From Paraphysomonas bandaiensis (taxonomy: Eukaryota > Protista > Chrysophyceae): a stretch of 64,000 bases of DNA. The stretch spans positions 124,001-188,000 of the forward strand of contig CBFFRP010000263.1 in NCBI GenBank assembly GCA_965644295.1, read 5' to 3'. The position numbers and the translations under genes were made by a program. Below the pieces are notes generated by a model, which was given only the letters and a program-made list of their open reading frames with translations, was not told the origin of the DNA and did no database searches. Each line of letters opens with the position of its first letter. The first letter of the stretch is position 1. Positions 1 to 64,000 of the stretch are shown in pieces.

Positions 1-340
1 TATGTATGTATGTATGTATGTATGTATGTATGTATGTATGTATGTATGTATGTATGTATGTATGTATGTATGTATGTATGTATGTATGTATGTATGTATG
101 TATGTATGTATGTATGTATGTATGTATGTATGTATGTATGTATGTATGTATGTATGTATGTATGTATGTATGTATGTATGTATGTATGTATGTATGTATG
201 TATGTATGTATGTATGTATGTATGTATGTATGTATGTATGTATGTATGTATGTATGTATGTATGTATGTATGTATGTATGTATGTATGTATGTATGTATG
301 TATGTATGTATGTATGTATGTATGTATGTATGTATGTATG
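1..340. repeat. (TATG)n tetranucleotide microsatellite, followed by a short (TG)n run
   Basis: Perfect TATG tandem array from the window start to ~340, then tgtgtgtgtg. Confidence 0.99.
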
Positions 341-399
341 TGTGTGTGTGTGTATTTGATATGGTGTATGTGCAGTGTTGGTGTGTCAGATCATTCAAT

Positions 400-2654
400 A
401 TGGTCGGTCTCGTGGCAGCTATATTCTGTCTATATCTCCAAATAACAGAGGTGGATGGCGATCCCCCCTCATGCTGCTCTCATCTCCCCGTGTCTCTAGA
501 CAGGTGTTTATCCCCCGTATCGTCTAATGGATCTGTCAGTATCATCACTCCTGTATCTGCATATCTATCTGACAGCAGCGCTCATGCAATAGCATTAAAT
601 AGCTTTTACAGTCACTACAATAAATACTCTCTTTATACAGTTGATACTGAGGGAAATGATCGTCACTGGGATGCAGTCAGCCGCCTCTACAAGACTCTCA
701 TGCTGCAGTCAGACAGAGGTGTTGACTATGTCGTATATATCAGTAATGATGTGGTGTTCATTGATTACAGTATGAGGATTGAGTTATTGGGCTCGCAGTA
801 TAAATATGCGGATATCTTTTTATCAAGAGAGGACCGAATTAGCAGCAATGTGAGTTTGAACGTAATAATTGCACGGAATACAGAATGGACGATCGAATTT
901 TTGTCAAGGTGGCTGTCTCGGAAGAATGAAGGTGTATATGCTGAAGATGTTCTTCAACAGTTGTTGTTGACATATACTAGTGGTGTACCCATTGACACGA
1001 ATCAACATGCAGATGAGGGAGGGTACATATACCACAGGGTGGCTGTTTTGCCACCCCGTGTACTTGGATCTATACCCCCGGTTTGGCGAACACACAGAAA
1101 AAGTAGTCAGTTTCTTGATCTTTCCCACGAGCATATGGTTTATCGTGCGGTGGCTTTTCGGAGGTTGCACATGAAGGCATGCGAGCGCCTATCATCAATA
1201 AACGGTGAAATGATAGCCGCACCACAACTTATTGGAGTTAAGCTAGAATGGCTTGAGCTTCTACTTTCCGAACTTCCACTGGAGCAAGTATTTAGTGTGG
1301 AGAAACTTTTAGAATGGTGTAAAAATCGTACCAAATTTGAGGTAGAGTGCGCATTTCAAGTATATTATGTCTAACGATGTTGCTCTAGTACGATCAACTT
1401 CGATTTCAAGAAGTTATTGGTGTGTACAATTATATGCAGGAGCTGTTACAGGTAGTTTGAGACATAGGCTTCACATTGTTTAACGCAAGTTATTGAAGCC
1501 TATAGATAGTGCTTATTCTGATGCTTTATTTGTGGGTGATATGGAGAATGGATACGCTATGAGATTGGAGTCGTCACAGCTTGAAATTCTCCTGTGGTGC
1601 TATGTAAACTTAAGAACATTAGCACTTAAGCACATTGATTCAGGTAATATGTACATTTTTGTTTAGGATAGTTTATGAGTGTGATGTGGATTTATTACAG
1701 ATGTTTCGCTGACATATGACTTGGTGACTGAAGTAGAGGCGATATTATTTAGAGCTATTAGCGTTGCTTACGAAGTCATCGAGTTTTGCCTACATGATGA
1801 GACACGGAATACAATGCGAATCCAACTGCTGTTGGAGATCAGCAGAGTCATTCTGCCAAAGATGCGAACCGTTAGCATCGAAGACGGGTTACTGACGTAC
1901 TATGAGTTCAAAACGAATGCTCTCTTGATGCAGCAGTATCAGCTGGCCGGAAACATGGAGGAATATTTAAAGAGCATAGGGACACTTATTTTCAACTGGA
2001 ACAAGCTGGAGGCCGATGAGTATGAGACCATCACTCCTGCTATAAGTAAAGAAGCCAGTGATGTGTTCACGCGTTCTGGAAATACATTGTGCTCCATGGG
2101 GCGACGTAGAGATGGTCTCCAGCTTTTATCAAGGGCGATACGGATCATTAAAAAGCGCATAGAAAGTGCGTTATTCCTCTCCATTTTAAAAGTTCTAATT
2201 AATAACCATTTTGCTTTCACATTCTATATTAGGTGTGTTGTTCTCATCACAAGACTTGTCATCTTTTGAAATTGAGCTTGCAGAAGTTCTCGCACACAGT
2301 GGAATATGTGCCTATGAAGCGTTAGAGCTTAATGGCGATCTTGATGGTACTTTTCTGTGTTTCTTGTGAAACTACCCCCTTACATCTCTACCAGGTGAAG
2401 TGACTGGCCTTTCTGAGGAGATGCGAGCTATACGAAATATATGCCTGGAGCACTTATTAAAGTGCACGGAAATATACTCTGGCCAGTTGAATCTCGATAA
2501 TTCAAGCGAGAAGTTACTCCGCAGCGTAAAAATGTATATTTCGCATTTGCAAGGGCCAACGACTAAGAAATCGGAGCGGTCATTTATGAATTCTAATAGG
2601 AAAGAAACACGTTTTATGCGAAGAAGAAGAGTAGACTTATTAGGTAGAGATTAA
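400..2654 (+). CDS. Secreted/Golgi GT34 (GMA12/MNN10 galactosyltransferase)-like protein with C-terminal TPR-like helices, multi-exon
   Basis: Signal-like MVGLVAAIFCLYLQ. GT34-like segments HWDAV, DYVVYISNDVVF, ADIFLS and IIARNTEWTIEFLSRW. ORFs 1721-2269 and 2400-2654 are joined by short GT-AG introns, e.g. 1342-1388. Confidence 0.55.
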
Positions 2655-4031
2655 CAATTTTTCTTATAGTAAACTCAGTGTAGTAGAATATGAATTAAAA
2701 ATTCCCCTATCTTGTGCATGTCTTCTGTTTTTACATAGCGTGAAGAAGCATTGCACTTATCAATTACGATATATAACATGAATGACTACCTTTAAAATAA
2801 ATAAAATCTTCTTATCTAACAAGATATCAGTTATTATTTTATCATTACGTTATTTTATTATAAACGGCAGACGCCCATGTATTTTGTAACAATAGTATAT
2901 AATTCCCTAGCCCGGGCCTTTGCACCTAGATGTAGATTGAGCTTCTCTATCAATACACATGCTCGGTATGTTCATAAAATGCTGACATATGTTCAAAAAT
3001 ATGAGTGACATAACATGTATGAGTCCGATCATACTCTAATCAGTTAGATAACGTCTCATCAATAATATTAATGGAGTTTTAAAACCGACCTAGCAATACT
3101 ATTGCAATATGGTAGTACAGTTATTTAGTAGTTGAGCACTTGCGTGAGTTCCATCTTTAGTGCTAGTTATTAAGATCACCTGGTAACTAAACCCATTATG
3201 CAGCCAGACAAAGACTACCTACTGTCTACCGAGTCACAACTTTCCTCATACTCATTTTCTGAGCCATCAATGGTGGTGTTTTTATCACTACATTCATTAA
3301 AAATTATCGTACCACACTATGCAAAGTATCGATTAGCCTCATAAGTACCATCATAGCAATATTAAGTGTAGTATGATGTATACTTTTGCACATCCCTGAA
3401 CAGGCGTTCACATGTATTACAAGTACATTTCTCAAGCCGTCTACAAGGGGGGTGATATCGAAATTCTGTCGATATGTAGGCGTTGAGTAACACAACTCTG
3501 TAAGATCCAAGGCATGACTATGTCTGTGCACACACGTATATGTATCTGTCAATAGAATATCCAATGAAAACGAAGGAATCGCTTCTGATATGCTATTCTT
3601 TGTATCTGCTGCTCTTTCCTTCGTATTTTTCACATGATACGTTGAGACAGAATTATTATTTTTTTCTTCTGGTAGTGTGGACTGTTCCTATATGTATGTA
3701 TGTATGTATACATATGTACTGCTGTATGTCTGTATCTCGTGATCGAAGTGATGTCTCAAGTCAGAAGTGTTCCAATCAGCCGATAGATAGCTTGAGGTAT
3801 GTGAATGTGTGTGTTGTATATGCATCTTATGAGTCGATGACTTGAAATCATATTCATTACATTCATACTGCCACGAATACAGACAATGTCCAATCCCTTG
3901 TGAAGGGGCGCCGTCCAAGGTGTCGAGGAGAGTGACCCCAAGTGAAATCTTATGAATAAGTTGTTTTGAGTTCTGTTAACTGAAGTACATACATATATAT
4001 TATTAATTAATAGTTTATCCCTTGTGCTCAA

Positions 4032-7000
4032 ATGGAAGGAGAATTAGCCTCATCAAGCTATTTCGTTGGTTCAGTGAACCGATTTCTTCATATATCAGAG
4101 CAAGAAACATCCAGTGAGTCGTGTGATAATAAGAAAGATAATACAGCAGAGCTTATGAGGAAAGCGAGAAAAGCAAAACAAAGACAGCGTCTCTGTAAAG
4201 TGACGAAAGAGTCGTCTTCAGAAGCAGAGAAGCGGTTGATTACGAGAGACGCCTCTATACGAAAAATTCAAAACCAGTGGCATGCGCATTGCAGAAAGCG
4301 GAAGCAGTTGGCAATTAGGAAGGCTACCCTGCATTATTATTTGCTCACTCTGCATCAGAGAAAAATATATTTAAACCACCTCCATAATATTAGGGCTCTG
4401 CAACTCTGGTGGCGCAATATGTATGCAGCTAAAGTCTTAGATTTTGAGGCTCGATTTACACAGAATGGTTTATGGACATTCCGTCAGGCGCATATGACTT
4501 TTGCTGTATTGCTGGGGTATCGTGTCCGGCGCCATATGAAGACTTGTCACGAAATCCAGTCTGCGTTAAAATCACTGCAAGACGCTAGGCGTGTCCTTGA
4601 AGGTATCATTAGTGACGTAAATGCAACCGTAAATCTCCCTGAGAAAAGGTTGACAGTTGAAGATCTTATTGCGCACTGCAATTCCCGCAATAAGTACAAA
4701 CATAGTGTCAGCAGTAGTTTGAGTGGTATAGATTGGCCCTTCGTGCACATGTTTGTCAAGCAGGTGAGGAACAGCCGTGCCATCATTTGGAAATGCACGA
4801 TTGGATCCGCCAAGTGGGTCGCTTTGCCGTCGCCAGGGTATTGGGATATTTTAGCTGGTAGAAAGCATAGCTCCCACCGGGCACAGCTAGCATCACCACA
4901 GATTGGGGTTGTTGAGGCTAACTCTACATTGAATGGCAGCTGTGAAGAGGCGCATGTTGGAGAACAAGAGATTGCAGTGGAACCTGATAATGACGTTGAT
5001 GCATCAGCAGCTCATGTTAAGATTGGTAAGCTACCGAGGACACCACCAGCCAAAGTGTCGTGTACTGCTAGTACCACAACCCCATCACCATCGTCTAGTT
5101 CTATTGCATCTCCTACGATCCCACAGAATAGCGGGAGCGAAACCTCTCCGCCCTCTGGGGGGACACCAGTTGCACTTTCCTCTTTGCTACCACTACAGGA
5201 GCGGTCTACACAATCACTTCCGAGATCTAATTGCAGTGAAGGGCAATTGTCGCCCGAGAGAGCACGTAGTCTGAAGGCAATATTGCAAAAGCAACATTCC
5301 AATAAACAGAAGGTGACCCCACAAGTTCTATCGCAGTCCATAGCTTCCCACCCGTGTCACCCGCACACCAGAGACGAGAAGCCTGCTCGTCCGTTAACTG
5401 CCCCGGAACCATATCCACCGTCGCATATGACTGGTTCAAGGCCACCCGCTCCACAACCGATGGCCTCATGTCCGAAAAGGCGCAAGACAAATACTCATAA
5501 GCCTCACTTACAAATCGATGTCGTTATGGCAGATAAACTTAGTGCACCAAAGAAAAAGGTAGGATAAAATTACAATGTTCTCAGATGAGTACATCTCTGC
5601 GTCGTCCACTCTAGTACACTGGGAAATGTGCTGTTTTTCATATTCGTGACACTATTGCACCAGTATATGGGTCTTGTGCTGACTGTGTGCAACCAGGGTG
5701 GCGATGTAGACCGCAAGCCTGGATTCAAAGCATCCCTTTTTCTTCCTTCTAAACCTAACCTTAAGTGCTCGCGTAGTGATAGTCCTCCCACTGTAGGGCT
5801 CAGCTCGATGAAACTGGTATGTGTGCACAGGATGATGTAGTGTTTCTGATATTTATATCTTGATTAGGCAAACAGTGCCACTTACGATTGCAACGTACCG
5901 ACTTTGAATCCCGTTTGGAATCATACTGTGTATTTGCCTCTCCCTACACCCAGCCCAGGTGCTGATGCTCCTGCCCAATGGGGTGATGTGCTGCTTAAAG
6001 ACTTCTGGAGCCTGGGATATATAAAGATCGAGGTATTAGATGGTGATCGATTTAACGAGGATATATTTCTGGGAGAGGTAGACAGTCCTCTCTGATTTGC
6101 CAAGTATATGTCTTAGATGTCTTGTTTCATAGGCTGTGTTGCTAATGTCAGGGTTTTTGGACCTTCGGCCAGGATCTGCTACCTGCACTGACTATAAAAC
6201 GATGTCAGGTGTATTTCCATTATCGAAGCGCTCACCCAGTGATCGTGTAACCGGGTCCATACATGCCACGGCGTATCTTCATATGCCGATTACCATTGCA
6301 CCAGAGAAAAGTTCTCAATCTCCACAGTGTGGACCTCTAAATCATCGCCCATCGGACTTATCTCCTATGCTCTCAGAGAAAGCAAGTGAACCACACACTC
6401 CTGTGTCTTCTGGGATAAAGTCGGCGCTACTTCGGATTAGTCCGATTTCCTCATCTGATGGTATGACGGCCAGTGAGCGCCGGCGTCGAAGAGCAACTGC
6501 CGGAGCTGTTGAAGAAAAAAATATAAGCGACATCGCAGGTGACGGGACAATTCAAGGTTCCATTCACCGTAGTAGTAGCCTACCAATGCCCACCTCAAGC
6601 AGTTCACCCGCGAGGCCTGGTTCTTCTCCTCCATACACCAGCGAGAGAGATGAAACTGCAGGTAGTAGGTTTCCTTTCTATGTTCCACCAAAGGTGGAGG
6701 CACTGCATGCCCGTCGTTGTAGCGAGTCTTCCAAAAGTAGTCACAAGTCCAAGGAATGCATACTCGGCACTGATAGTAGAAAGACTAGGCTTGATGCACA
6801 GGTGAGAAAGTTGAACAGTTTAGCCAACAGTCTGCAAGTCGATGCAGAAGTGGCAGTCCAGAGTCTTAGTAAGAAACTACACAACAAGAAAGTAGGACAT
6901 AAAAATATCAACAAGTGTGAGCGTGAAAGGGATTGTACTTCAGAAGTGGAAGTACATTCTAAAATCGAGGGCCAGAAATATAGCCGAATCTATGGTAGTG

Positions 7001-7140
7001 ATAGGAGTAAATTGGTATTGGGTGATCGCCATGGGACTTCCAGGACCGCCTTAGCAGATGCGGAGTCAGTCATGGAGCGATTTAGAATGAGGCTGAATGA
7101 CAATGGGGTGGGTGTTAATAGTATTAGGCCTGGTGTATGA
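4032..7140 (+). CDS. IQ-like motif plus C2-domain protein with Ser/Pro-rich low-complexity regions, multi-exon
   Basis: IQNQWHAH and LQLWWR are IQ-like. C2 hallmarks LQIDVVMADKL, PTLNPVWNHTVYL, IKIEVLDGDRFNEDIFLGE and FPLSKRSPSDRVTGSI are spread over short exons. Confidence 0.6.
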
Positions 7141-7560
7141 TAATCTATGTTCTACGTATCTGCGGTCAGTTTTTATGTGTTTGGTAGTGATGTTAACCTC
7201 TGCAAATTGAGCATTACTATAGTACGTTAGTTGCCATATAATAATTGAAATTTCTCTCAACCTGTGGTAAATGTTGTATACATATATTTCTAGAATGTAT
7301 GAGCACTTTAAACCGGTCTGTCGTTACTGAAAACAATATATTAACTATTCCCTCTTAACTTATACTCTACACAACGCCCTAAGTTGTCGAAAGAACAACT
7401 CTCACAAATACATATTACCAGGCTACAACACATCATCAGCACCATCCATATTGCTTTCTATTAAGTACTTCTACTTTGATGTATGAAGACGACTCAAAAA
7501 CGCAGTTTCGATATATCAATAAAACGTAAACAATCCGACGCGGAATTGCAGGGTACTAAA

Positions 7561-10500
7561 TTATCTATGCAGTAATACGCATCGTTTGCCCGCCATGTAG
7601 AGCCCATCACTAACTGCACGTGGAAGTACGACAGGGAGCTGAAAAACTTATTAACAGTTAATGGACACATCTTTAGAAGACTCACCTCATTCTCGCAGTT
7701 TTCATCAACAGACCTTGCAGACAGAGTTCCGAATACTTCTTCAGATAGCCCATCAATGTCAGCGCTGTCCTTCAAGAAGGAGCCCATAATCTGTGTATGG
7801 AAGTATAACTATCACTGTATACACATTCAAAATTGGTACCTGGCGAATAAAAGTAAAATCGATAGCAAGCTGAGTGTAGCTTAGTTTTCCGAGTGTGTAT
7901 GTCCGCATTGCTTCCAAGGATGCTTTCAGAGATGCCTGATATTTTGTTTAAATATAGCACAATAATGTACGTTAAAACACGACACGAACCTTCATTACAA
8001 GGCCCAATATGCCTTCCAGAGACAATGACAAATTCTCAATATCATAAACTTTTATCTTCCTTGAAAACATGCGCTCAATATCCAACTGAAGGCCATAATT
8101 ATACATTGGCTGTCCCCCTTGGTGATATCCTGACGTCCCTCCGCGCGAGGTCATCGAGCTTCTACGTCCTCCACCAGACATCACATCTCCTCCCCGTGTA
8201 TCACTTCCAGTTCCTCCCTTTGAACGAATCTGATAAAATCACGAATATGAAGCAGTTCTAACAAAGTCACACGATGGAAATATACCTGAGGGGCAGGTGG
8301 TGCCTCATTGAGAATAACACAGCAAAATAGAGTCAGATTGTCGGCAGTCTGAGCAAAATCTACCATATGAGAAGTAACAGTTAAATCTCGAGGGTCAATC
8401 AGAGTGTCTCTCGCTCTTGTGTCGGTTTGTGCAGCAGCTGTAGACAAAAATGCACGATGATCAAAGAGGTTACAGAGAAACTATAGGTCACCTTTTACGG
8501 ATTTGTGCATTGTAGATACAGCAGCATTTGCATGATACGTAGAAAACGCCTCCAACAAAAGCATAGACGACCCCTCAAGTCGAGAAGAACATCTATATTA
8601 TAATACCGGCATCACGAAGGAATCACACAATACCACTAAACATAATCTAACCTCTCCCGTAGTACAGAAGTGGTGGTGGCAGACATATCATTCGCCCTTA
8701 GCGCAACTTCCAATCGCCCTACACAGCGTATCAATCTGGCGACAAGCGTAAATCATACTTCAAGACATACCAGTTAGAGTTGGAAGTAGTTTTGAGAACA
8801 TGACAGCAGCCAGTAGACACATAGCCGCATCCTTTTCACTGGCGGGGGCGTGATACGCTGCCTCCTGTACCGTCACACTTTCAGAATATATCTCTGACCT
8901 CTCGAAAGGCCTCATCGCCGCACCACCATACTCTTCTGCCATTTCGGCCACAGCATTACAATACCTGTTATACGGTTGCATTAATCCATATCACTATGGG
9001 TAGCCTAGACATGTATCGCACCTAAGCATCAACTTTGCTGAGCTATCTGCTACGCCAACCCGCGTTACAGCATGCGTATCTACCACTTGCCGACCGTCCT
9101 TGCACACATCTCCAAAGACATCATCAAACCTAAGAACAGTCATAAAAAATACCGCAACGAAAGGTGTATGAAATCTCCTTCTCTATTTATGGCATAACAC
9201 AATGCAAAGAATCTTCATGGTATGCAGTACTCACGTTCCTAATAGCCTCTCCATGATCCCCATTGACCTTCCCATTTGTGAGCTAAACACAGATCGAGCG
9301 GATGGGGCATCGTGACTCTCTATCTCCGCTGCAAGTGCCTGCACATACCACAGTGAACAGACCAGATGTGGGCATTTAATGCCAATACCTTCCGGCAGTT
9401 GCTGCAATCTTGCAGCTCGGGAATTGCAGCCAGCATAGCATTCTGATACAGTTGACAATTACCAAGGACTCTCTCATACCGTATTAGACATATATCAGCC
9501 ATATACAAGACATCTATCACATTTACTTAGCCATTACCTCAAGGTATTTCAGCCGCTTGCTGAAAGAGCTGTTGTAGTGCTCATCTAGCACAGCCAACAC
9601 GCTCTCGGCTACCCCATCAGCGTGTGGAAGGGACGCATCACACTCAGGCGGGCGACACGATTCTGTCCCCGAGTCTAAATACTGACAATCCAAGATCAAC
9701 TGCCGTGTGAGAGCGATCCATACACCTCTCTCTTCCTCCAGCTCAGGCAACACTACTCCACGAGGTGTCATCCGGCTTGAAGTGCTTCCCCTTTTATCGT
9801 GACTTGAGGTCGACGTGCGATCTGTAGAGCCATCAATGTTTTCTGTCGGATCCGACTCAGAGACAGCAGCTCCAACAGAATTATCAGTTCCGGTATCTTC
9901 CTACAAAAACACTCCAATCAGAACATATCGCTACAATAGCTTAATAAAACGCGCAAAATGCTAGAAAATATGTTTAGATATACCTCGGCCTTCTTGTACA
10001 TATCCTCATATTTAGAAAAGAAGTGATTCAATGGTTTCAGAATGCACTGAACATACTCAGGCATCACAATACCAATCATTGCCTGTAGCTCGTCATAAGC
10101 GGCTGCTCTAGATATACCAGTGCCCTCACTCTCAACCGAATCACCCTGTGCTTCGTCATCATAAAACATCTCTCTTATACCCTTGCTGGACTCGATCAAA
10201 CCCACCACAAGACTTTGGTGAAATGTGCGCACATAGCCCACTGTAAGCACATTCTTCTTGTCGTTGTCTCCACTTTCAGAATTATCTTCTCCTGTGGAAC
10301 CCGATGATGAAACCGTACCGGAATTGTGTGCCTCGATTGCTGCAGTTGTCTCCGTCATAAATGTTTTAATCATTTTCAAGGACCTAATTGCGTTGTAAAG
10401 AGCCTAAATTCATATGAATGTAACATCCTACCTGTATTTATGTGCCGCCAGAAACTTCTGAATAACAACGTCTCGTGGGCATTCCATCATTCGAAGAATA

Positions 10501-11348
10501 CCAACATACTGTGTAAGTTGCTGGGCCTCAAGAATACGGGAATCGAATAGTGATAACACCTGCATGGACACACATGTGACTAACACATCAGACTTAGAGC
10601 ATAATCGTGTACATACCTTCTTTTGAAGCTCTTGCATCATACACTCTGTTTTTTCTTGGATTTTCTTGAAAGAGAGCACGTGGCTTTGTTTCGTCAACAC
10701 CTAGACGACTTCATTAGGTTCTCATTAAATCATTAAAACCAAATTTATTACCGTCACAGTTTTCTTGTACAGTTGAATAGCTGCCTTGTACATCTCCTCC
10801 TCAATCATTTTCTCCAGTCTCTCAGGAAGCTCCGACAAAAACTCTAACCGGTTCAAAAGTCGTTTGATTCTGACTAACTTGTCTATCTTTGAACGCTTAA
10901 GAGATAGACTCTGATCGATATCAGCTGTTTTTTTGGTGATGCTTTCCATTTTTACACGTACACTTTCCATGTCATCATCCATTGCTTCGACATTCGTTTT
11001 CATTTTCTTAATTGTTTCCGTAGCAGATATAAACTTATTATAGTTCTCATACACAAGCATTTGCATATCGCTGTCTAATGTCTTAATATCGTGCACCATT
11101 TTGATATCCTCCTTAAGCAGCACCTGCACCTCTGTAGTCAATAGTAAATTCTTAACATAATCCTGATGATTAAATCCAACAGCATCAATATCAGAACAGT
11201 TTTGTTCCTCTGATTGTCCCGGCTTCGTCTCTTCCTCTATACCATAATAAGAGCTCAGCAGAGACATCATCGTATTGCCTCCTTCTCCGCTGTCATCAGA
11301 CCGTGTTTCCAGGTCATCACTGTCGCTGTCACTGAAATGATCACTCAT
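7561..11348 (-). CDS. VPS51: Vacuolar protein sorting 51 (GARP/EARP complex subunit), multi-exon
   Basis: LLSSYYGI and DIKTLDSDMQMLVYENYNKFISATETIKKM (Vps51 N-terminal domain); LNRLEFLSELPERL; C-terminal LDIERMFSRKI. Spliced end reads ...GKRCVLLHR* with the stop at 7561. Confidence 0.9.
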
Positions 11349-11924
11349 GGTGTTTGGAACCCACGCGGGAGGTATGGAGGTGCGATGTTGTGCAGTATGA
11401 TTTCGTGGGCTATTGTAATGCACAGAGCCGATGCTGAGATCCTCTGCATGCATACATATACATGTGCTGTACCGTACTGCTGCAGCAGTGTAGTGTGGTA
11501 TAGTAGTATGTATAGCGGTACGTATACAAAAACTACTGTGATATCATACATCTGCAGGCCTCGTAGGTAGGTACAAGTACAACTACACATATACAGCAGT
11601 ACATCCATGAATAGGTGTTCCTACACTGTATACCATGATATACACGTGTACGTACAGCAGTTTATATAGTTGTATAGTTGTACAATACTGTAGGTATTAT
11701 TCCTACATGTGCTTGCTCGAGTTTTCTGGTTACTTCTATACGATTTCTGTACGGGACTACAGAAAATTTACGTCATTTTCGAGGATACACACACAATCCA
11801 TACGATGTGTATGGTATGAACTTTTCTGTGGGGTAAATAAAATTGATTGGCGCATTTCCCACATTTGAAACTGTGGAACGTAATAATATTAAAGTAAAGA
11901 CAAACACCTGACAATAATTCATAA

Positions 11925-13032
11925 ATGACGACTATACGAGGTGACGACTCTCTTGCATCTGTTTTGAACATCAATGATGGTTCAAAAAGAGCGACAACTC
12001 CACAGTTTAAACGTAACAGTACACCGCAGAGATCAGGCAGCGCTCCCAGGTCATCCTCTGCTCCTAAATCATCACGGATCGCTCAAGCGTTTGCTGATTC
12101 CCGAACGTCTAATAGACGAATATCCGCCTCTACTTCACGTCGAAAGCGCCAGAAGTGGGAGAATGACAACTTATTCGGACTGCAAATGCTATTGAGAAAA
12201 AAACAGACCTCTGAAGACTCCGCTGTGTTTGATGAATTTGAATCTGACCAGCAATCAAGTGGACCTGACCTCAACTGGAACAGTATGTTTAGTGTGATTT
12301 TGGCAGAAGAGAATACTGGTGCTCTTCAAGCATACCTTGCGTGTTCTCATTCCTTTGACACTCGAACAAAGCCGAGATCCAGAAGTCTTCGGGACTGCTT
12401 TGGGGAGTGGGATCGGGCAATGTTCGCATGGGGAATGGTGGAGAAGCGCCTTCGTTCTGTGGTTATTCGCACGATGTCGAATGTCGAGACCCAAACTTTT
12501 GTGATTGCACTGGAAGACTTACTGCTTGAAATGGAACACCTAGACACACTTTCTAGCCCACCATCCAGTATAGACGTTCCAGATTCTGTGAAGCATTTGT
12601 TTGTTGGTAAGGCCAAATATTCTAGACCTCGCAGTATCAATGGCGGACAGAGCTCACTCGTTGTTTCTTTGGTGGATTCCGCATTCCACCGGCTTATTCT
12701 CCATGCCGTCTGCCAGTTCCATTGTCACCACAGCAAGGTACGCAACACTCGTATACCACCGTGCTTTTATAACCGTTGTGCGTTTTATACAGAGTTTCAA
12801 TGATAGAAAGAGTGGTCATCGTGCTACAAGAATTTCAGCATTTCACTCAAGAAAATGCTCTCATACCATATCCCTTGTACCCTTTGTTCTTTACGGGTCG
12901 GAGATTTTGGCAGAGGAGCATGAAGAGGCTAACCCAACGATGATTAAAGACCCGACTGTTGATAGTAAAGATATAGTATGTGAGTTAGATGGTGAGCCGT
13001 ATGGTTTAGTTGGTGATGATACCACTGCTTAG
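11925..13032 (+). CDS. R3H domain protein (R3HDM4-like, with R3H-associated N-terminal domain)
   Basis: RRKRQKWENDNLF (R3H-associated) and SAFHRLILHAVCQFH (R3H motif); one intron near 12738-12793. Confidence 0.8.
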
Positions 13033-14301
13033 CGTGTTTGTCAATCTATGGAAAAACTGCCGTCACATTGTATCTTTTAATAATACGTTGGCTATTGAGC
13101 GAAGGGCCTAGTATTAAGGCTATATCATGTGCGTAATATCGCCTAGATATTATTTATTACTACCGTATTTTCATATTTCTCTACTGAAATACAGACCCTT
13201 TGTTTCCCTTTCCCAGATCGAGATCCTAGTTTACATTGGTCAAAATTCATTATATAGTTTTCTAAACATCGTATTTAGTAAATGAAGCTTGAAAATTAAC
13301 CTTAAATTTGTCTTACTTCTTTTTAAGTACACTAAAATATAACTAAAATAATTCGTAAGAAATACATTTCTTCGTTTCCAGTGCTTGTTATTATTTAATC
13401 CATCATGTAGGAAGGTACTAGTTGGAACAGGTTTGAAGGTCTTGGAATATTTTTAATGGGATCTATTATTTAACCTAGTCAATTCGGTGTAATTTCATAG
13501 TCACACAAAAAGTTGGTGTAAAAACGTAAAAACCTAAGTAGTGAATGTCTTTATTATTATTATTATCGCATTTTCATTAACTAGTGCTTAACACTGATAT
13601 TCAACTGCTTAAAGCTGCGAGAGATGCTCGTGCGTCACCGCCGTACCAAGCTGCAACCTTGCAACATTTATCGCTCTTGAGTATGTGTGGGAGGCTGACC
13701 ACCAACGTATAGTCCTTCGGTGTCAAGGTGCGGTTAATCAGGGGTCGGCCTTTGAGGTAGGGATCAGCGAAGCTTGTGGGGTGGTCAAAATTATGTAAAT
13801 GGGAAAATAGTATTCCGAGAGTGAGTTGGAGGGTGTGATGCATGATGGAGACGCGTAGAATCTGTAGAGTCTCGGACCTCCGCTGGCTGCTGAATGCAGT
13901 GTATAAGATGGACTTAAATAGAGCTGGCGGAGTCACCTACATTGGGGTTCGTAAAAGTGTTAGAAGAGTAGGAGTTGTGTTTCTTCGCCCAGCTGTGTTT
14001 CTATCCTGAGGCACGGTCGGCGGGCCCGAGGTGGGGGGTCTGAAGAAACTAGTCATATTTTTAGTTTACAACAAAAATAGTATGACTAGATTATTCAACC
14101 AATTTGACTAGGTTGAAAATAATTTCTTTTTTAATCGCACGTAGAAGCAACGGTCGACGCTGATTTATTCGGATTTCATAGCCACAAATGTAGCTCAGTG
14201 GACAAAGAGAAAATTGTTTACTACATAACACTGATTGCGAGAAACATGATTTATTAATTACCCAACAGTGTCACTACATTTCGTCATCATTTGAAATGAC
14301 T

Positions 14302-14907
14302 TTATAGAAGGACAAAATACGCAAAAATAGCCAATGGAATGGCAAACATCATTTGATACTCCGGGCGCGACTCTATTGTGTTAAAGCCGTACACACAACA
14401 TACCCAAGACAATCCAGTTAAAACTCTTCCGAACCATTTATGGAGAAAGCGTACTGTCTTGTTGGTCTTGAAAATTCCTCCATCCGGCCAGAGAGCAACT
14501 AGACCGAAGATAGTCATACCAATGTACCCCAACATTACGGCGACTCCAATCTGGGCATGCAGCGTCACAACATGGGGTTTTCCATAGATCTCTTTGTTCG
14601 AATATATGACATACCATCCAAACAAGGCCAAAAGAACAGCTGCCATCATAAAATATCCATGAAGCTTGGTGTTGACGTAACCTCCATCCTTCTTTGTCAG
14701 GATTGAATAACCAGCAATGAAAACAAAAGACATTATCATTGAAAGTGGATGCCATGAAAACCACACCCACTCGCCTTTACGCATTGTGGAATGCAAAGTC
14801 GCAGCAATGGAAAAGACCAGTAGGCCGACTTTAAGAAAGTTCCTCAGAGAATACGGATTACAGTCAGCATTACTCTGAGCACTGGTAGCAGCAGTTTTCT
14901 TATCCAT
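14302..14907 (-). CDS. Cytochrome b561 family membrane protein (CYB561D-like)
   Basis: Intronless ORF with FSWHPLSM, KLHGYFM, PHVVTLHAQIG and LHKWFGR heme-ligand histidines and 5-6 hydrophobic helices. Confidence 0.9.
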   Translation of the reverse strand: MDKKTAATSAQSNADCNPYSLRNFLKVGLLVFSIAATLHSTMRKGEWVWFSWHPLSMIMSFVFIAGYSILTKKDGGYVNTKLHGYFMMAAVLLALFGWYVIYSNKEIYGKPHVVTLHAQIGVAVMLGYIGMTIFGLVALWPDGGIFKTNKTVRFLHKWFGRVLTGLSWVCCVYGFNTIESRPEYQMMFAIPLAIFAYFVLL

Positions 14908-15428
14908 AACGAACAATGTTTCGAACTATATATATCTCCTTATGCAACCAAGACAAGCAAGTGAGAGCTGAGGTGTAGTTGATATGTGGGTGGTTATTAT
15001 ATGCATGCAATCAACACACCAAAAAAGAGGATTTTATGCACCATACCGCAGAGTGGAGTGGAGAAAAGAATAGAATATGCACACTATACGCGGTTTTCTA
15101 GTTTCTAGACTTTTCTTCTGAAAATACTACGATATATATGCCTAGATATCGGGAATTTGGACAATTAAAACACAATTCATATACTGTACAATACACGAGA
15201 ACACATATATATACACACACACATACATATACAGTCTATGCAGTATGCGGATTGGATTGTCCTTGTGGGTTTATATATACTAATCAGTCTCACACTATGC
15301 GGCTATGTGGTACGCCATCTTGCTACATGGTATTTCAAGTATGTCAATTATTGAGTGGTTTCGAATACACGTAAGGATGAGGATGCAAGATTATTTAGAG
15401 ATGTCACTTTTGAGCTCTCATTGCAACC

Positions 15429-16520
15429 ATGCAAAGATTAGTAATAGTGCTTGCGGTAGCCCTGCATTTTGTCCAATATCCAGTGGGCGCAACTGACTCT
15501 GTTAGCAGTAACAGTTATGCTGATCAATCGAAGTTATCATCTGGAATAGAAAGCGAAATGGACTTCCTGGATGACGAGTTGATCTCTAGGAACTTGGGGA
15601 GAAAAAAGCAGAAACTTACTCCCAAACCGACGAAAAAGAGGAGGCGGAGGAGACCAACACCACGTCCAACTATACCGTTTCTCGAGGGACCCACTATGAA
15701 TCCGACTAATATTCCCACGGACGCACTGACTCCGAATCCAACTGCAAAGCCGACGAAGCGGAAGAGAACGAGGAGACCAAAAAAGAAAAGGCGCCCTACC
15801 CCGAATCCTACTCCAGATCCTACCCCTCGCCCAACGATACCATTCTTGGAGGGTCCCACAAGGGTGCCTACATCCGTGCCGTCATCTGTTCCTACTTCTA
15901 TCCCAACATCTGTTCCTACTTCTTTCCCTACTTCTATCCCAACATCTGTACCGAGTTCTATCCCTACAGTCGCACCAACCATTGAAACAGAGTCTCCATC
16001 ACCCCAACCAACCCCGATTCCAACTGCAAAGCCGACGAAGCGGAAGAGAACGAGGAGACCAAAAAAGAAAAGGCGCCCTACCCCGAATCCTACTCCAGAT
16101 CCTACCCCTCGCCCAACGATACCATTCTTGGAGGGTCCTACAAGGGTGCCTACATCGGTGCCGTCATCTGTTCCTACTTCTATCCCAACATCTGTCCCTA
16201 CTTTTGAGCCCTCTACCGACGATGTTGTGACTGAACAGCCCACAGTTGGTCCTCCTAACGGCAAAACTAAAACTTCTAAGAAGGATAAACCGTCCAATGG
16301 TAAGACCAAACCTGCTAAGAAGGATAAGCCGTCCAATGGCAAAACTAAAACATCTAAGAAGGATAAACCGTCCAATGGCAAGACCAAAACTGCTAAGAAG
16401 GATAAGCCGTCCAATGGCAAGACCAAAACTTCGAAGAACGATAAGCCTGCCGGCGGAAAACCTTCAAAGAAGAACAATAAACCTTCTAAGAAGAAGCCAT
16501 CGCCTTCGAAAAGCAAATAG
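15429..16520 (+). CDS. Secreted Pro/Thr- and Lys/Arg-rich repeat protein (silaffin/mucin-like)
   Basis: Signal peptide, acidic pro-segment ending SRNL, PTS/PTP repeats, and about five (KKDKPSNGKTKTS)-type repeats; intronless, 363 aa. Confidence 0.8.
   Translation: MQRLVIVLAVALHFVQYPVGATDSVSSNSYADQSKLSSGIESEMDFLDDELISRNLGRKKQKLTPKPTKKRRRRRPTPRPTIPFLEGPTMNPTNIPTDALTPNPTAKPTKRKRTRRPKKKRRPTPNPTPDPTPRPTIPFLEGPTRVPTSVPSSVPTSIPTSVPTSFPTSIPTSVPSSIPTVAPTIETESPSPQPTPIPTAKPTKRKRTRRPKKKRRPTPNPTPDPTPRPTIPFLEGPTRVPTSVPSSVPTSIPTSVPTFEPSTDDVVTEQPTVGPPNGKTKTSKKDKPSNGKTKPAKKDKPSNGKTKTSKKDKPSNGKTKTAKKDKPSNGKTKTSKNDKPAGGKPSKKNNKPSKKKPSPSKSK
15738..16196 (+). repeat. Intragenic direct duplication of ~180 bp (15738-15918 and 16019-16196); 39-bp tandem repeats follow at ~16255-16450
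   Basis: ccaactgcaaagccgacgaagcggaag...cccaacatctgt occurs twice, nearly identical. Confidence 0.9.
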
Positions 16521-17416
16521 GAATACCGTACGTCGTTTAGATAATTTTCTTTGGTATGATATGGATGAACAATGAATACTGGATTTGGGTTATCATATCG
16601 TATTTGATGCGAGTGCTATTGCGTTATAGCATTTTTCGTTTCACATTTTTAGTCTTTGTTACTACGCCTTTATAAAATCAATTAGTTCCATTTTTTGTTA
16701 GCATGGTTGTGAACCTATTGTGACGTATAAGATCTCCCCAATTGTAAAAATATCGTAATTGAAGCAAATTCTTCTCCATTTAACACCCAATTGTCATCGT
16801 ACAATGAACAGTTTCTAGTTTCTAGCACAGAGTCGCAGGGATAATACAGTGTCCCACTACCAGATTGAAGAATATATTCACCACGTTACACCTGATTGAA
16901 CAGTAAATTGTGTCGCAGATCTTTCACACCAACAGAATATATAAGTAATTCGTTAAGCTGTTGTTTGTAGTATTGGAAATTCGGAGGAAGGCAATAATAC
17001 TATCTACTTTAACTAAATACTGCCAAGTACTATTTTATATATATAATATATATTATGTACATTTCTTTCGGAGAACTTTTAATAGAATTACATCAGAAGC
17101 TATTCAACATCACGTATATATTTCCATAATATACTACTTCCTCTCATCAACGTGACTGCACTAATAGGACGTAATGTACTACAGCACAATAGAGTTTCTT
17201 TATTCCTTAACTCACATTGAATGTAATGGTTATGAATTATAAAATGCACAGTAACGATGATTATCAAGATTCTGACCGCAATCTACTTACAACTCTGTAG
17301 TATCAAATAACCAGCGTTGTCATACAGAAGTATCATACACTACAGGCATACTGTAAAATACTTGGGTCTTATATACAGTATTCTAATAACAGTAGAGCGG
17401 TAATAAGCTCGTACAT

Positions 17417-17875
17417 CTACCTTCTACAATCTCTTAATGTAGATCGATTAAGCATTCTCTTTAGTACACGGTCACGCCCACTGCATGCAGTCAAGTGTGT
17501 ATTTTTAGTTGTTTCGTGGTAATCCTGAGGTGAATCGGCGGAAACTTTCCGTCGCCCAAACACTGTGGTTTCTGAAAATTCACTTTCTGCAGCAGATCCA
17601 CCAAATGAACTTGATGCTCGTGATATCATTCGGGAAAACACACGATCTCTCTGGCTTTTGTGTCCCGAGGGCATTCGCTTTACTGCAGATTCATCAGTGG
17701 CTACTGACTCATAACTCTGTGATTGTGATATATCCCACTTGTCGACACTAGAGGAGTCACTACGACCCTTTCCAACTCGAATAACTTTACTTCCGCTCTT
17801 CTTACTACAAACATGAGGTGCTGGGCGCCCTGGTTTCGTTTTCGTAAAGCGCCAACCAGATGTTATAACTGGCAT
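17417..17875 (-). CDS. Hypothetical basic Ser-rich protein (~152 aa)
   Basis: ATG at 17875 (MPVITSGWRF...); coding-like composition; divergent from the GT61 gene. Confidence 0.5.
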   Translation of the reverse strand: MPVITSGWRFTKTKPGRPAPHVCSKKSGSKVIRVGKGRSDSSSVDKWDISQSQSYESVATDESAVKRMPSGHKSQRDRVFSRMISRASSSFGGSAAESEFSETTVFGRRKVSADSPQDYHETTKNTHLTACSGRDRVLKRMLNRSTLRDCRR

Positions 17876-18495
17876 GGTGACGAGTATTCCACTTACGGAA
17901 AATGTTAAATGCAATCACAGAAGTACAGCAGAGTCAACAATAATATTAAACTATTCCCTGCTGACAAACCGTTAAAACAGGCACTTACTAGTTCCCATTC
18001 GCCCGGTCTAAATTTTGGGAAGTTTTTTTTATGAGGAAAGCAGCGTTTTCATTGGAGCTGACCCATCGCCACTCTGTTGAACATGCGTACGCTGATCCCA
18101 CACAAGATACACAATTGGCAGTTATTGTCCATTTGGGTGAGGAGAATATAGACGGGTTACATGACACGGGGAGGAAAATCAGTTGGAATTCCTTGAATTA
18201 TTTTTGTAATACTCCTCCCCGTGTCACGTAGCCCGTATATATTCTCATACAGCAGTATATAGTATATAATACCGCCCCTACAAAGGCATGGCTGTATACA
18301 GAGCGTATTCATAATATACAGCAGCAGTGTGTGTATATTAATTGTGTGGATTTACTTTCTTGATACACAACTTAACTGCAGAGCACAGCGTTGGTACAAC
18401 TCCAGGAGCCCCTTCTTCCAAACAATCTTATGCTATTCAATCGATCTCCTGAAACTATTCTTCCAGGCAGTAACAGCACATAACTGTATATCAGA

Positions 18496-20570
18496 ATGGG
18501 CTACTCGGGCTGGTATCATATGGTTAGTCACTGTGCCCTTATCAACTGTGATAACGATCCCATTACAGAGGCTTATATTTGCTGTCATTGTTATCTCAAT
18601 CCCGCTGATATTTCTTCGGTTGCGACCTCAACTCCCTAATGTACCAAAGCCTCCAGTGCATGAGGTCTCCACCAGAGAGCAGTGCTATTGTGACTCAGGA
18701 AGCACAGAAAATTATATAGTGAAACTACATCGCCCATGGCATCATTTTGATTCGAACCACTGGTTTCACAGTACGTATTCTGTTAATATTTTCATTGACC
18801 TCGTGATACAAGTGTGGCAGTATGCGAATATTACTTATCAAGACATCGTTTTGTGGATTCACATGTCCCAGATAATTCGACATTATTAATAGTAGCTGAT
18901 GATGTCGGTTTTACTGCTGGTATGACTGAGATGACTATGTTTTATATGATGCTGGCTTTTACACAAGGTATGAGCATCTAACGAAAAGTTGGCGAGCGTT
19001 TCATAAACCGTGCAGGCACCGCCAAAGAAGTCAAAGTGTATGATCCAGTATATATTTCGCAGGGAGTGAAAGGGCTTGGAAACTTTGGTTAGTATTTCGT
19101 AAGGATCATTAACACAGTGTTAATAATTGTTTTATAGTGTACGATGGCCCCATATACAGCTATACACGCGATGCTGACCTATCCAATCGCTATAGCCTAG
19201 TCGGTGCGAAACACGTACACAGACACTCGTCCGCAGGAAAGTGTATGTGTGGGTCATATGTTGGTGAGTTTGGTGCGGCTCCTATTGATAGAGGATACTG
19301 GTTTAGCGGGGCAAAGGATGTTAAAATAGTGCGGGAAAAGATATCGGCTTTATGTCCTGCCGCCGAGGCACCTCTCCTTCTTCGTACATACAGTCATGTT
19401 TTAGTACCTTACAGCCCAAACCCGGGTATGTCTCAATTTAGCGATAACAGCTCCTCACCGCAAAATCGATATACAAGTACTGCTAATTCCCTTCGGATGC
19501 GTAAAGATAACCACACTACCTCCGCTGTTGGTACACGGCCCGCTGCAGCTTTGAGGGGGAGGCTCCGTTCATCTCGTGGAGCACTGTCGCGCCGTCTTCC
19601 GGCGTCACCAACGGAACCATCGAAATCAAAGCCGATGTTCAAGATGGTGATATATCAGGTATTCAATTTTGCTCATCTCTTTGTATTCTGACTCTTTCCT
19701 GCTGTTCTGTGCTCAGAGAGACGCTGATAGAAAATTCTTGAAGCTGGATCATATCTTGTCACTGCTCCACCGCGCATTAGGCACAAGGTAGGACGGAAAG
19801 CGCTGCGTTTGATATCATATTCTTAATACCGTGAATACACAGCTGGAGTCTAGAGGTGCTAAACCACGAGGAAAAATTAGATCCTTGCCTCTTAAGTGCT
19901 GTACTGAAGGTACGATATTTGGTGCCCGTATCACTGGTCATTGCTCTGTTTATCTTCAGGACGCGGACATATACCTGACTACTCACGGGTTTCAGTCCAT
20001 GGGCATACTTTTCATGAAGAAAGGTTTTCTTTAGTGTGATATATTAATCATTGCTCACAGTTATGCAGGATCTGTAATTATGGAAGTATTTCCCTATAAG
20101 TACTGGAAGGTAAAGTTGCGTATTGAATAGATGTATTTATGACATGAGTGCAGGTCGGGTACAAACCTCTGGCCGACGAATTCGGTGTGCATCATAGATG
20201 GGTAGGTATATATGCACTAGAGGAACTAACACTTTATCTTTCTCGGTATGGCAGGTACAAAATAATGCTCCAGTTTCCTCTTCAAGGAATATACTCTTGG
20301 CTTTTCCCCAGGTGTGATATTCGTTTGTATATTCCACCACCCGGGTAAAATTGAATTCAGGAGTTCTGCATGTGGAGCCTCTGGTGCAGAGACTTCTCCA
20401 GAGGTGATGACGTTATTATGACACCAGATATGATGGATAGCTTACTCCATACTGGTGAGTTTATTATCGACTTACCGTGTGGAGTTTTGACTTTATTTCA
20501 TGCAGCACGGGATTTAGAAGCTGGAATAATCGGTGCGCATAATGCTCCGGCTGTATTTGGAGTGAAGTAG
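18496..20570 (+). CDS. Glycosyltransferase family 61 (DUF563)-like type II membrane protein, multi-exon
   Basis: Spliced start MGYSGWYHM|RLIFAVIVISIPLIFL (signal anchor); HPNHW-like DSNHWFH; ADIYLTTHGFQSMGILFMKKG followed by SVIMEVFPYKYWK..GYKPLA is typical of GT61. Confidence 0.75.
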
Positions 20571-21600
20571 CACATAAAGTAGTATATATAGAAATAGGCC
20601 AGTGCATATATGTTATAGAATTTCAGCTTGTATTAGAAATGCAATGTATATTTTTATTTCTCGTCTACTTAAGTTAATTTGGTTCTTTGTGATAATAATA
20701 CATTTAAAGAACAAACTGTTTATTTTGAAACGAGTGGAAAATGTACTTATATATGCGTAGTTATTCTTTTCACATTGTAATATAATGTCATTATATTGTA
20801 ACCTAGATTCGGACAAGGCACGCAGTTTACACCGCAGCGCGCTTATTTTGAAAATATGTATTCTAGCTTACAAAACATATTATTTCTGAGCAGATCACAA
20901 GAACTTGCCATGTCTTCTTTTACTTATGATGTACGCCTTCACTCAAATTTTTAATTACAGCTGTCTCATTAGCCTTATTATATAGATAATAATATACATG
21001 GGGGTGCGAAAGGTTTATGCCTAGTACGTGTTTGACAGAATACACTTTATGATGAGCACTACAAGATAAGACTGTATGAATAGTGCGTCATATATATTTT
21101 AAGATGTGAATCCGTACTATTATATATTCAACCCCTCTTATACTGCTTCAATCGTTAGTCATGATATTATTCATCAACTTATAAAAGAACCACGTTAACG
21201 CTATAGGATATGGCCCACAAAAAAACGGAATTCTAGCTTTGTCAACAGCTGCTGAACGGTGCGTTGCGGTCACTTATATCACACTGTTCATTGCTATTTG
21301 TAGTTTTTGTGATTAACAATTGAATTTAGTAGTAGTTTGATCAAGTGGGTATATAACTACACTCTGTTGATAACATGCTGCAAGAAGCATATCTAGGTAT
21401 GCATGCTATGTATCACGTTTAATTTAAGATGATCTCTACTGGTAACGGTAGGAGCACACTCTATACAGCAGCAGGAGTGGGTCCAGTGGGGTCCAGTGTC
21501 GACTGTATGTATGTTAAGAGTGTCAGGAGATCAAGAATGCATGATAGATACGCACTGAGGGATATATACGATGGAGCAGTGTATACCGGCCGGTATACCA

Positions 21601-21630
21601 CTATACAGCAGTATACAGCAGTACAGCACA
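21601..21630. promoter_or_regulatory. Tandem copies of the recurrent (T)ACAGCAGTA upstream motif (representative instance)
   Basis: ctatacagcagtatacagcagtacagcac lies ~130 bp upstream of the ATG at 21749; the same motif occurs upstream of many genes in the window. Confidence 0.55.
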
Positions 21631-21748
21631 AGAAGCATACGATCACTGCCTTCGCAGCATATCTCAGAGCTGCTATACACTGCAGTGCAGCACATGTATG
21701 TATCTCCCCAAGAAACATAACGTATCCAGTACCCACCCCTCCCTGACA

Positions 21749-23036
21749 ATGGACATATCATCAAAGGTAGTGCGGAGCGCCAGCAGTCTTGAGTATGCCC
21801 CCATTGAACACGAGAACTGGTGGAGGGAAACAGTCCGTTACTCTAAGTTCAATAGACAGGGATTGGATATAGTCTGCGCATCATTCGAGCATAGAGAGCC
21901 GATTGGGTGCATTGTATTTGTGACAGGATGGAGTGAGTCCTTCCTTAAGTATGCGGATCTTATACGAACGCTGTATATGCATAACTATTCCGTGTATACG
22001 TATGACCATCAGTCACAAGGGCTCAGCGGCCGGTGGCTGCAGGAGACTCAGTATACGTGGATTCATACTTTCGATGACTATGTAGATGACTTTGTATTTT
22101 TCTTGACAACTGTTGCGCGGCAGAACACTTCTCGGCCTATATATGTGGTAGCACATTCAATGGGCTGCCTGATCTCTGCCATTGGTATGAGTCGTCATCC
22201 ATCTATTGTAAGCCGTGCCGTTTTTTCAGCCCCCTTGATTCGAAATAAATGTGGAATGAAGTATTTTGAGTACAAGAATCCTCTCCCACAGCCGCTAGTG
22301 TATTGGATAACTTATGTGGCGTGCTACTGTGGTCTCGGATCAATGCCAGCGATGGGGTTCTTCAAAGAACGGGCAGAGGATAAGATTAAGCTAAAGCTTA
22401 CGACTGACAAGTTGGTATTCATCTTTTACATCATTCATGTCTTAAAATGGTATACAGGAAAATGATGCAGAACTGGGAAGCGCTGCGAAAGCGCTACCCG
22501 TCCATTATGTCTACCTGTGTCACGAATGACTGGATCCTTCACTGCATACGAGCACAGAATAAATTTGCCCGAATATACGAACTGTTCAGAACGAATACAA
22601 TTATTCTTCAGGCGACGGACGATATTTTTGTCTATAATCGTGCTATGAGCGTGTTTTCTCAGACCGCACCGGCTACGAGGTAGGCCTACTCATGTCGTTA
22701 GAAGTGTGTATCTATTGTGTACTGTAAGTCTCGGTTTAATATATACATCAACGTCTCAGGATATTTACTGTGCCAAACTCCTACCATGAAGTCTTACTAG
22801 AAGCCCCAGAGAAACGCAATGCATGCGCACGAGTTATTCTGAACTTCTTTGAACAAGAGAGTGACGATGTACATCGCATTAGTCCAATCCCTCCTCTGGT
22901 TACCTGTGACCCGTCGAAACACATATTTTCATACGCGGAAATTGTGCTCCGTGCCACAGGAGTAACTGTTGCCGCCGTGGGTTTTGTGCTGGGCGTAACA
23001 CTTATGGTGGGAGGGGGAAGAGGAGCAAGGAGGTAG
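21749..23036 (+). CDS. Alpha/beta hydrolase (lysophospholipase L2 / Hydrolase_4) with C-terminal TM helix
   Basis: VTGWSESFLKY, YDHQSQGLSGR, nucleophile AHSMG, catalytic Asp (DDIFV) and His (SYHEVLLE); two introns. Confidence 0.88.
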
Positions 23037-23584
23037 AGGAGTACATATTCCACGAAATTTTGCCTTAGCTTCCAAAATAGCTCAAGATAGCTAGCATATT
23101 GTATATTTACATACTTGGCGTACTCTTTATTGTGAGACACTTGAATATTCTTCTTTCTGATGTGAGAATTAACGTGGTTAACATTTTAAAATTGAAGTAA
23201 TCACAGTACTCAATTAAATTGTGATATACATTTCTCATCTTTCATAGTCATGTGATTAAACTGTACTTAAGCCAATCAATATCTACAATAGTAAGTAGTA
23301 AGATCTTACAACTTCGGCACATCTCAATAGGTTGAAGAACGAAACTAAAATTAGTTTTTGAGACTGAGTACTTGCTGAGTTATCTCGCTACACACGACAT
23401 CATTTTCTTTCTACACAGGTATACCTTTTAGATATATATTCCACCACAACCCACAACTGTTGAGATATAAATATACGATGAAAATTGCAAGAGACATCAC
23501 CATATTTTCTGTTTTTCGTGTTGATAGTAAATAGTTATTTGTATCTTGAAATACATTAAAATCACACCACTTCTGAGTTGTGTG

Positions 23585-23990
23585 ATGGGAGTTGAAGAGC
23601 TTGGACTGGACCCAATTCTGTTTCTACTACCCCTTTTCAGAATGCTAATTGTTAGTACATCTGGTGGAGGAAAAGCTAACATTGTGATCAACGTTATAAT
23701 GAACAAAGTTATACACAAGAAATAAAATAACAATAACATATGTACACTTAGGAAGAGAATTAGATCATACTGATGATTCATTAAAAATTCATGAAGGTTA
23801 AGATCATTTGAGAGGTATGGGCATTGATAAAGTGCTTTGGCCAAATATTGATAATATTCATGATATTGGATGCATTAGTTAATTAAAGTATCAGGATATT
23901 TCCATGGGTAGTGTAAAATGTGAAATATATACACTGATGTTGTAAGGCACAAGTTTATTAACTTGTTTTATTAGATGTTATCTGTGATAA
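23585..23990 (+). pseudogene. Degenerate A32-like (Polinton/virophage/NCLDV-type) genome-packaging ATPase remnant
   Basis: My translation gives PLFRMLIVSTSGGGKANIVIN (decayed Walker A), ILIIF[D]DIG (Walker B with a 1-nt deletion, ~23845-23870) and VRHKFINLF (RH motif, ~23942), interrupted by stops. Confidence 0.5.
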
Positions 23991-24327
23991 TAATGTATTA
24001 ACTTAAGCTTTTAAGAGTGCAGTATTGACTGATTTATATTAAGGGAGATATAGTGAAAATATGATGTTGTAGCACTGTGATTTAGGAACCACGTCATTCA
24101 CCAACATCAACATTCTGTTTTACAAATCATACCTTTAACAGCTACTATATTTCAGTTTCTTTGTATACTTGTAATAGCTACTCCTATATCCTATAGTGTA
24201 GTCATGTATATTCTGTATTTCATTGCTACATAGAATACAGGATAACTACTGGCGATCCGCTTTGCCAAACTTCAAGTACGCATATAATGTAATGACTTCA
24301 ATGTAGTTCAATATTATGACTTGCACT

Positions 24328-24464
24328 CAGGGGCCGATACCAACTTATTTCCAGCAAAAATAGGTAATAATATATTGCGAGACCAAACTTTGCTAAAATA
24401 ATAGTAAACATATTGTAGCAATCAAAAGTAAATAATTGAAATATTTATAGTTTATCTGGCCCTG
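24328..24464. mobile_element. hAT-type MITE, 137 bp
   Basis: TIRs caggggccgata / tatctggccctg; perfect 8-bp TSD cttgcact at 24320-24327 and 24465-24472. Confidence 0.9.
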
Positions 24465-24814
24465 CTTGCACTGCAATCTTTCAAGTGTCAAGTATCACAG
24501 ACTATATACTAACTACACCTGAGACACCAACCTTACTCTATACTAAATATCTAAATACTAAATATCATTACACCGTATTGTCATCATATACACCGCATAC
24601 TGCTGTCACACTGTAGTTTGCTGTCGGCATTGCACTGTATACACACATACACCAACCTAACTGTATAGTGTAGTATACAGCAGTATACTATATCACATTA
24701 AGCTTGCACTCCAATGACAGTCAACTAGAAAGACACGCAGGTCTCGTTAGAAGTTGGACACAGAACAAAGACACAGAATTAAGCCGAATCAAATAATATT
24801 TTTAGTTTATAACG

Positions 24815-25477
24815 CTAGTTTATAATATTACTTTTTTGTTTACTTTTTCTTTTTTTACTCTTTTTGTTCGTACCATTTAAATCACTACTGTAGGAGGTAT
24901 CCGTGGAACTACTAACGGCTTCTGTATGCGCGCCATGACACCAACTACAACTCGACTCACCATTATCGTGGCATATACATGAGCACTCAAAAACAATATC
25001 ATCACGGGTAAGATTTGATGTTTGCAGGGGAGCAGCTATGGTCTGTTCATCGTCTACATCTATCGCTTTGCGTTTCTTTGGCACATTGCAAACATCTGTT
25101 GAATTAGAAGCAGATTTCTTGTGTTTTCGAACCACTTCATCGATATTGTCAAATAGATATGGCGTCAATTCACTTGGCAATTTGTGATTCGAATTACAGA
25201 ACGTTATATAGTCAACTCGGAGTACAGGAATACTGAATTTATGGGCTTTGCGAATTCGCTGTGTGGCATTGCCAACCGCACAGTCGCTTGCGATAATATA
25301 ATCTACTTTCTTATGTACAGTGGAAGACACTTTCCCTCCTAGCTGTTCAATGATTCTTTTCATGTTGTTGTATGTAACTCCATCTCCATTAGATGCTATC
25401 GACTCATCGGTATCGCCCTGAGAGCTATTCACTGTTATTGAAAATATATTCCCATTAAACAGATTAGGCGGACTCAT
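24815..25477 (-). CDS. BRCT-domain protein with C-terminal Cys/His cluster and basic NLS
   Basis: IIEQLGGKVSSTVHKKVDYIIAS...RIRKAHKFSIPVLRVDYI (BRCT); CSCICH..CSWCH; KKSKKRKSK. Confidence 0.8.
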   Translation of the reverse strand: MSPPNLFNGNIFSITVNSSQGDTDESIASNGDGVTYNNMKRIIEQLGGKVSSTVHKKVDYIIASDCAVGNATQRIRKAHKFSIPVLRVDYITFCNSNHKLPSELTPYLFDNIDEVVRKHKKSASNSTDVCNVPKKRKAIDVDDEQTIAAPLQTSNLTRDDIVFECSCICHDNGESSCSWCHGAHTEAVSSSTDTSYSSDLNGTNKKSKKRKSKQKSNIIN

Positions 25478-25924
25478 CTCATAAGAGTTCAGTTATTAGC
25501 ACCACCTGTCTTGATATTTAACAGTCAGTTCCCTAGCTGCGGTATATGTATGTGATTTCCTTCACTTGTTAACGTCATATCATACATATGCATGACCATC
25601 TATGTGGTTCATACTACGACCGGGCGATGTACACACATACGGCTATACGGTATACCGGGATACTGCTCTTCCTCTCTGTATTCCGTATACAGCAGTATAT
25701 ATAGTCGTGAAGATGCACAGAAATTCCATTATTTATACAGCCCTGTATTCCTCGGTATTATTGCTCATTCCATGTTAAAGTATGCAGGTTCCTGCTGCTG
25801 TGTATGTGTATGTGTAGTGCAGGCTGCTATGTATATAGTATAGCAATCATCACATCAGATTCCATCCACCATATAGACTTCAATACCGCTTTAAACTCAC
25901 CGTTGTTGCATTCGATATATCCCA

Positions 25925-28900
25925 ATGGACTCATCAAGTGAAATGGATATTTCTCTGTCAAAAGAAGAAGAGGAAATAGACGAGGGGCTGTATAGCCGTC
26001 AACTGTATGTTATGGGACACGAGGCTCAGAAGAGAATGGCCAGATCACACGTTCTTATTGTAGGAATGAACGGTCTTGGAGTGGAGGTGGCTAAGAATAT
26101 TGTGTTGGCAGGAGTAAAGAGTGTGACTCTGTTAGATGATACGGCAGTCTCGTTATCAGATCTGTCTGCTCAGTTCTATCTCACAGATGCAGACGTTGGA
26201 CAACCAAGAGCTAAAGTAACGGCCCCGAAAATTGCTGAGTTAAACCCCTACGTACAAGTATCAGTAATTAGTGGTCCACTTCAGTTTGAAACGATTGTTA
26301 ACTATTCGGTAGTTGTGTTAATAGACATTCCACTAGCACAGCAGCTTGAAGTGTCATCCTTCTGCCACGATTGTGGTGTGGCTGTTGTTGTATCGGACAC
26401 TAGAGGAGTGTTTGCAAATGTATTTTGTGATTTCGGTAGCGATTTTGTGGTTAGTGATATCAACGGCGAACCCGCGGCATCGTCTATGATTGCCACCATC
26501 ACTGCTGTGGAGACTTCTGATGAATCGACAAGTCCTCGTGCCCTGGTAACTACTTTAGAGGACAGTCCACATGGTCTGGAGAGCGGAGATATAGTGGTTT
26601 TGAGTCACGTGCAGGGTTCAGGCGTGGATGGGATAAACGGTCTGGAATTGGAGGTGGTGGTCAAGGACCGGTTTTCTTTCGAGGTTTCTCTTGCGGGCGT
26701 GAACTGGCCACTGGCAGTGGGGGCCCAGTACATGAGGGGCGGATATGTGAATCAAATTAAGCAGCCTTCCCTTGTTCATTTCTCATCCATGGCTGCTACA
26801 ATAGATTCCCCAGGATACATATCCTCTCTGCTAACGAAGGAAGGGGACAGGGCCGTTGCTCTACACATTGCATTCAGGTTCATGTGTACGTTTTCTCTGT
26901 TGTACAATTTGGTAACCTTTTTGTAGGGCTCTTCATTCATTTTCACAGGCACATAATGGACAGCTACCCATACCCGGTGACACTGCTCATGCCGAGGAAG
27001 TTTACGCTCTGTCTGTTGAGCTCAATGAGCGAATCAAGCTGGTATCCACCACGTATTTTACCCTGTCTGTAATCTTCACATATGTATTTGAAGGTGGAGG
27101 ATTTATCTCAATTCAAAAGAGTCATTTGTCAGCTTGCTCTCTGTGCCAGGTACCCTCACTTGTGTGTAATATGGGGTGCTTAGATATATTCTAGGGGACA
27201 GATAAGCCCTATGTGCGCTCTTGTGGGTGGAATAGTAGCACAGGAGGTCATCAAGGCATGCTCGGGAAAGTTCATGCCGATCCGGCAATGGTTCTATTAC
27301 GATGCTGCAGAAGCATTGCCCGATGAGCCACTGCCAATGGAGGAGGTATGTAACATTATGCGAGTTTTATAGTTGTGCTAAATAGGTGGTCGGGGTAGGT
27401 GGCGCCTATAGGCTGCCGATATGATTCTCAAATTGCAGTATTCGGGCGGAGTATGCAGGCTTCCCTCGCAAGTCTTAATATGTTTCTGGTATAGTAGTGT
27501 GGTGCAATCATCACTTGCATGCAATGTCATGCATACTATGTAGGTGGGAGCTGGGGCTATAGGGTGCGAGATGCTGAAGAATTGGGCGATGATGGGCATA
27601 TCCGCAGAGGGTAAGACACAGAGGGCTATGACGGGCAAATTTTCTTAAGGTGATGTATCGTACTTTTATGCAGGTCCTGGAAGGCGTGGTGTGACCCATG
27701 TGACTGATATGGATTCCATCGAAAAGAGTAATCTTAGTAGGCAGTTCCTTTTCCGGTTAGCTTCTGAGTCGTAATGCGTGTTGTATCTACTCACGTCGTC
27801 TTCGTATAGAAACAGCGATATCAATCGACCCAAGTCATTGACTGCAGCGGCTGCTGCAGGAGCTATGAACCCCCACTTCAATACAAAGGTGTACGAGTCA
27901 AAGGTCGCACCTGAGACCGAGGTTGGAATGACAATTTTTTGCCCGAAGTGACTATTAACACATGACTGGTGATGTTTAGGCACTCTTCAACGACGACTTT
28001 TATGAATCACTTGACATTGTTTGCACAGCACTTGACAATGTACAGGCACGTCTATATGTGGACAGACGATGCATGTTTTACCACCTGCCAATGCTGGAGT
28101 CAGGTGAATGCCGATGTGTGTTCAATATGTATCTGATACCTTGCCAGGGACGCTGGGCACAAAGGGATCGACCCAGGTGGTGGTGCCCCACGTTACTGAG
28201 AACTATGGCGCGTCTAGGTATGATGCTGTAAATCGTAGAACCTTTCCCATTGATTTCCTGCAGGGACCCAGTGGATGAGAAGTCTATTCCGATGTGCACA
28301 GTAAAATTTTACCCTAATCTTATTGAGCATACGCTCCAGTGGGCGAGGGAGCTCTTCGAAGAATATTTCAAGCAGACGGTATAGATTTTTTGACTGGTGC
28401 TGTTGATAATGTGTGTTAATGAGAGTTTTTTTAGCCAGAAGACTGCAATCACTACCTTTCCTCATCTACTCCCGAGGAATTTCAGGCAAACTATCTGGCT
28501 AACCAACAAAATGTTAAGTTAGAAACACTCAACAGGGTAGGATTGTCTAGGAGATGTGTATCTTGTTTCGATATAAACTGTGGTGTATTTAGATGTACAG
28601 AGCGCTGGTGTCTGAAAGACCATCTACTATAGAAGATTGTGTGGCATGGGCAAGGTGGTGACTGTATATTCCATTTACACTTGGTCTAATGTGTATTAGG
28701 CTTCTTTTTGAAGACCTCTTTTCGAACCGCATTAAGCAGCTCCTACACAACTTCCCAATTGACAAGTTAACGGCCTCTGGAGCTCCCTTCTGGTATTTGA
28801 ACTTATTATCTTGTTCATTAGTATAATTAAATGACAGGTCTGGATCTAAAAAGCCACCAACGCCACTTGCGTTCTCTGCTGGGGATCCACTGCACATGTC

Positions 28901-29884
28901 TTTTATCACCGCTACGGCCAACCTTCGTGCCGTCGTGTTTGGAATTGAAACTGAATATCGAGAAGAAGTGTTCTTGGCCGCCCTTGATAAAGTTGATGTA
29001 CCAGAGTTCAGGTAGGAACAACGTACACTCCACTATTAGAAGACGAATAACATGATTTAGCCCGTCCGATGGGGTGAAAATTCCAACTACTGACGAAGAA
29101 TCTAAGACCGTCAATAGCAATTTAAGCGGTGGCCTCGATGACATTGATTCACAATGCGGTGCTGTACTCAGGTATCTAATATACATCTCTTGGTCTGTAT
29201 GTAATATACTACAGCAAACTTCCTCCCACTGATAGAGGAGTGCAGCTGAAGGCTATTGACTTTGATAAAGACGTTGATGCCCACATGCTAGTTGTAGCGG
29301 CAATGGGGAATCTCCGTGCTCGTAATTACTGTATTCCTGAAGCTGATCTACACGCTGCTCGTGGTATTGCTGGCAAGATTATCCCTGCTATCGCTACCAC
29401 GACAGCCCTCGTCACGGGAATCATATGCATGGAAATATTTAAAATTTTACAGAAGAAACCAATAGAGGCGCTTTTGAATACATCTAGCAACCTAGCGATT
29501 CCCTGCTTCTACTGTAACGAACCGCAGCCACCTGAGATTCGCACCACTGTTATCGCAGGAAAGGAGATGAAATGGAGTCAATGGGACCGGGTGGATATTC
29601 AAGATCCGAACATGACTCTTTCAGGACTCATCGAAATGCTGGATAGAGAGTATGGTGTGACTTTATCTATGCTTTCATCTGGTATGAGTATTTTGTACTC
29701 GGATTTTATGAACAAGAAAAAGATGCAAGAGCGGATGAATATGAGGATCAGTGAAATCGTTGAATCTGTTACTAAAAAGTCTCTTGACCCCGGCCAGAAA
29801 TATATTATCCTAGAGATGATTACAAATGACAATGAAACTGATGACGAGGTAGAGCTTCCGTACCTACGGTTTCGGTTGGGTTGA
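25925..29884 (+). CDS. UBA1: Ubiquitin-activating enzyme E1, multi-exon
   Basis: [51 protein letters not shown], catalytic [25 protein letters not shown] and the C-terminal UFD. Confidence 0.97.
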
Positions 29885-30408
29885 ATAGTTTTGATTGGTG
29901 GAAAGGAACAGTATGTGATATGTATCTAGGTGGGCCATAGTGGCTTCAATAAGAATAACTTTCCACTCTTCCAGTACCACTAGATTGTGTTGTTGATAAC
30001 CACTAATTAACATCAAAGACGTACCTAAAAATATATCATTTAGGGCTATTCTGGATGAGAGTTCATGAATATGGTACTATGTACTACTCGAAATTCGAAA
30101 TAGTATTATATTGACAACATCACTGGTGGAGTGATTAAATATGAAGTGTGTATAATTTATTCGCAAATCCAGCCTCTAAGCAATATTGAATAAATACTCT
30201 CTTAATTAGTAGGAATAACAATATAACTTTTCAACATGTCTGTACATCCTCCTGAAACCAGCAGTACAATTCATTTCGTGATCTATGAGCTTAAATATAT
30301 GTGAATGATATATAAATCAAACTATATGTCGTTATTAACATTGCCTTTGTTCTGTCGAAACACTGAGGTAGCACCGACTAGCAAAAGAGTACAAGTCCGC
30401 AAGTGCTG

Positions 30409-32789
30409 TTACAACAAAACTTCTCCCTTTTCGTTGTCCTCTTTATTTGCCTCTTCCTCTTTGACTTCCGGTCCAACCTAACAAATTACATTATAAAACA
30501 TTTAAAATTATATTCAAAGTTACAACCTTGGCATCAGCAGCGGACTGCTGGGTTTTCTTAATTGCTCCACGCAGAGCACCATCTGCAAACCTCTCCTCAG
30601 GAGGGAACATTTCCTCGTCAGCACAGTAGCACATTAAAATCGTGCTGATAGCCATGCCGAATACTTCAACAAACAGACTAGCAACAAAAAAAGACAGGAA
30701 GAAAACGATGAGCAGCGGACCAATAAGTCCGTGAACACTATCTCCAATGAAGTATCCGAGTGCAAGGTAACATAAAAACGTTGTGACGAGTGGAATAAAT
30801 ATCTATACGAAACATCAATGTGAATTCAAATGGGGCAACAAACGAAATACCTTTCCCAGAAAGAGAACAAAGTCTCCAACATAGCTGACGGCAATGACTC
30901 TCAAGACGTTTCTAGCAATAAGGAAGAATGCAGCACGACACGCCTTACAAAACGAGTATCCGTTTATGGCCGTCTGGATGTAGGCATTCTTATTTAGGAA
31001 CTTCATACACTTTTCGAGGCACCACATACAGCACTGAAGTACACGCAAGATACACAGCGCTAGCTGATTACCAGACTTCTTAGCTTTACGTTGGAGGTAT
31101 GCTAACACAGCACGAATAGTCTTTATAACAGCAATAACCAGAGACCCATATGCAGCGGTACCGAGGTGGTTAAAAAACGTCACGCGGAATGCCTGTAAAG
31201 GAGATAAGAAAGTCGATACCAAAAAGCAAAATCTAGCCTCACCCAAAAAACTGTTGAATTTCCCTCCGTCTTTTTGTCTCTTGTAAAATACCAGGCTGAA
31301 AAGGACAATGCTGACATAATCTGACCCGCCGCCACAACGAATTGAGAGGTCCAAAACCAGCAGAATAAAAGGTACAAGAAAGCTAGTCGTGTGTTATTGT
31401 TGTACTCAATGGTTTTGTATTGCGTAGTTTCCCCGTCTGCTTGTACTTCCTCAGTTTTAACATCCCCAGACGAAGCTAGATATATTGAATAGATCGTCCA
31501 TGGCACAAGAAAGATAACCACAGCAGCGCACTGGAATACAGGCATTAGACAGAGAATAGGCATCGCTGACACAGCCCGAGATGCCTCCTTCACGATTCCA
31601 ATCGCCAGCATAATGCGCTTCCTCATTACGCATATTAAACAGATATAAAGGGCGAAAATCACGAATCCGACTATGCTGACCACTTGCAGGGTCGTCGCCT
31701 CGTCTTTGCTTCTGTCCTCATCTTGAGCCCACTGCTGGGCCAAGGAGTAAAGCATAACAGATCCCACAAACAATACCGCGCCAATCCCTTTATATCACGT
31801 AAACGGCAACTACAACAACAACAATGAATATTCTTACCGACAATGATGCTCCATATCATTAGAAAAAGCACACCAGGTATACGCAAGAAGTAGAGGTATC
31901 CTAGAGCGAGGAACACGGCAATGCCAATTCCAAACCCAAATATATATCCTCTCAGCTCGTACATATCTGCAAAAAAACCTGTCGCCCACGTTCCCGAGTC
32001 GCTGTCAGAATAAGATGACGGGATCGATACTTGGTCTAGGTCCACATATTCGCTTGCAGCAGCTTCCGCAGAAGAGCTGTTGACAGACTTGTCTTTCTGG
32101 TACAAGCACCTGTTCAAAACTGGCAGAGAGGTCATCAAGAAATAACGAATATATATACAACTTACACTCTTCAGTTTTGGCTTCATACATGCACTTTTGT
32201 TTGCCAACCAATCTCCAAGCAGTAGTTTCGTTCGCATCGGCCGCTGCTTGTTTGTCGTCATAACATATGAATTCCGTGAAGTCCGTCTTTCTCGGACAAC
32301 TTTTCACACAAATCACTACAGAGTGTGTGAAAAATACCGATAACAAGTACTATACAAATACACCTGCTCCACTTGTCAAATAATATGCATTTGGCCGGTC
32401 TTTGACTCCTGACGATGCGCCACAAATACGACCATCATAGTCAATGGCATTAGTCAATCTAATTAGCACGTTACAGGTCTAGTATGCAATTATATGGCGC
32501 TTAATTACCTCGCAGGATTTCCTTTGTCAAGATGACTATCTTCGATAACGCCAGTTACAACAAACCCCACAGCTGTCATCGCTATCCAGCAGCAGATCAG
32601 CAGTATCTACCTCACATATAAGACACAACATCAGCATATATATACTGTACAAACCAAACATAAGCAATCAGTACAATGCCGCTTCCTCTCTCTCAAACTA
32701 GTCCACCCTTCTCCACTCATTTTCTTGTTATCCGGGTGATTAGTGTCATTATCGCCACTATCTTCAGTGGAGTTACCACAACACCCCAT
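30409..32789 (-). CDS. Choline transporter-like protein (CTL/SLC44 family), multi-exon
   Basis: MGCC N-terminus, RHCTD, CVKSCP, FWTSQFVVA, HLGTAAYGSLVIA and KFLNKNAYIQTAINGYSFC; spliced end ...EKGEVLL*. Confidence 0.92.
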
Positions 32790-33370
32790 TAGTTCCTTAT
32801 TTTAGTAATACAGAGAATGGAAATGGGAAACAACTACTGCTAGAATGAACTTGAGTCCACTCGCCCCAAAGAGACAATGGAATATGTAATATATCAACGA
32901 CTCTATCAGCTGTTACGATGCTGAGTGTTGATGGATGTATAGAGCTGCCGTCTGTGTATGTATGTAGAGGTGGGTATATCTGGAAACTGAAATATTGGAG
33001 TGTGTTTTTTTGTATTGAGTTTTTCCTCAAGAATGAAACGGACACTTTTTCAAGCAACGGAATAGTACAGTATCTGTATTCCCTGTATTCCATGTATTCT
33101 ACATCTTCTAGTTGTTCTGAAGATTCTGCTAACTACAGTAATATGGATACGGATTGTGTGTAGAACGTAGAAGGACATACAGCAGTACAGCAGTGTATGC
33201 CGTAGCTTATGTATAGGAGGGTACAGTACGAGTAGTATGACTGCAGTGTATACAGCACCTCCGCATCACTCTGTATGAATACATAGCTCGAAAGATTATC
33301 CTCTACAGCATTATATGAACTACAGCTAAAGAATCTACGCCCATATAGTTAGGGACCCCTGCAGTCAATC

Positions 33371-34549
33371 ATGGATATGACTCCTGACCAAATGGTGGAG
33401 TTCTTAAGAGGCGCTTTCAAAGACATCGACCGTGAGACGTTACTTTTACTCTTGCAAGCCAACAGATACGACTTAGACGCCACAATCGAGACGCTGATAA
33501 GCATGGAAGAAGAATCTGCTCCTAGTCAATCATCTCAATCGTCTATGATGCATGATTATCCCCTACCTTCCCAAGACCAATCTTCAAGAGGTGATATTCA
33601 TATTTGTTTGTTCATATGTGTTGATATCCGTGTTATAGCATCTCATAGAAATGGAGAGAATATGGGATCATCCAATAATGTGGAACAAAATGGTAAACGA
33701 GGTGCAAAAGTAGCTCTCCCGGATAATTTTCTGCGCATACCGGGCTGGAACGAAAGGTATAATGCATACCTGTGCCGTATTATTTGTGTTATATCTAACG
33801 GGTGATACTTTCATGAGTAGACACGATGCACAGATGGGAACAGGAGATTATGTAAACTTACTTTCTGATCCTGTTTTTCTACGGGAGTTGGAGCGAGAAT
33901 TTGGGCCAGATTACGAGGCAGTTCTCCGAGAACACCTGCAAGCCGAAGCGCTGCGTAGCTTGCAACATCCCCCTATGTTTCACCCCGATCAGGCGCGTGA
34001 TACGCACGCACAGGGAGTAAGTAATGCTGTTGATTCCAACGAGCGGTACCGACAGCACCTCCCGGCATATGAACAGCAACATGCTAGCTTAGAGTTCCAA
34101 CAAAAATACAGACAAGAACAGGAAGGGCATGGGTATTCTCAAGGGGCACCTCCTCCTACAACTAATGGAGAGCCAGGAGGACGACGACCTATGGTTGGTT
34201 TTGGGGGTGGGTCTGATCAGAGCGCTTCTGCTTCTGGTAGGGGAAATACCAGTAAGTGTTATTGTCATGTTGTGCCCCCGTCAAGTATAATGACATCCCA
34301 CCTTGTTTAGTTACAGAAAGATTTCAAAATATTCTACGAGGGTTTACATCACCACCCGCGAGCAGAGTGAAGAGAAAAGAAGACGCAGAGACCCGCGGAC
34401 TATTGCACGAGGATGACGACGATGAGGAGGGGCAATGGGAAGGGAGAGACGGCATTCAAATGAAGGAGTCTTACAGAGAGCCAGCAGAATACGAGGAAGA
34501 GGATGAAGGAAGCAGTGCGCTACTTCAGCCTCATGTTGGGCGAGAGTAA
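33371..34549 (+). CDS. CUE-domain (ubiquitin-binding) protein, multi-exon
   Basis: FLRGAFKDIDRETLLLLLQANRYDLDATIETLISM matches CUE; LPDNFLRIP motif. Confidence 0.75.
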
Positions 34550-34715
34550 TATTTTCAATGGCATTTTGAAACAAAGTAGCTCAAGCATATCCGTATTAGG
34601 CTTCTTGTTGATGAAGTTGTACATATATTAACAGATTAAGCGAATTCGATGGTTGCTAAAAGTCTTTCATAAGTTTGTTGCGCATTGCGCAGTAACCGTG
34701 TATTACTTAGTCAAT

Positions 34716-34764
34716 ATATTGCGAGGTCAAAGCATCCAATCCAATATATTTTTACCTGGCCCTG
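34716..34764. mobile_element. Fragment of the hAT MITE family (right end)
   Basis: atattgcgagg...caatccaatatattttacctggccctg matches the ends at 24464 and 42064; a left-end-like cagggatgg...caatatattgcaat lies at ~34903. Confidence 0.6.
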
Positions 34765-35069
34765 ATCAACATTATTCCTGCTACAGGTCTGCCTTTACCC
34801 TTACTGCACTCATTTTCTCACTTACAAATACATCTTATACTTTTATTGCCACGATCATATCAACATACAGCATACTGGTACTGTGATTCTATTTTATATA
34901 CCAGGGATGGGGAACAATATATTGCAATTGCAATATATAATACTATTGTTTCATAGCGTTCCGTCAATTGCATTGATGCATGGAGTTTTAAATTAGAAGT
35001 AACTTGTTACAATATGTATACCAAAAAATAAAATTCATATCAAACGCATATGATACAAGTTATTTAATT

Positions 35070-36435
35070 CTACCATTCAACAAAGGCAGCAGATATATTT
35101 ATCACTCGGGGTTCCCAGAATAACAAGTAATCGGGATCTAACATAGTCTCCATCGGTAGTCTATTAACAAATAAGTCGCCACGTCCCCCAGTGCTAATTA
35201 GCAATTCAGGGTTATATCTTGTTCGAGCCCAGCTCCACGGTAGCGACCTTGTAGGCATTTTTGATTCATCGTCGTGAGTTCGCACTGGAGGGTTGCATGG
35301 GTGACCGCATTCGTAGTCTGTAATTTGCAAATCGACAAGCACTCCACGTGATGATCCAACTTGCATTCCATCCCGCCACCGAATAACGTCAACAGTAGTT
35401 AAGTCATTTGCTACATAACGGACTGTAGCCGCAGAAAATGAAGATGCGGTATTAATATCACACCAACCACTTTGATATCCCGCCACAAAACAATCCCAAT
35501 CCACACAGGTTGTATCGTCTAGGTAGACAACGTGCTTTGGAGATGCCAGCAGCCGGAAATTGAGAATATCGTCAAGTACATCTTGCTCAGTGTGACTACC
35601 ATCAATAAACATGATGTCACATGCACCTTATATAACATTAGACAAATACCCTTCACTTAAGCACAACATACGTACCATATAAATCGTCATAAGCCCGTTT
35701 GACCACGGTCTCTTGCGATCTTCCTGGGATGAATTCGAAATTGTTGCCATAGATATCCTTCAAAAATTCAGCAGCAGGTAGGGTATACGCATGCTCAACA
35801 ATATCAAATGAATACACCTTCATATGTGGACGGGCCGTGAGTATAGCAGCCGCAGAGTGCCCAGCATTAAATCCGATTTCACAATAGGTGCTCGCATTGA
35901 TACTATCAATGGTTCGAAGCATATCCACCAGTTGAACAGGACGTAAGTAACCAAACATATACGCTTCCGGTTGTTTTCGCATCAACTGGTCTAGTATGTT
36001 CCACATCGTGTACACAGAGATTAAAGATTCAGAAATACTTTCAGGTATAAAAAGAAAATCTGAAGAGCTATTAAATGGTCTAAATCGATCTAAGCTTTGC
36101 ATATTATGTTGATCCACAGAAAAGCATGATGTTAAGGGGTCTCTGGTTTGATGAGACCAAGGTGTATTCCAACGCTTCTGTTGTAAAGTTTTCATAAAGA
36201 GAATTATCGAACAAATAGTTTGATTCTTACAGCCCGAATACGACTGTTTGTGTTCAATGACCAGTGAATATAAATAATGACTCAATTTCGCATCACCATC
36301 CACCTCAAATTGAAGTAACTTGTCCTCGACTTTCATTTCAAAGTTATATATATCTTCAGAGAGAGCTGTGTACTGCTTGTTATGAGCCACCAGCACTGAT
36401 AACACAGTGATGTAATACACTAACATAGATACCAT
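35070..36435 (-). CDS. Secreted/membrane-anchored class I SAM methyltransferase (Methyltransf_24-like)
   Basis: YCEIGFNAGHSA, VYSFDI, GRSQETV, CDIMFIDGSHTEQDVLDDILNF and YLDDT; N-terminal hydrophobic segment; one intron. Confidence 0.85.
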
Positions 36436-36918
36436 ATTCACAGCTTCTCTCTGATTATTTGTGTGTTATCTAGATACCAACACTGATACACTGACGTCAT
36501 GGAGCATAGCGCGCTGATCTAATCTAGATAGCAATGATCTCTATCACCCACTCCATAGACAATCATGATGCTGCCTCACTGCTGTTAGATCCATAGTTTT
36601 CAGAAGTCATATGCAAAATACCCGGATATCCACCAATTATAGGGAGTTTTCTATAAAAGTGTGACCCTATCCAGCTATTTCCGGGAATATTTAGTTTGAA
36701 GTGAAGGAAGTGGCTTTATATAAAATATTTGGCCGTTTTTTTCATCATGGTCTGTACAGTGTCTCTGTACGTATGTATGTACATCTCGTCCCATATTACT
36801 GGACAGATACACGCACTAGTGTATGACCTCCAGTTAAAGTTAGGTGCATCTAGTTGGTGGTCTAGTAGATTAAAACCACACCGCAGTAGTAACAATCTTT
36901 GAAGGATATGTCACAGAT

Positions 36919-39279
36919 ATGACTGATATTGATAAGAAAGACGAAGAGAAGCCGAGTATCTTCTCATTGAGTCCTGTCTATGAGCTTAAGTTCGTCTTCT
37001 CTATAGCCTTAACGATCACTGGGATCGTCCTTGCTGCTATTGCCTTCGCTGAGTTAAAGGCTATTAGCAATGACGTGTATGACATTATAAACAACTGGAA
37101 GACACAGCCGGTTACTGATATATATGTTGCTCACTATAGTGAAGACTGTCTAGACGGATATCAGGAGTTTAACTTGGATAATGCTGACTTTGAGGGAATC
37201 ACCAAAGGACACTGTGGCTGCACTTCTAATTCTTTTTTTTATACCTCTTCTTTGGAAAATTGTTCCGACTCTGTAGGGAATACTGATTATTGTATGACCG
37301 CTCCTAAGCGCAAGAGTTTTTCTGCTCGAAGTTGGCGACGACATCGAGTGTGTTACATGCGAGGTGGACAAGCTGCTGCTACTTGGAAGGGGGGTTATAA
37401 GCATAGGCCCTATCCTACGGAGAACTCGACTTGTCCAGTTGGCTATAAGCTCTGTGGATCTGGAACCTATTCTAATGGTAATGCTGTATGCTTCCCCGTG
37501 GACACAGTATGTCCGATAACAGGATTGTTGATCGCACCTTCTGAAACCCCCCTATCTTCGCTGTCTTGGGTCAAGGCAAATGGAAATTTTACAGTAGCAA
37601 ATTATTCACTGTACTACCGTAGAGAACACAGTAACGAACTTCCTGTAATAGATTTGAGGGTTGCCTTGACCCGGTACTCTTCCACAGACTACCTTGACGA
37701 AGAGTACAAGCCTGGGGCAAATGCTCGTGGTGTATGTTATATTGGGAGAAGCCAGGAGTACAAGAAACCAATTGCTGTGTCCAACAGTGCGCTTGCCCAG
37801 TATTCTTCATCTGAGCCACAGCAATGCGAACGAGTGGATAAAAGGTATATTCTCTATGACAAGATTCGACTGGATGAGCACTATCTATCGAATTTAGAGC
37901 ACACAGAATATTGCTCGTCGTTTTCTCTCTGGCCGCATGACCATGAGAATTTTAATGCTTCTGCTGATGCAGACTATCTCTACAGTGGAATTAAGTGTGG
38001 TACAAAAGATGGCTACGTTTGTGATCGGTAAGATATGACAAATTCAGTACTCTTAACTCAATTATACATTGTTGATACTAGACCGGACGGGCAATATACA
38101 GACTGTGCCTCATCTGACAACATATGTGATTTAGTAATTAACCAGAATATATGCGGACAATACGTACAGGCTGCACGGTCATTATCGAGCTCCTATGATA
38201 GTTTCGGTTTGTACAGACGTGGTGAAATATTCTGGGCCCCAGAGTGCGATGTGAATAGAGACCAGATATACCTCAATGCCGACCCGGTAGGATAGAAATA
38301 TGGTTACCTTCTGTGTTGATTATTTATGACAGCTGACTGCTGCACTAGACGCACAATTGGCAGTTGTTGTCATATCCGCTATACTTGGAGGATTTGCTGG
38401 GATCCTTTGGCCTATTCTGATGCTTACCGTTCTCAAGAAAAAATATCATGGAAAAGTTCATCCTGAAGTATCACTAATGGATAGAATCGATCCTTGCATC
38501 CATATTGTTAAAATTGCACCTCTCATTGCAGCCATCGTTCTTGTCGGAAATGTACGTGGTGCATATATTTTATGATACCTTACCATTAGCTGTGACATCT
38601 GTGTACTAGATATTTCGTTTGTATGCCACTGCTGGAGAAGATAACTGCTCGGATAGTTTAACGAATGACACATTTGATTATCTTGCGACGACATTACCCG
38701 ATATTTACTACAAATCTGTTGGAAATATTGTAGTGGAGTGTTTATTATTCAGTGTACGTAGACTTTTGGTGAGATTACACACCTCTTATTAAACCTTACT
38801 CATATATACAGGCTGGTGTTTTTTTTCTCCGACAGAAGATTCATAAGAATATGTATGTAGCAAGCAAAGTGGTTCCGGAAAAACAAGTTAACGGCGATGC
38901 AGTTGTTGATCCTCCCGTTGTCACTGCTGCTCCAACTCCTCAAATTCAAATGGTTACCCACGTTGTACCTCAACAATACCCACAGCAGCAGGTTTATCCT
39001 CAACAAGGAGTTCCGCAACAGCAGGGTTATCCTCAGCAAGGGATACCACAACAGCAGGGCTATCCTCAGCAAGGGATTCCACAGCAGCAGGGTTATCCTC
39101 AGCAAGGGATACCACAGCAGCAGGGTTATCCTCAGCAAGGAATACCACAGCAGCAGGGTTATCTTCAGCAGGGCTATCCTCAGCAAGGCTATCCTCAACA
39201 ACAGGGTTATCTTCAGCAGGGCTATCCTCAGCAAGGATATCCACAACAACAGGGCTATCTTCAAGGTTTTCCACAGTAG
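36919..39279 (+). CDS. Multi-pass membrane protein with Cys-rich lumenal domain and C-terminal [10 protein letters not shown] repeats
   Basis: N-terminal [28 protein letters not shown], later TM exons and a (PQQGY) repeat tail. Confidence 0.75.
38975..39276 (+). repeat. Coding minisatellite encoding PQQ(Q)GY/GI
   Basis: Tandem cagcagggttatcctcagcaaggg-like units. Confidence 0.9.
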
Positions 39280-40222
39280 CAAGGTTGAGCTTCTTCGACT
39301 GATGGTGAAGTGTAGAGTTGTGAATTGTGTTCTATATATATATAATTGCATAGTTTTAAATAATAACGTGGAGTTTATTTTTATTTAACCACTATTTGTT
39401 GACTGCCCAGATTAATTTGATATGTCTGTCTACTTATGTTTGGAGCACTATAGTATCTATTCCTCTGATTTGAGTTAATAGAGATAGAATTGGTAAGAGA
39501 AGTTGAAGTCAGAATACGTATAGCTTAACGTTTTGTACTTTTAACAAAGGAAGATGCGTCAAAAGATCAAGTTGTACAAAATCATCTGACGACATCAATC
39601 ATCTGGAATCTTTTCATTGTTTACAGTTTACATCCAGTAGAGAAAAATAATATTTCAAAGTGAAGTTGTAGCTCATATATATACTTTGTAATTTGTAGGC
39701 TCTAAATATGTCTTTCTTTGTATTTTACATCTTCTGTGAACCTATAAAAAACAACATTGTACGTTTCAACAATTCTTCAGTTATACCAATTATTGACACA
39801 CACACCATTACAAAAAACAATGGAAATGGAAATCGTTCATTATACAGTTGTACTCTACATAGTTAAACTACTAAATCAAAATGCGAATTAATTTCTATAA
39901 ACTTTTAATTGAACCCTATAAAAATACAACATTGCTGACTGTTTTGTCACTTCTTACTACTATTTATTATGTATTTGTAAACCAAAATACTCAAACTCTT
40001 AAACTGCGCTGTTTAATTAATTGTTGATTACTTCTATCACTCCCTCCTGAAGTCAGCAGATGTCAGGTATATCAGTTTCTGCTTGCTAACTGCGTTGGAT
40101 TCGAGTGATAAAAAGCAAAAATGGTTGCACCTTGATAAAAGGGCTGCATAAAAATTAACTACAATTAAATCGCAAATGCTTTTTAGCAGTTAAATTGCAA
40201 TTATTAGTTATTATATAATTGC

Positions 40223-42064
40223 CAGGGGGCGATAACAAAATATTGCAATATATTGCCAGCAAAAATAAATAATAATAATATTTTAAAGCCCAATACGATA
40301 ATTATTGAATATGTTGCAATATATATATATATCTATAATTAAGAATTAATTGATACGCAACCCTGAAGAGAAGCATATATACATATTTTATAAAAAGGCT
40401 AGAATGAAGCCCCCTTGTATTGCTGTAGTAGATGCTGATGGAAAGCAAGTTACAGTTGAGAAAGGTGCTCTGAATGCCGTATATAGAGCCAGAAATAACC
40501 AGCGGGAAGCGAACAAGACAGCTAAGAGGCTAAAGAAAGCGGAGCAGCATAAGCAGGCAAGAAAGAAGGGTGGGACTTAGAGGAGGACAGGTCCAATGAG
40601 ATTGATTTTATACCTCCCACCACCGTTGACATGCTGAAGAAGCGGACCCAGGGAACAAACAAAAAGTCAACACACGAATCGACAGTTCTGATGAATATGA
40701 TATTCAGCAGGAGACTTCTTCATCTCATGATTGTGACCCCTTGACCACTTACTCTGTTGGCGATGAAATTATTACTGTCACCAAAATGCGTGGCACTATA
40801 CATGCTATAAATGATGATGGTACTTACCATCTTGTTTACAAGAACAGCAATAAGAAAGCTTCTAGCAGAGAGGACAAGTCCGTGCTCCCCAAGCACTTCT
40901 CCCTTGCACCTGGTATGTGTATCGATTCGTTTGTTTAAATGACTTTAAAATATAATCAAAATGCATTAAAAATGCATCAATGCAACACCTACTACACTAG
41001 TTTAAACAAAACGCTGTCTAATTTTAGTTAGCAGTATCATTTGTAAAATTTTCCCAGGTTTCGACCGTTTCACCAGGTTTTATGCCCAGGTCGACTTATA
41101 AAGTAAAAGTGAGTATATACTTAACACACAGAGAGAGGGGGGTTCGGCCCTGTACGGTGCTACTGTGACTTTAGATACTGGTAATATACACTGTTAATAT
41201 AATATAAAGTAAACATTATATGCATACGTGGGAATTTTACGATATTTTGGGTTAGAGTATTTAAGTAGAAATAATGTTAAAGAAACTATTCTATTTGTGG
41301 TATTAGGGTTAGAGACAACAAAAAATATTAATTTTATTATAATTTTAAGTCTCATAGGATGATGTAACAGACACGCTTTTTCGCTTACCAACAACCACAT
41401 TATCTGCCCTCATATATTACCACTGTCAACCCATTGATCATCATGATGAGCGAAATAAGTGTCATCGCCCTACTCGTAGCTACATTGTTTCCAGCCACTT
41501 GTGATTTAAATATACAACTTAAGTACGATCATCAATATATTACATATATTATTTAAGCAAAATTTGGCCTTGCAATTTATTGGTATATATTTTGCTCATG
41601 CTTGTGTGTCTTTGTTTAACCATGAATTACTCTTCATATTATTTACATAATATTATTATAACTCGACTATTATTATAACATCTTCTGTTACATAGAACGC
41701 TATTCATGTTCAATATTAGAATTTGTACTGTCTGTCTCTGTCAAGCTATTCACCAAATAGTATACTCGAAACTGCTTAAACTGCAGCTGTCGTTCTCATA
41801 CAAATATTTTTTAATTGTGATCTGTAATATTATGCCACTCTAAACAGTCAATAAGCAAGATGCCAGTAAAATAATCGCCATATCTGCCCAAACTATAATG
41901 GTTAATCAAATATATTTCTAAGACACACAAGCATGAGTAATATATTGCAATATATTGCGAGACCTAATTTTGCTGAAATAATAATCAATATATTATTGTA
42001 GCAAGCGCAAATAAATAATTGCAATATTGTATATTGCAATCCAATATATTTCTACATGGCCCTG
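40223..42064. mobile_element. Non-autonomous hAT element (1.84 kb) carrying coding fragments
   Basis: Left end cagggggcgata, right end acatggccctg; 8-bp TSD ataattgc at 40215-40222 and 42065-42072; subterminal sequence homologous to the MITE at 24328. Confidence 0.85.
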
Positions 42065-42858
42065 ATAATTGCAATGTAATTGCCAATTATAGTCTAAATA
42101 AATAAGTTACTCATTATAAGCACGAATAGCATCTTCAACTGTACTTGCATTCCACAGAAGTCTTTTAAAGGGCCTCCAATCGATAAAGTGTCATATATCA
42201 CTCATGTTCTAATGTTAACTTTTGCTCCACTGAAGAGCCGTTATATACACAATAAGTAGCGGAGGGGTAAATATACTTAGCGCAACGTTACCTTGTGCTT
42301 TCTGGGACACACAAGCAGCTTTCGTAGTGCTAAGTAGTACGATAATAGATATGTATATATGAGCTTATTGTTATGTTTGAGTGTTTGTTGTGATGCTCTG
42401 TAAGCCACTAATATATTGTGTGGTGTGAGATGGTATCTTAGACAGTCACAGTGTGTAATCAATGGATATAAGAACGACTAGGTTGAATACCAAAGTTGAC
42501 TAGGTTGAGTCATTTAGGGTACTTTTGCTTTAGGGTTACCTTGTGCTTGCGGTGACACACAAACAGCTTTCGTAGCGTAAAATAGTAGGATATCAGAGTT
42601 AAGCACTTGTTAGTTAAATTGTTTTGCTACATCAGTTCTGACTCTTACACGCCTATTGCTTCAATTAGTTCAATCACCACATATACCTCTGTACTGGATG
42701 TACTAGTACTATATACTATATCATTAGTTATAATGACCTCAATCTATATTTCATAATTTCGTAGTGACAACAAGATGTATTAATGGATGACTCAAAGTCT
42801 ACTAGTGTTTCATATTTAGTGTACACATTCCAACTAAACCGTACGCCACATAACTAGT

Positions 42859-44360
42859 CTAGCGCTTCCACTCACGCTTTAACAATGCAAGCAATATAAC
42901 ATCGTGAAAAGAGCCATGCTCATAGTATTGTTCTCGCTGCCTTCCTTCCACGACAAAACCCAGTCCAGTCAACATATTGATGCACCTGTCGTTATAAGCA
43001 CTAACAACAGCCTCAATCCTGTTCAGCCCCATTGCTGTGTATCCAAACTCCAACACCGCTCTAAGGGCCTCAGACATGTATCCATGACCCCATAAACTCC
43101 GTCGTAATTCTAACCCTACACTTGCTCGTCTATCTCCCCTATCCCAATAGTTAAACCCCACCATTCCACACACCTCTCCCGATCTTCCTTCTTCGACACC
43201 AGCCTCTGACCTCAAGACAATACCCCAACGGAGAGCCTGCTTTGAGCTGTACTGCTCTATCATAGATGAAATGAAGGAGCGAATATCTGCATCAGAAGAA
43301 AGGACTATCCCCGAGTTATGTTGCACCACTTCGAAGTCACCGCGACATGACTGGACGCCCTTAACATCATCAAGGGTCACCTCCCTCAGCAGCAGTCGAG
43401 CAGTGTAAAGTGTAGGAAAGCAAGTGAAGTCAAATTGGCTCTCCTGGGCCTTTTCATTTACACTAGGGTTTATATCTGAATCAGGCCGTCGAATAAACCG
43501 GACGAGTTCGGCGCTTATAGGAACACGAAGAATATCTTGCGGGAGGGTACACAATGCGTCATACTCCTTAAATAAAAAGAAACGCAGAAGTGGGGTAAGA
43601 AACCGGTCTGCAAGGCTCTCTTCTGGATGTTTAAGACAGTACACCCACCCAGGATACCCCGATAGAATAGGAAAGTACCGCATAGAAGTTGCCCTTGAAA
43701 CATCGCAAAGACGTATTCGGAGACAGAGATCAACACACTGAAGAACCAGTAGCAGGTTCGCAGATCGCATATACGACAGCAGATCTTCCTCCTCGGTTGC
43801 CTCAAAACACACAGATAGCCAACGTCTCATAGGAATAGAGTTTCCCTCCTCGTCGTTCATATCAGCAGAGAGGGCCGTGATCTCTCGTTTACCAAAAAGT
43901 GTGACAGCCGAAAAGCGTCTTTTGTGAACATCGACACACTGGTACCCTTCACGCAACTCCTTTTGGTCATCAATTCCGTATCGATTTAAGAGCTCGCTCA
44001 CTTCATCCCAATACTGAGAAACATCTTCTTTCCCTAGTTTATGTTTGACCCACCTCTCTGCTCCGGGTATATCACTGGACACCATTGACCTCACCTTAAC
44101 CTCCACTCTCTTCCCTGCCTATAGATATTACTGTTAAATCATATCATTGCATACATTCAACAGACCCGACACTTTAAACCATAAGAATCATTTGTTATGA
44201 CATAGTTATCAGATCGCTCTTCAGGCTCCTGTACGATGGTCTCGATATCACTCTCAAAGGACTCCAGACGACTATAGTTTAACTCATACTGGACTCGGAG
44301 ATCAGAGGGAATCCAATCGTCGTCTTTGTGAAGCGTTGGTAAGAATAATCGCCATTCCAT
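42859..44360 (-). CDS. Fusion of an N-terminal CYTH-like domain and a C-terminal RimJ/RimL-type GNAT acetyltransferase
   Basis: MEWRLF, ERSDNY, GLKCR, EVKVR, VHKRR and WLSVCFE (CYTH-like); FPTLYTARLLLRE, LWGHGYMSEAL, MGLNRIEA and GFVVEG (Acetyltransf_3); one intron near 44119-44165. Confidence 0.75.
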
Positions 44361-44721
44361 TGCAGAGATTGATACTGTTAGAGTGTGGTATGCGCTGCTT
44401 ATAGATATGCACCTACTCTCACTCTCACGTACTCTAGATGCATGAGGTACATACATACATGATTTAGTATTCTGCTGTAGTCCAGCTGGGCATGCATACG
44501 TACAGTATGTGGTGGACCATACCGCATAGCATACATACATATACACAGGCACATCCATACAGCCAGCAGAGTAGCTATAGGAGGGTGATGGAATCTGGTG
44601 CTATCCTGGAAGATACGAGCATATCCCACTCAACGTGAATAGGAGGCACACACTGCCCAGTCCTGCAGATCGTTATCTTCTTACTAGTTGTTAGTGTTCC
44701 CAATAGCACACATACAAGTCA

Positions 44722-46125
44722 ATGGATGAGTGTATTAACGCCTCTGGTAATAAGAGATTCGCCGGTAGAGTTCCTGTTGGCACTTCCCATCCGATTACAG
44801 TGACTAAAGAGGGACAGTTTCATGTACGCCGATATGTCAGTGGCGAAGAGATAACTGTTCTGGCTTGTGGTCTGGCGTGCTCTGAGATCGTGTCAGGACC
44901 GAATCTGGCTAATGTGATAAAGGCAGGACTAGAATACGAAAAGAGAACTGTGGAATTATTAGAGCAGGGTCTTCCTGCTCCGCCATTGAGTATTCATACT
45001 TCTGCTGGAGTTCCCGATGCGCTGTCTGATTTTATTCAAGAGTTGTCGAAACATTTGCCTTGGAGGGACACAGATGACTGGTGCGTCACATTACAAATGG
45101 AAGGTGCTAGCTCTGTACTAGCAGCAATAGATCTCATGATTCAACAGCGTCATTTGGGAGCTGATCGTAGGTATTATAATGGTGACCTTAGCTCTTGGAA
45201 AGTTGCTGTAGGTGCTACATCTTACCACGGCCCACCATCAACCTCGCCTGGTGCTAATACACCTCTATTTAAACAGAAACACAATCAAATCACTTACCCT
45301 GTCCCAACACCATTCATGACAAAATCAGAGCGATCTCATTATATTGATGTCTTTAGGGAGTGGCTGGAAACCAATGGAGATAAAATCGGTTGTTTGCTTG
45401 TGGAACCGCAGTGGGGATCAACAGCAGCCGGCTATCCATGGGATGCTAATCTTCTAGTCCAAGTTATTGATTTATCGCACGAAAAAGGAATTTTTGTAAT
45501 TGCGGATGAAATTATGTGTGGTCTAGGACGTCATGGACTTGGCACGATGTTTCTCTCACAGGCATGGGGACTTGATGTCGATGCTGTAACATTTGGTAAA
45601 GCTATAGCTGCTGGAGTCTACCCACTATCAGGGGCTATATGCAGAAATGGTGCCACACTACTAGGCGCCAACGGTAGATCAGTATTGCAGTCACATACAT
45701 ATAGTGGGGGCAATGTGAGATCGCTAATGACTGCTACGGCTGTGCTTCGTTTATTACCAACGTTACTTCCTACAGTTGACCGTACATCTGAACATCTGAA
45801 ATCTGTAATGGAGGAGTTTGCATGCAAAAGTCAGGGGTTGTTTCTTGTGCAGGGGATGGGATTAATGTGGGGTGCACTAATTAACCCTGATCATTCTCGT
45901 ATCAACCATAACTCGACGACTATAAAAAGTGTACTGACCACTTTCAAAATAGAGTGCGAGAAAAACCTTGTCTTACCTTATTTTGTACCTATTGGGGGAT
46001 TTATGGTAACACCGTTGTTTGATACAGATGAGAGTGTTTTTTGTATAATCGGACAGAGGCTGAATAATGCTCTGGCTTCAACAATGTGTAAACTGGAATT
46101 TGTAAACGATCAATCACTATCGTAA
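44722..46125 (+). CDS. PLP-dependent class-III aminotransferase, intronless
   Basis: SYHG, LVEPQWGS, IADEIMCGLGRHG, PLP lysine in TFGKAIAAG, and SHTYSGG. Confidence 0.92.
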   Translation: MDECINASGNKRFAGRVPVGTSHPITVTKEGQFHVRRYVSGEEITVLACGLACSEIVSGPNLANVIKAGLEYEKRTVELLEQGLPAPPLSIHTSAGVPDALSDFIQELSKHLPWRDTDDWCVTLQMEGASSVLAAIDLMIQQRHLGADRRYYNGDLSSWKVAVGATSYHGPPSTSPGANTPLFKQKHNQITYPVPTPFMTKSERSHYIDVFREWLETNGDKIGCLLVEPQWGSTAAGYPWDANLLVQVIDLSHEKGIFVIADEIMCGLGRHGLGTMFLSQAWGLDVDAVTFGKAIAAGVYPLSGAICRNGATLLGANGRSVLQSHTYSGGNVRSLMTATAVLRLLPTLLPTVDRTSEHLKSVMEEFACKSQGLFLVQGMGLMWGALINPDHSRINHNSTTIKSVLTTFKIECEKNLVLPYFVPIGGFMVTPLFDTDESVFCIIGQRLNNALASTMCKLEFVNDQSLS

Positions 46126-46947
46126 TCTGATGCTAATACATTGTCTAAGCAATGATCTAATCGGTATACTCGCACATGAAACGATTGAGATTTCGTGACA
46201 CATTTTCATTTTTATACATCAGAATATCAAAGAATTTGTTAGAATGTCTTACATTACATTATTGTAATTAGAAAAGATTACGTGACCTATTCTTAAGGTC
46301 AATACTGTTATGTCTTCCCGCCACGGCCAAGATCACTTAGCCATTGTATTGTATTGCGGAAAGTGAGTAGAATTTGCAATTTACTACAAGCATATTTTGG
46401 ATATTGCTTTCTCTTGGTTCCGTGAAACAGAATTCAATTCTATTTGCACGACACTCTGACCACCGATTGTTCATATGTATTAATCTTTTATTTCGCAATT
46501 TTTTGATTTAACCTACTAGTAATCATCTATCTAGTTCACGAAACTTTGATTTCTTTTTCAATTGATGAATAGCGAACATGTGTGTCATCATATAGCTTTT
46601 TTATTTCGTGGCTGACAGGAAGAGGAAGGGATAAAGAAGCAACAGATTTGAATACATAGAATATTATATATATTGGACGGTATTTATCCTGGAACATGTA
46701 ATACTAGCTTGGGGATACGGGGATACTATATGATAGTTTTGAAGTAAATCCAACAAAGTGGTTACTTACCACTTGAAATACAGTATTGCGTAATATGAAT
46801 TTATTTATTTATTGTCATAATACATCCATTCACACTAGTTGGCGATTTAATACAGAATGCTAACAAAGCATGATGACTAGATCGCCCATGTTATACGCTA
46901 GTGCACTGATACCACATACCACACACACATACGTTCAGCTCCACGAG

Positions 46948-48839
46948 CTACGCCGCAAACTTAGCACGAATACCAGCATCCAATATTGGAATCATAAAGT
47001 CACACTCTTTTCTTTTCACGCCACTCACCATATGCGCATCATTTGCTTCCTTGATGACCAATAATTCATCAGAATTTCCTTCATAGGGACTCCATGATGG
47101 CACTTCAGTCACGCCAACATCATTACTTGAGGGATTTCGAGAGGTAAAAAAATTTCCCCAGTATGATGACATAACATCTGCCATTAGTAAATCCTTTTCA
47201 TGTGCCAGCAATTCAGATTGGTGGAAAGCAAACTCAATTTCAGCGACATGTCGTGTCACTGGGGCATGGCGCGGAGTATGCTCGAAGTGATAAAGATATG
47301 TGGGCGATATCCGATCGCTGATTGATGCATTGGACAGTTGTTGGGATGTGTATTTCGCGGGACAAGACATAAAGTTATCACCTAGAGTGCAAGAGTCAAT
47401 AACAAATTTGTGATAGGTACAATGAATTCAAAAACGTACCGAGAGATCGCTGCGCGGCCCACCAATACACAGTGCCTTTTGGAGTATCAGGGTAGCTTTT
47501 ATTCACAACGTAAAGTTCATTAAGCTGAGCAATCTGATCAGCAGTATATCCCTGGTTCGCCCAGTGTGCATAAAGCTGACTTTCTGTAGCATCATGAGGG
47601 AAAAAGGTGAATATGGATCCTTCGTCAGAGTTCGTCCCGTGGAGAATAGGTACATCGTTAATATCTCCATTTGCAAGCGCAATCCAAGGATGTGTAGTCA
47701 GTTCAACTCCATCTACTACTGGAGCATATCCGCAAAATTTGCCGTACGTTTTCATCGATGCACGTTTCAGCGTAATCGCATCCAGGCTGCGTAAGCAATT
47801 CACATCTGCGCAGTTCGTTTCGGACAGAATATTATTGTACGTGTCCTCAGCACATTCAAGGTTTACACTGACCCAGTCAGAAAATGATCCTGATTCCAAA
47901 ATCACAGACTGATACAATCCAAATGATTTCGGGGCGGTAAGATGGTTGCTCATAGATCCAGCACCAGCTGACTCCCCAAAAATAGTAACACGATTTCTGT
48001 CACCTCCAAATGAACCTGCACGTTGTACATCAGATGGTGTAAACTCCGCAATAATAGGTGTTGTATTGTATGTTCATGTAATAAATATTGCACGTGATGT
48101 AGTGACAGGACATATCGACTATGCTATCAAACTATTACAGAGTATTGATATGAAGGGGGTTTACCTATATTACGTTGAACCCACTCAAACGCAAGTCGCT
48201 GATCTTGCAATCCATAGTTTCCAGTACTTCCACTCTCTGTATCTATAAACCTTAGATTCTCAGAGCCCAAAAAGCCAAACACATTTAAACGGTAATTAGT
48301 AGTCACCAGTATAGCTTTTCCTTGCATGTATTCAATCATGTCCACACCATCATAAAGTGGCAAATGGCTGCCACCAGATATATATGAACCCCCATGAACA
48401 AATACGCCAACGGGGACACTCCCTTCAGCATATGTATAATTCAAGTTAACATAAACGTTTAGAAACAAACAATCTTCGCTTCCATCATCAAATATGCCAT
48501 CATCTCCCCTGTGACATACAGTATATTATAATCATACGCTATCTGCGTATACACTCATATGTACCATAAATACTGTATACAGGCGTGCCCAAAGCGCGTG
48601 GCATCATATATCTGACTCGTGTTTTCATTTACCCATGGCACTGGAGGGGCCCATCTAAGGTCTCCTACAGGAGGCTGAGCGTATCTGATACCTTTAAAGG
48701 TCGCAATGTGTCCCTCTTGACTGCCCTGTAATACAGTCCCATCAGGTAGAGTTACGACCGTATCACTGGCTCTACATGTCACCAAAACAAGAAATAAGGG
48801 AGTGATTAACTGGATCATTGCTATGTTCTCATATGGCAT
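46948..48839 (-). CDS. Secreted type-B carboxylesterase/cholinesterase family protein, multi-exon
   Basis: FKGIRYAQPPVGDLRW, SEDCLFLNV, VHGGSY, NYRLNVFGFL, GNYGLQDQ, FGESAG, GTNSDEG and RHVAEIEF. Confidence 0.95.
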
Positions 48840-50041
48840 GATTCAGATGTTAGATCAGTTAGGAGATCTTAGAGAACATACATACAGCCATGTACTCTGT
48901 ATGATCTATACATGTATGTATGATGTCTACAGCAGTAGATGATGACGTAAAGTACCGGTATAGCCGTATAGCTGTGCAATGTATATTAGATAGGAATTCC
49001 TACGTAGTATTTGTAGCTGTATTACTGTAACACATCAAAAAAACGGATTTATGACTCCAAGGAGGACTTCTCAATCCTCGCAACATACATATGCACAGGA
49101 CGAGGGTTTAGGGATATCACACAACAGAGTAGTTATGCACATACATGTCGCTCTCCTGCATTAAGAGACAGTCTCTTTGTGTTCTTCATGTACACTTCTA
49201 GACTTTTAGTGGTATAGTACATGTGCCATGTTAAATAATCGATGTAAGTGAAGGGGTTGACATCATTGCAACGCCTGGTGCTCATCCGATTCATGAAATG
49301 AGCCCTAACTTGCACTCAACTGTAGAAGAACCTGTTCGCAACCGTGCAACATGAAATGTTTTGAAGAGTGCCATTGGCTTGGACATTTAATCATGTAGCC
49401 AATTTCAGCTATTTATTCATATTTATTTAAGCTATTTAAGCTGAACAACGTAGACTACATGGGTTCGAAAACTTTAAAAGCCGTATTACTGCCTCGACAA
49501 TATCTAATAGAATTTTGGTTAGTATAAAATTCTTCATGAATTCAACTATCTCTATGTGAAAAGGTCGTAGATGTTAGTGCAGTGATCGTTACATACTGGT
49601 GTTGTCTCCAGAAGTAACGAGCTCCTTGTATGTCTGTATAAATTTTGGTGTATAATTAATATTAAGGAAGCATATAATTATCGTAAGGACACAGAGGGGA
49701 ATTACTTAATGAGATACACTATGCAACACAACCAAAGTGGATGAATATTGTCGTCGCACATATTTTGTATTTTGGTATTTGGTGCAACTAACTCGTGAGT
49801 AAATGAAATAACTGGTTATAAGTTCCTATGCATATATTTAAAACTAAAAAACTATTATTTGACGAGAGAGGCGAATCTCATATGCTATAGTAACAAGTCA
49901 TTTAACCATATTGACCAGGTCTAACAATATATTTCACTTTGGCCAAGTACCATGTACAATGAAACTTTTCATCATAATTATGTCATGCTGAGCAAACTGC
50001 AAAATCATAAACTTAGGTAGAAATTTATTTGCGCTACCTGC

Positions 50042-50700
50042 TTAGCGATACTTTTGACACAATTCGTCAAATCCTTTTAAATCGAGGGTAGAAATACGCC
50101 TAATCTTTAATTAATAAACTGTTAGAAAATTACTTACATAATCCTACATTTACCTTTAGAGTCTCCTCATCCTCAACAAGTTGAAATATAGCATCTATCT
50201 CAGTACATGAGAGATCTACATTTTGGAATAAGTGTTTAGTTTAGTATAACAAGTTTATTACCAAGTGTGGTAGCAAAATTTCTGATAGCCTTTTCCTCAA
50301 GCTCATGCAAGCCGTCTGCTGAAGCAGCACGAATGGCATCATACACAAGAAGTTTCCTTATTTTCGCAAGCTTTGACTTTTCCATTAAGCTAATTAAATT
50401 CAAGGTATTATTTTGATCGCTTGAATTTAAAACCTCCTCGATGACTTTAGAATCATAATTCATACTTAGGAAATGTCCCCTTATCCAATGCATTTCACAT
50501 TCACTTAGTGATCCATCACCAAATGCCGAGCTCGTTACAGCAGCTATCATTCCCGCCTCAAGGTCGGCACACGCTGAAGGGGCAGAAGTGAAACCATATT
50601 GTTCCATATGATAATGGGCAGCTATCTGCTCTCGTATAGAGCAAAGAGACCTTTTGAAACATGGCATATAGTTATGTCGAACGAAAACCCGGGTCAACAT
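50042..50700 (-). CDS. TerB-like domain protein with a putative mitochondrial presequence
   Basis: GDGSLSECEMHWIRG and LVYDAIRAASADGLHELEEKAIR (tandem TerB DG..E motifs); Arg-rich, acid-free N-terminus; two short introns giving ...ELCQKYR*. Confidence 0.65.
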
Positions 50701-50887
50701 CGTAGATAAACCACAATATAGATATATCTAGTCCGCAAAAGATGCTGATAAATGGATGCACTTCACAGTACGATATTAGACACATAGCTGCAGTAGATAC
50801 AAACAAGAACAACAACAAGGATACGAGCGACTATCTTGGTACTGTATACAGCAGCAGCAGCAGTACGGAGTATTGTACTGGTGTACC

Positions 50888-53843
50888 GACAACAGCATCG
50901 GAGGGGCAGCACCCACATCGGAGGGGCAACACCGTAGTCCCGTTTTTCTGTTCTGTATGTGAATATTAGTATGATCGAATGGGGATGGCGGGCTCTTCAT
51001 ATCTACACACCACATCCAAATAAGCATATCTTCATATTAAAACTATTCGGAATGTACTGTTGTGTTGTTGTGCCCACTGTAGAAACTTAATTTTATCGAT
51101 TTTATGCTGTAATGATGCAGGAAAACCACCCAAATAATGACCACAGTGGGGACCACACAATCCCATTATCATGAAGTGCTCGTGACAATCATACATCCCT
51201 AGTAGATGAAGACTGTCCCCTGGATGATTTGTCATTAGATATCTTTTGAAGGAGCTTCAGAAAGAGCTATCAGCGGATGAGGTATACGACGAAAAGTGTT
51301 TACATGAAGCTCTTCTGCAGCAGTGCAGGGCAACTATGAAAGGAAGGATATATGCAAAGATACCCAAAGAGAATGGGGAAATGGAGGGAGAAACAAAACT
51401 AGGAGACAAGATTTGAAGATAGGTGGCATTGAATATATATCATTATGCTTTATCATGAAGACTTTAAAGCGAACTAGAATTTAAGGACATACATACTTCC
51501 CTTGCAGTAAGCTGTAAGACGAAGTTGTTTGTGAGTATGGATTTCATGATATAAACAACTAATGTGGTGTACGTTGTAGATCGCCGTAATGATATTGCAT
51601 TTCGGTCAATAGTACATACTTAAATCATCGTATGCCTTATTTGCATAAACCATTTGATGTAACCTAAAACTGTAATGATGTATATTATACTTTCCGTGTA
51701 GTAAGCTATTTATGCATGTATATTGCATGATGTAACAAGTGTAATGTATGCTGTAGGCCGCTGCAATGATATTCGAATTTGTTTTTGTTAATTGCACATA
51801 CTCAAACCTTCGTATGTCACAACTATTTGTCTAACGTTATCTCGCAGCAGCAATTTCTAGCGAGCGTGTGCAAGCAAGCTAGGGACTATTTATTATAGTT
51901 TACAGACAATCGTTTCAATATACTCATGCTAAGGTATAGCAAGTAGCTATGTAACGCTTGTAAAATGTTTATATGTGCGCGAATAATAAGACGAAGAGCC
52001 GTTGCATCTAACACTATTATAAAACGGGACAACCTCACCCCTGTACGTCATTTGTCTAAATTTTAAAGTCTAAAATTATTACTACCTGCCAAACTGTGTC
52101 TAGGTACAAGTAGGAAAAGGCTTGTTAAGCCCCTGATATAGTGGAGAAATTTTGCAAGGAGGAGGGGTGAGAAGAAAGAAATAATGCCGCAGCTTTGGCG
52201 AAACATGCGAAGGCGGCTTAGGCTCTGTTGGGAAGGTAATCAGAGAAGGACAGGTTTAATTCCTTATCTCCAGAGCAGTATAAGGCTGAGAAAGTGACCA
52301 AGAAAAGAGTAGGAGCTGAAGCAATAAGACAGAAGTTTGAAGCAGTCGCTGGAGAATTAGCTGAAGCTCTTGTTTTCCTTGAAACATATCATCGTTGAAG
52401 AGTATCTGAGTTAAACGTTTTTGAAGTATATTAGTTGAAACATGTCTTGTTTGAAAAGTGTTTTAGTTGTAACATGTCTTGTTTGAAAAATATATTAGTT
52501 TTAACATATTTTGTATGAACAAATGAGAAGTATTCTAGCTGAACCATGTTTTGTTTAAAAAGTGTATTAAGTAGAAACGTACTAACCTTTTTTAAAAGTA
52601 TCTGAATTGAAACAACTTTTGAAACATCTAAACGATGTATGAAATAAATTTCCCAGGAATAGTATGAGAAAAATTCCATGTACTTGCACGAAACAGATTG
52701 CTTACGAGGCCAGGAAGCAAGCAGTATAACCGTTTTTCGTCTTATTATTCGCGCACATATAAACATTTTACAAGCGTTACATAGCTACTTGCTATACCTT
52801 AGCATGAGTATATTGAAACGATTGTCTGTAAACTATAATAAATAGTCCCTAGCTTGCTTGCACACGCTCGCTAGAAATTGTTGCTGCGAGATAACGTTAG
52901 ATAAATAGTTGTGACATACGAAGGTTTGAGTATGTGCAATTAACAAAAACAAATTCGAATATCATTGCAGCGGCCTACAGCATACATTACACTTGTTACA
53001 TCATGCAATATACATGCATAAATAGCTTACTACACGGAAAGTATAATATACATCATTACAGTTTTAGGTTACATCAAATGGTTTATGCAAATAAGGCATA
53101 CGATGATTTAAGTATGTACTATTGACCGAAATGCAATATCATTACGGCGATCTACAACGTACACCACATTAGTTGTTTATATCATGAAATCCATACTCAC
53201 AAACAACTTCGTCTTACAGCTTACTGCAAGGGAAGTATGTATGTCCTTAAATTCTAGTTCGCTTTAAAGTCTTCATGATAAAGCATAATGATATATATTC
53301 AATGCCACCTATCTTCAAATCTTGTCTCCTAGTTTTGTTTCTCCCTCCATTTCCCCATTCTCTTTGGGTATCTTTGCATATATCCTTCCTTTCATAGTTG
53401 CCCTGCACTGCTGCAGAAGAGCTTCATGTAAACACTTTTCGTCGTATACCTCATCCGCTGATAGCTCTTTCTGAAGCTCCTTCAAAAGATATCTAATGAC
53501 AAATCATCCAGGGGACAGTCTTCATCTACTAGGGATGTATGATTGTCACGAGCACTTCATGATAATGGGATTGTGTGGTCCCCACTGTGGTCATTATTTG
53601 GGTGGTTTTCCTGCATCATTACAGCATAAAATCGATAAAATTAAGTTTCTACAGTGGGCACAACAACACAACAGTACATTCCGAATAGTTTTAATATGAA
53701 GATATGCTTATTTGGATGTGGTGTGTAGATATGAAGAGCCCGCCATCCCCATTCGATCATACTAATATTCACATACAGAACAGAAAAACGGGACTACGGT
53801 GTTGCCCCTCCGATGTGGGTGCTGCCCCTCCGATGCTGTTGTC
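50888..53843. mobile_element. Foldback element with ~1.1-kb terminal inverted repeats
   Basis: Arms 50885-51995 and 52736-53846 are colinear reverse complements; I saw two mismatches. Flanking direct repeat ggtgtacc at 50880-50887 and 53844-53851. Mirrored ORFs in the ORF track confirm the inversion. Confidence 0.85.
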
Positions 53844-54346
53844 GGTGTACCGGCTGTAGGAATTCCTAGGTATGTAAAGAAATGGAATTTCTATGGCACG
53901 AAATCTGTATTTTTAGGAGCCGGCGACCTAAAATTGATAAGACGAGTTCCAATCCACCATCTAAAATTCTAGTATTTTGTTAAACTATGAATCTAATAAA
54001 TCTGAAAAAACTTGTTTTCTAACCGAAAAAGCATACTTAGAAACGAAAATAGGGATTAGATGCAATAAAGCAGCAGTATATGACAGTTCCTTTTTGACGA
54101 CATATACCGGCCTGATACAGTGTATTATTACCCAGATATAACTCATCGTCTAGTTCTGAAGTAACCTCATCAAATCACTCCGCTTGCTACATCTTCATAG
54201 CGATATAGAGACAACCCATACGTTTCCTCCATCGCTTTCTAATGAGATGGCTCATATGATATACCGTCTATTGTATGCACGAGCTCTGTAATGTGTTTGA
54301 TGAATAGTGTGCGTTATATTTGAATATTGTTAAGTAGTGTAATAGC

Positions 54347-56844
54347 ATGGACTTTTCTTCCCCAGATGGATGGAGAAAGGTGAAAGTAATCGGACGAGGT
54401 GGGTCAAGTACAGTATATGAGGTTGATATCGTTGGAACTGATTTGGTTGTCGCTGCGAAAGAAATTCACATCGATGGGTTGACTAAAGACCAGGTGCTCG
54501 CTATAGAGGCTGAGATCGACACTATGAAAAGTTTGCAACATCAAAATATAGTTAATTATCTTGGAACTCAGCGACAAGAAAATTATTTCTACATTTTTTT
54601 GGAGTATGCTGACATGGGAAGCTTACGTCAACTTTATCAGAACCGCGGCGCTCTGTCAGAGCACCAAGCGGCACTCTGCACATGGCATATACTCAACGGG
54701 CTGTCGTATCTACATTCCAATGGTATTGCTCATAGGGATATCAAAGGGGCCAATGTTTTGCTGACTCATAAAGGTGAACCCAAGCTAGCAGATTTTGGTG
54801 CCTCGAAAAGATTCGACACTGCCTCTATAGTTAGCGGACTAAAAGGTACATTATCACAAGTTCGTTACCTGTTGGTGTACTCATGTCTTTTTCACTGTTC
54901 ACACAGGCACTCCTCACTGGATGGCTCCTGAAGTAATCAAGGGCACTCAGATGACCACCGGCTGGATGAAAGCAGACGTGTGGAGTTTGGGATGTACAGT
55001 AGTCGAGATGCTAACAGGTGCTTTTCTTGCTGACCTACCATATATCTATCGTATATGTTCTTATGTATACATTCGACTGACTGGCTGTCTATTACAGGAG
55101 ATCTTCCTTTTTCCGAATTTGAAAACCCGATGACTGCGATGTACCACATTGCTAACGGCATGTCCCCTCCTTTGAGGGATGTTCCTGTATCAGATCATGC
55201 AAGAACATTTGTGGCTGCTTGCACCACTGTTGACCCTTTTGAGCGCCCCTCTGTAGACGAGCTGCTACGTCACCCCTTCCTAGCATCTTGTAGTGCGGGA
55301 GAGTTTCTGTCGTTGGATGATTGCGACAGGTCATCAGACGTACATGATTATTCACCGGTTGTCGATTCCCGACCTCCTCCCCCGCCAGAGGAAGTCACTT
55401 GTAAAGAAGAAAATCCCGCACTCGATAGGGCTATCACAATAGACGCCCAGACGCAATCGGCCGAGACAAGTGGTACCAGTCTAGAGAGCCTTCAGGCTCA
55501 AAACACACCACAGATACACAAAACCCGTAAGACTCGACCTAAACCGGTTTCCAGTGAAGCTACTTCCACCCGTCCTACTATCAAGACGCAGCATGGTCTT
55601 CCCCCCCGTGCGACCGCAGGAAATTACGGCCAGTCAACTCAGTCTGGTACGAGGTATCCAACACCTCCGCAGGATCCTAAAGCCTCTACACAACACACGC
55701 CCCGATCTAGAAAGCATAGTAGTAACATCGGTGTGCGGGAAGAGGGAAATAGAGACAAATTTCTTGCTACTATGGATGCTTCAAACCGTGATGCTACAGG
55801 GGATTCACAAACGTCACTGATAGCGCAGACTCAAAATGCTCACTCACCCAGTGGACTGGATTCGGGACAATTAGTTGCGCAAGATTCTTCTAGCATTTCG
55901 AATGAGATTGACACTCTCGCAGGTTCTCTAGAGAGGAATCTGGGCGTCTTCTCAGAGGAGAACTTACAACGACATGATCAGCATAACCACCAGGAGCATG
56001 ATAATTCTGATAATTCTAAGGGTGAAAATGACAATCGCGTTGTCAGTATTATTTCCCACACAGCGCCTAATAGGGGGGGCTCCAGCTTGACGGAGAGTGG
56101 CGATGGGAGCGAAAACTGGCAGAACGAAGACACTAAGCTGGACGACATTAATGTAAGTGTATATTATGAATGTCCATCGACCTGCTTCTCACGCATATGT
56201 AGGGGCCGTTGAAGGTTGGCAATGAAAACACTATTTCTAACCCCCTTCGCCCTATCGCACCTCTTTCTAGCCAAAAGCTTAGTCTGTGTTCCGAGCCTTC
56301 CACAGGTGGTGTGCATATGACAAAGGGAAAGAGTAAGTCTGGCCTTCTGTTAGTTAAGAAGGACGCCTACCCAGTCCACCTAAAGCATGGCACGCTCGCC
56401 CATAGTAATCATGCTTTGCACATACACCCCCACGACAAACATCAGCTGAACTCGAAACCACTTAAACCATTGCGCAAACGAACAAAGCTAAGATCAAAAT
56501 CTGCCAATGTTTCTGGTGGGGGCTCTTCTATCGCCCTTCCACCTATGGAGAGACAGCCTAACGCTCTGCGAGCTCTAAAAAACCCAATGATTCCACAGCT
56601 GCAGCTACGCGTCATTCAGTCTGCCCCGTCCGTTTCTCGATCTGTTAATTTGCCCCCGATATTGTCAAGTAAAACTCCGAACAAGCTCCAATCCACGGCA
56701 CACAATTCGTATAGTAAGTGTAAACGCAGCCATGCTACTTCGTCCTCCCCGAGACATCTCGGTACACTTGGATCCCAGGGTCTCACTGGGGTATGTAAAA
56801 TGGAAGATGAAAAGGGTGGCATACTGGCTCCGAGAAAGGGCTGA
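54347..56844 (+). CDS. STE11/MAP3K-family Ser/Thr kinase with long disordered C-terminus
   Basis: [38 protein letters not shown], spliced [11 protein letters not shown] and [16 protein letters not shown]. Confidence 0.92.
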
Positions 56845-57516
56845 GTGATGCTCACTGGCACTGCTTTGCTTTATATAGTTACGTATATGATTTATGACAC
56901 TGCGCTTTAGGTGCAGTTTTCTCTGTCGAATTCATATAACCGCTCCCGGCTTTACTATTGGAACTGCTGTGTGAAACTTTTTAGTTTACAATAAATGTAT
57001 ATAACTGTGTGTCATTATTCAGGCCCTTGGTTAGAGGGTGTGTTCCCATTTGAAGTAGTTGTAATTTAAATAAGCTTAATCGAATTATTGGAAGCTCTTG
57101 TGCGTCCTTCAGTTAATTTGAAATTTGTAATATACTTTAAAACTGTTCGATGTATTAACATATATTTACCGTGACCATTAAAAAGCATGGAATTAGCTTC
57201 GCTTCAATTTGGTTCATGAACAAGATACGTGGAGTGTACGGCCCCCGCGATATATTACATTGATGACTTTATTCTCTATTCCCACACAGATCGATACATC
57301 CAACAGTTTCAAATATACGTTATATTATCCTTGATTCAGGTACATTATAATTAGTGTCTATGGTATATGTCAATTTTGAAATTTATACGAAATACAGATT
57401 TTGAGGCAAGGTGTGTAAATACTAAACAGAATAATGGATGAATAAAAGGTATTGTAACAAAGTATCGCATTAACCGTAGAAAGAAATTTAACGTAATAGA
57501 ATCAAAACATTTCAGT

Positions 57517-59129
57517 TTACGAGCCAATACTCTTGAGCGTTTGCCGTGCCAACTGAAGCTTCTGTTCATACGTTAGTGTTGACGGCTGGGACTGCTTCAC
57601 CACCTGTGTATCACTCACTTCAGTTCGAGTCTTGACACGACGACTTCGAGTATAGAGAACAACTGCAGCAGTTACGATGCAGCAGCTGACCAACAGAACA
57701 CAGCCAAAGATTACTGTCATCTGCTGTGCACGTCTTTCTTCCTCATCCCAGAATTCTGTTTCGAGCTTCATAGCCTCACGTTGCTCGAGGAGATGAGAAA
57801 CAGCTTGTTCAATTGCTTCTTCTGGAACAGAAGTCATTGGATCTTCGTCAGCAGCATGTCTGTACGCTGCCCATTGACCTAGGCGTACAGCAGCATATGT
57901 TCCCATTCCTAGCGCTAGTACACCTGCACCCGACAGGGCTCCAAGAGTTGCAATTCCTGCTGCAGCTCCTCCTCCACCAGATGCCAAAGTACCACCACCC
58001 TAAACAAAACCACGCAATGCATAAGCAAAGTTTCATAATACGATAGCATCATCTTCCGTACCCACGACGCAAGAGTGCTCATCATCTGCATATAGCCAGC
58101 ACCGTTTGCAGTGACAAGCGCATAAACACCCGCAGGTGCTACGAGAGTAGCTCCAGTGGCCGCAGCTTTACCCGATACTCCAGCTGAGTCATCAGGTAGA
58201 ACGTAATGCAAACTTCCACAACTATATATAATATCATCATGAACAAGTCAATATCCACTTGATTAGCTTTGTACCTTCCTAGGATGGGAGCTAAGGTGAG
58301 GGCCACTGGACCTGCTGCCATATTGGATATTCCAAAAAGAGAAGCCAGACCAGACTTTGCGCCTATTCCTGCCACAGAGAGAGAAGTGGTCCCAAGAAGG
58401 CCAGTACCACTGGAGGATATGGCAAGGGCGAGTGGAGCCATACGGTGCAAACCCATAGCGGTTACAACTCCAGAATGTGCGGTGACAGAACTTGTTGTAG
58501 CTGAAACACGAACCTGAAGATCTTCTAACTCGTTTATGAGAGCAGAGCGTGATTCAGGATCAGAGAAGAACTCTCTCACCAAACTGTCCTTTAACAATGT
58601 CTGCATTCCGGATACCAGGAGTGACATATATCTTCCTGCTGGCATCTTTGAAGAGATATGTTCCAGAACAATGATATCTACAAAATAATCAACTACGAGA
58701 TAAAAGAATAAGGTATATAGAGTGACCTCGTAGCCATTGTCGCTGATCTTTTTCACTTAAGTCTTCATTAAGAAATCGAGGATGAATCACAACAAAAATC
58801 TCGTACATCATTTGAGTTAAATTTGTGAGGCTTTCTGCTCCTTGAAGTCCTTCTATTAAGGATGCTGCAGTTTGTAGCCGCCCAGCTGATCCCGCTCCCT
58901 GTAATGGTATTGCAAAACTCATACACGATAACATCCATAGCAACAACAATACCAACAGGGCCTCTGTGTTTGCGGCGAGAACGAAGTCAAACATGCGCGT
59001 TCGGACTTCTTCTCTCGCGTGTTCGAGAGCAGTAAGAGTATCCAACTTGGAATCATTGTTTGTGGTTGTAGTGGTAGAGGCATACGACAATGATACCACT
59101 ACAAACAACACTGATACAAAGACCTTCAT
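57517..59129 (-). CDS. Hypothetical secreted/membrane protein with Gly/Ala-rich (glycine-zipper-like) segments and C-terminal TM, multi-exon
   Basis: Signal peptide MKVFVSVLFVVVSLSYAS; several same-strand ORFs separated by short GT-AG introns. Confidence 0.6.
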
Positions 59130-59414
59130 GATGGTTAAGAATTATACGTACCCTCCTTACAAGATTTTAAGCATCGCTGGAGGATTGCTGCAGAAGTCAG
59201 TTGCAGAGCTGCCAACTGACAAATCGTACGAGAAAATGTCTCGAAAATGATTAGAAAATAATCGAACACTTCATTTTGAACTTCACTGACACAACTGACG
59301 AAAAGAACTCACTTCATATCTATAATACACAACTACACGAATACACTGCTGTATACCCGTCTATTTTTGTACAAACAGTGTACACTCTTCTTTGCATATT
59401 TCTCTATAGGTAAT

Positions 59415-60067
59415 ACAAAATGGGGTTATTTTGGAGGTGTGGTCGAAAGAAGTCTCTTTTTTGAAAGAAGAAAGAGCGAAATCATGACCTGCAACAAGTT
59501 TTAACACACATATCACCATATTACACCACAAACCAAAGCATATTATGCGAATATTTTATTGATGTTATGAGTAGTCATCTGTCTCATTATGAATCTGGCA
59601 TAGAAAGTGACTTAGACGTTATTGCCAACTAAGTTGTCTGAGGTGGAACCTCCATATGTTGCCGAAGGGATTCAAGTCAATATAAGAGAAATAAGCGATT
59701 ACAACAAGAAAACAGCATGTCCACATGTTAAAGTGGCATTGGTAGACTCATTTTTTGTTAATGTCAAGTGTGTACTGTACCTGTATGTGACATATGGGTA
59801 CTTATTATCATATATCACATACAGGTACAGTACACACTTGACATTAACAAAAAATGAGTCTACCAATGCCACTTTAACATGTGGAGATGCTGTTTTCTTG
59901 TTGTAATCGCTTATTTCTCTTATATTGACCTGAATCCAAGAATATGCTTTGGTTTGTGGTGTAATATGGTGATATGTGTGTTAAAATTTGTTGCTAGTTC
60001 ATGATTTCATTCTTCTTTCAAAAAAACGACTTCTTTTGACGACACCTCCAAAATAACCCCATTTTGT
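59415..60067. repeat. Nested inverted repeat / long hairpin (MITE-like)
   Basis: Outer arms 59415-59544 and 59941-60067; inner arms 59668-59796 and 59809-59937; 12-nt loop. Confidence 0.9.
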
Positions 60068-61293
60068 CTTATACATAAACAGAGGAGTAACAGTAAAGTA
60101 GACTGTGCACTGTGCGCCCTGATGGGCAGTGAGAATCAGCCGTGTAGTATGTTAAGTCATATACCATATTAGGTGAGCTGATGTCCAATCGAGTTGCTCT
60201 CTGTGTGTTATGAGTAGCCCAGTGAGGCACATGTCCTAGGATAATATGTGGCTGTAACAGCGACTACATTAATTACACTGTTGTAACACGTTTTCAGCTA
60301 TAACGTTGCGTAATAAGAGGTTGGGCTGTGATCCTATGCTAATCTCCAACAATTAAAGCTTCAACGCAATATCCTGCGAATAATGAAACCCTTGGTTATC
60401 ACTGAAAAGCAAGAGTTTTCTTTTTGTACCGTTGATTGTGAAGCTTTTATTTCAATAGTAAATATATGCATACGATATATCACAAGTTAATACCAAATGA
60501 CCTTTCGACCAGGAGCTTTAATTATATTTGCCAGTTATTATATTGAGAACCAGATATATGTACACATTAGAAACACTTATACCAAGTATATCATGACCGT
60601 ATATGTATATTACAGGTGTGGACATATAAATGAATAGGAATGAGTCAATTAGCAGTATTTGATGTGTGATACTGTAATTCACTATCGAGGCTACACGGCT
60701 ACACTATATACTATATAGCACACGTAATACCCAGACGTACAGCCAATTTCAACCATATAATAATATGGGGTCGAATCTACTACGTGCGAATGTATATTTA
60801 GGTATCATATATGCCCCTGAGTCGATCTACTGTACTGGTCCGCAGTAATTTTGTAGCATATATATAATATATACATTATTGAAGCTATTTATGCAGCATT
60901 GTACTTGGTAACTCCAAGGTTAACACTTAATCGTAATACTAATTACTGTTTATACTTACGAGAGGAAAGTAATCTCTTAAAACACTAGATATATCACATA
61001 ACACAAACGAAAGAGACAACTTGAGGTTAGTTGCGAATAAACTACATTTATTATATCAGAAGGTAGATTATAATGGCTGTACAAATGTGATAACATTGCA
61101 TAGTTCTTCGCACGATGGGCACAGCACACTACTCTCATAGGTAACACGAACTTCAATAGGAGAGCGGCATAGAGATATGATGTATCGCACAACACAACAG
61201 CATAAATGACTAGCTAACCAGGTAAGCACACAGGACATGCATCATATCCGTCGTAGCAGCGGAAATAACAAACTCAAGATTGGAGTTGCAAAG

Positions 61294-62302
61294 TTAGCAC
61301 AGAATGCACCCAGGCTGGTACGCCGCGGCCTGCTTAACTTCCGCAAGTCCTTGCTCAGCCCGCTCCCTGGAGACTTCAGTATCTTGTGCAATTTTGTCAA
61401 TGGTGCCTCCTTGGGACTCAACGATATGTGCCATATCCCTATGATCACATGAAATGTGTACATCATTCATTTCACATATACTGAAGATTAGAACTCACCG
61501 GAACATCTCATTTACCATTACGAGGTCATGATTTATTTTCTTAATATCGCGTTCGCGCTCTTCAATAATTGCCATGTCCACATCCTCTCCTTGCAGCATC
61601 AGCTGCTGCTGTTGTTGTTGCTTCCGCTGGGATGAAGGAGATGCGCTATCACTGTTGTCATAGGCTGCAGAAAATGTTTCAGAACTTTTTCCATCGCGGC
61701 TGCCAGGTGCCGGAGAAGAATTGCGATCTACCCTTATAACAGAGTAATTCTTTAGAATATTCTGATAGAGAACTTTCACACGCTCGTGATCCTTTTGCAA
61801 TTTAACAACGCTCACACGACGACCAACAGCCTGATCTCTAGGAAGAGTATTAACTTCTTTGATATGTGCGTCTAACTGAAAAAACAAAAATTAAAACATC
61901 TCATGCCGACACGACTTTCGACCTTGTCTTTCAGTTGCGCTGCTATTCCCTTGAGTACCTTGACATGACTATCTAACCTGCAAGAACAATCATTAACAAA
62001 ATATTATTACAACAGCGTATTACATACTCGGCTTTTGTTGCTGGACTAACTGGACTCTTCCCTGCGGCATCAACTTTCGACTTGACAGTATTACATGTGG
62101 CCTAATATATACAAATGAGATGTACAAACAAACAAACCAGGTCCTATAGTACTTGAAATTTTGTCAAAAGGTCTCCAATTTCACCCACTGCACCATCTAG
62201 ATTGGACCCCGCGGAATTAACGGACGCCCTCTGAGGCATCCTAAACTCATTTGAACTGCCGCCTCTATTATTATCAGATGTACCGAAATCAGTAAACGAC
62301 AT
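61294..62302 (-). CDS. Syntaxin (Qa-SNARE, Syx7/12/Pep12-like) ending in a CaaX motif
   Basis: MSFTDF start; KLQKDHERV (Habc); SNARE motif IIEERERDIKKINHDLVMVNEMFR|DMAHIVESQGGTIDKI...GLAEVKQAAAYQPGCILC*. Confidence 0.88.
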
Positions 62303-62506
62303 TTCTATTCTCTAAGCTTAAAGCTTTCGAGAAGGACTACCTCTAAAATATAGAAAACAAATAATATTGCCCTCTGTCCTAATATACCACAAGGAAAATA
62401 TAATGAGCGAAACCAGAAGAGTAAGCTGCTGTATAGGTATGCATATACACAGGAAGCATACTGCTGTACAGAGGAGAAAAACCAACCAAACATGTGATCG
62501 TACCTC

Positions 62507-62788
62507 TGTATGTATGTATGTATGTATGTATGTATGTATGTATGTATGTATGTATGTATGTATGTATGTATGTATGTATGTATGATCGTACCTCTGTATG
62601 TATGTATGTATGTATGTATGTATGTATGTATGTATGTATGTATGTATGTATGTATGTATGTATGTATGTATGTATGTATGTATGTATGTATGTATGTATG
62701 TATGTATGTATGTATGTATGTATGTATGTATGTATGTATGTATGTATGTATGTATGTATGTATGTATGTATGTATGTATGTATGTATG
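62507..62788. repeat. (TATG)n microsatellite, interrupted by a duplicated atcgtacctctg spacer
   Basis: Two TATG blocks, each preceded by tgatcgtacctctg (~62495 and ~62583). Confidence 0.98.
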
Positions 62789-62804
62789 CATGGTATACTG
62801 GAGT

Positions 62805-63370
62805 ACAGCAGTATGAGGATATGGTCAAGAGGTATGTGGAATTGTCTACTCGTCTCATCTGTGTGGGTGCGATTTTGATGATGTCTTGCCATTAGTCCCA
62901 AGCTAAGTGGATCATGAAGAAATTCTTGATCTGGGTGATATCCGGGTACAGATTGATAGTTTAATTCGTCAGCACCCTGCTTTGATCGAAGCTTCGCATT
63001 TCGATAAGCAGAAGTCAAGAGTCAGCGTGACGGGAAAATAACTGAACGGATGTGGAAAAACACAAGCGCAAGACTTTCTAGCAAATGATGAAGTACCTGA
63101 AGACGAGGGTGAAATCTGTAAGGAGAAGAAGGAGGAAGACAACCGAAAACACAATAATGCACGCATGAAGCTGCCAACACGACATCGTTGCATATTTATT
63201 GCATTTGTATTTTGTATAGAACTATGAATGCTTGTGAGATGTTGTTTAGCAGAACTAAGGTTGTTATGACTGGTTTTCGTAAGCAAATGACATATAAGCA
63301 TTAAATTGAATGCTTGGCCAACGTATAATGTTAGCTAAAGCGAATTTTCTTCTGCGATTCAATATGATAT
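62805..63370 (+). pseudogene. Degenerate hAT transposase C-terminal region
   Basis: My translation gives QYEDMVKRYVELSTRL, LGDIRVQIDSLIRQHP and TMNACEMLFSRTKVVMTGFRKQM, resembling the hAT dimerisation motif (TSxxxERxFS...R); in-frame stops and frameshifts are present. Confidence 0.6.
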
Positions 63371-64000
63371 CTGGAGTATCACGATTTTTCAAACAACCTA
63401 TTTTCGGCATTTTTTTGCCATTTTAGCCTTCCTCACGTTCTGGTGTCTAGTGTACATGCGGTCAGTGGTCCATGAGTGGCGATCTCCAAAATTATACATA
63501 CATCATCTGTGAATAATATCTCGTTAGTGTCTAGGAATATAGTGATCTATATATATGAATGATAGCGTCAAACACCCCAAGTAAAACACTTTTCTGAGTT
63601 CTTATCTGTATCATCCACACTCTGGACATAATCCATATACCCTAGATATTAATTCCCTGATAATCCAGCAGAATCTTCATTATGCACTATCATGCAACAT
63701 GTTAGAAAGATTTCGCTTTTATTGTGAGATGTGTTTAACCGGAACTATGATCTCAGGTTAAGAGCAGAAGTCATCGCACAAACAGTTTCGTTGTTCGTTA
63801 CGCATCAAACAAAAAAGGTATAGTCACACGTAAGCGCACTGTCATCGTACATGTATATCACACTACATACATACATATATATAATATGGTAATAATGTCC
63901 ATACGACTCTACACAGGCGGGGTAATTACACTGAATTGTTGAGCTTTGCTTTTTGTGAGCAATTAAAATCTGTAGCTTCTAAGATATTTAAATTATATCC

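Follow-up and report, generated by a model that had tools for sequence, protein, structure and literature searches.

We analyzed a 64,000-nucleotide stretch of Paraphysomonas bandaiensis DNA (hereafter the window) and found on its minus strand, from 62302 to 61294, a five-exon gene whose spliced model translates into a 266-residue Qa-SNARE that lacks a transmembrane (TM) anchor and ends in a CaaX box. The gene is expressed, its unusual ending is deeply conserved, and farnesyltransferase beta and ICMT, both expected to act on such a box, are encoded in the same genome. These observations make it very probable that the product is a farnesyl-anchored syntaxin resembling Syx7 and Pep12, with prenylation and role predicted from sequence. 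The exchange of a TM for a CaaX box is conserved in well over a hundred ochrophyte relatives, diatoms included, and has apparently gone undescribed.

Gene structure and transcripts

Exon 1 of the syntaxin gene (62152-62302; all features of the gene lie on the minus strand) opens with the ATG at 62302 and encodes the N-terminal residues MSFTDFG and the start of the Habc region. It is connected to exon 2 (62026-62100) by the joint 62100/62152, seen in four runs, and exon 2 to exon 3 (61923-61975) by the joint 61975/62026. The joint 61875/61923 leads into exon 4 (61498-61875), which, according to transcripts and profile matches, holds the Hc helix, a linker rich in Ser and Gln, and those layers of the SNARE motif that precede the zero layer, making up its N-terminal half. 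The coding part of exon 5 (61297-61437) contains, as placed by alignment with syntaxin-1A, the zero-layer Gln (61411-61413), the C-terminal half of the SNARE motif, the YQPG linker and the CaaX box Cys263-Ile264-Leu265-Cys266 (61297-61308), the latter read from translation and transcripts and polymorphic at 61304 (Ile/Thr); a TAA stop codon follows (61294-61296). The protein ends 38 residues past the zero-layer Gln, and Cys263 lies 35 residues past it. All four introns have GT..AG ends and measure 47-60 nt. A search of the organism's own genome recovered one copy of the gene, which is intact.

A sequence-only reading of the window had described an endosomal-type syntaxin with a prenylation box instead of a TM anchor, and every part of that description that could be checked here held. 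Minus-strand 61437 to 61294 indeed translates from DMAHIVESQGG to AAAYQPGCILC, then TAA, and the GT-AG intron announced before this last exon, intron 4 (61438-61497, 60 bases), is spliced out in the contigs of four of four runs. The exon itself stands, but its start needed adjustment: 61438, which had been assigned to it, is either the final intron base or the ambiguous G in a split Arg codon. Translation and transcripts agree that the SNARE helix runs straight into YQPGCILC and the stop, without a hydrophobic tail.

Transcripts were checked using Logan contigs from four runs of four studies, one of them a poly(A) marine metatranscriptome, aligned over 59000-62450. Each of the four runs provided one contig of about 1.1 kb lacking exactly the four predicted introns, and these contigs are continuous and jointless from 61437 across the stop to 61031-61079. 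The stop at 61294, for which confirmation by RNA had been proposed, is therefore crossed unspliced in all four studies, and the mRNA ends about 215-260 nt past it. The 5′ untranslated region extends at least over 62303-62383, the reach of the contigs of runs X7 and X8, which start at 62383; the 3′ untranslated region (61031-61293) carries an AATAAA at 61052-61047, and the contig ends between 61079 and 61031 mark approximate transcript ends. We also considered the possibility, raised by the sequence-only reading, that transcripts splice out before CILC onto a downstream TM-encoding exon. There is no joint after 61437, a TM exon downstream of the CaaX stop is absent from the spliced contigs of the four runs, and the three downstream reading frames contain no convincing TM segment within 300 nt of the stop, only a weakly hydrophobic stretch in one of them (approximately 61190-61120). 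Neither this downstream-frame translation nor the contigs aligned over 3.4 kb revealed a hidden TM exon, although rare isoforms can be lost from such contigs.

All four transcript contigs share four differences from the window: at 62194 (Gly37Ser), at 62207 (silent), at 62343 in the 5′ untranslated region, and at 61304, where the minus strand reads C instead of T, resulting in Ile264Thr and an ending CTLC rather than CILC. An ORF from ENA at 98% identity (P0001) ends CTLC as well. The shared differences indicate that the assembly represents a different allele or strain from the sequenced cultures and the environmental RNA, and the commonly sequenced allele ends CTLC. Since a1 is the tolerant position of the CaaX box, both alleles keep the box, with a Cys exactly four residues from the C-terminus followed by a stop.

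Two repeats were noted on either side of the gene. A (TGTA)n microsatellite at 62507-62792 (71.5 copies, one interruption) lies about 200 nt upstream of the ATG, in the presumed promoter region. A foldback (palindromic) element at 59411-60071, 1.2 kb downstream of the stop, has inner arms of 129 nt that are 98% complementary and separated by a 12-nt loop, and outer arms that extend the palindrome; low-depth contigs of run X1 map to it.

Assignment to the Qa-SNAREs

Exon 5 aligns with syntaxin-1A without gaps over 42 residues, from DMAMLVESQGEMID to KYQS, and places its Gln on the zero-layer Gln. Cys263 then falls opposite Ala261 of syntaxin-1A, which we take to lie in the juxtamembrane linker, five residues before the TM. 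The Pfam SNARE model matched exon 5 alone with E = 0.0055, under the cut-off, and exons 1 and 4 searched singly gave no Pfam match; the low SNARE score is explained by a motif that is split by an intron and lacks its TM-proximal part. Searched against the PDB, profile A3 of the family matched Monosiga syntaxin 1 over profile positions 29-257, that is, over Habc and SNARE regions together, as well as the SNARE motifs of syntaxins 13 and 7, the N-terminal domain of syntaxin-12 and Chaetomium Vam3. The Qa identity proposed from sequence alone thus holds on both counts, the gapless zero-layer Gln and the match of the family profile to whole syntaxins.

The nearest TM-bearing sequences are Camelina syntaxin-22, fungal t-SNAREs (Geranomyces, Dimargaris and Coemansia) and a protein of Pigoraptor. 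Clear Pfam Syntaxin_2 and SNARE domains were found in the two that were scanned, P0121 of Geranomyces and P0139 of Dimargaris, and the same two domains appear in the precomputed annotation of Camelina syntaxin-22. An hhalign comparison of a CaaX clade with TM-type, Pep12/SYP22-like proteins gave a probability of 99.5 over 245 columns, from the MSFxD start to a shared YQ. Past this YQ, the TM-type relatives continue with an R/K-rich linker and a TM, whereas the CaaX family has its CaaX box. Both the A3 matches and the N-terminal coverage of the TM-type relatives by hhalign support a predicted three-helix Habc region, and the window protein aligns with its relative P0010 over 233-234 columns. 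The MSFxD N-terminus is common to both CaaX clades (described below) and to TM-type fungal and plant relatives; this Met-Ser-Phe-x-Asp start (62288-62302 in the window) may be an N-peptide for an SM protein.

As for the subtype, the nearest TM-bearing relatives are of the Pep12/Vam3/SYP22 type, which makes the label "endosomal-type" reasonable, but the PDB matches include syntaxin 1 too. Judged by its nearest relatives, the protein is a probable Syx7/Pep12/Vam3/SYP2-like Qa-SNARE.

Conservation of the CaaX box

A word search with exon 5, which covers proteins of 26-82 residues only, returned four exon-like ORFs. Three of them, from JGI metagenomes, are 73-83% identical to exon 5 and end YQPGCIVS, YQPTCVVS and YQPTCVIS; on each of their contigs the entire gene is present, again split into five exons, and what lies beyond it is non-coding and interrupted by stop codons. 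To look further, profile A1, made of exon 4 from three species, was searched against 1.84 billion representative proteins and yielded 166 hits. Nearly all matches that contain the C-terminal half of the SNARE motif end Cys-a-a-X, and TM-bearing ones are found only at low rank. A follow-up word search with 26 full-length members added 112 new sequences among the best 120 of 234 hits; 110 of these 112 end in a CaaX box and the remaining two look incomplete. Altogether, a terminal CaaX is present in 128 of the 142 relatives with a recognizable C-terminal half. Alignments A2 and A3, of 26 and 16 representatives that share only 18-42% identity, have a Cys at position −4 without exception, and the conservation of this Cys seen in them is far beyond chance. 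One relative, P0279 (NCBI assembly GCA_014466275.1), is encoded by an intronless 259-codon ORF that ends with the CaaX box and a stop, so that the ending there is independent of any splicing argument.

The ending would be an artefact if the gene were truncated or a pseudogene, if the assembly were wrong, or if a TM exon further downstream had been overlooked, but this appears exceedingly improbable in this light. Such a view could appeal to the tendency of Logan contigs to miss rare isoforms and to the weakly hydrophobic stretch past the stop, but four independent spliced transcript contigs cross that stop, the ending recurs in orthologues that are 73-98% identical and in over 100 distant relatives, the intronless gene shares the ending, and the window gene is single-copy and intact. 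A recent truncation in this copy, with TM-bearing orthologues elsewhere, is at odds with the same orthologues and relatives. The CaaX box thus stands in place of a TM as a conserved feature, the product of neither truncation nor a hidden splice.

Residue preferences within the box are pronounced. Among the 128 CaaX members, a2 is Ile in 105, Val in 17 and Leu in 6, with Leu in the window protein, and X is Ser in 88, Met in 24, Cys in 14, and Thr and Gln in one each. P0047 and P0055, which have X = Ala, fall outside this regex-defined count, and X is never Leu or Phe in the 128 members or in these two. The residue at X selects the enzyme, Ser, Met, Ala, Gln and Cys being read by farnesyltransferase and Leu and Phe by GGTase-I, and the complete lack of Leu and Phe points to farnesyltransferase and away from GGTase-I. 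The earlier view of X = Cys as a typical farnesyltransferase substrate needs qualification: Cys is accepted by the enzyme, but it is a minority choice in a family where Ser is the commonest. Double geranylgeranylation of CILC in the manner of a Rab CXC ending was rejected because most relatives have Ser in place of the terminal Cys, which is thus unconserved, and because the protein does not belong to the Rabs.

The surroundings of the box are equally uniform. A second Cys within the 12 residues upstream of the CaaX box occurs in none of the 128 members, and the net charge of these 12 residues averages zero, which means that the family has neither a palmitoylation site nor a polybasic patch there. 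The distance from the zero-layer Gln to the end of the protein is 36-45 residues across the family, with a mode of 39, and places the anchor at a fixed distance from the SNARE helix. These observations bear on whether the terminal Cys is prenylated at all. The protein could be soluble, S-acylated, or attached to membranes only via its partners; syntaxins 11 and 19 use palmitoylated cysteines, and a family without a second membrane signal would be compatible with such a state. We nevertheless regard it as very unlikely, because the Cys always sits four residues from the end, a2 is strictly aliphatic, and X is of the farnesyltransferase type without Leu or Phe, constraints that prenyltransferase recognition requires and S-acylation does not need. 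There is also no Cys cluster, and farnesyltransferase and ICMT genes are present in the genome.

Most CaaX members score below the Pfam gathering thresholds for SNARE and Syntaxin_2, which explains their "hypothetical protein" names. One CaaX syntaxin, P0274, is labelled "phage infection protein YhgE" in its source.

Phylogenetic distribution

A tree was computed from 46 CaaX and 8 TM rows, with the anchors left out of the alignment. In it, a branch with SH-aLRT 100 separates every one of the CaaX sequences from the 8 TM rows, a split that also follows organismal phylogeny, given that the TM rows are opisthokonts and one plant. With all CaaX rows on one side of this branch, a single change of anchor suffices. 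Clade A (support 99) includes the window gene and the chrysophyte Chromulina nebulosa, and its member P0010 is, at 46% identity, the nearest relative of the window gene. Clade B (support 99) contains every named diatom: Nitzschia, Pseudo-nitzschia, Fistulifera, Fragilaria, Skeletonema, Cyclotella, Stephanodiscus, Discostella, Coscinodiscus, Chaetoceros, Epithemia, Seminavis, Cylindrotheca and Amphora. A third, small CaaX group contains Phaeothamnion confervicola. The window syntaxin thus groups with the chrysophyte clade, apart from the named diatoms, and searches of its own genome did not find a clade-B (diatom-type) gene; both results agree better with a chrysophyte-like organism. The stramenopile lineage supposed by the sequence-only reading fits the named relatives (diatoms, Chromulina and Phaeothamnion).

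The best reading of these sequence comparisons is that a CaaX-anchored syntaxin would be ancient in ochrophyte algae, to which diatoms, chrysophytes and Phaeothamnion belong. A stronger proposal, that the ochrophyte ancestor swapped the TM of its main endosomal/vacuolar Qa-SNARE for a single farnesyl and that all of its descendants kept the swap, is tentative and in our estimation falls a little short of probable.

Other SNAREs and prenylation enzymes of the genome

All other SNARE loci found in the genome encode a hydrophobic TM right after the motif: two Syx16-like loci, two of plasma-membrane type, Syx5-like and Qc loci, and a further Qa. Some loci form near-identical or similar pairs (C395/C136, C296/C268 and C329/C281; L001-L007; Syx16-like, Qc and plasma-membrane-type), which may be recent paralogues or uncollapsed haplotypes. 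The further Qa-SNARE, encoded by a single exon at C108:173626-174219 (L009), is TM-anchored and very divergent, with a branch length of 7 in the tree. Its hhalign probability against the Pep12/SYP2-type profile is 97.6%, and because of this resemblance the CaaX protein is perhaps not the sole endosomal Qa-SNARE. On sequence similarity, the CaaX syntaxin would be the best, perhaps not the only, candidate for this function in the genome.

Among the enzymes of prenylation, farnesyltransferase beta is encoded on C457 (best PDB match FNTB, 6e-42) and ICMT on C108; the beta subunits of GGTase-I and RabGGTase are also encoded in the genome.

Proposed mode of action

With a Pro-Gly-Cys-aliphatic-aliphatic-X ending in place of the basic juxtamembrane linker and TM helix, the syntaxin would be synthesized as a cytosolic protein, and farnesyltransferase would attach the lipid to Cys263. 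Removal of the last three residues and methylation of the new C-terminus by ICMT would follow, leaving a single farnesyl-Cys methyl ester that could tether the SNARE helix by its end to the endosomal/vacuolar membrane. With no nearby Cys and no basic patch, that is, with no second membrane signal, binding is expected to be weak and reversible, and it may be stabilized by TM-anchored Qb and Qc partners and by SM and tether proteins. Such a Qa-SNARE would be open to recruitment out of the cytosol. Cycling between cytosol and membrane, as suggested by the sequence-only reading, would fit the complete absence of a second membrane signal. We infer the lipid, the compartment and the ability to drive fusion from these features. 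Two points sit less easily with a farnesyl anchor: the Cys at X is a minority residue in the family, and a single farnesyl by itself would provide weak membrane affinity.

Whether such a protein would drive fusion has to be weighed against experiments with artificial anchors. In yeast, Sso2 and Snc1 that carry a geranylgeranyl anchor inhibit fusion dominantly and halt exocytosis after docking (PMC2192637), so a fusogenic role of the CaaX syntaxin is not guaranteed, and lipid-anchored SNAREs failed in early liposome assays (PMC2192637, PMC2185554). The main rival to our interpretation is that the protein is prenylated but non-fusogenic: as a regulator or inhibitor it would compete for SM proteins or for the Qb, Qc and R partners, and fusion would be left to a TM-anchored Qa-SNARE. 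The second, TM-anchored Qa on C108, weakly similar to the same family, could fill that part. We consider this rival unlikely, however, given that the CaaX form is by far the closest in the genome to the Pep12/SYP22-type syntaxins, that MSFxD, Habc and the canonical zero-layer Gln have been kept under long-term purifying selection, and that, in later work, vacuolar and neuronal fusion could proceed with prenyl anchors substituted for SNARE TMs, provided that physiological helpers were present (PMC5349777). A farnesyl-anchored Qa-SNARE that works together with TM-anchored partners remains our preferred interpretation.

Comparison with known lipid-anchored SNAREs

The closest precedent for the anchor is Ykt6, a TM-less SNARE that is farnesylated on a CaaX box, shuttles between cytosol and membranes, and acts in endolysosomal and autophagic fusion (PMC12001115, PMC6464585). 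Like Ykt6, the window syntaxin is a eukaryotic SNARE with no TM and a C-terminal CaaX box, in this case with predicted farnesylation. Ykt6 is, however, a longin R-SNARE with a zero-layer Arg, paired cysteines (CCaaX) and a second lipid, whereas the window protein is of the Qa class, has Gln in the zero layer, begins with an Habc-type region and carries just one Cys at its end. Among Qa-SNAREs, the vertebrate syntaxins 11 and 19 are TM-less and have lipidated cysteines near the C-terminus. The window protein shares with them the absence of a TM from a Qa syntaxin; they belong to the plasma-membrane group, match Pfam Syntaxin and have a Cys-rich palmitoylated tail, unlike the one Cys in a strict CaaX box and the Pep12/SYP2 type seen here. 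A syntaxin-11 cluster was present among the look-alikes in a protein atlas search.

Syx7, Syx12, Pep12, Vam3 and SYP22 resemble the CaaX family over their full length, with MSFxD, Habc and the signature VNE[IM]FKD..[IV]V..Q, up to the YQ. Beyond it, they have a basic linker and then a hydrophobic TM, whereas the CaaX family ends 3-8 residues past this point. The same arrangement of a SNARE motif followed by a prenylation signal in place of a TM has been engineered (PMC2192637, PMC2185554, PMC5349777). Those constructs are mostly geranylgeranylated and often doubly lipidated, in contrast with the single farnesyl-type box of a natural, anciently conserved gene. Finally, Legionellales SNARE mimics and the SNAREs of a few giant viruses are TM-less, end in a CaaX box and depend on the host farnesyltransferase (PMC9546365). 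These are effectors or viral proteins, mostly R-type and with no Habc, unlike the spliced nuclear host gene described here, which has orthologues across ochrophyte algae.

Significance

Full-text searches that covered diatoms, stramenopiles and oomycetes brought up no account of a prenylated Qa syntaxin, a passing mention elsewhere being possible, and a paper on Phaeodactylum syntaxins is silent on both "transmembrane" and "prenyl". As recently as 2022, a laboratory working on SNARE classification gave only the Qbc-SNAREs and Ykt6 as TM-less exceptions among eukaryotic SNAREs (PMC9546365); the CaaX syntaxin family would join them. Much of this family escapes annotation, since most of its members fall under the Pfam thresholds and are filed as hypothetical proteins.

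The need for SNARE TMs has been debated since 2000 with artificial lipid-anchored constructs, some inhibitory (PMC2192637, PMC2185554) and some permissive (PMC5349777). If the stronger proposal of an ancestral swap is true, nature would have provided a counterpart to these constructs: for hundreds of millions of years, an essential fusion machine would have relied on a syntaxin that its lipid anchors weakly and that is recruitable from the cytosol, and that could supply Qa-SNARE on demand to phagosomes, autophagosomes or silica-deposition vesicles. A native CaaX Qa-SNARE in diatoms, which are ecologically dominant and genetically tractable, makes the TM question testable in vivo. Our interpretation also predicts a link between farnesyltransferase activity and endolysosomal traffic in ochrophyte algae.
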